64,000 bases of DNA from Podarcis gaigeae. Lineage: Eukaryota. How positions within the stretch are numbered: position 1 is the first letter of the stretch; every line of letters begins with the position of its first letter. The DNA lies in assembly GCA_964106915.2 (NCBI GenBank), contig OZ066917.1. One strand, given 5' to 3'. A model generated the notes under the pieces. It did not search any database and was not told the origin of the DNA. It worked only from the letters and a program-made list of their open reading frames with translations. This document shows positions 1 to 64,000 of the stretch, in pieces. Made by a program: the position numbers and the translations under genes.

Positions 1-130
1 GGTGATGAACATTTTTGGATTCAGTCATAATGATATAGAGCACTTGGAGCTGCTAAACACTTAAGCCAGTGCTTAGCTTTAAGCATCTGAACAGTCTTGC
101 TCATTAAATGGATCTAATCATGTGTTCTGT

Positions 131-144
131 GCTCCCTCTACTGG
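131..144 (-). promoter_or_regulatory. Candidate CTCF-binding motif
   Basis: Minus strand reads CCAGTAGAGGGAGC, one position off the CTCF core CCASYAGRKGGCRS. Motif match only. Confidence 0.35.
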
Positions 145-1779
145 TTTAGCGGCAGGTGACTTGTCTGACAAATGCCCAGAGCTGGGTTGATGAACTTATT
201 GTAGAGCAATGCTGGTGCTAAGACCTAAGTGTTAAGCTAGCACATGAATATTCAGACCTGGAACTTATATGTCCAAATACTCTCAGGAGTTAATAAGCTG
301 CTCCTTAGGCTGTCTTCCTCCAATTGTCCCATAAACTTATCCATGCTGTACTAAGGACTTAGTGATTTTGTTGTATTGGTATATCTTTTTATTGCTTGTA
401 TTTTTAACCTTGTTTCAAAATAAAAGGTAATACGCTGTGCAATATACAATGTAAATTAATGCACCTGTGAAAAAGAAAATGAAAGCTATATTTTTGGCTT
501 TGGAAGACATTGGTTGGAAACTGTGATATGGCTGTTTTCTTCTGATAACTTTCAGCAAAAAAAAGGGGAGGGGGCTGGCAGAAAGGCTGATATAAAATCC
601 CCAGATCTTCTATGTATATGTCAAGAGGGAATACTTAAAAACTTTAAAATAAGAGCTATGACAGAAACTTTCATAAAGGTTTCTGGAAACCTGCTTGGGA
701 CAAATAAAATTCTTGTTCTCCCCCACCCCCCATAAAGTTATAGAACAATGATAGTCTAATCAATAGCCGAGAGTAATGTTGCAAATGTTACAGGAATTAA
801 ACCAGTATAAAGCCAGCGGCATTTAGGGCTGGAGAACAAGGCCCATTAATCTTTTCCTTTTGATGGCTTTCCCAAGAGGTTACAAAATGTACAGCAGGAA
901 AGTTCATGCAAGGCGTTTGCAGAAAGAACATAAGTGAAGTCTTCTGAACTTGTGAGCGCTTCTGAACAGCAGAACATGCTGACAAGATGCAATGTGACCC
1001 TCATGATCAGGAGGCTGTAACTCTCCCAAGTTCATTTAAACAGCAGCATTTTATTGCAGCTAGATGTTATGCACAATACAAAAACAGTTTTAATTTTATT
1101 TTAGACTCTCTTGCCATTCTATTATTTCCCTCTCTAAATAACTTTACATTGCTCTAGGGATGATACTCAGACCTTAATGGTGAAAGGGATGTTATAAGGA
1201 TCCAAACAAATCATTTGGTTGTTAGAAATGATAATTAGATTGCCCTCTAAATTCTTCTTCTTCAAGAAATCCTAGGAAATAATGCATTCCATCTTTAGAA
1301 ATCAGCCAAGGAATAATTCAAAAATTGAACCACATAAATTATTAACTTGGTTCAATTTTAGAAGAGAAAAATAGACTCAGGGTACATATTCAGCTGTAGT
1401 CTGTGAAAATTAAACCTGCAGCTCTATTTATTTTTAATGGAACTTTTGTGCTAAATTCTTCTTGATAGGTCACATTGAAAACTTTGTACTTGGTGTTTGT
1501 GTGTGATTTCCTCCTTGAGATTATGGCATAATACATGTATCTTAGGCCAACAATTAATATTTATTTAGGCTTTGTTTATGCTGCCAAATTGTGAGAGCAG
1601 TTTGGGGTTTTTAACCTAGACAACAATCCCTGTACATGTGCAGCAGAAATTCAAGAACAGTTCAGCCAATAATGTTGAGCACCACTGCAGTTTATTCATG
1701 GGCTACTCGATCAAAATGCCAAAATAAAAAATGTCCACTATTGTTTTTAACATTTGCTTATAGATATAAAAGGTCTTCA

Positions 1780-1995
1780 TGTTTTTATTTCATTTATTTA
1801 TTTATTTCACAATATTCATTTACTTCCGAATCGCAAGAAAACTGCAAAGCAGGCTGCAAAAAGAATAAAGCAATTAAGATCAGTGGTAAGAGTTTATTTA
1901 AAACATTAAAAAAATGAATTTAAATCAATAATAAACTAAAACTAGCTTAAAAGATGTGGCACTTTCTACATGCCTAGAGAGGCTTGCCTAGACTT
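1780..1995 (-). mobile_element. Degraded L2-like LINE 3' end
   Basis: (TTTA)n-type tail followed by A-rich 3' UTR complement, same layout as the clearer L2 at 9535-9840; heavily decayed. Confidence 0.35.
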
Positions 1996-2305
1996 GCCTT
2001 GCTGGGGTGGTGGTGGTGGATTTTCACCTCATAGAGGGCACCATAGTACCCAAGTCCGCCCTTGTTAAGTGTGTGTATTCATGCATTGTGTGTGTTTGTA
2101 TGTGCTATATGTATACATGTGGATATATCGGGGGAGGGGAGTCATTCCTATTTGGCTATGCCCACTTTTGTCTTGGCCACACCCACCATTTCCATGCAGA
2201 TGCTGGGGAGTTGGTCAATAGTGAATGTAGCCCTTGAGGCAAGAAAGTTTCCCCACTATGAGAACTATCTAAAATGCCCCTACCATAAATGTAATATTTT
2301 CTGTT

Positions 2306-2378
2306 ATAGAATTGTAGAGTTGAAAAGGATCCAAAGGGTCATCTAGTTTAACCCCTTGCAATGCAGGAGTCACAGCTA
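2306..2378 (-). mobile_element. CR1 LINE (or CR1-tailed SINE) 3' terminal fragment
   Basis: ATAGAATTGTAGAGTTG...GGGTCATCTAGTTTAACCCCTTGCAATGCAGGA is the reverse complement of a CR1-type 3' end; near-identical to 34480-34543 in this window. Confidence 0.7.
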
Positions 2379-2390
2379 AACCCTAACCTT

Positions 2391-2490
2391 GTGGCACTCA
2401 AATCAGAAGCGTAACACTCAAATTGTCAGTATAGCACTCAAAACAGATGTGTGGCACTCAAAACGGAGGTATGGCACTTAAAACAGAGCA
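2391..2490. repeat. Degenerate 20-bp tandem array, 5 units
   Basis: Units start at 2391, 2411, 2431, 2451, 2471, consensus about RTGGCACTCAAAACAGAxGY. Confidence 0.85.
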
Positions 2491-2594
2491 AGTTCAGCTT
2501 CTGAAAAAAGTTCTCAAACCAGAACACTTACTTTGCAGTGTTTGGGTTCCAAGTTGTTTGAGTACCAAGGCATTTGAGAACCAAGGTACTACTG
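2491..2594. mobile_element. One end of a Tc1/mariner (pogo/Tigger-like) MITE
   Basis: Ends ...AACCAAGGTACTACTG followed by TA, matching the CAGTGGTACCT TIR family seen elsewhere in the window; the other TIR is missing. Confidence 0.65.
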
Positions 2595-4540
2595 TAAAGC
2601 AGAATGGCACTAAATTAACAAGTAGAATAAGAAAACTAAAACTAAAAAATAAAAATATGTTGAGAATTCGTGATTGAGACATACCTTTGTAGTAAATAAT
2701 ATACAAAAGAAGGCCCTATATAAATGGCTTAAAGCAGGGGTGTATCTACAATAATAAAGGTGAGACAACAACTAGCCTACTCACACATACATAGTTGATA
2801 ACCGCCAGTCTCATTAATACAAAAAGTCTCTATAAAAACTTACGTGTCCTGATCAGCATGTTTCCATCAAGAGGAACATAGAAAGAGGATGAAACCTATT
2901 CTTATGGCTGTTGGCAAATAAGAAACAAGTATTTTCCAACAGAGATTTCGTCAATCATATGAAAGCTGCCTATGGTCATCTTCTTGCTTGAAAATATTGT
3001 GGAGGCCTTAGAAATACCTTTGAAAACAAATCTAAATTGGCAACTAAATTGATATGAATGATCACCAAAATTACTCAGCTGTAGAAGATGTCCCTGCATT
3101 TTAAAACCAGGTTACACAGGCCTCTTCAGGTTAAAACTCACAGAAATAGAATCTGGGGGAGATTAGAGTAAAATCAGAGCCAACGTGTTACATGGGCATC
3201 AATGGTTAACTATTTGGTGGGTTCCCATCTTTCTGAGACTTTTCTTGGGGTCAGGAAAATGATTTTTTACTCTATTAGAGAAGTAGTAGAAGAAAACTAA
3301 TTACAAATTTGGTTGTAGCCAGTTGCACTCACTCATTTTGTAGCTGAAAAATCAACCACAGCTCAGGCTGCTTGACAGGTGTTAAAGATCAGCAGCTGTA
3401 GAAACAGACTGATAGCTACATTAAAGTTCCACACCTGCAGGAGGAGAATCATTCATTCATTCATCCTGAGAACTTTGTTCCTTTAGCTATAAGACAAGGT
3501 TTTCTTTTGGTAAATGTGTTGTACTACTGTTTCTAAGTAAACAGTGATAGTAATTAAAGCTGTTATGTCTCTTCTAGGCTAAGTGAACATCAGTAATAAA
3601 GTTGGGAGGAAATACAACCCACACTTTAATTGGCCAGATTTGTAATTTTTCTACTGTAGAGGATGAAATGTTGGTGAATAAAGAAAGAGGCAGTAAATTC
3701 TTCTTATTGCACAGGAAATTGCTTCAGCACTTAGTTTTAAATGCAATTCAAAGTGACATGTTATTAAGAAAAAGAGCTCATGACAAGAAAAGTTTATTCC
3801 AGTAAGACATAATGGAACTTTACTGAATTTTATTATATGAGTTTGCTGAACTATCTGTAATGCATAAAATAATTGTAGAGAACATGGGCATTAGTGGAGT
3901 AGGTTAAGCAATGTATAGGATGAATCTGAACTGGTTGTTTTGATAAAATGTACCATTGTCTAGATCATGTGATAGTCATAACAAGAAAAATGGGGAATTC
4001 CATAGGATCTTCCAGGCACATACAGAGACCTTGTCCCAGTTACAGACAGTGAAAGAGCTCATGTATTTTTTTGCACTTACATAGGAGTATGCTATTCCCT
4101 ATTCCCCTCATATTGCAGCAGTGGCACAAGCAATTCCCTACACCTTTCACAGCAGCGACACAAACAAAAGTACCAAGTTCTCAGGCCAAACTAGGCATGA
4201 TACCATTTGTGAAATTAACAATTATGTGGATTACTGTTTTAAAAGTAAATAATTAAAAACAAATAGTAAACATGAGGACCACAATCCAGATTGAGGACCT
4301 CAGCAGAGATTATGGGGGCTGTAGCACTGTTCCATCATATGAATGGGATTTCCCCCTCAATGGAAGGCACCAAAGGGTATCTGGCATCAATACCACTGCA
4401 GGTTAAAGTCCACCCTGGTCCCACCAGTGTCCAAATCCAGAACTTCTCCCATGCCTGCTATTCACTTTCTAAAAGGCACCCATGCATTCTGTAAATGACA
4501 CCTAATTTGGCCTTCACTGTGCTATGCCTACTGATATACC

Positions 4541-4880
4541 GGTAAGGTAAAGGGACCCCTGACCATTAGGTCCAGTTGTGACCGACTCTGGGGTTGTGGC
4601 GCTCATCTCGCTTTATTGGCCAAGGGAGCCGGCGTACAGCTTCCGGGTCATGTGGCCAGCATGACTAAGCTGCTTCTGGCGAACCAGAGCAGCGCACGGA
4701 AACGCCGTTTACCTTCCCGCCAGAGCGGTACCTATTTATCTACTTGCACTTTGACATGCTTTCAAACTGCCAGGTTGGCAGGAGCAGGGACCGAGCAACC
4801 GGAGCTCACCCCATCACAGGAATTCGAACCGCCGACCTTCTGATCAGCAATTCCTAGGCTCTGTTAACCCACAGTGCCAC
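4541..4880 (-). mobile_element. Sauria SINE (Squam1-type)
   Basis: Reverse complement of the 5270-5620 copy; B-box GGTTCGAAT, body and (ACCTTT)-type tail recognisable. Confidence 0.95.
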
Positions 4881-5269
4881 TAAATATTATTTGTCAAGTA
4901 CAAAATTGTCCTTTTGCTAGGCAGACAATCTTAGAATTAAGTAAAAGTAGCAATCAGATGCTTTTCCATTCTCTCCAGCTCCATAAGACTCATGTTAAGC
5001 ATATATGCTCATCAGAAACTGGAATGTTTGCACTGTGAATATTGCTGCTCCAGAACTGCATCAGATCATAACAGTGGAAATAGTGGATAAGCTGTTTCCT
5101 TATGTCAGCTTTCAGAATCTACCACTAGATCTTATCAACTTCTTTTCTAAGCTTAAGCACTTGATTAGGCTGCTATAAGCATATGGTTTTGATAGTACTG
5201 TGGTTCTGACCCTGATCATGATAACCAGCTGAACAATTATGATAGCCTTTCATTTAAAGAAGAGTACCA

Positions 5270-5620
5270 CACCGTGGTCTAAACCACAGGGCCTAGGGCT
5301 TGCCAATCAGAAGGTCGGCGGTTCGAACCCCCACGACGGGGTGAGCTCCCGTTGCTCAGTCCCTGCTCCTGCCAACCTAGCAGTTTGAAAGCACCTCAAA
5401 GTGCAAGTAGATAAATAGGTACTGCTCCGGCGGGAAGGTAAACAGCGTTTCCGTGTGCTGCTCTGGTTCACCAGAAGCGGCTTAGTCATGCTGGCCACAT
5501 GATCCGGAAGCTGTCTGCGGACAAACGCTGGCTCCCTCAGCCAGTAAAGCGCGATGAGCGCCACAACCGCAGAGTCGTCCATGACTGGACTTAACGGTCA
5601 GGGCTCCCTTTACCTTTACC
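5270..5620 (+). mobile_element. Sauria SINE (Squam1-type)
   Basis: tRNA-like head with GGTTCGAACCC B-box, body GCAAGTAGATAAATAGGTAC, tail CCTTTACCTTTACC. Confidence 0.95.
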
Positions 5621-6052
5621 AATGAATTATTATTATTTAAATATTATTGTTGAGATTTCTTACAATATATTACAGATAGCATTAACAATAGGCATATCCC
5701 TTTCAAAGTGTGGGAAAAGATATTTTATGCACCACACACACACAGCAAAAAACATGTCATTCAAGAAGCAAAAGGAAAAATGTCCCTCCAGAAAGAAGAG
5801 GTCAATGCTAGTGGTCTATGATACTGCCCACCCACAGAAGCAAATCAATGGGGCCAGACATTAACATATGCATCTGAATGTGGGATCACCTCTAGCTTTC
5901 CTGCACTCCTATATTAACTTTTCATCTAAGTCTAATTGCCGTAGTCTATTATACCAGCTTAGAAGAGAAAAGTGTTAAGGACCCTTCTAGCTTGGTGCCA
6001 CTTCCATGTGTGCTGCCTTGAATTATTCTTTAAAAATGCTTTCCAAATACAT

Positions 6053-6270
6053 AGGCAGAGTAAGGCAGGTGCCTCAGGAAGCAATTGCTGGGAGGTGAGG
6101 AGTGGTGCCCCCTAAATTAGCCTGCTATTCTCTGTTGCAACAACGGGCACCAGCAGTATTCATATAAGGTTCAGCTTCTAGTTTTGTCTACTTAATGTAT
6201 ATGAATGGAATGAAGAAGAACACCATCTTGTCTTTTGCCTCAGGCAGCAAAATGTCTTGAGCCGGCCCTG
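6053..6270. mobile_element. Non-autonomous DNA element with GC-rich terminus (PIF/Harbinger-like)
   Basis: Ends GCCGGCCCTG; its left part AGGCAGAGT(A/G)AGGCA..TGCCTC recurs at 49321-49343 behind CAGGGGGGCCC. Superfamily assignment is inference. Confidence 0.45.
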
Positions 6271-7383
6271 TGCATAGGACAACCAGATTTCTTTAAGCTT
6301 CAGTGTCTTTTGTAGCTTCATGTGTGTGGTAATTCCTAGGTCAAATAAAAAACGCCACTGAATTCAATATGGCTAGTATTTTACACTTGGGATACAATCC
6401 CATAGACACTGAGTAGGGAGGGTATTTCACTGGACACAGTGGCAATTACTTCTGAGGAAACATGCGTAGGAGTGCACCGCTGGAGCCTATGATTCACCTT
6501 AACTGAGCTCAACTTTGTTCTTTGTGCATATGCAGCTGGAAAATAATAAAACAAGCTTTTAAAAGTCCTAGCTTTAATTTTTTTCATTCATCTTGAAATA
6601 CTGAATTACAAGAAGGAGGGTGTCTTTCAAGATAATCACATTCTGAAGTGCATTAGAAAATATTTCATGTGTCTCAGCTGACATGATTTATAGAACTATT
6701 GGATTTATAGCCTTCTGCTACTGTTTTATTTGCAAGATTTGTGGACAATGAAGGAAACAATTCTTCCTTTATAGAAAGAATTATACATGTAGGGAAAGGG
6801 TAAAAGTTGAAATGTCCTGGGAATATTGATACTTACATTTATGATATAATTAAAGAATACTAAAAATTGCTCAACAGAGTTAACTGATGAGGTCAAGAAT
6901 AATAAATTAGATACTGATCTTAATAATACCTCCTCCTTTGTTTTCCTTTCCGCAGCAAGTTGACAGGCTTTGCAAGCCATAATAAATTTGAGTGCTTAAA
7001 GCTTCCTCAACAGCCATCACATCCTGATGTAACGCATAGCTTTTGTTTTCTTGGGTGCATGGTTTATCCTCCTTTATGTCCCGTTGTTGTTTTAGAAATA
7101 CAATCTAAACTTATTTAATTATATATTGTACATTGCACCTTACAAATGTAAAAATGTAAAAAAGTTACTCGGATTTAGGGGGGGAAATAAGGAAAGGAAA
7201 CAATAGTTTTAGTGGCATGCTCATAGCTCTGTGTTGAATTCAAGCACAGTGATTTAATTGTGTTGTTTTTCCTTAAGTGCAGTTCATCCTCCCCATCTCT
7301 CTCTTCCCTTGGAATATGGGAAAATTTGTGGCTGCCTATGTTTAGATTCTTGACAGGATCCTGTATATACAAATTAAGCCCCC

Positions 7384-7475
7384 AGGATAGCCAATGTGGT
7401 GCTCTCTAGATGTTGTCAGACTACAGCTCCCATCAGCGCCAGTCAACGTGGCCAATGATGAGGGATGGTTGAAGG
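7384..7475. mobile_element. Degenerate hAT-type palindromic MITE
   Basis: AGATGTT...GACTACAGCTCCCATCA...GGGATG resembles the intact 21504-21639 element. Confidence 0.6.
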
Positions 7476-7633
7476 TTACTTACAGTGACATGGAAGCAGG
7501 CTTGGAATTATTACCAAAGTGACAAGCAAAGAGGTCATTAGGATGCAGTTCTCATGCCACTGCACCAAAGTGTGAATTGCCCCTGTGCTTAAAAGTTTAC
7601 TGAAGTCAAGGCCCTTAGACTGGCTTGAGGATG

Positions 7634-7997
7634 AAAGGTTAAAGGTAAAGAACTCGGGGACTGTTAAGTCCAGTCAAAGGCGACAATGAGATGAGACGCT
7701 CATCTCGCTATTCAGGCTGAGGGAACCAGCGTTTGTCCACAGACAGCATGACTAAACCGCTTTTGGCACAATGGGACACCATGATGAGTGCCAGAGCGTA
7801 CGGAAACATTGTTTACCTTCCCACCGGAGTGGTACCTATTTATCTACTTGCACTGGCATGCTTTCGAACTGCTAGGTTGGCAGAAGCTGGGACAGAGCAA
7901 TGGGAGCTCACCCCGTGGCACGGATTTGAACCGCCGACTTTCTGATCGGCAAGCCCAAGAGGCTCAGTGGTTTAGACCGCAACGGCACCCACGTCCC
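7634..7997 (-). mobile_element. Sauria SINE, full length with TSD
   Basis: 5' end GGGACGTGGGTG on minus strand, AAAGGT tail; flanking duplication TTG(A/G)GGATGAAA at 7625-7636 and 8000-8011. Confidence 0.95.
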
Positions 7998-9298
7998 TTT
8001 TGGGGATGAAAACCTGTATTCCAGAATGTGATGTGATACCTTCGTAGGAATACACTACTACAGGCATTGGAAAGGGCAAGGGAATAAAATACCAACAGTT
8101 CATAGTGCATAACAGTTAGAACCATAAGATGTTTTACCACTCACTTCAACAGAATGCAGCCACAGACGGTTGCCTTCATCCTTTGAAAGATGTTCAGATA
8201 AAATGTATGTACTGAGTGCTATATCAATAATAAAAAAATACAAACCATAGCATTATGTCAGCAATCCAAGGACATTATATTGTAGTTCTAATAAAATACT
8301 CTATACAAGGCTGTAAAACTGCACATCTTTGTATTTTCTGCAACCCACTCAAAAAGCCTTTCAAGTGAGATGGGGGAAAGGTGGTTTGTGTACTAAAGGC
8401 CTGATCTGTTTATGCAAGTGCAAATCTAAAGAGTTCTGAAATAGGGGTCTTCAGTTCAGTGATACAATGAACATAATTGTTGTTTGCAACAATAGAGTTT
8501 TGTATTGGAAAACACCAGTTATCCCACAGATGTTGTCTTCATTTTTAGCTTTACAGCTGCTTCACAATCCTTTTGTGCAAGGATAAGAACAGGTGGGAGA
8601 CCCAGCTGGACAGCATCATCTTCTTACACTGCAGCGTCAGTAATAAAAAAAAGAGCTGAGCCAACAAGTTCACCTTTTAAAAACATTTATAGAGACAATA
8701 TCACTCCTCCTTTCTTTTGCTTTCAAAAGAAAAGACACTTTTTAATGAGTTGGACAAAGCCCACTCAGTTCCTCCAGAGTCCCAGTTGTCCTCAGAGCCC
8801 TATGGCAACTGTCCTCTCTGTGTGGTTTTAAGCCAGATTAAGCACTTACAGTAAAGATTCATTTAATATACATATTTCCCAAAAAGGAAAATGCCAACCA
8901 CTATTAATGTAATAGTGCATTAATCGTTCACAAAGGGATTGGAAAGTATCGGTAAATAACTCAGAGCAATGGGCTGCTTTATGACAAATTATTTTGTTCC
9001 CTACAACTATATACACTGTATATGATGTGTTGCTTTTGGATATCATCAGCATTCATAGCTAGGATCTTGCTATCATTCATCAGTGGAAAAGCCATAACAC
9101 TGAGCCCACAATAAAGATTTCTCTGACAGTATATATTTCCTCTGGCTTCATTTCCACTGACAACAATGTATGCTTGGCTTAGGTTACATTTCACATAAAA
9201 TATCCATATCCATATTTGGGCGAGGTAGTAGTTTGATAATGTTACCAAAATGTAAATGTAAAGGAGAAAAAAAAATAGGAATATATATTTTTATGGTT

Positions 9299-9433
9299 GG
9301 GTTGCGACTTAACCATAATTTCAGTAGAGCCACTAAAATTAAATCAATGGGACTTGTAAGTCATGATTAATTTAAGTTCCATTTATTTCAGTGAGTGTAC
9401 TCTAGTAAGCATGACCAAGTTTAGATCAAACCC
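9299..9433. repeat. Old imperfect-palindromic short interspersed element
   Basis: GGGTTG...AAACCC termini with internal inverted AGTAGA/TGTACT and AATGGGACTT/AAGTTCCATT arms. Confidence 0.35.
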
Positions 9434-9534
9434 ATTTACCCATTATTTTCTAAATGTAGCCAAAATAGTGTTAATTGTTACCCATGTCCTAAAACTGTAG
9501 GGATAATGCTACTGACTTTATTTTGTCTGTTTAG

Positions 9535-9840
9535 ATTATTATTATTTATTATTAATTAAATTTCAATACTGCCCTTCACCCAAAGATCACAGGGCTGATC
9601 ACAATATAAAAAACACAAAAAATACATCTCATAATAACAAACAAAAACAATATCCCGCCCTCCAGGCACAGTTTAAAGGCCGTGGATTGTTTAATCAGCC
9701 AAAAGGCCTGGGAGAAGATGAATGTTTTTGCCTGGCGCCTAAAGTTGTATCGTGCAGGCACCAGACCAACCTCCCTGGAGAAGGCATTCCACAAGCAGGG
9801 AGCCACTGCAGAAAAGGCCCCGTTGTCGCGTTGCCACCCT
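9535..9840 (-). mobile_element. L2 LINE 3' end (ORF2 C-terminus, 3' UTR, (AAT)n tail)
   Basis: Minus-strand ORF APCLWNAFSREVGLVPARYNFRRQAKTFIFSQAF matches the L2 ORF2 C-terminal motif APxLWNxLP...FxxxxKTxLFxxAF; AAT-type tail. Confidence 0.9.
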
Positions 9841-12800
9841 TGACAACTTGTCAGTCACATTGTGAATCTTTGCAACAAGAAGACAGCACACCTCCTGGGA
9901 CATGATGTTACCTCTACACACTTCTGCCTCTGTCCTCCTCAGTAGGAAAGTCAGAAGTCTGGGTGAAGACAGGATGCCCCCAGTGCTAGCCTTCTTATCA
10001 GTTATTTGGGAGGCTTAATAAGGAATCCTAGTGATTTACACACAGCTGGGGGGAAGCATGTAATAAAAGAGTTCTGTTCATTTTCTTCCCCTTACTTTGT
10101 ATAATATTAATCACCTTAGATCACACAGAACAGTCATTTTTAAAAAAACAACAACCACACACCTTGCAATGTGCATCTCATGTTTTATTTATGGTCTATT
10201 TTTATTCAAAGCTGTCCTCTTTTCCAGTGAAGACTTGCTCAGTTATAACAGCTGAGATATTATTATTTTTAAAAAAGTTCCATTTGCACTTTTCCTTTGG
10301 CACTGTTATTTGGGAGAGGAGGAGCAATTGTTTTTTAATATGGTTTGTCAGGTTGCTTTTGTATTGTTTTTGCCACTTGATACCAAGTACGTCCATTTGT
10401 TGAAAGTTCATCCTTTTTTTAAAAAAAATCTAAATAAAACATATAACAGGAGTTTGATTTTTACATAGCCCCTTTTTGCTACATAGCCACATTAGAAACT
10501 GGGAGCCCTAATCCAAACTGAATAAGAGGTTTAAAACTGAAGTGATACTTTACTGGCTTACTTCACTGACAGTATGTTTAGAAATTGCAACAATTGCTTT
10601 AGTGAGAATAATTTATTGTAATTGGAAGACATGGGGTTTGCTTATGTCTGGAATAATGCTACTGAGCATGAGTCATCTACACTTCAGAAGAATGCAAAGA
10701 GGTAAAAATCAAATTTTGTTTGACACCTGGATAAGTGCCTTAAGGCTATAAAACTGATGGCCTTTGATTGGAACGGCATCAGTAAAAACTGTTGCCGACT
10801 GCGCTGGGAAGAACAGGTTGAATATGACTATCTGAGATATTCCTAGAATATGGAAGGAATAAATAGATGTCAAAGCGCTTGACAGGTGCTTCAAAGAGAT
10901 AACTGTAATTATTTCAGTCTCAAGGACACTTAACATAACAGGAAGCATTTTGGTCAATCTGTTAACACTGACAATTTATAAAGTAGTTTTCATTTTTCTT
11001 AGAGACCTCAGTGCTAAAAAAACACATAGAAATCAGGTGGCCAAGCTTCAGGCTGCTTTAAAATATTTAATTGTGAGCTGCGCAGTTTAGGACTTTGGGT
11101 GGCGGGGGCTGTACTCCAGAAGAAGCCAGCGTATTACTTGCCTTAAACATTACATTCCCTTGTGCATGCATGTGAGATACAGTATATCAATAGCTGTGCA
11201 AATACTACAGACAACAGTACATGGCTTATCACTTCTAAGCTACACTCTTCTGCTCTGATATGAGCAACTAGCTTTCCACTGAAGCTGTATCTACATGATG
11301 AGAATAATTAGCTGTTTTAGTCCACCTTTCCCCTTGCCACTCTCTGCATCAGAAGCAGCTGATGCAATGAGTCTGAATCACTCTCTCAGTAATGGCGACA
11401 CTCAGCTTACAAGGGCCATGCAGGGTGGTGCAAGGCAGTGATGAGATTGGGACTAGAAGCCACTGTTAGAAGGGCAGGGCCGCAGGGTCACCTCACCGTA
11501 CCAGCTGCTCCTGCTCTGGATTTGGGCTTAGTATTGTTCTGAAACAGTGGTACTCAAGCTTTTGTTATACTCAAGTATAAAAACGGTTAAGAATTGGAAA
11601 ACTTAGAGGCATCTAAATTTAACCCCCCTGCATGACGCTATGATCATCAGGATCATATTTGATCCACCAGGCCTATGAATCCAGCTCTCGGTGTTCTCTG
11701 GGAGCCATAGCTCTCTTACTGACTAACTGTTCTCTCATTGTCCAGGCAGGTAAAGCAGAATGCTCTGCTTTGCCACTGGCCACCTTGAGTCTTCCAACTC
11801 AATCTTAATCAGAGTTCGCCATTCAGACAATACCAGCTGAAAGACTTGTGTGTTCAATTTCCTGCCACACACAGAGAGAAATTTCTGTGTCCTCTCTACC
11901 TCCCTGCCTCATGTTTTCCCTTGCTTATGCTAAATCTTTGTTTAGCTGAAGACGTCCTTCCCTTAATGGTTGCTCACAAGCCCTTCGTTTTGTGGCTTCT
12001 CTGAAGTCTTAGTGACAGTAGGCCCACATCACCAGTGAAATGGACACCTTGCACAAATAAGAATGGGAGTCAAGTCTTACAGGATGTGCTTCAGATGTCT
12101 AGGTGAAAACATGTGGCTTTCCCTACGTTGCTCAGAGTGCAGGAAAATGCAGCAGATTCATTTTGAAACATTGAAATTAGACAATAAAGACTCTTGAAAA
12201 ATTTACATCTGGGGAACCGTTTTCAGCATCTCATATTCACTGAGCAGCATACAGGGCATTTTCATGGTTCTATTTTCATGTTATTCCTAATTGCTTATTT
12301 TCTCCTAATACATTTCTTTCATTTCATTGTGGGTTTTTTTTAATGCATTCATGCAGTCACAAAGAAAGATTTCGCAGTTTGTTTTGTAACTCAGTTTCTT
12401 TAAAAGTGTCTAGAAGACCCAGTTAAGCAAGGGTCTTCCCCTCAACATACAATTATTTATCTATTTTAAAGTATTTATATACCACTTACCAAGTTCAAAA
12501 AACACAGAACCAATGGTGGCAGCTGTTGAGAAATAAGCTCTTCCAGTAGGCTGAACCGCTGGGCAGGATTAGAGAAGGGCTTTATTCTCATGAAAGGCAA
12601 CAGGGAGTTCAAAAGCAATAAAAATGGTTCTTAAAAACCTTCATAGAGCCCTAGTTCCTATGTGCTTAGATCCTGGATGGGAGGAAATCTTCATACTTCC
12701 TACCATTACTGAGCAGGATTGTGAACTTCAAGGACTCTCATCCTAGCTTCCCATAAATTCCGTTTTCTACTGAAGTCTCACAGCATCGGTGTATTTTCTT

Positions 12801-12946
12801 ACCTTATCACAGATGTTTTTCCTCTGGGAAGGTGGGGAGGGGACAAGTTCCTCAGATGCCATCTGTGGGTTCTGTTTTGCTGACTCCTGCTCATTGAAGC
12901 AATAGAATGTAAGAAGATTCATTACATGACATGACATTACATAGTG

Positions 12947-13086
12947 TTTCAGTGTATCTGAAGAAGTGTGCATGCACACGAAAGCTCATACCAAGAACTG
13001 ACTTACCGTAGTTGGTCTTTAAGGTGCTACTGGAAGGATTTTTTTTTGTTTTGACTATGGCAGACCAACACGGCTACCTATCTGTA
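12947..13086 (+). mobile_element. Short Penelope-like retroelement terminal-repeat (pLTR) insertion
   Basis: Exact 11-bp flanking duplication ATTACATAGTG (12936-12946, 13087-13097); sequence ...GTTGGTCTTTAAGGTGCTAC...CAGACCAACACGGCTAC matches my recollection of reptile Penelope-like termini; contains a hammerhead core. Confidence 0.85.
12954..12991 (+). ncRNA. Minimal type-I hammerhead ribozyme motif
   Basis: Helix I GTAT(12954-57)/ATAC(12988-91); core CTGAAGA(12958-64) plus extra A; helix II GTGTG-CATG-CACAC(12966-79); GAAA(12980-83); palindromic AGCT helix III; predicted cleavage after C12987. Confidence 0.85.
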
Positions 13087-14379
13087 ATTACATAGTGAGA
13101 TTCATGATAATGTTATCTAATCAGATGAAGTAAGATTCATGAACTTTAACTAATCAGATAATGAGTAGTTTACCAAAAAAAAAATCATTTATTTCTTTAA
13201 ATAATTTACTGTATATACCGCCCTTTGTACAAGCCACAGGCTGTTTACAATGAGGTCAGATGAGATAAAAGGAATACATAAGATCCACAGACAACACAGA
13301 CTTTAAAATACACAACTTATAATAACTCACTTACTAATACCTGCTATTTAACTATCTACACATTGATTGGTTTTTTATTTAAGACGTGGCAAAATATTTG
13401 GGTTACAATGGCTTATAGCCTATGTATAAATGTTTATATGCAAACAACATTCTATAGTGTTGAATTCATAGTAGTTATTGGAGAACTTAAAAAAACAACC
13501 TTGAACTTGCAATGGGACAAAGCTTTCTGGGACAAAGAAGAACTGTCCAGCAGTATATAGGAAGTGGATGTAAGCTCTTGTCTTCATTTGTATGAATAAA
13601 TCAAATAAATTATACAACCAAAAGGTTAACCAAATTATTTAAACATATGAGTGAAATCATTTGGGACCAATAAACCTATCTCAGTGATTAAACAAAAAAT
13701 TAGAAAGTTTTTCGAAGGTTATGTTGAGGTTTTTTATTTTGAATGTTTAATCCAAATAGGAAGAGATGGAAACATCTCTTGTGTGTTGTACATTTTCATA
13801 TTATATTATCTAAAAGAGGTGAAAACCTTTGCAAGTTAAGCATATTGCAGCTCCAAACATTAGACAACTGGCATTGGCACTACACTGTGTAAGGAATGTT
13901 ACTATGCAGCAAAATGCAGGTATGTAGGTGTGCCTGTGTAGGACAATCATGGCACATCACCTTTTGAAAAGCATAAAGCATTAAAGTCCAGAACCTTCTA
14001 GACAATCAGTTGTCTTGATTCAAAGGTAATAGTGTACTACAATACTTAGATTATACATGATAGATTTTGGAGGGGGTGGCAGCCTTGCTGTAGGGCAGTG
14101 TTGGAAATGTGGCTCTCTAATCTCTCTGTTGAGGCTTGCAGACTCTTCATACGCCACCCTCAGTCACTGGTCCTGCTCTTTGCCTTCTTCCTGCACTTTT
14201 ACATTTGCATGAACTCTGATCATGGTTCTTGCTTGCTAGAATGGAGGGTGGGGTGTGTGTGAGAAAGAGGCTTTTGTAAAGCAGGACTGTAGCCTTCTGT
14301 AAGAGTCACACCATGTCACATGCCACCATGTTACCTTCTCCCCTCTTGAACAGACAGGCAGCTTGGCTTTAACTTGCCA

Positions 14380-15072
14380 TGCTCCTTTGTTTCCCATATT
14401 CAGTCTTTGCCAAGTTGTGTCCTTTCTCCCTTCACAACATTGCAAGACATTGGAATACTGCCCTTTCCCATCTTCCCCCTCGACAAACACCCTGGACCTC
14501 TTTTGTGTACACTACTCTCTGGTCTTCTGTTATGTTGCTTCGGTCCCCTCGCATTTCTCCAGCACTCTGCTGCGAACATCATTTTTACTCATCTTGTTCC
14601 TCTGTTCACATGACCCCCTGCTTTAAAGCCCTATCCTGACTTCCTGTCTATTCCTGGATTCAACACATGCTCTTCATCTCAAAGACCTCCAGGCCTTATC
14701 TCTCCACTCTTTTATCCTAATACATCCCTGCCTGTGAACTTTGCTTTACCATTCTTCCCTGTCCAAAGCTATCCTGCCACATTTTCTCCCTTTGCTGCAA
14801 GTCACTTACTTCAAATCGCTCATGAAAACCCACCTTTTCCATAAAGCAGAACCCATAACTCCCATGCCCTATTAGAAACTGAATGCATAACTAAGTCTAA
14901 GCACGTCCCATTAAAACCTGCACTTTGCTCTTTTATTTAGTATCCTGCCTCCGGTTTCTGTTTCCCTTGTATTGAAGTTTAGATTGTAAGTACTTCAGGA
15001 TATGGAACTGTTCTCTTGTATTCTGTCGAACACTGAGCACACTCTCTGATGGTGCTACACAAATAAATGAAT
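14380..15072 (+). mobile_element. Old L2 LINE, RT C-terminal region to 3' end
   Basis: Frame-shifted peptides SHIQSL, FSLHNIAR, LQHSAANIIF, HMTPCFKALS*LPV match L2 ORF2; 3' UTR TAGATTGTAAG...AAATAAATGAAT. Confidence 0.8.
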
Positions 15073-17188
15073 AGATCAATAGGACAACATCAAGCTGTAC
15101 TTCCAGCCACACTACAATACTTTTTCCTTGTGGTCTTGGACATAAATTACAAAGTAATATTCTGGTTCTCTGCCACAAAATTATAGGCCTAAAAATCACT
15201 AAAATTCAAGACCCAGTAAATGAAACTATTCTTTCTTGTCATCCCTGAGGACCACAATGTTATTACAACAAAAAGGAAACAGAGATTTAGGACATATTGG
15301 TTCTATGCCTAATCTTCAAAAACTATTTATGTATTTTATAAAAAAGCAAATCACCTAAGGGTTGTCTCTCTTTGAAATGTAGTTGCTAAATTTAGTCAGT
15401 GGGAAAATATGCTTGCAATATTCCTATTCTATATAACCTAGAAATATCGGATTATTTTCATTTTTTATTGTCTAAATTCATATTCTACAAGCCATGGTTT
15501 GGATTTAGTGTAACCTTTGCAGTTATATTTCAATTTAAAAAGGAAAAAAAAAGAAAAGGAGGTGTTTCTCCAGGCTTGATACACAGACCACTTACTGTAG
15601 TCCCTTCTATGCATCACTAACCTCCTGTTCCTGTGAGGCTTGTTTAAGCTGCAGTTTCACAAATGGGGGTTTTCAGTTTTTCCTACTGCAGCTAAAGCCA
15701 CATTATAAACATAGAACTTGGTTTTAACCCCACCCCCCGTAAAAAAAAACCACTGAAAATACTTCGCTTTTCCTAAACTTGGGGAAAATATCATTCCCCT
15801 ACCCACAATTCCACTTGTATAGTACAGCAGAGTGAGTGTTCTTCTTTTTTCTAGATAGTCATTATAATCTTTACTCTTAAGATATTAGCGAATTAGAGAA
15901 ATGAGAATTAAATTCTGTGTCTTGTATTTATTCACATAGCTGGTAAAGAGCAGTCATTGGAGACGCAAGCTTCTTGTAATAGCTTCTGGCATTTTTCAGC
16001 TTTTATATGTGAGAGGAATTTTTCAATTTCCAGTCTTTGGCCTTTCTGATGAAACTGCTCACTAGGGTGCTTACTGTAGCAATTCTGTATTGTCTTTGTT
16101 TAATACAGACACCTGTCCCTAAGGAACCAAGTGGATTTCAATTGCTTATTATATACAGCCCACTGAGCAGACATCCAGTGGTGATTTTTGCTCAGCACTA
16201 GTTTCAACTTTTTTTAAAGAAATGGTAACTATATTTTTAAGAAGCAGTACCCTCCAGACCTGATTGACAATGCTATAACAGGCCAAATCTTGAGGGTATT
16301 CACAATTGAATATAGTATCTTGCTGATGACTATGGATTTCTGATCCCAAATTCCCACATACAATAATACCATATCAATATATAGACACGTCCAGCAAACT
16401 TCTAACCATTTTCCTCAGCTGAGGAAACCATTTTTCTAACCATTTTTCTGTTTTGATATATTAAAAAAAATCTACAAAGTACTCCTTAAATGAGGTGAGA
16501 CTCAACCTATGCAATATTTTAACAACCATCTCACTAAAACAGGGAATCTCTTCCATCTATTCTTCTTCTACATTGCTTTAAGAATATAGTTCTTATCTAC
16601 CTTACGGGTAACACTTTAACTTCATTAAGGCTTAATAGGCGCCTGCAATACCATGGCAGGTGTGGTTTTCAAAGTATTTTGACTTTCAGTAATGTTCATC
16701 ACATCAATTATGTAGGATCATAGAAGAGCCGTCTTACCTGGTTGAAAGTTGCTCATATATTAGATAAGGGAGTTGCTCTATGAATCTTCCTTTCTCCTTT
16801 CCCCCACTACTGAGTAGGAGTCTTTATCCAACTCATTACTATCAAAGTAGACCAATCCAAATTAGACCATAGCATAAATTATCTCACAGGATTGCTGCAA
16901 GACTGAAAATGTCAGCTAAGAAGATCAGGAGGAAGGAACTGGACAAAACAGCGGTCAACTGCCAAGGGGATTCGGATATTTAACTTGGCACATCTTGCCT
17001 GAGAATCTTCTGCTATTCTATTCTATTTAATGCAACAAATAATTTTAGTAGCCGTGGCCGTGGTTTTACTGTATGTCTGTGCCGGATGATTTCATGGTTA
17101 TTCTCTGCCCCCCCCCCCCCGTTTTTTGTTGTTGGAATTGGAACTGGACTAAAAATGTCTCTCTAGGCCTCCAAGAATGATCAGGATC

Positions 17189-17788
17189 TGTTGGCCTCCG
17201 TCTATCTTGGGAGACAATGGAAGGGTGCGCCTTCAGGGGTAAAGTAGTGCAGAGCTGTTCTGCCAACCGACCTAGTGCCTGAAACCAGCTCCTCATAAAG
17301 CATGCCCTTGGGGATTTGTCATCTTCTGTTCTGTGTGCATGACCAAGCCAAGGTAGACATCACTGAGGCAGAAGTGCAAACATGCTGCGAATGTGGGTTT
17401 GGGAGAGCACATCTTTATTTGAGATGATGTCCTGCTATGCCCAAAATCTTCCTGTGATGCAGAACATATGGAATACATTGAGGTGTCACTCCTGGTGGGT
17501 GTGAGTTGCCCACAACTCACTTCCATAAAGCAGCATGCTCAACACACAAGCCTGGTAAACCTTCATCTTGGTATTGGTTGTTAGCATCACATTCTCCCAT
17601 ACCCTTTTGGAGAGGCGAGCCACTGCCATAGCTGCATTGCCAATACACTTGTCCAGCTGAGCATTGATGGAAAAGTTGCTGGTTATGGTGGAGCTCAGGT
17701 AGACAAAATAGCTTACCACCTCAAGCATGTGGTCACCAATGCCAATTCAGAGAGCGCTGGCGACATCCTGAGTCTAGATGTTGGTCTT
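17189..17788 (-). mobile_element. RTE-clade LINE fragment (post-RT region and 3' end, internally deleted)
   Basis: ORF LEVVSYFVYLSSTIT...RLSKRVWEN...TKMKVYQACVLSMLLYGSELW is a typical RTE ORF segment; 3' end CATTGTCTCCCAAGATAGACGGAGGCCAACA. Confidence 0.9.
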
Positions 17789-18132
17789 GTGGGGAAATAC
17801 AACAACAGATCCAGAAGGAAGAATGGTCGACACTGTCTATTTTACTACTGTGGGTGAACAGGAGAGAGTTGGGGGGGGGGGAATTAAAAATTGCTCAGGT
17901 TTGGGAGCCAAGTGCCATTCGGAGGAACAGGGGGCAGAGGCAGGCCTGCTCTGAGCACAGCCATAATGGGCAAAAGGTTGCACAATGGAGGAGCAAATGT
18001 AGGGAATGGAGTAGAGTGGTCAGTTTGCCTCCCATCCATTTCCTCCCATATGACCCTTCCTAGCACGCAGTAAGAAGTGCCCAAAGTCCCACTAGGAACT
18101 TTGGTGCCTAAATGAGTCCTTTGGTGTAAACA
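17788..18132 (-). mobile_element. Possible solo LTR
   Basis: TG...CA bounded ~345-bp segment of distinct composition abutting the RTE; minus-strand end ...GTTGTTGTATTTCCCCACA is U5-like. No TSD found. Confidence 0.3.
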
Positions 18133-19745
18133 TGCCATTTTAAAATGGAGTCTATAGCTAGAAATGGTTTAAGAATTGCATCACAATATAAAGAACAGTA
18201 GGATTTAAACAAACAGGATCATATCCACAAAAAGGAACAGGGTAGCTAATAACTGATGTTCTCCCCCCACCCCAATCCTTTCTATAATTTAAATTTGGTC
18301 TAAATGACAAATCAATTAAACTTTCATATTTGCATTAAAGGTTCATGGAGCAGCCAGTCTGAATTACTTTTAAAGCTGCATAGAGGGCTCCCTTACATAC
18401 ATAAAATGAAAGCATATGGAGAAGAATTGATCTCAGGGAAAGGAGATTCCCATATGGTATAAAAGCAAGGAATTTCTTCATAGATTGAAATATGGATCAT
18501 CTTTTAAAACAAATCCAAATTGCAGATGGTGAAGCTCAGACTGAAATGGAAAAGATTCCTTGTTATACCAGTGGAGCAAAGCATATGTTCCATATAAATG
18601 CTATAAATAGTAGCAACTGGATAATCCTGTGGGACGTGTCTGCATAAAGAAAGCAGCAATAGCAATAGCCAATATATATGCGCGCATTTCCCCCCTCCTC
18701 CCCCTGCCTATATCCATCTAGTGGCAGCATATTTTTCTGCTTATGATATGTGCTAAAATCCAATGTTTGGTTCAAAATAAAGCTAATTTGCATTGGCATA
18801 GAGACTTAACTCACTGGTGTATTATTACTGTGTAAGCAGGTGTAGAAGCAACTGCAAATAAATGCTTGCTGATGGAATCCCAGCAGGGTTTCTGATGAGT
18901 TTTCGTTTTGTTGAACCTTACCAAGGAAATTACTGCGTAAAAAGCTTTGCTATTAGTTCTTTGCCTGAAAAAATCATTTAGCTACACCTGGCCAGATTCA
19001 TGGCAATTATACTAACTATGCATAGAGGCCATACCAAAAAACTCATCCACCTTTTTAAGCCATGGCCTGAAATCTGTCAGTGTAACAGTAGAAAATGACA
19101 CAACTAAGCTATGAATAATAAAAAAGCAAATGCACATAAAGGGGGGAGGGAAATGGAATTTAAACTAGAATCTATGTAACGGCCAATATTTAAAGTGTGA
19201 ATTGTTTACAATTGTTTATTTATTTATTTCAAATAATGTGTAGTGCTTAATCTTTTGTAATGGTTTAAAATGGCTAAAAGTATATGTAAATAGAAATGCT
19301 ATGATAAAATGTCTCATTAATAGCTTAAAAATATAGGTGTGCAACACACACCTGGCACTATAATCCAAATTCACAAGTTAGCTTTGAGCTATCTTAGTGA
19401 AAAAGATTCAAAATGGGTACTAAAATTGTTTAGAAAATGAACCTGTCTCATGGTAAAAAGATCCAGGGGTAATAAATCAGAACTATTATTTTGATTTCCT
19501 TTATAGTGATGACAATGGCAATGCAACCCGTTAGCACAAAGAAAACATAAACAACAGGAGTATTCAGACTGTACTGATTTTGAATGCAAGTGTTTATCTT
19601 GACAAAAATATCCCTAAGCATAGAAGATATACTTAAAAAAGAGCGTTTATGAATTTTCCTTTACTCCATATGAGTTTGCCTTCAGAAGATCCATCCTTCT
19701 TGCTCTGATCTGCAAAGTTTTCACACCTGTTTTCATGGATTTCTA

Positions 19746-19825
19746 CACGATCCTATGCATGCTTACTTGGAAGTAAATCCTACTAAATCCAATGGGGCTC
19801 ATTGCCATGTAAGTGCACATGGGCC
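19746..19825. repeat. ~85-bp imperfect-palindromic squamate repeat family
   Basis: CAATCCTATGCA...GAAGTAA.TCC...AATGGGGCT pattern; related copies at about 6390-6475, 41766-41845, 49166-49253, 53834-53905. Confidence 0.6.
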
Positions 19826-20098
19826 CTTAAGATATCAAAGCTGCATTTTTAACTGAAGATAGAGTAATCAAAATGTAGGTATCATAACCCTTTAGTCACA
19901 TGACTGCTTAGAATGTGACAGCTGCCACACGCTGCAAAGATTCTAATCTTTATAGTGTTGACATGATTTATGTATGGCACCACATCAGGCTATATTCATC
20001 TAGAAACACAACAAAATTGCAAAGTATGTATCTGGGTAACCCCCATGCAATAGGTTTCTTCCTTCTTCCTTCCTAAGATAAAAATAGCAAATACATTA

Positions 20099-20167
20099 CA
20101 GTGGTACCTTGGGTTACAAACACTTCGGGTTACTGAGTCCGCTAACCCGGAAGTAGTGCCTCGGTTA
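20099..20167 (+). mobile_element. Truncated Tc1/mariner MITE (left end only)
   Basis: TA|CAGTGGTACCTTGGGTTACA...TCCGCTAACCCGGAAGTAGT aligns to the left ends of 49536 and 57480 copies. Confidence 0.8.
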
Positions 20168-21503
20168 TGGCTTAATTTCTAAGTACCAGCTATGGAGTCA
20201 TCTTGTCTGAAAATCATACTTGGGCACTCTAAAAGGAGGCTCTTTCCCTGTCCATAGATTTGTTTTTAAATTGATTTGTTTTTAAAAGAGGAGATAATGG
20301 CACTCTGCACATATGGAATGGCATGCTACTCCAAATAAGTGCTGTACATTCTGGTGAAAACTGTAAGGTTAAAAATGGCAGCCCTACCAAGCAAAAATGT
20401 GGCCGGCTACCACTGCTTTCAAACCACTTTCATTCTAAAAGGCAGTGGAATGCTGAATTCTTAAAAAACAATGTAAACATTGCACCAGTCCCTAACTCAG
20501 CAGCATAGGTGGTAGCAATTTACATACATTTGATTGAAAGCAAATGTCTCTGAATAAGGCAAATATGTATTAATAGGAACACCCCACAGAAAATGTTATT
20601 TCTGTTTTTAACCTAGATCAGGTATATGAGTTTAATTGATAGATCCAGACAATAATATGGAATTCAGTCTTTTATGCTAATGACCAATTAAGTTAATGGG
20701 GTTATTTAACAGCTACTTTGGTGCAAATGATTTGAATATTCAATGATGATAGTGGGAATAGCTCCCTAGAGAGCAAATATGAATACTAAGAGCACAATTC
20801 TATCTATAGGTTATATTCTGTCTATAGGTTATACCTTATGATCAGCATAGAACCATTGCTAAATTTCCCTTCAGAATAAAATTAGACACTAGCATAATTA
20901 ATTTATGTCTGTGGCAATCTACCAGCAGTGGAATTACTTATCTACCACTGGAGAACTACCAGTGTAATAGGAAAAATCCAGGCAGAGCTGGGGTGTGGCA
21001 GGTGAGGAATATGTTTTAATCAGAATCTTATCCGCATTCAGGGCCCTGACCAGACCCCTGATGATGGAATAGTGTTGTGCTTACAAAATAGTAGTCTAAG
21101 TGAAAAAGCAATCTAATGTGATCCAAGTATAAACAGCATCAGAACACTGCATATCCTACTTCCTTACATTTCTCTGTCCCCTTGTCTTTTCCTGGCAATA
21201 TGCATTGTTGTGGGAAGGGCATGAACTGTTGGGAATCTGAAGTGACATGCCCACATGGCAGAAGTTGTCCCCAGTTCCAGTCAGCACCCAAAGGCACCTT
21301 AAGGGCCAAAATAATTTACCGTACTACTGCTGAAGATAAGGCTTCTGTAACACAGTACTGGATGTTGACATATATACAGATAGAGATATATCCATACAAG
21401 GTATTTCTGTTGCTCCAGCAATTCAAGACGTAACACAGAGTCTGACTCACTTCTCAAGACTCACTGGCTGACTAATGAGCTGACATTCCTTAATCACTTA
21501 TAT

Positions 21504-21639
21504 CAGGCATAGGCAAACTCAGCCCTCCAGATGTTTTGGGACTACAACTCTCATCATCCCTAGCTAACAAGACCAGTGATCAGGGATGATGAGAGTTGTA
21601 GTTCCAAAACATCTGTAGGGCCGAGTTTGCCTATGCCTG
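21504..21639. mobile_element. hAT-type palindromic MITE, intact, with 8-bp TSD
   Basis: TIR CAGGCATAGGCAAACTC/GAGTTTGCCTATGCCTG extending inward almost to the centre; exact TSD ACTTATAT at 21496-21503 and 21640-21647. Confidence 0.95.
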
Positions 21640-23856
21640 ACTTATATAGATGGCACTGGGCAGTTGCCATAGTAATTGGGTTCACTGACCTTGCACCTGT
21701 TGGCTTATCTCATACTCATGATTTGTACTCATGAAGGAAATTAACCCCTTCCTCTATGTCCAATTCCTCCAACATGAACTGAGTTCTGTGAAGTCATTGT
21801 GGCATCCCTGCCATTGCCAAGGACACATTGTCTGGTAGCGTTGTTGTGTTATCTTTTGTTCCTAGCCGTTATTTTGCTTTGCTACTAAGAATGCACAAGA
21901 TCATAATTATGTGATGTTAAGTGTTCATTCTGGTACAGTTTTTGCTGACTTCATAAATCATAGGATTGGTATCCACAAAACCTTCTATATCCTTCTGTAT
22001 TATCTGAATTTACATTACTATGAGATTCTGAAATACTGAGCACTTTACTTATATACATCAACTTACATGTATTAGAAACCGAATTGTGTCCATTATCAAG
22101 CATAAAAAGATCCTTAATGTTCATATATCCTTTCCAAGCAACATCTTCATTTAGGGGAGATAGGATATGATTTATTTATGAAAAGAGTTTAAAAATGCTT
22201 CTATTTAATTTCTTGCCTATATCACGGACTTGCTCCAAATCCCTCTTCTTCAAACTAAAACTCATTTTTATTCTCTCTTGCTGTAATTAGGAAGACAAGG
22301 TATATTTTAGACCTTAGAGTATTGTTTTAATTTTCCCACACAGTATTTAAACCACTTACACTGACACCTTTCAGAGTCTATTTCTCTTATTTAAAAGTCC
22401 CCTGTGGTTGTTCCTTGTCTCTCAAGTGAGCATTATCTTAGATTTACTACTATCTGTGTAACACCAGAGAAAAGGAAGATGCAGCCATACTCTGTCAGTG
22501 CCAAACAATGGCTGCCATTGTTCTTGGTCTTCCTGCATGGGTTATTGCTGTTGTATACAGCTAAGTTAAAAATGTGCAAAGAAATAAAATTAGAGTTCTG
22601 CATTAGTCCACCTGCAATGCCCAAAACCTTAGCTGAGTTTCCTGAGTTTCTCCAAATATGCAAATCCCAAGCTGGAAGGCTAACACCAATCAAACTGGTT
22701 CCCACTGTGTAGCTTTGAACTATTTTAAATATTCCTGTCATGTTGCATTTCACATAACACTACCACTACTCATGAAATACATTTAGACATTTCTGAGCTG
22801 AATGTAATAGATGTGATGATATGAAATTAGGAACTGTTTGGAACACTTGCTGCCTAGAATAACTGTTCTTGGTGATACTGGATCAGAAATATACAAATTA
22901 AATAAATTTCTCTGTGTGACTGCCTGGCTCACGCAGATCATGGTAAAGGACACAAAACATTATTTTCACCAATATAATATTTTTCTGATGAACTATCCTG
23001 TTAGTAAAGTTGCTTGGCCTGAAAATAATCACCTGTCTCTTTTTAAAATAGCTCTATTTTGCCTGTGTGGCTGTCTGCAACAAGTAATATCCCATCCACG
23101 CACTGCAATTTGCTTCTTAAATGGAAGTTGTTTGCTTTATTTATTTATAACCTCCATAAAAGACACTTAAAGGAAAGCATTTTTGCATTAAGTCATCTTC
23201 CGCCTCCAACAATATCACTTTCTTACCCATCAACATCTGGAGGACATATATCTAATAATTTCCATGCTGTTTCCCCCCCCAAATAGTTTATTTACATAAA
23301 TTCTCAAATTACAAAGTATTCCTTAACTCATGCATTAATCTTGTCAAATATTGTGTTTCATGTGCCGTATTAGTATGATGCTAGGAACATCCACAGTTAT
23401 CTCATAAACCATTTCCATGCTTTGAAGAAGCATCAAGGCAATGTGTTGATCCAAATGTACTACTGCATGTATTAAGGGCCTTCTACGTATTAAGGGCCTC
23501 TTCTGATGGTGGAAGGGGCATGGATCTAGTAGAGGATTCTGCAAACGGACGTCAGAGGCATGATTTTCACCACCACCACCACCACCCCACTTTACTCAGC
23601 TATGCCCCATGATTTTTCAACCCTGCAGAGCAAATTTTTGAGGGACTCGGGGGAGCTTAGACTTCAGAGCACACCACTCACAGAACTCTGGATCCACCCC
23701 AGTGTATGCAAATCCTTCTGCTGTGGTCCAAACACGATTTCCAGTGCTATTGGTCCTCTGACCACAGGCAAGCTGCAACAGTCAGCTCAGAAGCAACACA
23801 GAATAGTAGTACAGTTTGTTTCTCAAACTGGTGTGGGAATTCCCTGAGGGCAGGGG

Positions 23857-24045
23857 AAGGATCATAGCTCAACAGAAGAACATCTACTTTGCAAGCATAA
23901 GGTCACAAATTAAATCCCCATCTTCTCCAAGTAGGGCTGGAAGTTTCCCCGTCTGAAACCCTGTTGAGTTGCTGTCAGTCAGTGTAGACAATACTGAGCT
24001 AGATGGATGACCTGACTCAGTAGAAAACAGCCTCCTATGTTCCTA
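23857..24045 (+). mobile_element. tRNA-derived SINE, Squam3-type
   Basis: TAGCTCA A-box, decayed B-box, body CAGTCAGTGTAGACAATACTGAGCTAGATGG and tail CTATGTTCCTA. Confidence 0.85.
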
Positions 24046-27012
24046 AAAAAGCTGTGCATATATTTTTAGTGATAGAAAGGGAAATTTAGTTTCCCCAACA
24101 TGTAGGTTTTGGCTCTGTCGGCTTTGTTGCAGGTCAAGTTATCTCATGCTATAAATGAGATGGCTTGGATAGACAGCACAGGACAGGGAAATAATGGAGT
24201 ATTTATTATCATTTTGAAGTAAAAATACAACATAGGACCTGAAGAGAAGGCACGAGACAGGTGTTGATCATCAAGTGAGCTGCGCACAGGTGGTCTGAAG
24301 CGAGTGAGCGAGCTACCACCATTCCTGTGGAGCCTCCTTTTATTGAGACAAACATGCAAGCTAGGGAAATACATTTTGGGGCTGTGACCGTTACACATCT
24401 TCCGTCTCAAGATTGTGGGGTGGTACGAAGCTATTTTGGCACCTGTTCCACAGCATCATTTTCCCCTTGCACAGTGTATGATGTATGAGACAAAGGTCTC
24501 ATGGAAAAGGGTTACAGACAGGACACCGCTGACTGCTGAGACCGCAAAAGGTCAGACTTAGGAAACGATGTTCCAAACAGCCATGGCTTGTCTGAGGGGC
24601 AGTTTTCCCTGCACCCCAGGGTCACGCGTGCAGGCAGATTGTGGCTGCCTGCTGGTGGGGAAGTGTGCTCCCTCCAGACCCTACTCCCCACTCCGCGATA
24701 TCCCTACAAGGACCGCTAAGGCATATAGTCAAATCGAGTCTCAGGTTAAAAGACCCAGAGAACAAACAACACTGCACGGAAGATGTGGCCTTTCAAAAGG
24801 CATGCATTACGGGTATAATCCAGCCAACGTTGAGCACATAGCCAAATGGTCTTTGGTCTCCTTTACAATCCATTAAGATGATTCAGTAGATTGGTTTTTG
24901 CTTGAACTCATGTCACGAATGGTTACCATTATTGGAGATGAGAAAATTTTCCTCAGAGCACATTGACTAAGTAACTCAATACAGCTTTTTTCCTCCTGCA
25001 GTACTTGTCTGAGCTCAGGTACATGGGTATCCCAGACTGAATTTAAGGCAGGTGACTTGTGGTGCCATGCTTTTGGAGGTGCCTGTCAACTATTCACTGA
25101 AGAAATGAAGTGAAGACTGAAAAACAATTCATCTTTACTTGTAATGCTGTCAACACTGACCAGTAAAGCTGCAAGGCCAGTCTTGCATTAATATAATGAC
25201 AATGAAAATCTGTAACATCACTGCCCATTGAACAAACTGCATGTATGTATAAAATCCATATGTGAAATTTATAGGGCAGAGATAAAAAAATGCATACAAC
25301 ATGAAAAGTGGTACAAATACACTAAAAATAAGATTCAGATAATAAATAATATAGGCTTTCAAAGTTGAGCAAGTGGAACATGGTGCCAGAGATACTCCCC
25401 TCCAAGGGCACCATTTGAGCTAGGACCACTGTTGTGTTTTCTGGAATAACTGTTCTCCTAACATTTTTGCAATGCAGTTCTTTGCTTGAAGTATATTGTG
25501 ACATCTGTTGCATAGATTAGGAGGCTGCTGCTCTTAGCTTTGATTAATTGGTTGCCTAACATAGCTATTTGGTAATTTTGACCATTATTATGTGATACGA
25601 GCCACATAACAAAAGAATTGCACCCCACCCAACCACCTCAACACAATGAGCTGGACATACCATCTTTTTAATTGGTCCTGTTCTTCTCCTAGGCACAACT
25701 GCAAAGCGCTCATGACATGAAATTGCAATTTTATTTGCACACCTTTGTCTTCCAAGCCTCATGGGCCACCTCATATTGAACATGTTACAATATACTGTCT
25801 GCTTCAAATATTAACATATCAGTACTCATGTGGCCCTCGGTAGATTGCGAAAACTAAAAATGTGGTAATCATCAAAGCGCCATGCAAAGCCATAATGTAT
25901 ACCATATGTTGATCCTGTATCAACCCAGTACATAGGCTCCCCAAGCAAAATGTTAGATGCAAAATGTTCCAGAATATAATTTGCAGCAACACAAATTACA
26001 AGAGGCAATTTTCACTGAAATTATTATTTTAAAAGAAATAAAAATGAGCAGCATGCTGCAGTTTTCCTTGACCAATCAATTCTTATTTCAAAAGGTTTTA
26101 ACAAATATTTAAAATGTATGAAGGAAAACATATGGAGGAGCTTTCTGCATGAAAATGCCTCCCTCAAACTTTCTGAAGTGAATGAAACCAAACATTCATC
26201 TCGGATTCATCAAGATAAATAATAATGTAACTATAGGAAGAAACATATTTGTGAAATCTAAAATTTTGCCTTAGGTACTCCTTCAGATGCAAGATGTTGG
26301 AATCTAATACCTTCATCTGCTTGGAAGTCCACTTTAAGTCGATAGGAAAACACAGATATGAAGATAAATAAAAGCTTTGCAGTCTACTGAGTTTCTTAGA
26401 ACTATTCTTATTGATCCAGTGTTTAATGCCTAATTTTTAAAGTCTCTCCAAAGGCAAGAGGCAAAACTTCAGTGCAAGGGATATTTATAAAGGGTTGAAG
26501 GAAGGGGTAGAGCCAGAATTTGGGAACATAACATTTTGTAGCCTAAAGTCTTCTATAACAATCATATTTAATGATTCTTCACAGGGTTATGTGGATATTA
26601 TGGGGCTGTTTTATGAGACACAGCTGAGGTCCCCCCCCCTAAAAGATTCTCATATTACTTGGAGATGAAGACCACATGTGTATAGCTTTCCCCACCTTTT
26701 AAAACACAAAGAAATATAAACTCATAGTGGGACCTAGTGATGTTGTATGGTTGCCAGCAGGTTGTTAATCAATGAAGAGTGGGCCATAAATAAATAACAA
26801 CAACCACAACCATCCTTGGGAAACAAACAAAGCAGAGTCCAGCAGTTAGAGGGTGGCACCCAGTGGTATAGAGGCCCACAAAAAAATGAAATACAAAATA
26901 CTGGAGATCTGGGTAATAAAAAAAAAAATTAATGCTATATTTTCTGTTTCTGTATGGTAAGTGAAATACTTTCAAAAGTAGCGTTTTGAAATAATATAAT
27001 TCTATCCAATTA

Positions 27013-27221
27013 CAGTGGTACTTCTGTTTCCAAACGTCTCTGCTGACAAACATTTTGTTTTCCGAATGCCGTAAACCTGGAAGTAAATGCTTCAGTTTTC
27101 GAACACGCCTCAGAAGTCGAACATGCCACGCGGCTTCCGTATTGAGTTTTCGGTTTTCAAAAGTTTCAGAACTCGAACAGTCTTCTGGAACGGATTACGT
27201 TCAAAAACCAAGGTGCCACTG
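27013..27221. mobile_element. Tc1/mariner (pogo/Tigger-like) MITE
   Basis: TA|CAGTGGTACTT...AGGTGCCACTG|TA; TA on both flanks. Confidence 0.85.
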
Positions 27222-30200
27222 TACACTGCAACTAGATCCAGGATATGGGAAGTTAGAGTCGCTAGTGCCTTTGTCTGGATTATTAAACCATTCTCTCCAA
27301 TAATTGACAGATGAAGACAGGAATATGCTTGTAACAAAGGCTGAACTAAAAAACCATTAGCTCAAAAATTGGGAAGTGGACCTAAAATGGCAGGACTGAA
27401 GTCTTGTGGGGTGTGGCAAGTGTAGCTGTAAAATATATGGCAGTGGGGTGGGGCTTTTTGGCTGCAATGGCAGCTTCTCCCTTATTTGTTGCCCTTTCCT
27501 TCCTCTTCCTGATGACTTCTCCGTAGTTAAGGGAGCAGGGAGCTCTTCAGCTGGAGTGTCACCTGCTTCCACTCCATCTGACCATATCAAACCATTATTT
27601 CCAAGCACAGTACTCAGAACCTCCAAGTCACGTGACCCACGTGTGATCATGGAGCCTCAAAACACACATTTTGGTATGCTGCACAAGATTGTGGTACCAG
27701 AAAAAGCACTTGATCTCACACGATCATGGTGACCCAAATGGCTGCTGTGACCCCGTCGGGAAAACCGGAATGTCCCAGTTTTTCTGGGACACTTGTGGGG
27801 TATGCAGTACTAACCATTTTGCTGACATGGGGCAAGTGGGCAGCAAGACATTCACATTATCCCTCTTGTTGTAATTTGCTAAATGCTTGCTTTCTGCCAG
27901 CTGTCCCATTATATTGTGTGCATGCTCGGTAATGTTCTGGGGATGTGAAGAGATTTTGCCTGTGCTAGCTACAGAATTGTTCCAGAGGAATGAACTGCAA
28001 TGAACTGCCAGATTTGCTATTAGTGTATAGATGAGTGAGGTTGTTGTTTCTTAGCTATAACTTCTGAGGATGTTTATACTTGCTGATAATTTGATGAAAG
28101 GTTCCTGCCATTCTATTCTCTCTCTTGGGGTTATACTTAATAAAAGTCTAGTGCAGTCTATACTGAAATAATACGCTGTCTCAAGTATTGTTGCTTTTGT
28201 TGATTTTTCTACATAATACAGTGTTTTATGATGGAGAGTGGAGTATTTTATGAACAGAAAGATTTCCACTAGATTTATGTCCCATTTATATGAGGCCAAT
28301 AGATTGCAATAGCACGTGTAAGAACGCTGAAGCAAAAAAACAAACTGTACTTATGTCAAGGAGATGGATTTCGGTTGTAAAGAATATGTGTAAGAATAAG
28401 ATAAAGACATAATACCGTCTTAAGGCCTTTCCCTCTTGATGCAGTTATATATGTTATTGCACATATGCAGTGAGGTCCCTGGCCCTTTAAAAATGTAATA
28501 TTATGCAAAGGCATCTGCCTTGGTTAAAATGCAGATGGAGAACAGAGGCACAATGGATAATAATGTAACACACACGTAACACAACGGCACACACTGCAGG
28601 ACCTGCAGATTAGGAGTAATTATTAAGCTCTCCTTAGGCGTTATCCAGATATAGAAAGAAACATATGAGGTGGATAATGGGGTGGCTGCCTTCGTGTTTT
28701 CATCACCTTCCCACATGTGGAAGGTGACTGTCTGCAGAGAGGAGACTCCTGTATCAGTTGTGGCTTCTGCATGTGTTTTAGAACCTTGGAAAATCTGGGC
28801 TTCAAATTGTGAAGGTATTGTCCAGAAATACTAAAGTCTTCCTGCTTCACCCAGTCCTCTTTCATTAGTAGGAATTAATGAGAATGGGGGTAGAGAGAGG
28901 TGGAGGTAGCATACCTGCTCCTGCTGCCCCCCCCCCTTATTTACTTCCGCATTTGGGTGATGCCTGAAGAGGGTTTGCATGTCTCCTGTTTTCTTGGAGA
29001 CAGAAGGAGACAGAAGAGTCATCAATGACCGCAATGTTCATCACAGCATCAGCAACAACAAGGCTAAACAGTTCTTGACCACATATATGAGGATGGGTAG
29101 CAATTTCATGGAGGTTGTTGACTCTCTCCTTGACCCAGTCTGGCCCTGATTTGGTGGTTGTTGTTGCTGCTTTTTGTGGAACTGAGGTAGCAGGGGCTTA
29201 GCTACCTATGGGGCCATTAGAAAGATCTAACCCACCTCCCCCACAATTCATCATTATGATAGGTAGACCATTTGTATTTAATAAATGAAAGAAATAACAA
29301 AGCTGAACAATCACATTGGAACAGAATAATCACTTATATGTGGTAACTCAATGCAAAAAAAGGAGGAGGATTGAATAGAGTCACTTTCAATGACTACTCT
29401 AGCGTATTTAGATGGGGTCTGGAGGTCTTCTTTCATCCTCTCCAGTTTCCAGGCTTGCTTACATTTACCTAAATATATTTAATATTGGAATCTTTGGGAA
29501 TACTCTCCAGGCTACCCCATGCATTCTCTGTTTGAGTAAAACATTTACACTCAAGGAATAAAAGCAAACAGAATTGAAACACTGAAGCAGAGAAATGTGT
29601 CTTTCCGGAGCTTCTGTGATATTTATGCATGTTGGAATTGTTGTGTATTGATTTGGTTTTGAAACATCACAAGTCATACTAAAAGCAAAGAACTCATTTA
29701 TCCTTAGCACAAAACACACAATAAACAAGCTTATTGTTTGAAAGTTTCAGTTGGGATATGCAGTACACATATTCAATTATCATAAACAAATTTAAGTGCA
29801 AACTGCCAAGTGTTGTTGCCATTTGAATTGCTTACTATTACTCCTTTTATATCTTCCAGATTTTGCAATAACCTCATCAAGATGAAATGCCTCTGGCAGC
29901 AATTCATTAATAAAGAACAGTCTAAAAAAACCTCTCAGACAACTGGGATGAGAAAGGTGAAATCAGAAAGAGTCATATGGATTCCATTCTAAAAAGGTCT
30001 GTAGCTGCTTACAGCTCTTTCCTATCACTATGAATATTCATAATTTGTATTCCTGCTGATCCCCAAGAGTTATTGGTGGTTTTTTTTTATTATACCCCTT
30101 AACAGATGACAAATGAGAATGGGGTACATATACCATCTTCAGTGAGTTATATGTTTCTAAAGGGTGATTGCTTGTAAACGCTTATCATGTATTAACTTCA

Positions 30201-30577
30201 GATTCAGCATGCAGTAATAACATGCATAAAATATAGATGCCAATTTGGAGATGAGTGGGGCACCAGAGAAGAGTATCATAGCTCTGTCCGCCCATTGCTG
30301 TGGTTTTACAGGTTTCTAAAATGTGCAAGGGAACAAAATGCTTCCCATTGTAAAAGCTTACCTTTTATGAAATGGAAGGTGATCCGAACTGCTACCAGGG
30401 GATCTAGCTCACTCATCACCACTGTCCTCTGACGTGTTTATTTTAACCTAGCTGTAATGCCCGAAGAGCACTCAAGTCTGTTGATAAATCTCCTTCTGGA
30501 CTCTGCCATTTCTGACTGCACCTAATTGGATGGTTTCACATTAAAGAAAAAGTCCCGGCACACTGAAAATTAGCTTG

Positions 30578-30613
30578 TGAGATTAAGAATCTCATTCTCT
30601 AACAACTGAGCTA
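30578..30613 (-). mobile_element. tRNA-Lys(CTT)-derived SINE head fragment
   Basis: Minus strand TAGCTCAGTTGTTAGAGAATGAGATTCTTAATCTCA aligns to the D arm and anticodon arm of vertebrate tRNA-Lys(CTT); T arm absent. Confidence 0.65.
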
Positions 30614-31124
30614 CACCAACTTATTCATTTAAAGGAATGTTTTATTAGGCCTTTAGTAATACATAAAATATAAACTAGATTTAAAAAAAAAAAATTCAGT
30701 GCAGTGTCTCACTACTGTATATGCTTTAGTTCATCAACTACAATTCAACTATTTCAAGTTTTCTTTCCTTTATTCTCTCAGTGCCTTCTCAGTGTGACCA
30801 ATTTGCTCTTGGAAGCCCACCATTCAGCCTGTTACAAAGTAAACTCTCACTATTATTTGATCAAATTGATTGGAAAACAAGATGACACGACCAAGAAAAG
30901 AAGATATGCTCCATCGTTCAAGCTTCAAAAATGTTGCTGTATTGTCGATGCTGACCTTTGACTCCCTTAATCACCTTCTTCTGATCCTGATCCTTAGCTC
31001 CAAATACCATACGTGTGAGCCAATGTGTTACAGTATTTGAAAGTTACAGAATCAAACTCTAATCCTAAAATCTGTGAGACGAGTTTTTATTGTTGTTCTC
31101 TTTGGGGAAAGGCACTTAGGGCAT

Positions 31125-31140
31125 TGTGTGTGTGTGTGTG
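31125..31140. repeat. (TG)8 microsatellite
   Basis: Seen directly. Confidence 0.9.
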
Positions 31141-31523
31141 TATTCTCTTTTAAAGCAGTATCACCTTACTTTTTATAGTTACATTGCTTTCCTTTCTGCA
31201 AATTCTTATGTCTCCATTCTGAAGGTGTCCCAATGAAAAAAAAATCTCTAAAATCTGAGGCCCAATCATAAATGAAATCTTCCTAGCTTCTCCTTCGTTT
31301 TTACTTTGTAGGGTGGGCTCCTTGTACAATCAAAGGAGGAAAATAAATTTATAAAGGCATTAGGAAGTATGATAATGAAACATTTGCTTTAACTGTGGTT
31401 TTTTGTGTTTTTTTTAAGAAAATCACAGACTTCCCCCATTCAGTCTTCAAGCTAACATTACCCTGCAGTTGAAGTAGAAGTACAGAACCTATGGCTCACC
31501 AGATATTGTTGTAGTCTAACGCC

Positions 31524-32058
31524 CAGTGCTTTTTTTTCAGCAGAGCGCAGTTCCTGCACCTCTCAGGTGGGTGCCATTGCGGGCCAGTGCTTCCCGCTTC
31601 TGCTTCTTGCCTTTACATACTTCTGAGAAGCCCAAAACGAACATTTCAAGTCAAAACAGAAGTTGGCCAGCATGTGAGAGTCTACTCTTTTTTTAAAAAA
31701 AAAAAAATCTATGATTCCACCTAGCTCCTAACTGCTCCTAGTTGTGATTGGTCAAACTACTATGGGTTAGGGCCAATTCATATTTCCTTTTCTTTAATCC
31801 ATCTCTTGTGTAGTGGCAACAAACTTTAAGCTTTCCCGCCAGGCCTCTACCTTTGTACCTGTGCGTGTTTGTGCAATGACCTTTCTGAGCTGCCGTAGCC
31901 ATCTGCCTGAATCTAAGAGAACGAGGGAGGTGGGTGATGCATTTAATTGACCATCACCAGAACCAGGGGCACCGGCATCTGTTCAGGGCTGCCCTGAGCC
32001 ACCCAACGACTTACTGTAACAACTTCAGCACCTATTGTTCTTGGGGAGAAAAGCACTC
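31524..32058. mobile_element. TIR element nested in a hAT-type MITE
   Basis: Termini CAGTGCTTTT / AAAAGCACT(C); flanks 31485-31523 and 32059-32140 are the two halves of a MITE resembling 21504-21639 (CCAGATATTGTT.. left; GGATGATGAGAGTTGTAGTCC right). Confidence 0.55.
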
Positions 32059-33877
32059 CCATGAGTCCAAGTCAGCAAAGTCAAGGATGATGAGAGTTGT
32101 AGTCCAATGACATTTGGAGTGTCACAGGTTACCCGCCATTGCTTTAGGGCTTCAAAAGTCAAACCTCTGTTAACAATGCTGAGAAACAGCCCAATAGCCT
32201 AACCAGATCATTAAGCATTGTGCTGTGGTGGTACAGGAATGGGCATGAGCAGTATACAGCTCACAGTCTTTTTTCAGAGCAGGAGCAATGATACCCTCTG
32301 CCAGGGTGATTCATTAATGGATCCTTCTTGCTCTGGGTGAAGCTGAAGTCTCAACAAGGATGCACTTTTAAATAGGGATAAAATACAATTTCCTATAAAA
32401 TTAGAATTATCGAAAAGGGAAATTTCAAATCTCTATATTTAACCACCCAGATTTCTCTTTTCACCCAGATATGGGAACTGAAAATTACACATTTTGTCAG
32501 CAAAATCTGACACATTTAATGCATGCACACTGATACATTCAGCATGACACCGGCTTTGGCATCCCTTAAAGTAATGGCATACTTCCTCAGCTCAAAAAAC
32601 CCTTGAGACAGTCACACAGCATGGGCTTTCTTTGAACTGTTACCTGTAGCAGTCCAACAGCTGGATATTTTTAAACTCAGTGGTTCCATCTTTAGCAATA
32701 GGACCTACTGTGTCAGAAACAAAAAGCAAAAATAACCCAGGTCTAACTCCCCCTGCACCCTAGCCTTAAAATAAATGTTGAATAACACAGTCACTGTTGG
32801 GTGGTTTCAGAGTTCTTCATTTATACTCACCTATTAAAACAATGTGGATTGCTGCAATTAAAATATATAATGCTGCCTTTCTTAGCCACTAAATGAAATA
32901 TAGTACATAATTTCTGTAAATCAATATGGCTTTTCAAAAGAAACAATAATCTCTTTTAATTACACAAATCCCAATTATTTTAAAGGGAGAATGTGAATAA
33001 AGACATCAGAAGTGGGAAGAGAAATCCAACACGGATTATGTCACTCAAAATCCTATTTAAGTCTGGGGTGGGTAAATTCTGATGTGTTTGTTTGCCAAGT
33101 CCCCTTGCTAAAGATAGAACCACTGAGTTCGTGAGGTCAAGATATCTCAAATGATATTTGATACTGTTTGAATGTGCTGGTACTGGAGGAGTTTACCTGA
33201 ATCACTGCTGTCTTGTGTTTTCCAGTTCCTACAAGGTCAAATAGCTTATGAAAATCATGCTGTTTTTGCCAGTCTTATATTTCATCGCAGAAATTCCTAT
33301 GAAGAGGGAAACTCCAGAACCCATCAAAACACCATCAGTAAGACTGCAGAGCCTAAGAGTAGAATACTAATTTTTATAGCTCCAATTACATATGCATGGG
33401 GAAATCAGGTTTTTGTGGCTGAAATTAACAGAATATATCCTCAATATCCTTGTTTATTTGTTCTTCCAAAAAAAGAAAAGAAAAAGAAGGGGGAGCTCTC
33501 TAATGAAGTGAAGAGGTGAAGGTAGCTTTGAGAGGGAGGGAGGGAGTTAGCTAATTAGGCAATATCCTCTTGAATCTTTGAGATAAACTCTAGGTCAATA
33601 GCACAAAAATTAGCATAACATTCATATTAATATGTTTCAAAATCAGATACAGCAAAAGCTTACACTTGGAAATCTGTGTAATCACAGGCATCTAATTTTC
33701 AAAGAGGTTTTGGGTGCTCATTATGGTGATGGATGACAGTACTGAAAACATCAACACTTTTTTTTAGCTCAGCCCCACGATGTGTGTTCTTTACATATTT
33801 GTCCTATGGTGTTTTGCAGCTTTATAATTTAGCTATTGTCGGAAGCAGAAGAAAGATGGTTCATAGGTTCTCATATT

Positions 33878-33882
<5 letters not shown>

Positions 33883-33932
<50 letters not shown>

Positions 33933-33936
33933 TGTG
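33883..33936. repeat. Compound microsatellite (TC)16(TG)11
   Basis: Seen directly. Confidence 0.97.
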
Positions 33937-34465
33937 TTTTACATATTACTGTTTTGTCCTTGCCTTCCAGGCATGTTAGTCATAATAACTAATAATACCA
34001 TGAAAATCAGAATTCACTCCAACAGGCAGGTCACCTGGGAGGTTGATGGTACCTAAACACCTCTGGGATTGTTATGATATGATGGCACTCCAGCAGAAGT
34101 GGTGCTACATCATGATGCTGAAGGGCGACATCTCAGCACAGCATACCAATGGCAAAGGACGGAAGAACAAGTGGAATGAACTAGGGATGACTTTTTTTGC
34201 TCTTTCATCTCTAACATCTTGTTACATATGTGTGAGAAGCAAAAGGCCTGAATGCCAGAGAAAACCATGCTTGTATATTTGTAGCCTTGTTCACAATATT
34301 ATTATTTTTTAAAGTAAATGTTTTATTTAACTTCGAAATTCAGAAAAAGAACTGGGAGTAAAACTGAAACCTCATTTGTAACTTTTATTATTTTGTGCTA
34401 GGGTAAAATATGAATTGCAGTTAGTATGGTTTGAAGGTCATGTAGAACTTCTTGACACTGGATTT

Positions 34466-34586
34466 GAATCACAGAATTACAGAATTGTAACATTGGAAGA
34501 AATCAGAAGGGTCATTTAGTTCAACCCCCTGCAATGCAGGAATCTTTCACCCAATGATCAAACCCATGACCTTGAGATTATGCATC
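34466..34586 (-). mobile_element. tRNA-Lys-derived SINE with CR1-type 3' tail
   Basis: ATTCTGT(A/G)-type tail and CR1 3' end (34466-34545) joined to CACCCAA...AACCCATGACCTTGAGATTA, the complement of the tRNA-Lys T arm and anticodon arm. Confidence 0.65.
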
Positions 34587-34609
34587 TGTGCGCATAGGCA
34601 TAAAATCCT

Positions 34610-34710
34610 GTTTTTATTATGTTTTTGTATCTGTTGGAAACCACCCAGAGTGGCTGGGACAACCCAGCCAGATGGGTGGGGTATAAATACAACAACAACA
34701 ACAACAACAA
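34610..34710 (+). mobile_element. L2-type 3' terminus with (ACA)n tail
   Basis: CCACCCAGAGTGGCTGGG..AACCCAGCCAGATGGGTGGGGTATAAAT terminal stem-loop followed by a trinucleotide tail. Confidence 0.75.
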
Positions 34711-35433
34711 AATGCTTCTGGGTCAATTGATAGTAAAAGGCTGGTGATCAACTATCCAGCTCTCGCCAATGTGCAGTACCTACTGCAGCCATGGGCATCA
34801 TAGCCTGTTCTGTTATAAAGAGCCCACCAACCAACCCTAAGAAGCAGCTTCTCAGGAGGACGAGGGGGGGATGGGTAACCCAATTTTTATAAGTGGAAGT
34901 TATTTCCACTATGACAAAGCCACCTTTGGATGGAACCCAGTGCCTTAAACCAACAGTTGGCAGAAGGTGTTTTCTCCTTGGATACTAGGGATCAAAGTAA
35001 TTGAGTATGCAGTTTGTACTGCCTGCAAAGTGTTTAACAGATGACTGCAATGGAAAGTGGGAGAAAAACTGGGAATTTTCATTAGTAAGACTAGGATTTG
35101 CTACTCCAGTTTCAGAGTGACTTCTTCATACTGTAATAAGGGGGGGGGGGGGAATTAAGCAGCACGGGATGGAATCGTAAAGTCAGGGTTTCCTGTCAAT
35201 AAAGCTATGAAAGAGAAATATATAAAATATAAAGCATGTGAGAAACTGTGACTTTAAGAAGTAATTACAGATATAATCTGACTGAATACAACTAGGGATT
35301 TCCTTGTTTACTCTGGAGTTGACAACTGACTTTGATAACACACAAGTCGAAACACAGAAATATAGGAAGCATATCTTACATGCCAACCAAACTCCAGACA
35401 AAGAAATCTGAAAAGCCCATCTTACCTCCCAGC

Positions 35434-35615
35434 ATAGGAAACAAGTTAGATTACTTATTCATCTAGCCAAGTATTGTCTGCTCTGTCTAGCAGCAGGAAA
35501 CGAGAGTCTTGGGCAGGGATCTTCCATATCTCCTGCCACTTTATCCTTTTTAATGGGAGATGCTAATGATTGATGCTGGGACAAAGCATGTACTTTACTA
35601 AGCAATGGTCTCTTC
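35434..35615 (-). mobile_element. Degraded Squam3-related SINE
   Basis: CATCTAGCCAAGTATTGTCT is the complement of the AGACAATACTGAGCTAGATG body of the 23857 copy; decayed tRNA head at the right. Confidence 0.6.
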
Positions 35616-37808
35616 TCCCAGCCCATGCTCCCACATGGAGTAACGTGTAAACATCTTCCACCCATGCAATTCCAGTGGATCCATGGTCACATGCTATAAC
35701 TATAAAGCCCATTTTGTGCCATAGAAAAGGAGATTCATTTTACCTTACACTGGTTAATATGAGTGACATTCATAGCAATTGCACAAGATATAGTATATCT
35801 GGATGGTGGCCTAAAGGGTTTTTTTATTTGCTTATTTTTAAGGGGTGTGTGTGGAAACAATCTGTGCCGCAAGTAGGGTTTACATTCTTCCTTTGCAGAT
35901 GTTTAAGTTGCACATGAAAAAAGGAACATTTCACCCTTTGGAGCTTGGCTTGAATTCAAGACAATCTGCGCAGAAAGAAAATAAAGAATCAGGAACGTAC
36001 TTTAGAGTGTGCATTCCAAATCATTTCATTTGGAGTTATGTCACCTGGTGTGGACCCTGCTCACCTGTCAAAGAGGGATGGGGAGCTCAGGATCTGGCTC
36101 ACTAGCTGAATCCTGTTCTGCATATACAATCTCTGGTGGAATATGGGAATCATTTTGTTTTTAAAAATATCCCTCAAATTCTTCTTTTTAGGAACACCCC
36201 AAATTCACCAGATGATTCTAAACAACCTAGCACCTTCTCATAGTTATTTCCTCCTCAGAGGTTAAATGCTATTTAGACCAATTATATAAATTTATTATAT
36301 AAATTATTCACATGAACTGAAGGACAAATGAAATAAACGTGTTTCCTTTAGGTCAGTGTAGCCTGCTTTACAAGTGAAGATGAACTGTTTATATAAATCA
36401 TTTCAGCTGTTGAGAGGATGGACTAAGTAGATAGCCTGTGACAGCTGCCCCCGCCCCAGGCTTTTCACCCTGGGCGATTGCCTTGATTGTAAATTACTCT
36501 ACGTGGATGCATCAGAGTTATTAAATGGGACACATGCATCATGCATGAAATGCACCATGCATCAAAGTTATTAAATGTGTTACCGGTGCAATTAGAACTG
36601 CAAGCCACAGCATACAAAGTGTCTTTTGTACCTACTGTCCTCTTTCTCGCAGTGATTTCCATGCAAGGCATTACTTTTTCCCTGGCAGCATTCTTCAGCC
36701 TGTTAAACCGTTCCATGGGGAGGCATTTACAAACATCTGATGTAGCCATATTGGCAAAATATATTTATATACAATCTAAGACTTATTGAAAGATGCATTT
36801 GGAATTCTTTTCTTTTTATTGCTTAGTTGCGTTGGAACAAATCCAGCAATACAACTTCCAGGTGCTTGGCAGACTGCTTTTCTTAAAGAGAAAGTGATAA
36901 AGAAATACAATGTCCTTTTATAGAAAAAGCAATTAATGGATTGTACATTTTTAAAATTTTAATTTATTTATGGGGAGGGAAAGACAGCATATTCTTCTAC
37001 AGCAAGGGTTACAGGAATTTCATTCATAAATTGCTTTATTTAAGGTATTTGCTTCTTCAACAAAAAATGAAATCATATGCATTTTATTAATCAATGACTT
37101 CTAAATCATCTGCTTATGTTAAAATGCACGAGATAAAACCTCATTGTTCTTGTTCAAATATAAAACATGTTAGCAGAGTCTGATTGCAATCCACATACTG
37201 TTCTGCTAGTATAAGCTCTTGTCAGTTCAGCAGGGTTTACTGAACTCCAGCAAAGATATCTGGAGATCAGACTATGCCTCTGAGGTGCTATTCTTTTAAA
37301 AGAGAGAGACAGAAAAAAAGAAAGTACCACAGAACAGAAACTAGAAGAGGAAACGTCCCTCTTCCAATTAAGGAATTACATTTTTCAGCAACCTCATCAT
37401 ATTTTAGTGAAAGATGTTGCAAAATGATGAAGCTCCCTTCACAAAAGAAAACTTCTCATGAATATTCATTTGCATTCTAGGAGAATTTGATTGTCTCATT
37501 CTCCATTCCATCTCTAAAACAGAATTAATGACCTTAAATAGTCTCCTCTGACATTCTCTTTGTCCTCAGCTAGGTAAGTAATTTAGCATACTGGTTCTCT
37601 GACCCCCAAAACCTTATCTTAGCACACATTGCAGCAATTCTGCTTATCTTCGCTTTTTTTTTGCTTTTATGGTATAATTTTATGCAACTAAAGAAAAGAG
37701 AGAACACATTCAGTTCTCACTCTTTCTGAGAGCAGCTCCACACATTACAAAGATGCATCAAAAGAAGATAGTGAAAGAACAATACATCCTCTTGCTGCTT
37801 TCATTAGA

Positions 37809-37935
37809 ACAGCCTTTCCCAAGCAGGTATCCCCAAGAAGGTGCTTGGACTACAACTCCCACCAGCCCCAGCCAGCATGGCCAGTGGTGAAGAAGGATGG
37901 GAGTTGTACTCTGAACAACACCTGGAAGACACCAA
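37809..37935. mobile_element. Degenerate hAT-type palindromic MITE
   Basis: GGACTACAACTCCCA...TGGGAGTTGTA inverted core; further decayed copies at about 45958-46082 and 50863-50962. Confidence 0.7.
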
Positions 37936-39374
37936 GACTGCACTTGCAAATTGGATGTGGCCTTTATGGACCTTATGAGTTGTGATCCCCAAGGCCATTT
38001 CAGACTCATGGATCGTGCAACATGAAAACCAGGAAGTTTCAGCACTCATATTTCCTTTCTTGCTATTTTCATGGAAGTGACTCAGACCACAGGACAGGCA
38101 TTTTGTTTTTAAAATTATATGGGGATCTTTTGCACACCAGCAAGGATTATATGCATGTGCATTGTCTTGTTTGAAGCCAAGTGTAGAGAAGAATATCAGA
38201 ATCAAATGAGAAAAATAATGAGCCAAACACTCCATGGAGGCAAGGTTGTGGCCATGTATCTTTTTCAGTTCATAATCTGTTCCGAGTATTGTCATCTTTT
38301 TTTCTAGAGACCATTTTTTTAAATTACAAATTTGGACTGGGAGAACTGCAGAAAGTTGTATTTTTTAGAGACATGAACTGACTTAACTTGATGATCAGTG
38401 GAGCTGGATGGTTAGCCAGACAGGCTCCATGCATATTGTTTATTATATACACATAGAAGGAACCATGAATGACTGAACTATTGGCCTTATTCACTTGTTA
38501 CATGCAGGGCATATTGATGTTAACATTTGGGACAGGGCTAAAACTACCACTGCACTCCAAAATAGAGATTTCTTCCTTCAACAGTTGCATGTTGCACATG
38601 CTTGTTTGTAAAGAAACGTGAAGTACTTCCTTACATACCAGGCCTCTGCATGGTCACACCACACTCACAAGCAAGGCTTCACTCCAGAGTAAACATAACT
38701 GCCCTACATGGAAGTAATACATAAATAGGGCTATTGTGGAGTTATATATCTGAAGCTATTCACATTTCTTATTCAGGTAGTGCTGGTGGTTGAAGCAAAT
38801 CTGCAATTTACCAATCACTATACCACGGAAGAGTTACATTTTAGTCTGTTCAAGGTAAACTTTGCTTTGTATCCCTTGCTATTAGAGATTCATAAGTATT
38901 ATGCAAAATGTTCCTAGGATAATTTGCACAATGGGGGTTCGGTATTTAATGAAAGTGCTTCTTATTTTTAATTACAGCATTTAAGTTCATCTTATTGTCA
39001 AGTGGAATGCAGTTTTGTTGATTTGAGATTTGGCTTCTGGGATTCCATTAAAAACAATCTATATACCTTATTTCTTTGTAAAATATATAACCATCTCACA
39101 AATTGCTTTTGAATGTCTCTTAGCTTCAAAAAAAAAAAAAAGTTTAACATGTTGCATGGAGAACTACATAGGTGGTTCATGGGGGGAGAGCAGGTGAGGG
39201 GGAGTGAAATGTCCTGACTGGACTAGTAGCCTGCCTCTGCTTCTATCCCGAGTTGCTAGATCCCTGGGGAAATCTGAAGTAAAGTTACTTTTCACATACA
39301 GATTACAAGAAAATAATAAACTGGATTAAAAAGAAATATGCTGTAATCATATACTTTTATACTTGGAAGTTAAC

Positions 39375-40037
39375 TATCAGAATCAACATTTAAAATTATC
39401 CTAACAGGCTGGAACACTGAGCTATAACCAACAAGATTAAATTTAACAGAGAAAAATGTTAAGTCCTACATTTAGGTACAAAAATACAAGTACAGTATAG
39501 GTTGAGGAAACCTGACTTGGTAGCAGTACATGTTAAAAAGATCTGTGTCCTGGTGGCTTACAAGCTGAACATGAGCCAGCAGTGTGATGTCCACATCACA
39601 AGTAGTAGTAGTCTGAATCTATTCTGAGCTAGACAGACCACATCTGTCCAGATCAGGGCTCCACATTTTAAGAAAGAGATTGGCAAACTGCAATATGACT
39701 AGAGAGGACAATATGGTGAGAAATCGGGAAACGAAGTCCTATGAGGAGTGATTGAAAGAGTTGGCTGTGTTTAGTCTGAAGAGGAGAGATGATCTGAAGG
39801 ACTGCCATGAAGAAGATGGAACACACCTGTGCTCTGTTGCTCTAGGTGTCAGGACTAGAGCCAATGGTGGAAATTGCAGGAAGCAGATTAAAAACCCTTC
39901 ACTGGGGGTACTTAAGCAGAGGTTGGATGACTATCTCTGTTGAGGATGCTGTAGTTGGATCTTGATTAAGGAGCCTGCGTTGAGCAGTGGCTTGGATTAG
40001 ATGGCTTCTAAGGACCCTTCCAATTCTATGATTCTAT
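39375..40037 (+). mobile_element. CR1 LINE, RT C-terminus to 3' end, internally deleted
   Basis: Encodes decayed FNREKC.VLHLG, KLNMSQQC, LKELAVFSLKRR, LKQRLD motifs of CR1 ORF2; ends CCTTCCAATTCTATGATTCTAT (ATTCTRTG tail). Confidence 0.92.
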
Positions 40038-40057
40038 AGGGATCACAGAGAAAATAT

Positions 40058-40624
40058 TGTTGTAAATCTGAGTGGGGAGGTAAGGTGGATACAAAAGTTT
40101 AATGGGGTCAGAATGACTGCCCCAACTTCCTGAATGGTCAGTGGTGGATCTGTTAGCCACATCTTTGGCTAGAGAAATTGCAGGTACCAGTAAATGCCCA
40201 AGGAAGGGATAGTAGGAAACCCAACAGAGCAGCTGACATACCTTCCCACTTCCCAAGCAAAGACAGATGCACAGGAACAAATAAACTTCAAAAGGGAGGA
40301 ACAAAGAGGCAAAGAGGACTGAGCAGATTATGGAACTCCACATGCTGACAGCACCTGGGGATGCAGGGGTGCCTCGCTCTGGAGATCAGAGGTGGGACTA
40401 TCTTGGTTGGACTGTCCACCTGTGCTCAGTCTGTATATATGTAAATAAATTCAATTATTATAGAAATGCCTTAAATTTCCAATCATCTCTCCTTCCAAAG
40501 AGAACCAAACCTATATAAAATCTACTATCTACTATCTACTATACTATCTACTATCTACTATCTACCATAAAATCTACTATCCCTGGAACTTCACATTGCT
40601 TGGCGAAGGTATGCATGTGTAACA
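40058..40624 (+). mobile_element. Possible solo LTR
   Basis: TGTTG...TAACA termini, AATAAA at 40444-40449 in the expected 3' third; no TSD found. Confidence 0.35.
40521..40565. repeat. (TCTACTA)n heptamer repeat
   Basis: About six units, bracketed by duplicated ATAAAATCTACTATC. Confidence 0.9.
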
Positions 40625-43237
40625 AAGGGCTGGATCCTGGTGCAGAACTGCTTAGAGAAGACACATCGAACTCAATGGGATGGAAGTTGGACATGATATA
40701 AGTATACTGTTATTTCTCTTTCAGAAATCTAGTATGTGAACCAAATGGATTGTCCCTTCTATACCTGACCCCCAAATATATTATTCTGGTCTACCACAGA
40801 AGAACAGCTGTTTAAGTAAAAGAAGCTTAAAGTGGGCACAAATAATCATGCTTGCATCTTGGATCTTAGTTCCTCTTTATTTATTTATTTATTTTGCTGG
40901 AAACTTCCTCAAAGTGCTTAAATTAACCAGAACATAATACCCTGTGCTGCATCTGATCAAACTGCAAGCCTAATTACATATGAGAACATGTAAGCTGTTT
41001 TTCAGACATGTTTTGTTTTGCAATTAACATTTTTGTTGAGTTAAGGATTCGTTTTTAAACAACAACAACAGTTTTCATCTTGCAAGGCTGAATAATATAA
41101 AGAAATTGAAACCATAATTATAAAAAGCCCTGGCTTTATGTTTACTCATGGCCATGCTCTACACCTGAGCTATAACAAAAGGTAATTGCATCCAGACTGG
41201 TATATATTTCAAGACTGCAAAAAATGTCCTTTTCTGTGTCTAATGTGTGTCTTTTCTGTATATTTTAAGGATATTTGCAATTTTCAAAGCCATTTAGCTG
41301 ATGGCATTATTATAAACCCATAAAGTGTATATTTTGAACAGACGGAGCTACAAACCATAACCATATCCTCAAAGAGAGTGTATGGACACAGTATAAATAT
41401 TTTGAGGATAGGTGAATGCTTGCAGAGACCATGGAAAACAGATAAGCATTCCAGCTGAGACGCCAGTTCCCCAGGATGACTGATATACATATCTCCCCCC
41501 ACCCACCCACAGTATCAAATGTCATCTTTGCCACGCTCTATATAATAACACCATTTGGATATTACACTAAGGATCTTAGCTGGTATCAATATGGTATCAT
41601 TTTCTGAAGGCTTCATATTCCCTTTGGATAATCTGTTTCACCAGGATAGAGATAAACAATATGTAATACTATTTAGTGTCTTCGTGGTTGTTTTTGTTGT
41701 TGTTTTTTTAACAGGGAATATTCCATTTTATAGAGCAATTCTTTATCTGTCTAAGCATACAATAGGGCTGCGATCCTATGCACACTTAACTGGGAGCAAG
41801 TCCTGGTGACCTCAATAAGCCTTTCCTTTGAGGGGTCATGTATATTGTACTGTTAGTCATCTCACTTTTTTGCTATGAGATTATACTGGAAATGAGCACT
41901 CATTTAAAAACATTTGAGCTTCATTGTCTCAAAATTACATGCAATAGAAATCACGATACACCAGCTCTGCTTATGCTACTAGATCTGATGCATTTTTGGA
42001 GGCTGAGTGAAAGTATTGTGATTCTTATAATGTATTGACATTACTTGAAGGCAGAAAATTTACAAGAGTGGATTGTTAACTTGTCTTTATTTTGACTAGA
42101 CACCAACAGCACAATGCCTTTGACGTTGGCTAAGAACCAGCTAAGTGCATGGGTGAAAGGATACTGCTGGCCAAAGAAAACAAAGAAATCCCTGTCTGAG
42201 TCTACTTTTCTGGTTTGCTTTTATTAGGCAAGCGAAGAAATAAAAACTTCAAAGAAACACAAATATACATTTAGTAGAATATTTAGCCAACATAAATACA
42301 GCGGTAGTTTTGCATTTTCTAATCTTAATGTGGAAACAATATCCTTGATAACTACAAACATCCTGCAATGTATTTTTATGACAGTTGTTATTTTGGCACT
42401 GGTCTCAAGAGCAGTTAAGAACTTTTAAATATTGTTCCATTTTGGTACAAATAGATTGCACTTACACAATTCTGTACAAGAGAGAGATGTAAGAGACAGG
42501 TCTTATCTCAAGTTACAATGACTTACTTTTTGAGCCTCTCTTAGTGCAACTAATAATTCAAGTAGAGAACCACACAATATGTGGCGTCTAAAATACAACT
42601 GACAGCCTAAAGAGCTCAACAAAGAAAAGGACAACCAAGGACAACATGCAAATGCTAGTAGTGACTAAAAAAAGAGAAAAGATTAAAACTATATTGTAGT
42701 TATATAAGAAAGGGAAGGAAGCCAAAAGGTCTGTTGTACTTGGTCTTAAAAAAAACAATTAAGGGTCCCCATAGGTTTTTGGAAGCATACTCTTCTTGGA
42801 TCTTCTCATATATTTGCATCTTAGCCAGATGACTGATAAAAAATATTGTCATGTGGTAAAATGGAAGAAGCAAGGAAATCAGGGAAATTCTCAGAATGGG
42901 CACAAAAGCCAAAAATCACAGTAATTCTTATTTAAGAACTTATACATCACACTCTACTCAGGTAAACTCAGAAGTCACTACCAATATGGTGGACAGATCT
43001 GTTGTTAATGGATGAGTGGCAACAGGACAGTTATATGGCACCCAATTATAAATGACCTCAGACTGACTCACACATTAAACTAATTAAAATATAAACATTA
43101 ATAAGTTAAAACCGTAAATACAGATATATATTAGTCACAGATATTTCTAAGGGTAAGGCCGTATCTAAATAGTAGAGCATCTCCAGGTAAGAGAGACCCC
43201 TATGTGAAATTCTGGATAGGTGCTGCAATCAGTGGCC

Positions 43238-43584
43238 AGGTCCACAATAACACTAAACAAAACCATGGCTTAGAGCAGAACTTTCCAAACTTTTCATGTT
43301 GGTGACACACTTTTTAGACATCCATCATTTTGCAACACAGCAATTTAGTTTTACTAGCAAACCAGAGGTTAAGCTAACCCCTTTCCAGCCCCATAAGGAG
43401 CGTGAGGAGCATTCATGCAACACCGCAGCCAACACACAGTCATGAAACACAGTTTGGAAAGCTCTGGTTTAGAGCAAAAAAACAAATGTGTAGGTTACCA
43501 GCGCAAAGACTGACCACCTTCTCTGGTCCTGCTACACCACCCAGGGCTAAAAAATGGTTTGGCTTAGCATTACATGTGAACCAG
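43238..43584. mobile_element. Inverted-repeat MITE nested in the SINE
   Basis: Left GGTCCACAATAACACTAAACAAAACCAT vs right ATGGTTTGGCTTAGCATTACATGTGAACC are imperfect inverted repeats. Confidence 0.6.
43276..43466. mobile_element. hAT non-autonomous element with 8-bp TSD
   Basis: TIR CAGAACTTTCCAAACT/AGTTTGGAAAGCTCTG; TSD G(C/T)TTAGAG at 43268-43275 and 43467-43474. Confidence 0.9.
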
Positions 43585-46384
43585 ATCAATACAGTACAAA
43601 AAATGCTGAGCTAGATAGACCAGTGGTATGACTCAGTATAATCAGCTTGCTATGTTCCCATGATGTCTTAGTCACGAAGGAGCAGGCCATAACTGATTAG
43701 TTATTTTGTCCCATCTAAACATCTTTAGTAATTGACTTGGCATATTTTACAAACTAGGCTGATGAACATTCATGTGTCATGTCATGAACAACTGTCATAA
43801 CTTACTCCAGTGTTCTTTCTAGACTCAGGGCCAAACTATATAATTGGTTATTTGTGTTTATTTTTAAAGTATGTTTATGTCAGACATTTTTATTTTAAAG
43901 GAAATGCAATTGAAAAGCTTTAGCAGGGTAGAAAACCCCATTAGAAACTATGTGGTGTATTTTGAAAAAATCAGTCTGAAAAGGGAAGGATGCCTGAGCA
44001 TCTATTTTGTTTTCCTCTGAAGAGTGAAAACCAAGGTACTGACTGTGACAGAATGAAACCACAGCAAAGACTGGTGTTCAAAATCTCAGGCTTACAGATT
44101 AAATCCTCAAAGAGCTTAAGCTTAAGATGCCAGTATTTCTGTTGAGATGCCAGCTGTCAGATCTATGTCAGGATATTGCGTGATAGAGCCCCTAGAAAAA
44201 TATAGCTTGGTCACAGAGAAGAAATTTTTATTTATATTATCCGGTGAACCTTCCTTGAAGTAATTCATTGCAAGGATCCATAACACAGGAAGACAATGGT
44301 GTGTACTGTGAAATAATAAGAATATTAAAAATCTAAATTTTAGTATTCAAATATTAAATATTTCTATCTCAAGCATCACACAATGTTTTAGAAATATGTA
44401 AAAAACAAAGACAGAATTTTAAAAGAATGAAATCTGTGCTGCACAGGGGTTGGTGGGTGAACTATGGGTTGGATCCAGGTGTAGTAATGTTTGGAGAATA
44501 CCAATTAACTCTGTGGAGCGTAAGCACATGCTGCCAAAAATGTATTAAAAGGCAGTAATTTAGATGAATGACGCCCCAAAAATTCAAGTCAAACACTGGT
44601 GTGCAGGATCGAGTTGAGCACTACCTTGCTTGCACCCTTCTTTAAATAGGGCTGTGTTTGTTTTCAGCCAATAAACCACCACTCCACCTTCCCCCAAGGT
44701 TCATTCTATTCATGGCATTGAAAAAGGAAGGGGGGTGAGGTGATAGTTGTTCCAGAAGTTCCAATGGAGTATCTGTTTCCACTGGGAGACTTGGACTGAG
44801 ACGCTTAGGTCTCAGAATCACTAGAGGGAAACTGATAATGAAAGTAAGTGGGAAAGTGATACCAAAATAAGGGCAGTGTTCTATTAACCTGTTCAGTCAG
44901 TTCAAGGATTACCCTTGGTATGATTCCTGGGGGTAAGCGAGGTCTTCTGTATGTATTTTCAGGACTTTGAACGAAAAGCAATCTCTCAGCTTATCTATGA
45001 AAGGTAACCAGCCAGCTAGTTTCAGCCTTTGATCATTCTTTATCGGTCATGTGACATTTTGCTACTTTTTTGCTGAATAAATATACAGGTTCGTATTGAC
45101 TCCTACAAGAATGGAGTACAAATAACAGCAATTTGTTCAGTCGTTAACCTGGGGCATCAAGAAAAATACTGATGACATCACACTATCTCGCTATGATACA
45201 ATTCTCTTCCCTTACGATGCAACAGACTCTGATGTTCTTATAGATTTGAACATGAGTGGAAATAGAGTAGTGATCCCTTCATTTCCAATATTTTTCTTTT
45301 CTTTTGGGGGAAGAGATATAAAACAGTTTGATCTTTTCTAACATGTACAAGCAAGCTGTGAAAATCTTAGCAGTAAACTCCTGTGGTTTGTGGAATATTT
45401 TTCTCCTTACAAGGAAGTAACTAACCATGTAAAACATCAAGAGCCCCAAACTTGCCTTGATATAAAAGAGTGACATACTAAAATGCACAACTGATAGTTG
45501 GAATACAGATGGCTGAAGTGCAGAATGCCAGAAAACGAGGCAACAATATTTTAACTCTGTTTTACAGCTACCAATATTTATACTCATAAGTTATTTTGAA
45601 AGAAAGCATTTCTTCTAGCTGTATGAAATCAGCTGAAATTTGCTCCACAGTAAGCAACACCTCCGTGAACTCATCCAAATTGGAAACGGTTTTCAACTCA
45701 AAAGCAGCATACTATACTAGTCTGCAGTATAAGCAGCACAGTAATCAGAAATGGTTCTGCTTACAGCCCACAGAGTTACGTTACTGGAAACATTCAAGAA
45801 TTCAACAGTCAAAACTTTATAGTGTTAAGCTCTGTCAAACTTTGTTTTCTAAAAAAATACTAACGTCTCTTGTTATTAGAAAAGTAGATCACCCACCACC
45901 ACAACCAACAACATTTAGATTGATTAATGATGCAGGATTACATTGTATAGTGGGGTGGGTGGGTGTAAAGCTGTGGCCTTCCAGAAGTTGTAGGACTACA
46001 ACTTCCAGCATCCTTCGCCATGCTGGTTGGACAACACTGGAGTCCACCAGCTTCTGAATGGTCACAGGTTTCCCACTTCTGGTGTACAGTGTTTATGATT
46101 GTCCATATGTACCAAGGTGCAATAATATGAGTATGGCTTAGACTAATATTATAGCAGCATTCTATATGGAGTGTAGCGCCAAGTTCAGAAGGGGTAGCCA
46201 GAGCTACTCAGCTGACCATCTTGGGAACAGTTTTTCAAGTATGTGAGGAAAGCCAGAAGAACTGCTAATAAAATCCACAATGCCCACTCTCTGACTCCAT
46301 GAATCTTAGTCAAATTGTACTTTACAAAAAACTCTAAATACAGTAGCTAAGTGGGAAGTAATAAATGGGGGGGGGGGAGCAGGA

Positions 46385-46520
46385 GTGAGAACCTCAGGCC
46401 CAGGAGCAAAATGCAACTCTTCAGGCCTCTCTACCTGGCTCCCAAGACTCTCCCCAGGTCACATGGTTAACTGGCCCTGCTGCATGCTCTCCTCAAGTGC
46501 TTTGGCCTGGTTGAAATGTG
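46385..46520. mobile_element. Degraded hAT-like element fragment
   Basis: GAACCTCAGGCCC...CAAAATGC...CAGGCCTCTCT pattern typical of hAT left subtermini; weak. Confidence 0.35.
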
Positions 46521-46592
46521 CATACCCTCTAACATCCTGAGTCCCCAAACCAGGGAGGAACCCTCTCTGGCACCCGGATCGGAACGCCAAGG

Positions 46593-46760
46593 GCCATACG
46601 GACTGAGTACACATAGCAGCCCATATGGACTGTGCACATGCGGCAGCCTGTACGGTCACTGTGTGAGAGGCAGTCCATATAGACGCCTGTATGGACGGCA
46701 CGCGCGAGCGGCAACCCGTACGGACGCCGCACGAGCGGCACACATACTGACTGCACGTGC
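46593..46760. repeat. CpG-rich ~27-bp degenerate minisatellite
   Basis: Units at 46593, 46619, 46646, 46673 (partial), 46685, 46714, 46741 (partial); consensus GCCCGTACGGAC-N-GCGGCA. Confidence 0.8.
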
Positions 46761-47164
46761 GCCCTTGGCCGTTCTACAGCTGGGGGGAGGCAGTGGGCCA
46801 TATTGTTACCCCCCCCAGTGGTACCAGGGGCAGACCACCCCCTCCGCCGCCCCCTTCGCCTGCCCCTGATCCCTAGCAGATTTTGCATCCCTCCCCCTAT
46901 TTGTAAAAGTGCTTTGGAAAGAGAAGCGAAGGCATGCAGTAGATCAGACTGCAAATTGCCTCTCTTAAAATGGCTATTATGCTAGCATTATCTGAGATTT
47001 GATGCTGTCTGCATAACCACTTGTACTGTGTTTCTCTCTAATATGAAAAAAAACCAAGATAATTTGAAATAAACATGCAATTATGGTTTCTTTGTGCCTT
47101 TCTACCCAGATATTTTTCTGGAAAAGAAAAAAATAAGGATGAGTGGAGGTAAGGGGTAAATTCC

Positions 47165-47315
47165 ATACCCACACCATGCCCAGCAAATCCTGAGAATTGT
47201 GTTTTACCCTTCACAGACCTATAATTCCCAGCATCCTGACAAACTACAGTTCACAGGATTAGTTGATGGAAGTGATGTGCTCTAAATGTGTTTGAGCGTA
47301 TGGTATGGATACGAC
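47165..47315. mobile_element. Degraded palindromic MITE
   Basis: TCCTGAGAATTGTG...ATAATTCCCAG...CTACAGTTCACAGGA repeated arms with CCATACC/GGTATGG outer inverted ends. Confidence 0.45.
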
Positions 47316-49535
47316 TTAGGTTTTATAGACCACTGCAAATGCCATCACAAAGTAATATATCACTGCAATGAGTTGTACTGGAAAGCTCAAGCAGACACAT
47401 ATATCACACTCACATACAAATGATATAATAAGTATTCATCAAAATATTCCAATCCAGATTTTTGAAAATTCTCAAACATATTTCCATGCCAAGAAGAGGA
47501 ATTCTTTAGAAGTTACAGTAAATTCCATTTAAGCATAACAGGGGGGAAAGTCCTTTGCAAATCAGTGGAGAGGCAAATTCTTTCCCGAAAAGTTCATAAA
47601 ACAAAACATGAACCATATATTTAAGTTCTGTTTCCCGCTGAGCCCACAGGCAGAGATGGATATTATTGAAATGATTAAGTTCATTTAACTGTCAAGCACG
47701 TTTGAAAACAATTTGTTAAATGTAGGGGGAGCATGTCATTGAACTCTGGAGCTCAGACTCTCTAATCCAGTGCTAGAGGCACATGGAAATACATCCAGAT
47801 ATTAATGTTTGTAGTTTTATATTAGGCATTTAAAGTCAAAGAGGGCAGTTTCATAGTAATGTGATATACCAGCTTAAATGGCGTCATTAAAACAACTTTG
47901 CCTCTGGTTTCTAGCCTTTTTTGTTGAACTGTGATAAGTACAGAGATCACCTTAAATCCCCGCATTTTCACTCAAACACCTGCACTGGCATGTATTCATA
48001 AAACTCTCCTATCACATTGTGCTCACTTTTATTAAATGTCTTCTGGAAGATTTTCTTCAGAGAGCCACTGTCTCACATGCCCCCAAGTTAATTAAAATGC
48101 TTTATTGAGATGCACAACATGGACCCACTAAACAGTGTCAGGCACTGTGTGACCTGGTGCCTCTGTGTTTGGGGTATCTGGTTATTGCTAAACTATTCCT
48201 TTTACAACCTCCCTCGTTCCTACATTGTGATTCAGCAGAGCTGCTGGGCCATTAATTAGTGCTTGGTTTTCTGAGAGCTTTTCTAATTCATGTTTTTAAA
48301 TGCCAGGCCCAACCACAAAGCTCTTTAGACCCATAATCTACAAAATAAAATTTGTGGCTCAATTTCTATTTGCCTAAATTTCATCTGTAATGAGAACGTG
48401 TCTGCTGAAGACATCTGTTTCAGCATGGCATCCTTTCATTTTAATGGCAAATAATAGAGTTCAGCTCCCTAAGATTAGAGGTTATAGGGTAGGCCTTTGA
48501 GCTGGCTTGGCTTCCTTGCTGAAATGTACTGCCAGCCAATTTAATATATGCAATAGAGGCCCAGCAACTAGCTGTTTTGTTCCCCCTTTGCATAACACCT
48601 CCCTCATTCCCCTCCTTGCAAAATAGCATGATCCTGTCTAAACACTTTGCTCCATAGCATTGTTGAACAGGGTGTCAGTATCTGCTTTTATGGAGTTGAC
48701 AATAATATTATTTCGTTTCAATGAAACACAGGGTAAATGAGGAGGAATCACAGCTAATTATACAGTTGAAAATATATACTCATACTGAAAGGGAATGTGG
48801 CTGCAGAAATCTGTCTGTCGTCTAACCCCATGTCTTTGGCTTTGTTGAAACCAGGGTTGTTTCACGTGTACTGTGATGTCTCTTTGTCTTGCCCTCAAAT
48901 GTTAAGAGGCCATCAAATAAAGAGCTGCCAGTTTAATCTTCCTTTCAAATTCCAAATCTGTTGTCCCATATACATATTCACTGGCTTTTCGAGATACATC
49001 TATACTCATGTATACTTCCAGGCTTTAAGGGTTTGCGGATGGAAACATGAGTGTAGCATTAGTGCTTCTGGCAGCAGTTTTAATGTATGGAACTCCCCCC
49101 AGAAATAAACCACACAGTGTGGTTTTATGCACCTTTATTCAAAAGCAGGGGAGGGTAATTTAATAGTGCAATGCTATACACATCTACCCAGAATCAAGTC
49201 TCATTGAGTTTAATGGGGCTTATTCCTGGGCAAGAATGTATATAATTGCAGCCTTTATCTTTTTTACTTACAGGGTAGGGTAGATAAGGCAGCTATTAAA
49301 ATCAGGGGGGCCCAACCATTAGGCAGAGTGAGGCATTTGCCTCCGGCAGCGGCTGCTAGGGATACATGGAGGTGATTTTCCTTCTCTTCTCTTCCCTTCC
49401 TGACTGATTTTATAGGATATGTGAGAGATGTAGCCACACTTGCTAAGCTTACTGAACCTTTTATGTGAATGTCAATGTTAGAAAACTGATAAATTCTCAG
49501 CCTTTCGGAATGCCAAATTTAATTATGACTATATA

Positions 49536-49783
49536 CAGTGGTACCTCGGGTTACAGACATTTCAGGTTAAAGGCGCTTCAGGTTACAGACTCCGCTAATC
49601 CAGAAATAGTACCTTGGGTTAAGAACTTTGCTTCAGCATAAGAACAGAAATTGTGTGGCGGCGGCACGGTGGTAGCGGCCGGCCCCATTAGCTAAAGTGG
49701 TACCTCAGGTTAAGAACAGTTTCAGGTTAAGAACGGACCACCGGAACAAATTACCGGTAAGTTCTTAACCTGAGGTACCACTG
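49536..49783. mobile_element. Tc1/mariner (pogo/Tigger-like) MITE, full length
   Basis: TA|CAGTGGTACCTCGGGTTA...TAACCTGAGGTACCACTG|TA; internal repeats of CAGGTTA; paralogue at 57480. Confidence 0.95.
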
Positions 49784-51619
49784 TACAGCCTTATACATTG
49801 TTATGAACATATCTATTTATAAATATTGGATATTATATTTTTGTCTGTTAGCTTTTAATTGATGTATTAGCCACTTTACTTATGCTTTTGTCTGGCGGTT
49901 TTATATGGTAATTTTCTTCAATCAATATATTCTATTTGCTATTCTCATATTTTTCTATATATTGTATTAGTAGTAATAAAATGTACACATACTGTATACA
50001 CCACTAAGTGTTTGCAGATGGGAACTTTGGTATTTGTACCGGTCTTCCTTCAGCAGCCTTAATACGTAGAGCAGCCCCTTGTGTAATTCCACAAAGGTCT
50101 ACTGAGACGTTCTGTTGTGTTCAATAGTAAAACAATGTAAGCTGCGTTGCATTGCTGCTTTAGATTAACTGATAATTATGTTGGATTTGCCTGACATGAG
50201 GGTGCCAATATAGAGGGAATTTTTGAGAAAGTAAAACAGGATCAGACATCTCAGGTTTTCTCGTTTCTTTTTCATGCACTAAATCCACAAGTACGCTAAC
50301 TCCATAGAAATAGTATTTATTTTGATTTTGGGATAAAGATTTTAGTTAAATACTGTGATTTATTTTTTTAAAAAAAAGAACAGTGAGAGTCCTGAACACA
50401 AAAGGGGGGGGGGGATCGTTGTCATTTCATTTGGCTTCTCTCAAAAGGCAATCCATCCAATAAGCCACTAAATACAACTACAAATGTACTAGGACACATA
50501 CAAATGAAGCTGTATAAAACCATTCACTAGAGATTCAAATACTATTGAATAAGCCTATATAAATCGGGTCTATAACATCTGAGCAGATAGCTCTGTCAAA
50601 ATCAATCTGTCCTGTTTCTTTAGCTGACTAAGCGGCAAACTTCTTAATGCAGAAAGAAAACTGACTAGGTCCTGCACCGTCTTTCTTTTTGTTTCAATGT
50701 TTTATGTGGAACTCATTGGGATTGTGAACTTTTGAATGAGAAGCAATATGGGGCTCCAAAAAAACATGATCTGTTACTCCTTCTGTCAGAATTCAGGATA
50801 TTTATATAAGAACAATTATTTTGATGTAAAACATATGACAAAGGATAAGCGAGTGAGTTACAAGGCTGGGGTGGGCAATAGCCAACATGGTGCTTTCAAA
50901 GTGTTGTTAGGCTCTAACTTCCATCAGGCCCAGCAAGTATAGTCAGGGATAATGGGAGTGGTCCTTTCCCTTGGGTAAGATCTGAACCTAAATTGGGCCG
51001 GGAGTGTGTGATGCAATCCTTCAAAGTGAATTGTAAAACATTTTGTTTTAATGACTTGGAGCTCCTATCTGCAACTTATGTTACTGCTACACACCAATTG
51101 GAAGTTCAGATGAACCCCCTCAAGCATTCGAAGAACGAAATGCTCCCTTCTTTGGCTTAGGCTTCTATGCAATTCCACATTGCCCTGCCTCCTAGGGCAA
51201 AGGTGACACCATGAGTGTTGTTGTGGCTGAAAGACAGAGTGACACAAATCCAGAAGACACAAATCATTTGGACCTGTTGGTGCTGCTAGGTTCTCCTCTC
51301 CATCTGAGGAAACATCTAAGAGGTAAGGGTGTATTTTAAACTGAACCCATATAGCTGAGAATTCACAGGTCTATGTGAACATTCCACAACTGAGAAAGGC
51401 CCTTCCTGCAAAGTAGAGCCACTCAATGTATGCTATTTCAGACTGTCCCTTTCTTATAAGAAGATTAAACAAATTCATATGGGATGGCTGTTGTGATGAC
51501 ACGTAAACATTCAAAGGCCACAAAATACCAGGTACTTGAATGTAGGGTGAAAAAGAGATGTTGCCTTCATGCTACTAAGTGTTCTTGACCACTGTGGGAA
51601 ACTGGATGCTGAACTAGAG

Positions 51620-51880
51620 AGACCTTTGATGCATAGTTGGTGGGAACATGAGAGAAAGTCTTCTTGGAGGTTGCTTCCAACCTCTGGAACTCCCCAAGTC
51701 ACTTATATGATGAGCTCCTACTGGCAGGCAAATACTGTTTTATTCAGACAGGTTGTTGGCCCCATATGCTGCATATATGCTGGAATTTGCTCAACTGGGT
51801 GTTTTTATCAGTTTTGAGGATGTGCTTTTTAATTTGTGGTTGTATTAAACACCATTTGGTGGAAAGACAGGTTACAGGTT
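51620..51880 (+). mobile_element. Degraded L2 3' fragment
   Basis: Frame-shifted VASNLWNSP and WQANTVLFRQ correspond to the L2 C-terminal motif seen at 9535-9840. Confidence 0.6.
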
Positions 51881-53112
51881 AGCAAACAAATAAAAAAGAC
51901 ATATTAGTCTGTTCCAGCAACTTTAATCTTCTCATTGCAATGTGATAAAAATAAAATTATAAAGCATCTATCATTGCCCAAGTTTCAGAATCATTACATC
52001 TCTGAAACACCATGGTAATTTGAAGCAAATTAGCTAATTTGAGCTCTGTTCCATTAGGCAAAATCATAGTCTCAACTGAGATTTTCCACTCTGTTTCAAA
52101 ACATTCCCTTTGAACCAAAATTTCACTGTTTGGTCACATCCCTCCATTGAAATGTTTCACCCCTTCAAATCCAATATGACTTTAAATTCTTCTTTGGTGT
52201 CCCCTGTACTCTATTTTATTGAATCTTGGATCTATTTCCTCTATGAACAAGACTATAATTTTAATGTTTTAAAATCTGGCTTGCTTTTCTTAACTCTTAT
52301 ACTAATATTAGCTTTAGTTAAATTTTAATGAATCCACTTTTATAGAAACCAGCTGCAGAAAATGGCTATAGTACTGTAGAAAACACAATTTGCCACCAAG
52401 TAAGTCAATTTTAGTAGATCCCTGTTGTGTCTTATACTAACTGAGTTATGATCCCTATCTGAGCCTAGCAATATTCTTTCAAGTAATAACGGTAGTATTT
52501 TAACTTCCTTTTTGTGAACATTTTATTAATTTCTTTGCAGAATTTTTATTGTATTGTTATCACTGTTCTACTTCAGCTGGCTCATGAAACACAGAGGCTA
52601 CACAATATTTTCTCACTGTCTTTCCGATTCCTAGTCTTCTATAGCATAAGCTCAAAAATATATATTTTAAGCATTTGTTGGGAGAGTATCCCTATTATCA
52701 CGGTGCTCAACAAGCAAAGAATGGGAAACAGTTTTGAACATTACTGAAGGTTGATGCATATGTTACCAGAAAAGCCATGAATGGTAACTTGGTCATGCCA
52801 GTGACACTCCTGGCAGCATTAGAAGGAAACTAATGATGTGGGTGGGTCTGGTATTGTGGGCAGAGCAGAGCAATACTGGCATCGGAAATAATTACAATGC
52901 CAGATAACAGGCTCTCTTGAAGCACTGTTCAGAGCAATGTATAAACAGACAAGTCATAGCAGTTCTTACAACCCCTGCTATTGACATATGAACTAGTTCT
53001 GAATGTGATCTGAAGGGACACAGGAAGTATAAATTACTTTGTGCTTCCTGTTTTCCACACTTATTTATAATGTACTATCTGTTACTCATGACATTTCTAG
53101 CCACATATAAAA

Positions 53113-53478
53113 GGACGCACGTGGTGCTGTGGTCTAAACCACTGAGCCTCTTAGGCCTGCTGATCAGAAGTTGACAGTTCGAATCCACGTGAGCTCCCGG
53201 TGCTCTGTCCCAGCTCCTGCCAACCTAGCAGTTCAAAAGCACCCCAGTGCAAGTAAGTAAATAGGTACCGCTGCAGTGGAAAGGTAAACAGCATTTATGT
53301 GCGCTCTGGCACTCATCATGGCCCTCCTTGTGCCAGTAGCGGTTTAATCATGCTGGCTACATGACCCGGAAAGCTGTCTGCGGACAAACACCCAGCTCCC
53401 TCGGCCTGAAAACCAAGATAAACACTGCACCCCATAGTCGCCTTTGACTGGACTTAACCGTCTGGGGTCCTTTACCTT
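53113..53478 (+). mobile_element. Sauria SINE, full length with TSD
   Basis: GGACGCACGTGGTGCTGTGGTCTAAACC head, CCTTTACCTTT tail; TSD TAG(C/T)CACATATAAA at 53098-53111 and 53479-53492. Confidence 0.95.
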
Positions 53479-54559
53479 TAGTCACATATAAAGGAATGAA
53501 TCTGGCATAACTAGACCCCAATATGGAAACAAATCAAGATACAAACATTTTACAATGGAGGTTTTACATTCCTAAATAAGGTAGATAGCAAGCAAGATCA
53601 AGGCAATGTCAACAGTAGGTGAATTGCAATCTTCAACGAACGTTCTTCAGGAACACGGTCCATTCTCAAGAGTTCTATATTTTAAACCCTGAGTTAAGTA
53701 TTTCCTTGGTATGTGTAGTTTGAAACTGAGTACAGAATGTATAATCCAATTCCTACTGAAATTTTAACATGGGTTGTGTTGATTGTAATAGGAAATATAT
53801 GACCGATTGCTGTTTTACTTGGAATTTTGTTACAGCACAATGTCATTCACATTTACTCAGAACTAAACATCATTGAGTTAATGGGATTTACTCCAAGGTA
53901 AGGCTGTACATTATTTTGGAAATGTCAAGCAGCATTGACAATATGCTTACATCGCATTGTTAGGCTCATAGTTTACAGGAGACTATGATCCTAAAAGACA
54001 CCATCCATCTATGATTTATTTCCTTTTCAATTAGTTTGTCAGTTTAAAGAAAAATATTTTCTTTTCCTTTGTACTGCACATTTTAAAAACTGCATTAAAC
54101 TGTTTAAAAAGACATGATAGCCTGCTTTAGTTTCAGTTACTGGTGGCACTGCCACTACTGGGTTTTTATTATGTAAATTGCTGCAATCTGGTTAGTTCCT
54201 TCCTCTTTTTTCTGTTACAAAAGGGGGCTGCAAGTGCTAATCAAAGTGTTGCAATTTCCATATTAATGATGTTTTCATAATGACACTTACTTGATATGCA
54301 GTGTGAATGGAGTGGTGACTTTTTATTCTTCTTCAAAGAGACAATAATAAAATGTTAATTTTTATGAAATAAAGCATGTTTGTTTTGAAACTCGTAGCAA
54401 TTGTCCAGTACTATTGTTCCCCTACCAGTAATGTGTAATAAAGCATTTCTAATTTAAACACAGCAACAAGCTATAGAGTGCTCTTGTTAACACACACTAT
54501 GACCCAGTCTGTACTATTCTCAAACCATGGCTTATTGAACAAACTAACCAAATCACCCT

Positions 54560-54975
54560 GCTGAGATCCTGAGGGCCCTACTGCTGCCTCTCTCCACCTG
54601 GCCCAGGGTGGACTGCTTCATAAGAACTTCTTCTGCTGTCCAGCAGAGAGGGCCTCTTCTTCTAAATTGTTTTTATATCCTTGTATTTATTTTTTAGTGT
54701 ATTAATTGTTTTTAATTGAGTTGTAAGGGCATTTGTGGGATATGACTGGGGATATGACTGAGAGGAGCTGGGGAGGGCAGGGAGAGGTCCAGTTACGGTG
54801 GTTCTGGGTAGGGGGAGGTATGGCGTGGGAGGTGGGGCAGGCCAGATAAGGGGCACATGGCACAGGCAGTTAGTGGCTGTACCGTGGGCCAACCCCTCTT
54901 CCAACCTAGGGAATTGTGGTTGTCATATCATTCAGCCCTCGGGTCTGCAACTGCTGCTGTTCAATGCCAGGATCT
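54560..54975 (+). mobile_element. L2 LINE 5' region up to start of the endonuclease domain
   Basis: VVLGRGRYG...RQLVAVP...GLQLLLFNAR resembles the squamate L2 ORF2 N-terminus ending in the APE motif LLNARS; left boundary uncertain. Confidence 0.7.
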
Positions 54976-56219
54976 TCTGCCTGACACCAGCTACTGGCCA
55001 AGGGAACAGCTGCTGTTGGGAACGCTGCTTATCTCCTCTTTTATACATGGAAGTTTGCTGCAACTACATGTTGCTTTCAGTCTACAAACTCAGAGCAAAG
55101 CATCACAGTTTTTGGCCACAGGAAGGGGCTGCTGGTAGGCTTTTAATTTATACACAATTTCAATATCACTAGCACTTTAAAATACTAAGATTCACTATTT
55201 CAGCTTTTCCAAACACCTCCAAAATTTTAATGAAAGAGATAGCCTTTCCATAAGATGACAATCATCTCCCTGCAAAAAGAGCTGGCAAGCATAGTTTGAG
55301 TTCCAGCTTGCGCATATGTTAAAGCATTTAATCTTTTATCTACTGTGAGCAAAAGTTGCATTGTGGTTTAGCCTGGTCATGTGAATCCACATCCATATTT
55401 TGTACAACATGCTTTTGGAAAATTCAGCCGTAATATCCTTCATTGTGGTAGGCAGTTTCTCCAGGTCATCTGTTCAGTATATCAAGGATCATGGAATGTT
55501 TGTCTGCAGCAATGCCTTTACCTAACATTTCAAATAAAAGACTGCAGTCAGCCGTTTCTAAGGAAAACAAATTCACTGAATCACACTATTTGTTACTTAT
55601 TATTGAGCATCGAATAGCTCACCAAAGTTCTTTGTCGAAATACCTGAAACAGGCCATCAGAGTCAAAATGATATAGAGTCCTGTAATGCTGTGTTACAGT
55701 TTTTCTATTTTCATGAAGCAATTGTGGCTCTGAAAGAAAAGAATAAAACTACAGCCAGGTTATTTGTACCTGGTGGATTCGTTCAGCTTTCAACAAAATC
55801 AGCAAAAGAACTGGAGGAAAAACAGAAGGTTACAAAGCATCCCAGGAATTTATGAAGTGAAAAGGGAAATAATGACTTTCTAGCAAATAATACCATGTAT
55901 TTTTATCATTTCCACTGCTTGGGTTACAGTAACAAGAAGGGGGTCAGCTTTTTGTGATAGCCACCTTACCTACTGTTCTTTGAAAACTCCAAGTGATGTA
56001 ATTTGACTAAATTTGGGAGAGTCAGGGATTAAGATTGCCCTACCTTTTCCTTCATAATTAATTCAGACAATTTCCACAAATTGACTACAACCCCCCCAAA
56101 AAAATTTCTATTGGGGGGGGGGACTTATCTAGAGTGAAGAGATTGAATGCTGAAATCCAAAGAATCTCAAATTAACATCCCCAAACCCAACAGGGTCCAA
56201 TTCACTCCAAACCAGTGCC

Positions 56220-56656
56220 AAAGTTTGACCTGAGGTTTAGTCGGAATCTCCTTTCTTCTAACTTGAAGCTATCAGTTCAAGTCCTAGCCCCCAGTGTAGG
56301 CCAAAACAAGCTTGCTCATCTTTCATGTAACAGCACTTTTCCAAATCCCTCAATAAAGCTTGGTCACCCACCTCTGCACACGTTCTTCTAAAATTGTGGT
56401 GCCCAAAACTGGACACAGTGCTCCAGGTGGGATCTGAACAAGGCAGAATAAGTTAGTACTATTACTTCCCTTGATCAGGACACTATGCTTCTGTTGATGC
56501 AGTCTAGAATAGCATTAACTTTTTTTTAACTGATGCATCACACTGCTGACTCACATAAAGTTTGGGATCTAAGTCCCCTACATCCGTTTTACATGTACTA
56601 CTGGTAAGCCAGGTGCCCCCCATCTCATCATTGTGCACCTAGTTCTTCCTGCCTAG
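56220..56656 (-). mobile_element. CR1 LINE internal fragment
   Basis: Minus strand encodes HLEHCVQFWAPQF (CR1 LEYCVQFWxP motif) and SQQCDA; homologous to 39375-40037. Confidence 0.85.
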
Positions 56657-56718
56657 GGATTTGAGAGCAGGCTTCCCTGGTCATATTCCTACATTCCAAC
56701 CACTGCGCCACACTGGCT
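56657..56718 (-). mobile_element. tRNA-derived SINE head fragment
   Basis: Minus strand AGCCAGTGTGGCGCAGTGGTT (A box)...TCAAATCC (decayed B box). Confidence 0.5.
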
Positions 56719-57479
56719 TTCTGTAAAATTAAGCAATAGCTTTTTTATGTGCTAATGAGTGCTCACAAATTACACAGATCACTTGGTGCTAACTTGGAAA
56801 TAATACTCTTGAAAAGAAGACATTTCACACATTCATTGAGTGAACAAGAAGATCATGATAGGTCAAGTGAAGCACATGTATGTGTGAGCTGGTTCCAATT
56901 CTAAGGATAAAATGATGGATGATGGCCTGAACATATTTGGAAAAAATATTCAGTAGAGTGCAGGTGTAACAGTGAAAGATACTGCATCATTTGCAGACAT
57001 TGTAATAAATCTTCATTTCAATCCAGTCTTGCTGAAGATTTGTTCAAAGGATCGATCAATAGACCATATAGTTTTAATTAATGAATCCTGAAGACTGAAT
57101 TGGATGAACTGACCACTCTTGCAGACTAATGTGGGCACTGAAATTAATATTGGTATCCAATACCAGCCCTGGTCCATCAGCAATTCAATGAAAAAAAGCA
57201 TATCTTGTTCATCCAAAGGTTTAAAATGCTGCTGCTGGTGGTCCGTTGTGCGGCATTCTATGGCTTGTTTATTAATAGAACAGAAAGTGTTCTATTAAAT
57301 TAAGAAAACATGGTTCAGCATGTTGTGTTATGGAGTTTTCCATGTTCACTCAAGTTCCAGAATGCTGGGAAATTGCAGGTGTCAATGACAGCAATATGAA
57401 TGCGGTATGGAATCTTGTGTTCAAGCCTGATCTCTACCTTGGCAGAATGGTGGACCCAACTCTCAGATTTGTATGTTTA

Positions 57480-57704
57480 CAGTGGTACCTCGGGTTACAT
57501 ATGCTTCAGGTTACATATGCTTCAGGTTACAGACTCTGCTAACCCAGAAATAGTACCTTGGGTTAAGAACTTTGCTTCAGGATGAGAACAGAAATCATGC
57601 AGCGGCGGCACGGCAGCAGCAGGAGACCCCATTAGCTAAAGTGATGCTTCAGGTTAAGAACGGAACTTCAGAACGAATTAAGTATGTAACCAGAGGTACC
57701 ACTG
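57480..57704. mobile_element. Tc1/mariner (pogo/Tigger-like) MITE, full length
   Basis: TA|CAGTGGTACCTCGGGTTAC...GTAACCAGAGGTACCACTG|TA; same family as 49536-49783. Confidence 0.95.
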
Positions 57705-59689
57705 TACTGGAACAGATTTGGAAAGGATTTGTCTTTTCACTGGAATAGGCACATGGAGTCCATGCAACTGAAGCTAATATCTTATACCTATTAAGTGGTT
57801 AATTTATTAAGTGAAAAATAAAGAGTCAAAACTCTTATGAGAATATCAAAGGGAATTTTATCTGAAAATGTTCATGTGTCTTCTGCTATTTTGGAATTCT
57901 CCCTCATCTCACAGAAAGCATAATTTAGTTTGAGAGGCGTGGAATGGGGAAAATATAAAATATTCTACTGATGCATTCCCCCCCCCCCCATACTAAGTAC
58001 CTAGTTATACTAAGTACATAGTTAAGAATTTCTGCCTGATGCATGCATAAAATGCACTATGTTCACCAAGAATTTCTCTGTGATGCATCCTTAAAACACA
58101 AAGTGCTCCCTCACCACTAAAAAGTGTAACGAATGTCCAGGCAGAAATTATACATTCACATCTTCCCAAATGCTTGCTGCAAACACATACAATTAATTTT
58201 TTGCTTTTAAAGCACTTCGGTTAACACAGCCCAATCAACTGTTTGCTCTGTAGAGGATAACATGTATTAATTGGTTTGATCTGCCTAGCCATTTAAGGGT
58301 TAAATACAAGTTTATGGGATCATCAGCCCCAGGATTGTTTGTTCTTACAGTTTTCAAAATAAACAGAACTTCACTTGCTTTTTCTTTGTGTATGTTTTCA
58401 TATCAGTTGGGATATCTCCACATTTAACATTAAATCTATGCATTGTTCCCCTTGCAGTATTCAGGTCCACATGCATGAAATACAAGTAAAATGCTTTTTT
58501 CACTAGTTTCCTTGTTATTTTGTTTGTTTCTTTCATTTATTGAGAAAAGAGAAAATATTGTTAACAACTTAGAACTCTTTCTCTAAAAAAAATCAAGTCG
58601 TTTTTCTTCATAATAGTATGATACTGAAAATACAGAAATATCTGAAACTTTCAAATGATGTGGAAAAGAAAATGTGATAAAATTAGTCACAAGTTTCATA
58701 TGTGGAAGGAAGAGAAAAAAGACCCACATGGGGGGGGGGGGAGTGAGCTGACAGCCTTAAAAATTGCCCTAATTGAGAATGGGAATATGAGACACATCTA
58801 GCCACTTCCAGGGCCTTGAAAGGATTGGCATTCCATCTTTTGGTTCTGTATTATGAACAAACCTGGAATCTTTTTGACCTTGTGAATTCAGCTTGAGCCA
58901 AGCTGAGTTGAAAACCTTAAATCAAGATCCTGTCAGAATGTGATGATTCTTGAAAGAATGATAACCTGCAGATAAGGCAAAATGAAATTTAGTTGGCTCT
59001 TGTAATGGCTTGGACCTACTCTAGGAATGGAAATGTCAATCATGTGGCCTCCTTCCAAGGTTAAATGGGAAGTTGTGCTTGACTTCATAGATGGAGTCCT
59101 TTGGCTATTGCTTCCCTCACATTTGGCACAAAAGAGGACAGAAGAAAGGTATGTTAAAAGGAAAGGATAAATGACCAGGTAACATGAAATACGGTTTTTT
59201 TTTGGGGGGGGGGGGTCTTGAATGGACCATATTTGAGAGATGTGGCCAAAACTGATAGGAGGAAGAACAGTTTGCAAACCAAGACATTTGCTAATATCTC
59301 AAAAACCTGCTCTTTTTATATACAGACTGGGGCTAAAGGGACATTATTTTCACACTGCTAGCAATTCTAGCAATGCAGGATATATTTTTTTAATGCCGTC
59401 CTGCTTGAATATTTTCATGTTTTGAATAATGCTGTTTCAAGAATCAATCATATTATTCCCTAGAAGGTTTGTAATTCAGAGATTACCAGAAATTCAAAAA
59501 CTTGGGCAGAGTGTATTTGAGGGAGCAACATAAATGCTTCCTTGGGTGTCCTAATGCTCTGTGGGGTGCTGCTGTTACTGTGGACAATACACCACCACTA
59601 ATGCAAGCACAGGTTTTGGTAGTAAAAGTCTTCTCATATCCAATTGTAGAAATTTGGATGACTATTTACATTGCTCAGGCAGGTTGGAC

Positions 59690-60110
59690 CTACCAAGGTG
59701 TCCTTGGTACTTATGATGAAATCACCCAATACCACATCTGGGGGTTTTCCCAAGAGAACTTCTGAAATTTCTTTCCTGAGCTGGCAGAAGCAGACTGCTG
59801 AGCAGTGAAGTGGATGGAACACTAAAAGAACACTCACTCTGACTCTCGGGCCCAACACCAGGTACAAGCATCACTCTTGGTCCCCAGGAAGTCTGGTTGT
59901 CTGACAGAAGCAGTGGAATTCCAATGCATTGTGGCAGCCCAAATAACCTGATTCTCCTGTCTCTGCTGGTGCTGAACCAAGTACACTGGGGACATAGCTA
60001 ATTGAGATCAGGTGATCTACAAAGGTCTTGATAATATATGCCAGGTCAGTCCCCTCAATTAAATTATGGATGAGTGATGCATTCACCAACATTACTGCTA
60101 CTATGGAGTG
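59690..60110 (-). mobile_element. L2 LINE APE-endonuclease fragment
   Basis: Minus ORFs SLIHNLIEGTDLAYIIKT and VLLVFHP...EISEVLLGKPPDVVLGDF match APE motifs DLxxITETW, LVYRPP and VLGDFN. Confidence 0.8.
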
Positions 60111-60458
60111 CTGGTTAGAACGACAACACAGCTGCTGAAGGAGGTGGCAGATTACAGTATCTAACAGTAATTAGGGCTCCCTGCCACCTATCTCTTAAAT
60201 TCAACACAAACAATGCTATATTTTCTGTCACAGGGTTGCTGAAACATTTGGCTTGCTTTTGTTATGAGCAACAGACTTAAAAGAAAGGGCTTATAGTATT
60301 AAAATTTTTAGGGTGCTGTCCTTCAACCTCTCAATTTTCATCAGCAGACTGATGCCTTTCAATGCAAATAAAGTTGAAATAAAGCTCAAAGTTCCTGATA
60401 TGGCATTGTATGTTATTTTATATAGATACATCACCTGCCCTTCCAAACTTTTTTGTAA

Positions 60459-60563
60459 AGTTTTTGTCTTATAAAATGGAGCTTCCAGAATTTAACTTGA
60501 AGAGAGAGAGGCAGTTTTTGTCTTATAAAATGGAGCTTCCAGAATTTAACTTGAAGAGAGAGA
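60459..60563. repeat. Exact tandem duplication, 51 bp, period 54
   Basis: 60459-60509 identical to 60513-60563. Confidence 0.97.
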
Positions 60564-60645
60564 TAGCCGTGCTTCGCAAGACGAAAAAACCGCAAGATGA
60601 AGAGACTCGCGGAACGGATTAATTTCGTCTTGCGAGGCACCACTG
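60564..60645. mobile_element. One end of a Tc1/mariner MITE
   Basis: CpG-rich, ...GGAACGGATTAATTTCGTCTTGCGAGGCACCACTG|TA; same terminal pattern as other CAGTGG MITEs. Confidence 0.8.
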
Positions 60646-60788
60646 TACTAGGGACGGAAAGAGTAGCTTCCGCCCCCTCCTTTTTCACAGACAGAAAGTA
60701 AAACAAACATGATCTGGTGATCCTTGCAATGGGAGGGATGAAAATACTGACATTCTCTCTTTTCTTTTCAGCATAGGTTAAAAACATA

Positions 60789-60989
60789 CATTAGACCCAC
60801 AACGTATGTAGGAGTTATGTTCTGGGGATAGTGCATAAAGCCAAAATTGCATATAGACAAAACACATTGGCAATCCCACCCACCATTGAAACCAAAGTTT
60901 CCCCTTCCTCCATTTTTATTTTTTTTAATTGCCAAGCGTGCAAAGTTGAATGTGCACAAGTTAAATGCATGCAAGTTGTGAGTCTACTG
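60789..60989. mobile_element. Tc1/mariner MITE (CAGTAGAC-type TIR)
   Basis: TA|CATTAGACCCACAAC ... GTTGTGAGTCTACTG|TA, 15-bp TIR with two mismatches. Confidence 0.75.
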
Positions 60990-60991
60990 TA

Positions 60992-61232
60992 CTGTGGTAC
61001 CTTGGTTTATGAACTTAATCCGTTCCAGAAGTCTGTTCTTAAACCAAAACCGTTCTTAAACCAAGACACACTTTTCTTAATGAGGCCTCCCACCGTCAGT
61101 GCCCTTCCACTGTTCGGATTCCATTCTTAGACTGAGGTAAAGTTCACAAACCGGGACACTATTTCTGGTTTTGTGGAGTTCTTAAACCGAATCGTTCATA
61201 AACAGGACTGTTCTTAAACCGAGGTACCACTG
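60992..61232. mobile_element. Tc1/mariner MITE (CAGTGGTACC-type TIR)
   Basis: CTGTGGTACCTTGGTTTATGAAC ... GTTCTTAAACCGAGGTACCACTG; internal repeats of GTTCTTAAACC. Confidence 0.9.
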
Positions 61233-64000
61233 TGTTGTAAGTAAGCATTAGCTGTGGGCTACTGTGTGATTTAGACATCTCACAACATGCTTTCATCTGT
61301 AAAATGGATTCACACAGATATTAAGTACTAAAAGACATTTACAAAACACCAGCATTAAATACTACAAGAATACTGACTGGAAATTTCAGCTTGCCATCTT
61401 CTCCCTACACCACAATTAATTGCACACATTTTCTAGTGTTCCATTTTCCTAAGCAGACTACGCTTTCATTTTATTTTATTTTTTGCAGACACAGTCAATA
61501 AAACAATATTCTTTTTCAATCTAAAATACTCTTTACAATTTATTTTTCTAATTATGTTTTTAACTTGTGCTGCATCTTTCTTTCTTATTTAGATTTCCCA
61601 CTTCCCAACTAAATGCATTTCTATTTATGTATTTTAAGAGGCCTTCTGTTTAGAATTATTTTAACATTGCCACTTAACTACATTTGCATCTGTTGCTTTA
61701 CCCCCTCTAGATTTCATCAAGATGAATTTTAATTGCATATGCAATTGTTCCTAAAATGATCTTACTTCCTAGCACTAGGTCCCCCCTCCCAGATAAGAAA
61801 ACTCCAATTTAACTTATTAAGTCATCTGATATTTCCTCAAACTAACTTTTATTGATGACCCAGACTGTTCAGTTTGCTTCCCATCGCCATGAACAATATT
61901 CTAAGCCTAATTATATTTTATCATCATGGGCGTTCCCCTGAACTAGCCATATTTATCAAACTTCATGCATTTTCTAGGACTTCATCCAAAATAGCCTCAA
62001 ACCAGACAAATGCTTCAAATAAGCCATGGAACAAAACAATCCTGAACTACTTTGCAGAAATATGTCTTTGCTCTTCATTTTGCATTCTGCTGTAGCCAAG
62101 TTAACATCTGAGTAATTAAAGCATTGCCAGGAATTTTAAATATCCTGTTTTTTAACATGTTTCCCCAGTTGTATACTTTTTAGATTTTGCATTAGTTGCT
62201 CTGAACATGTGAACCATATCCATTTCCAGTAATCACAATAATATTTGTTGTGATTTCAGCAACTTCACTCATTGTGTATCTTACCTGCAATACCACTTTC
62301 CTCATGTGTTTTAAAAGTGTGCAGACTTGTATTTTAGGGTGCACTCATAGCAAATTCACTTTTGTTTAGAATTAGACAACTGAGTGTTAATACATGCACG
62401 ATGTGGCATCTTCAAAGGTTAATCTTACATTCCCTTCCACCACCTCTTCTTGCCTAGCTGCTGTCTCTTTAGAAAACCTTTCTACTTAAGTTATCCTCCC
62501 CCCCTCCACGGCAATATGCAATGTTGCCCCCAGCCAATTCGGTCTTTTATTTCCATCACATTCGCCTGTCAGAATTTTGTGACTGATCCTTCCACATCTA
62601 TAGTCATAACATTGAACATGTCATGAAATCACAGCAGCTCAGACATTGGCTAGAAGAGGCTCACAGGTGACAGACAGCCAGTTCAAGCCCATTAAATATC
62701 TATGATTTGGAGCTATTTTTGCATCATGCACATTTTCAGCTTTTTCACCATATGCTGCTACAATTTCTATGACCTGGTTTTATTCTCTCACATTTACATT
62801 ATCTTTTCACTTTCAAGTCTGAAGTTAATCCTGCAGACATCCCTGCTGCAAGAAATGTACACATTAAAACCAGCTGTGCCTCGACTGTGAGATAGTAACT
62901 GGCCCTGCTAAGATAATTCAGCTTGCAATCCAGAACCATAAAAGTCAGTGGTAATTTTGTAACTGACTTCAGTGGGATCTGGAGTACTAATTTGGTTTTT
63001 CATCAGTATTCTGAGCACACTTAAAAGAATCCATTACTGTTTTTGTGTCAATTTATTGGTCCTAAGTGTGTGGTATATGCAGAAATGGGAAGTTACAGTT
63101 AACAATTATTTAAAAGAACTAACACCTTTCAAATGATATTTCCATTCTAACACTGGCAGAGACTTTTCAAAACCTTGCCACTCAGATCTGTGATATTTGT
63201 ATTGCAATGTTCAACTGCAAATAACAGAACATAACCTGTTCTGACTTCAGATACCTTCAATTGATAAAGATATTATACTGGGGCATTCAGGTACAATTCT
63301 GGGTGCGACACTCAGCTTTCATTGGAAGGCTACCTCATTGCATTTCCAGAAAGAAAATTATATATTCTGACTTTGTGCACACAGCTAGACACACTCTCTG
63401 GGAATCTCTACACAAATGAAGCAGAAAAAGCACCTCCTTTACTGTCCATCAAAAGCCCAGGAGCCACATGAATTACCGGTAGACCTCAGTTTTTCCGAAT
63501 AACTGTTTTCTGTTGGTGAACTCAATTTATGGGCTTCCATTTGAGCATGCACTACATGTTGCACAGCAGTATTACCACCTTTCCCCCCAAACTGCAATAA
63601 TATTCTGCTTAATGAGACTATGATAAAAAAGTTAATATTTCAAAATAGCACACTATTTTCCTCCAGTGTAGGAAGAGCAACACTGATTGGAAGAGAGCAC
63701 AGAGATGTGCCTTCATGGTGGTGATTGGGAACTAATAATGCACATAATTAAGAACGCATATTTTTATGCATGAAAATAATGTGCCACCAAAACGGTATGT
63801 TTTTCATGGCCAAATATGAAGGAACGATAATTAGTTCCCCACTACTTTTCTTGTTTCATAAGTCTTTGTTGTTTCAGTGGATGGAATGTGCTTTCTCTCT
63901 CTCTTTTTTTTTATTAGACCCAAGTTAAAAAGAAAAAGGAAAGAGAATGTTGCCACCATTATTATTTTTCTCTAGTTTGCATTGTAATGGAATATAAAAA

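Follow-up and report, generated by a model that had tools for sequence, protein, structure and literature searches.

Minimal hammerhead ribozymes (min-HHR) are known from the pseudo-LTRs of metazoan Penelope-like elements and have been reported in Neptune elements, turtle and snakes (Cervera and de la Pena 2014, PMC4209133). As described there, they combine a short helix I with a long helix II, contain an extra base that separates positions 9 and 10.1, a G10.1-C11.1 pair and a loopless palindromic 15.2-16.2, and exist in thousands of solo copies that are associated with truncated elements. The 140-bp unit analyzed here, which lies in the window (the whole 64,000-nucleotide stretch of DNA under study), shares all of these traits. 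It differs in that its helix II is a perfect 14-nt palindrome, and we did not see the present family named in the accessible text of that paper, whose supplements may list the motif.

A second close system is Poseidon_Ac (PAc) of Anolis carolinensis (Frangieh et al. 2024, PMC11167929), in the literature searched the only report of a hammerhead-bearing Penelope-like element from a lizard or from Anolis. As in our case, PAc is built as pseudo-LTR, ORF, pseudo-LTR, and an optional tail lies in the start of the ORF; its reverse transcription (RT) starts at two internal points, as we propose for the present element too. PAc, however, belongs to the Penelope/Poseidon clade, whereas the linker found here is of the Neptune type. 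The PAc start codon lies inside helix II, whereas here the ATG follows about 60 nt below the ribozyme, and PAc RT starts 111-118 nt into the ORF, while the tail here ends about 30 nt into it. RNA ends at the PAc hammerhead cut site were not found, and a fixed 5' run-off boundary, present here, is not described for PAc in the accessible part of that paper.

The protein resembles those of Neptune-clade EN+ elements, which likewise have an RT, a CX4CX2C linker and, at the C-terminus, a GIY-YIG domain with a Cys/His pattern (PMC8557442); the label Neptune-type is given here on the linker motif, which Nematis shares (PMC8557442). Pen2a_Av of Adineta vaga also has a pseudo-LTR that includes the first codons and in which a putative TATA and initiator were noted in an arrangement similar to the one described below (PMC3846280). 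Its optional 31-bp tail, inverted pseudo-LTR, 8-10 bp duplications and solo pseudo-LTRs have their counterparts here. In contrast to the present family, Pen2a_Av is of low copy number and its solo pseudo-LTRs lack duplications and were ascribed to recombination or deletion, while its inversions were ascribed to self-priming on antisense RNA (PMC3846280). Metazoan non-LTR retrozymes, finally, are likewise ORF-less, hammerhead-bearing and related to pseudo-LTRs (PMC7229834; bioRxiv 10.64898/2026.07.22.740005). They are, however, arranged head to tail in tandems of 150-450 bp and are expressed in circular form, whereas here a solo monomer is found and the ends ignore the cut site. The motif class, the element anatomy and the tail are already published. 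We did not find the 5' run-off edge with its extra G in the literature searched (outside subscription papers, Repbase and supplements, with the supplements of the retrozyme preprint being one place that may list the motif).

The unit and its parent element

The unit is the terminal segment of a pseudo-LTR together with the first 10 codons of an autonomous Penelope-like element. Its make-up of hammerhead, 5' UTR and tail is how the ends of such elements are known to look (PMC8557442; PMC3846280). Its features are collected in Table 1, with q1 set at window position 12947.

Table 1. Features of the solo copy and its flanks (positions in the window).
Feature	Position	Strand	Remarks
Left target-site duplication	12936..12946	+	11 bp; last 2 nt match the element upstream too
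Solo stub of Penelope-like element, pseudo-LTR end and tail (q1-q140)	12947..13086	+	alignment to both ends of L183
Initiator-like TCAGT and predicted transcription-start cluster	12947..12954	+	cluster at 12951-12954 (q5-q8), predicted from the 5'-end pile-up
Minimal type-I hammerhead motif	12954..12991	+	sequence reading; class per accessible text of PMC4209133; cleavage predicted
Helix I	12954-12957 / 12988-12991	+	GTAT / ATAC, 4 bp
Hammerhead core	12958-12964, 12965, 12980-12983	+	CTGAAGA, extra A, GAAA
Helix II	12966-12979	+	perfect 14-nt palindrome
Helix III and C17	12983-12986, 12987	+	AGCT, loopless; predicted cut after 12987
TA-CCG-TA, likely excision footprint	13004..13010	.	intact DNA element at the same TA in L286 and L299; excision probable
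Element 5' UTR, T-rich tract	13010..13056	+	first preferred 3' end of copies at the end of the UTR
First 10 codons of the element ORF (MADQHGYLSV), the tail	13057..13086	+	second preferred 3' end
Right target-site duplication	13087..13097	+	11 bp, sequence reading

The hammerhead core, the 14-nt palindromic helix II, the AGCU helix III and the 4-bp helix I, all claimed by the earlier note, are indeed present. So is the exact 11-bp duplication that bounds the unit (ATTACATAGTG), which occurs exactly two times in the whole window; the insertion boundaries are ambiguous owing to a microhomology of 2 nt (TG) on the 5' side and 1 nt (A) on the 3' side. The assignment to the minimal hammerhead class also stands, with the published letters of the Penelope-like type all found: a CUGANGA plus GAAA-UH core, the extra base 9/10.1, G10.1-C11.1, the palindromic 15.2-16.2 and a helix I within 4-5 bp. 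The bare core pattern occurs in the window at chance level (8 matches against 5.6 expected) and the unit folds no better than shuffled sequence (z -0.96). The Rfam hammerhead models, proposed earlier as a check, matched nothing between 12000 and 14000 at E<=10. Exact copies of the 38-nt hammerhead number 9,021 in the genome, against none of its reversed control; this count and the fixed place in the terminal repeat of an element show that the motif is real. A 28-mer further downstream is present in 15,583 exact copies, again with zero for the reversed control.

We found the whole element at the genomic locus L183, where a pseudo-LTR, a 910-aa ORF with RT and GIY-YIG domains and a second pseudo-LTR follow each other. 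The 140 nt are present at both ends, and about 234 nt upstream of q8 are common to both ends as well, so that the pseudo-LTR arises from a partial tandem. ORFs of 910 and 915 aa were also seen in L187 and L188 (15 regions examined), and some relatives of the unit continue upstream into the GIY-YIG frame. A Penelope origin, as the earlier note had it, is thereby confirmed. What that note had missed is that the element's ORF begins in the 3' part of the unit, and that five extra bases in its spacer are likely a transposon footprint. The proposed youth of the family holds too: the genome contains 5,400 candidate matches to the GIY-YIG protein piece, and all 150 of the 150 scored are 97-100% identical and without stops. 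Pfam detected RVT_1 (PF00078, 46.5 bits) and GIY-YIG (PF01541, 25 bits) in L046, both above the cut-off. The element thus has the hallmarks of an EN+ Penelope-like element, namely a single ORF coding for RT and for a GIY-YIG endonuclease at the C-terminus, an inverted 5' copy and a one-sided tail of 30-40 bp. In L183 the linker between RT and endonuclease reads CNKPRCQLC, which fits the CX2-5CxxC motif and is retained in turtle relatives.

The nearest named proteins to the ORF are from turtle, at 61-69% identity. Compared with P0003, P0005 and P0007, the L183 ORF is 59-68% identical to turtle elements, with the next relatives at 44-53%; if the host is a lizard, this closeness raises a transfer between lineages, which is worth testing. 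Older relatives of the terminal repeat (82-90% identity) with altered hammerhead letters exist at L046:4882-4942 and in several arms and could give covariation evidence. Elsewhere in the window, the frame at 60431-60790 resembles the start of the element's ORF, and without a unit match there it is not the Penelope-like element. A short repeat-like stretch at 60560-60650 on the minus strand, which starts TACAGTGGTGCCTCG and adjoins a 58-nt direct duplication, is likewise unrelated to it.

The five extra bases of the window copy sit at a TA of the spacer, and only 49 genome copies have a C after that TA. Two of 30 such copies that we read (L286 and L299, at G000:C2:75771253 and C9:625491) carry at this very site an element of 1.25-1.35 kb that has CCGTA...TACGG termini together with a TA duplication, and TA-n-TA remnants are found in 5/30, the window copy included. 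The additional bases are therefore likely the excision footprint of this DNA element, which, going by its TA target, may be of the Tc1/mariner type. The element is without a long clean ORF. Both spacer alleles carry TA-n-TA remnants of varied form at this position, and the TA is likely a preferred target site within the retroelement.

Ends of the copies across the genome

For the end counts we used L183 as a natural full-length reference, in which the ATG lies at q105; the window copy is 6 bases longer, and its last base corresponds to about q134-135 in L183 numbering. The main sample consists of the first 100 matches on contig C1 to a probe covering q59-86, of which 99 were mapped, while a first BLAST sample, biased toward rare variants and query ends, was left out. 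In the main sample 27 of 99 arms have their 5' end at q5-8 and 33 at q1-9, with 42 ending within q10-58 and 24 upstream of q1. Expressed per nucleotide at risk, the end rate is 0.159 at q5-8, compared with 0.016 at q10-29, 0.007 at q30-58 and 0.003-0.005 upstream, which confines the peak to 4 nt where helix I begins. No pile-up is seen at the cut site, where q40-44 received 3/99 5' ends (rate 0.007, equal to background). A second sample, drawn with a hammerhead probe, gave 56 arms with a 5' end at q1-9 among the 99 of 100 mapped, and genome-wide only 2,722 of the 9,021 exact hammerheads reach exactly to q-2. The 5' boundaries are hence not randomly scattered, which the earlier note had named as speaking against a discrete family. 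Ordinary truncation is nevertheless common too, since so many arms end inside the unit or upstream of q1. The window copy itself starts at q1 to q-1, which is 5-9 nt upstream of the peak.

The 3' ends are bimodal, at about q86-105 (where alignments halt early in the T tract) and at q126-143, so that of the two preferred points one directly precedes the ATG and the other lies some 30 nt inside the ORF. Head-to-head pairs make up 36 of the 118 insertion groups of both samples, and 32 of these 36 pairs combine one tailed with one short arm. A duplication of 9-15 bp flanks 12/18 solo short arms without the inverted signature, and a same-strand neighbor within 600 nt was found at only 3 loci among 99 arms. 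Direct partial tandems, in which an ORF-entering copy is followed by a unit starting at about q6-q8, are seen at L128, L154, L159, L194, L195 and L004. They probably reflect jumps between templates at the RNA's 5' end, and nowhere else could two copies build a double hammerhead in cis.

The edge in L183 overlaps TCAGT, and 30-33 nt above q5-q8, from q-25 on, stands the motif TATATAG. From their core-promoter spacing and from the like arrangement noted in the rotifer element Pen2a_Av (PMC3846280), we read them as a putative initiator and TATA box, respectively. The window copy is without the TATA motif. In 2,456 cases genome-wide the base before q8 departs from the reference T, and of these 1,606 have G, 505 A and 345 C. 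In the samples a G precedes 17/26 ends at q8 but 15/87 other ends (p=6e-6). An extra G opposite the cap is a feature of other retroelements. The extra G is not always untemplated: inspection by eye offered another explanation in 9/30 copies, either the end of an inverted arm (5/30) or the last base of the duplication (4/30). The ORF-bearing copies L106, L120 and L124 start at q8 as well, showing that the edge belongs to the coding RNA. Together these DNA ends suggest that transcription starts at q5-q8. The Penelope of D. virilis uses an internal promoter without TATA (PMC2377424), so the use of a TATA box is not general.

The RNA data come from a related species, as fragmented libraries aligned to L183, and by their nature cannot show RNA starts or cut ends; no pile of ends is listed at q5-8 or at the cut site. 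In run X23, strand-biased reads over much of the L183 ORF are consistent with sense transcripts. Reads leave the element at the same edge, with loose ends at L183 1822, 4831 and 4832, so that the edge is shared in the related species. As a side observation, the related-species RNA covers the RT and endonuclease part and almost none of the first 450 nt of the ORF (L183:4262-4624), which suggests that the copies expressed there are truncated or diverged.

Origin of the solo copies

We consider it quite probable that the locus holds the terminal segment of a Penelope-like retrotransposon that is young and autonomous, and that this segment, which went in by itself with an 11-bp duplication, is a likely dead-end product of the element's own RNA. 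In the mechanism that we propose, a capped RNA would start at q5-q8 beneath the TATA box of the upstream pseudo-LTR. The element's protein would nick the DNA and begin RT internally at two points, before the ATG and about 30 nt into the ORF. Priming so close to the 5' end of the RNA would lead to run-off after 100-130 nt and leave a solo stub, while priming on both target strands would give a head-to-head hairpin, and the ribozyme would be copied uncut, as a passenger. The stubs would be promoterless because the upstream TATA stays behind. The window copy would have been templated either by RNA from a minor start upstream of the peak or by a longer RNA that was truncated at this point, two cases that a single copy does not distinguish. 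The anole Poseidon protein offers a parallel, as it nicks both strands in vitro and begins RT internally, at the two sites that delimit the tail, and as it inserts uncut RNA, the hammerhead being dispensable for insertion (PMC11167929). Most copies in the genome are, we believe, probably strong-stop-like run-off cDNAs which record the capped RNA start at the first base of helix I. It seems rather unlikely to us that this run-off is coupled to a working decapping switch, in which the cut removes a 34-nt capped leader and so silences or retires the mRNA, and only uncut RNA is copied; cutting would in that case require a second copy or the element's protein.

Could the unit owe its length to chance, with a full-length cDNA that was primed at the 3' pseudo-LTR being cut short at its 5' end by ordinary random truncation? 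Penelope-like elements are normally much truncated at the 5' end (PMC8557442), scattered upstream ends are seen in 24/99 arms, and the window copy, which starts outside the peak, may fit such an origin. Random truncation does not, however, account for an end rate that is 20- to 50-fold higher in 4 nt, nor for the excess of G, nor for ORF-bearing copies that share the 5' boundary. We therefore regard it as improbable, and as an explanation of the whole population it is ruled out by the peak at q5-8. The boundary itself might instead be a splice acceptor, with TTTCAG ending at q6, or the point at which a 5'-3' exonuclease halts at the folded hammerhead. A pyrimidine tract and CAG do end at q6, 19 sampled arms seem to begin there, and in D. 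virilis the 5' end of helix I marks where an intron stops (PMC4209133). The solo copies, however, have no constant upstream exon before the boundary, the class with an extra G before q8 lacks the T that would be kept by an acceptor at q6, and ends left by an exonuclease would carry no extra G, which makes either variant very improbable in our view.

The least credible reading is the one favored by the earlier note, a discrete non-autonomous SINE- or retrozyme-like family with source copies of its own, cut by its hammerhead and moved in trans. Recurrent ORF-less units with similar ends, of which 12/18 solo short arms have the 9-15 bp duplication, would agree with it, as would the few same-strand tandems and the proposal that animal retrozymes derive from pseudo-LTRs (bioRxiv 10.64898/2026.07.22.740005). 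Against it, the unit is the end of an intact element and private variants are absent: at the one variable spacer site that could be compared, the two common alleles stand at 26:19 in short and 18:12 in long arms (Fisher p=1.0). Rfam gave no tRNA, 5S or 7SL head at E<=10 in 12000-14000. For a retrozyme one would look for head-to-tail tandems of at least two units and an RNA unit delimited by ribozyme cuts, but the window holds a single unit match, tandems are confined to the 3 loci mentioned above, and the 5' ends do not lie at the cut site. In addition, there are two alternative 3' ends, with hairpin pairs built from both, and the TATA is left behind. The shared alleles, the missing TATA, the rare tandems and the ends that ignore the cut site lead us to view the stubs as a by-product and not as a family of their own.

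Ribozyme activity and meaning of the stubs

Because helix III is loopless, it cannot form within one molecule. Minimal hammerheads are reported to be inactive as monomers and weak as dimers (PMC4209133), 8/9 Xenopus dimers tested did not cut (bioRxiv 10.64898/2026.07.22.740005), and the anole Poseidon hammerhead cuts only with protein bound (PMC11167929). The earlier suggestion that palindromes let two copies pair in trans for cutting is not borne out by folding, which predicts that two copies pair via helix II (-30.6 kcal/mol) in preference to a double hammerhead (-11.1). Nor did we find support for the idea that a host pre-mRNA is cut. There is one copy of the unit in the window. We compared with Pfam the 148 ORFs of at least 52 aa whose start lies in 1-24.9 kb (390 in the whole window); none reached the cut-off, and short exons would be missed by such a search. 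With no host exon found and the helix II duplex favored by the model, host pre-mRNA cutting appears unlikely.

Since motif and element type are known, the locus itself is ordinary, and the population signal carries more weight. It bears on how Penelope-like elements begin and complete their copying and on the purpose of their hammerhead, questions for which one in vitro system exists. The intact ORFs, the two fixed 3' ends, the sharp 5' edge with its extra G and the lack of ends at the cut site provide base-level predictions for an element of the Neptune type. The stubs can also be mis-annotated as SINEs or as retrozyme monomers. If the run-off origin is true, they would be thousands of natural genomic read-outs of both RT start points and of the transcription start.
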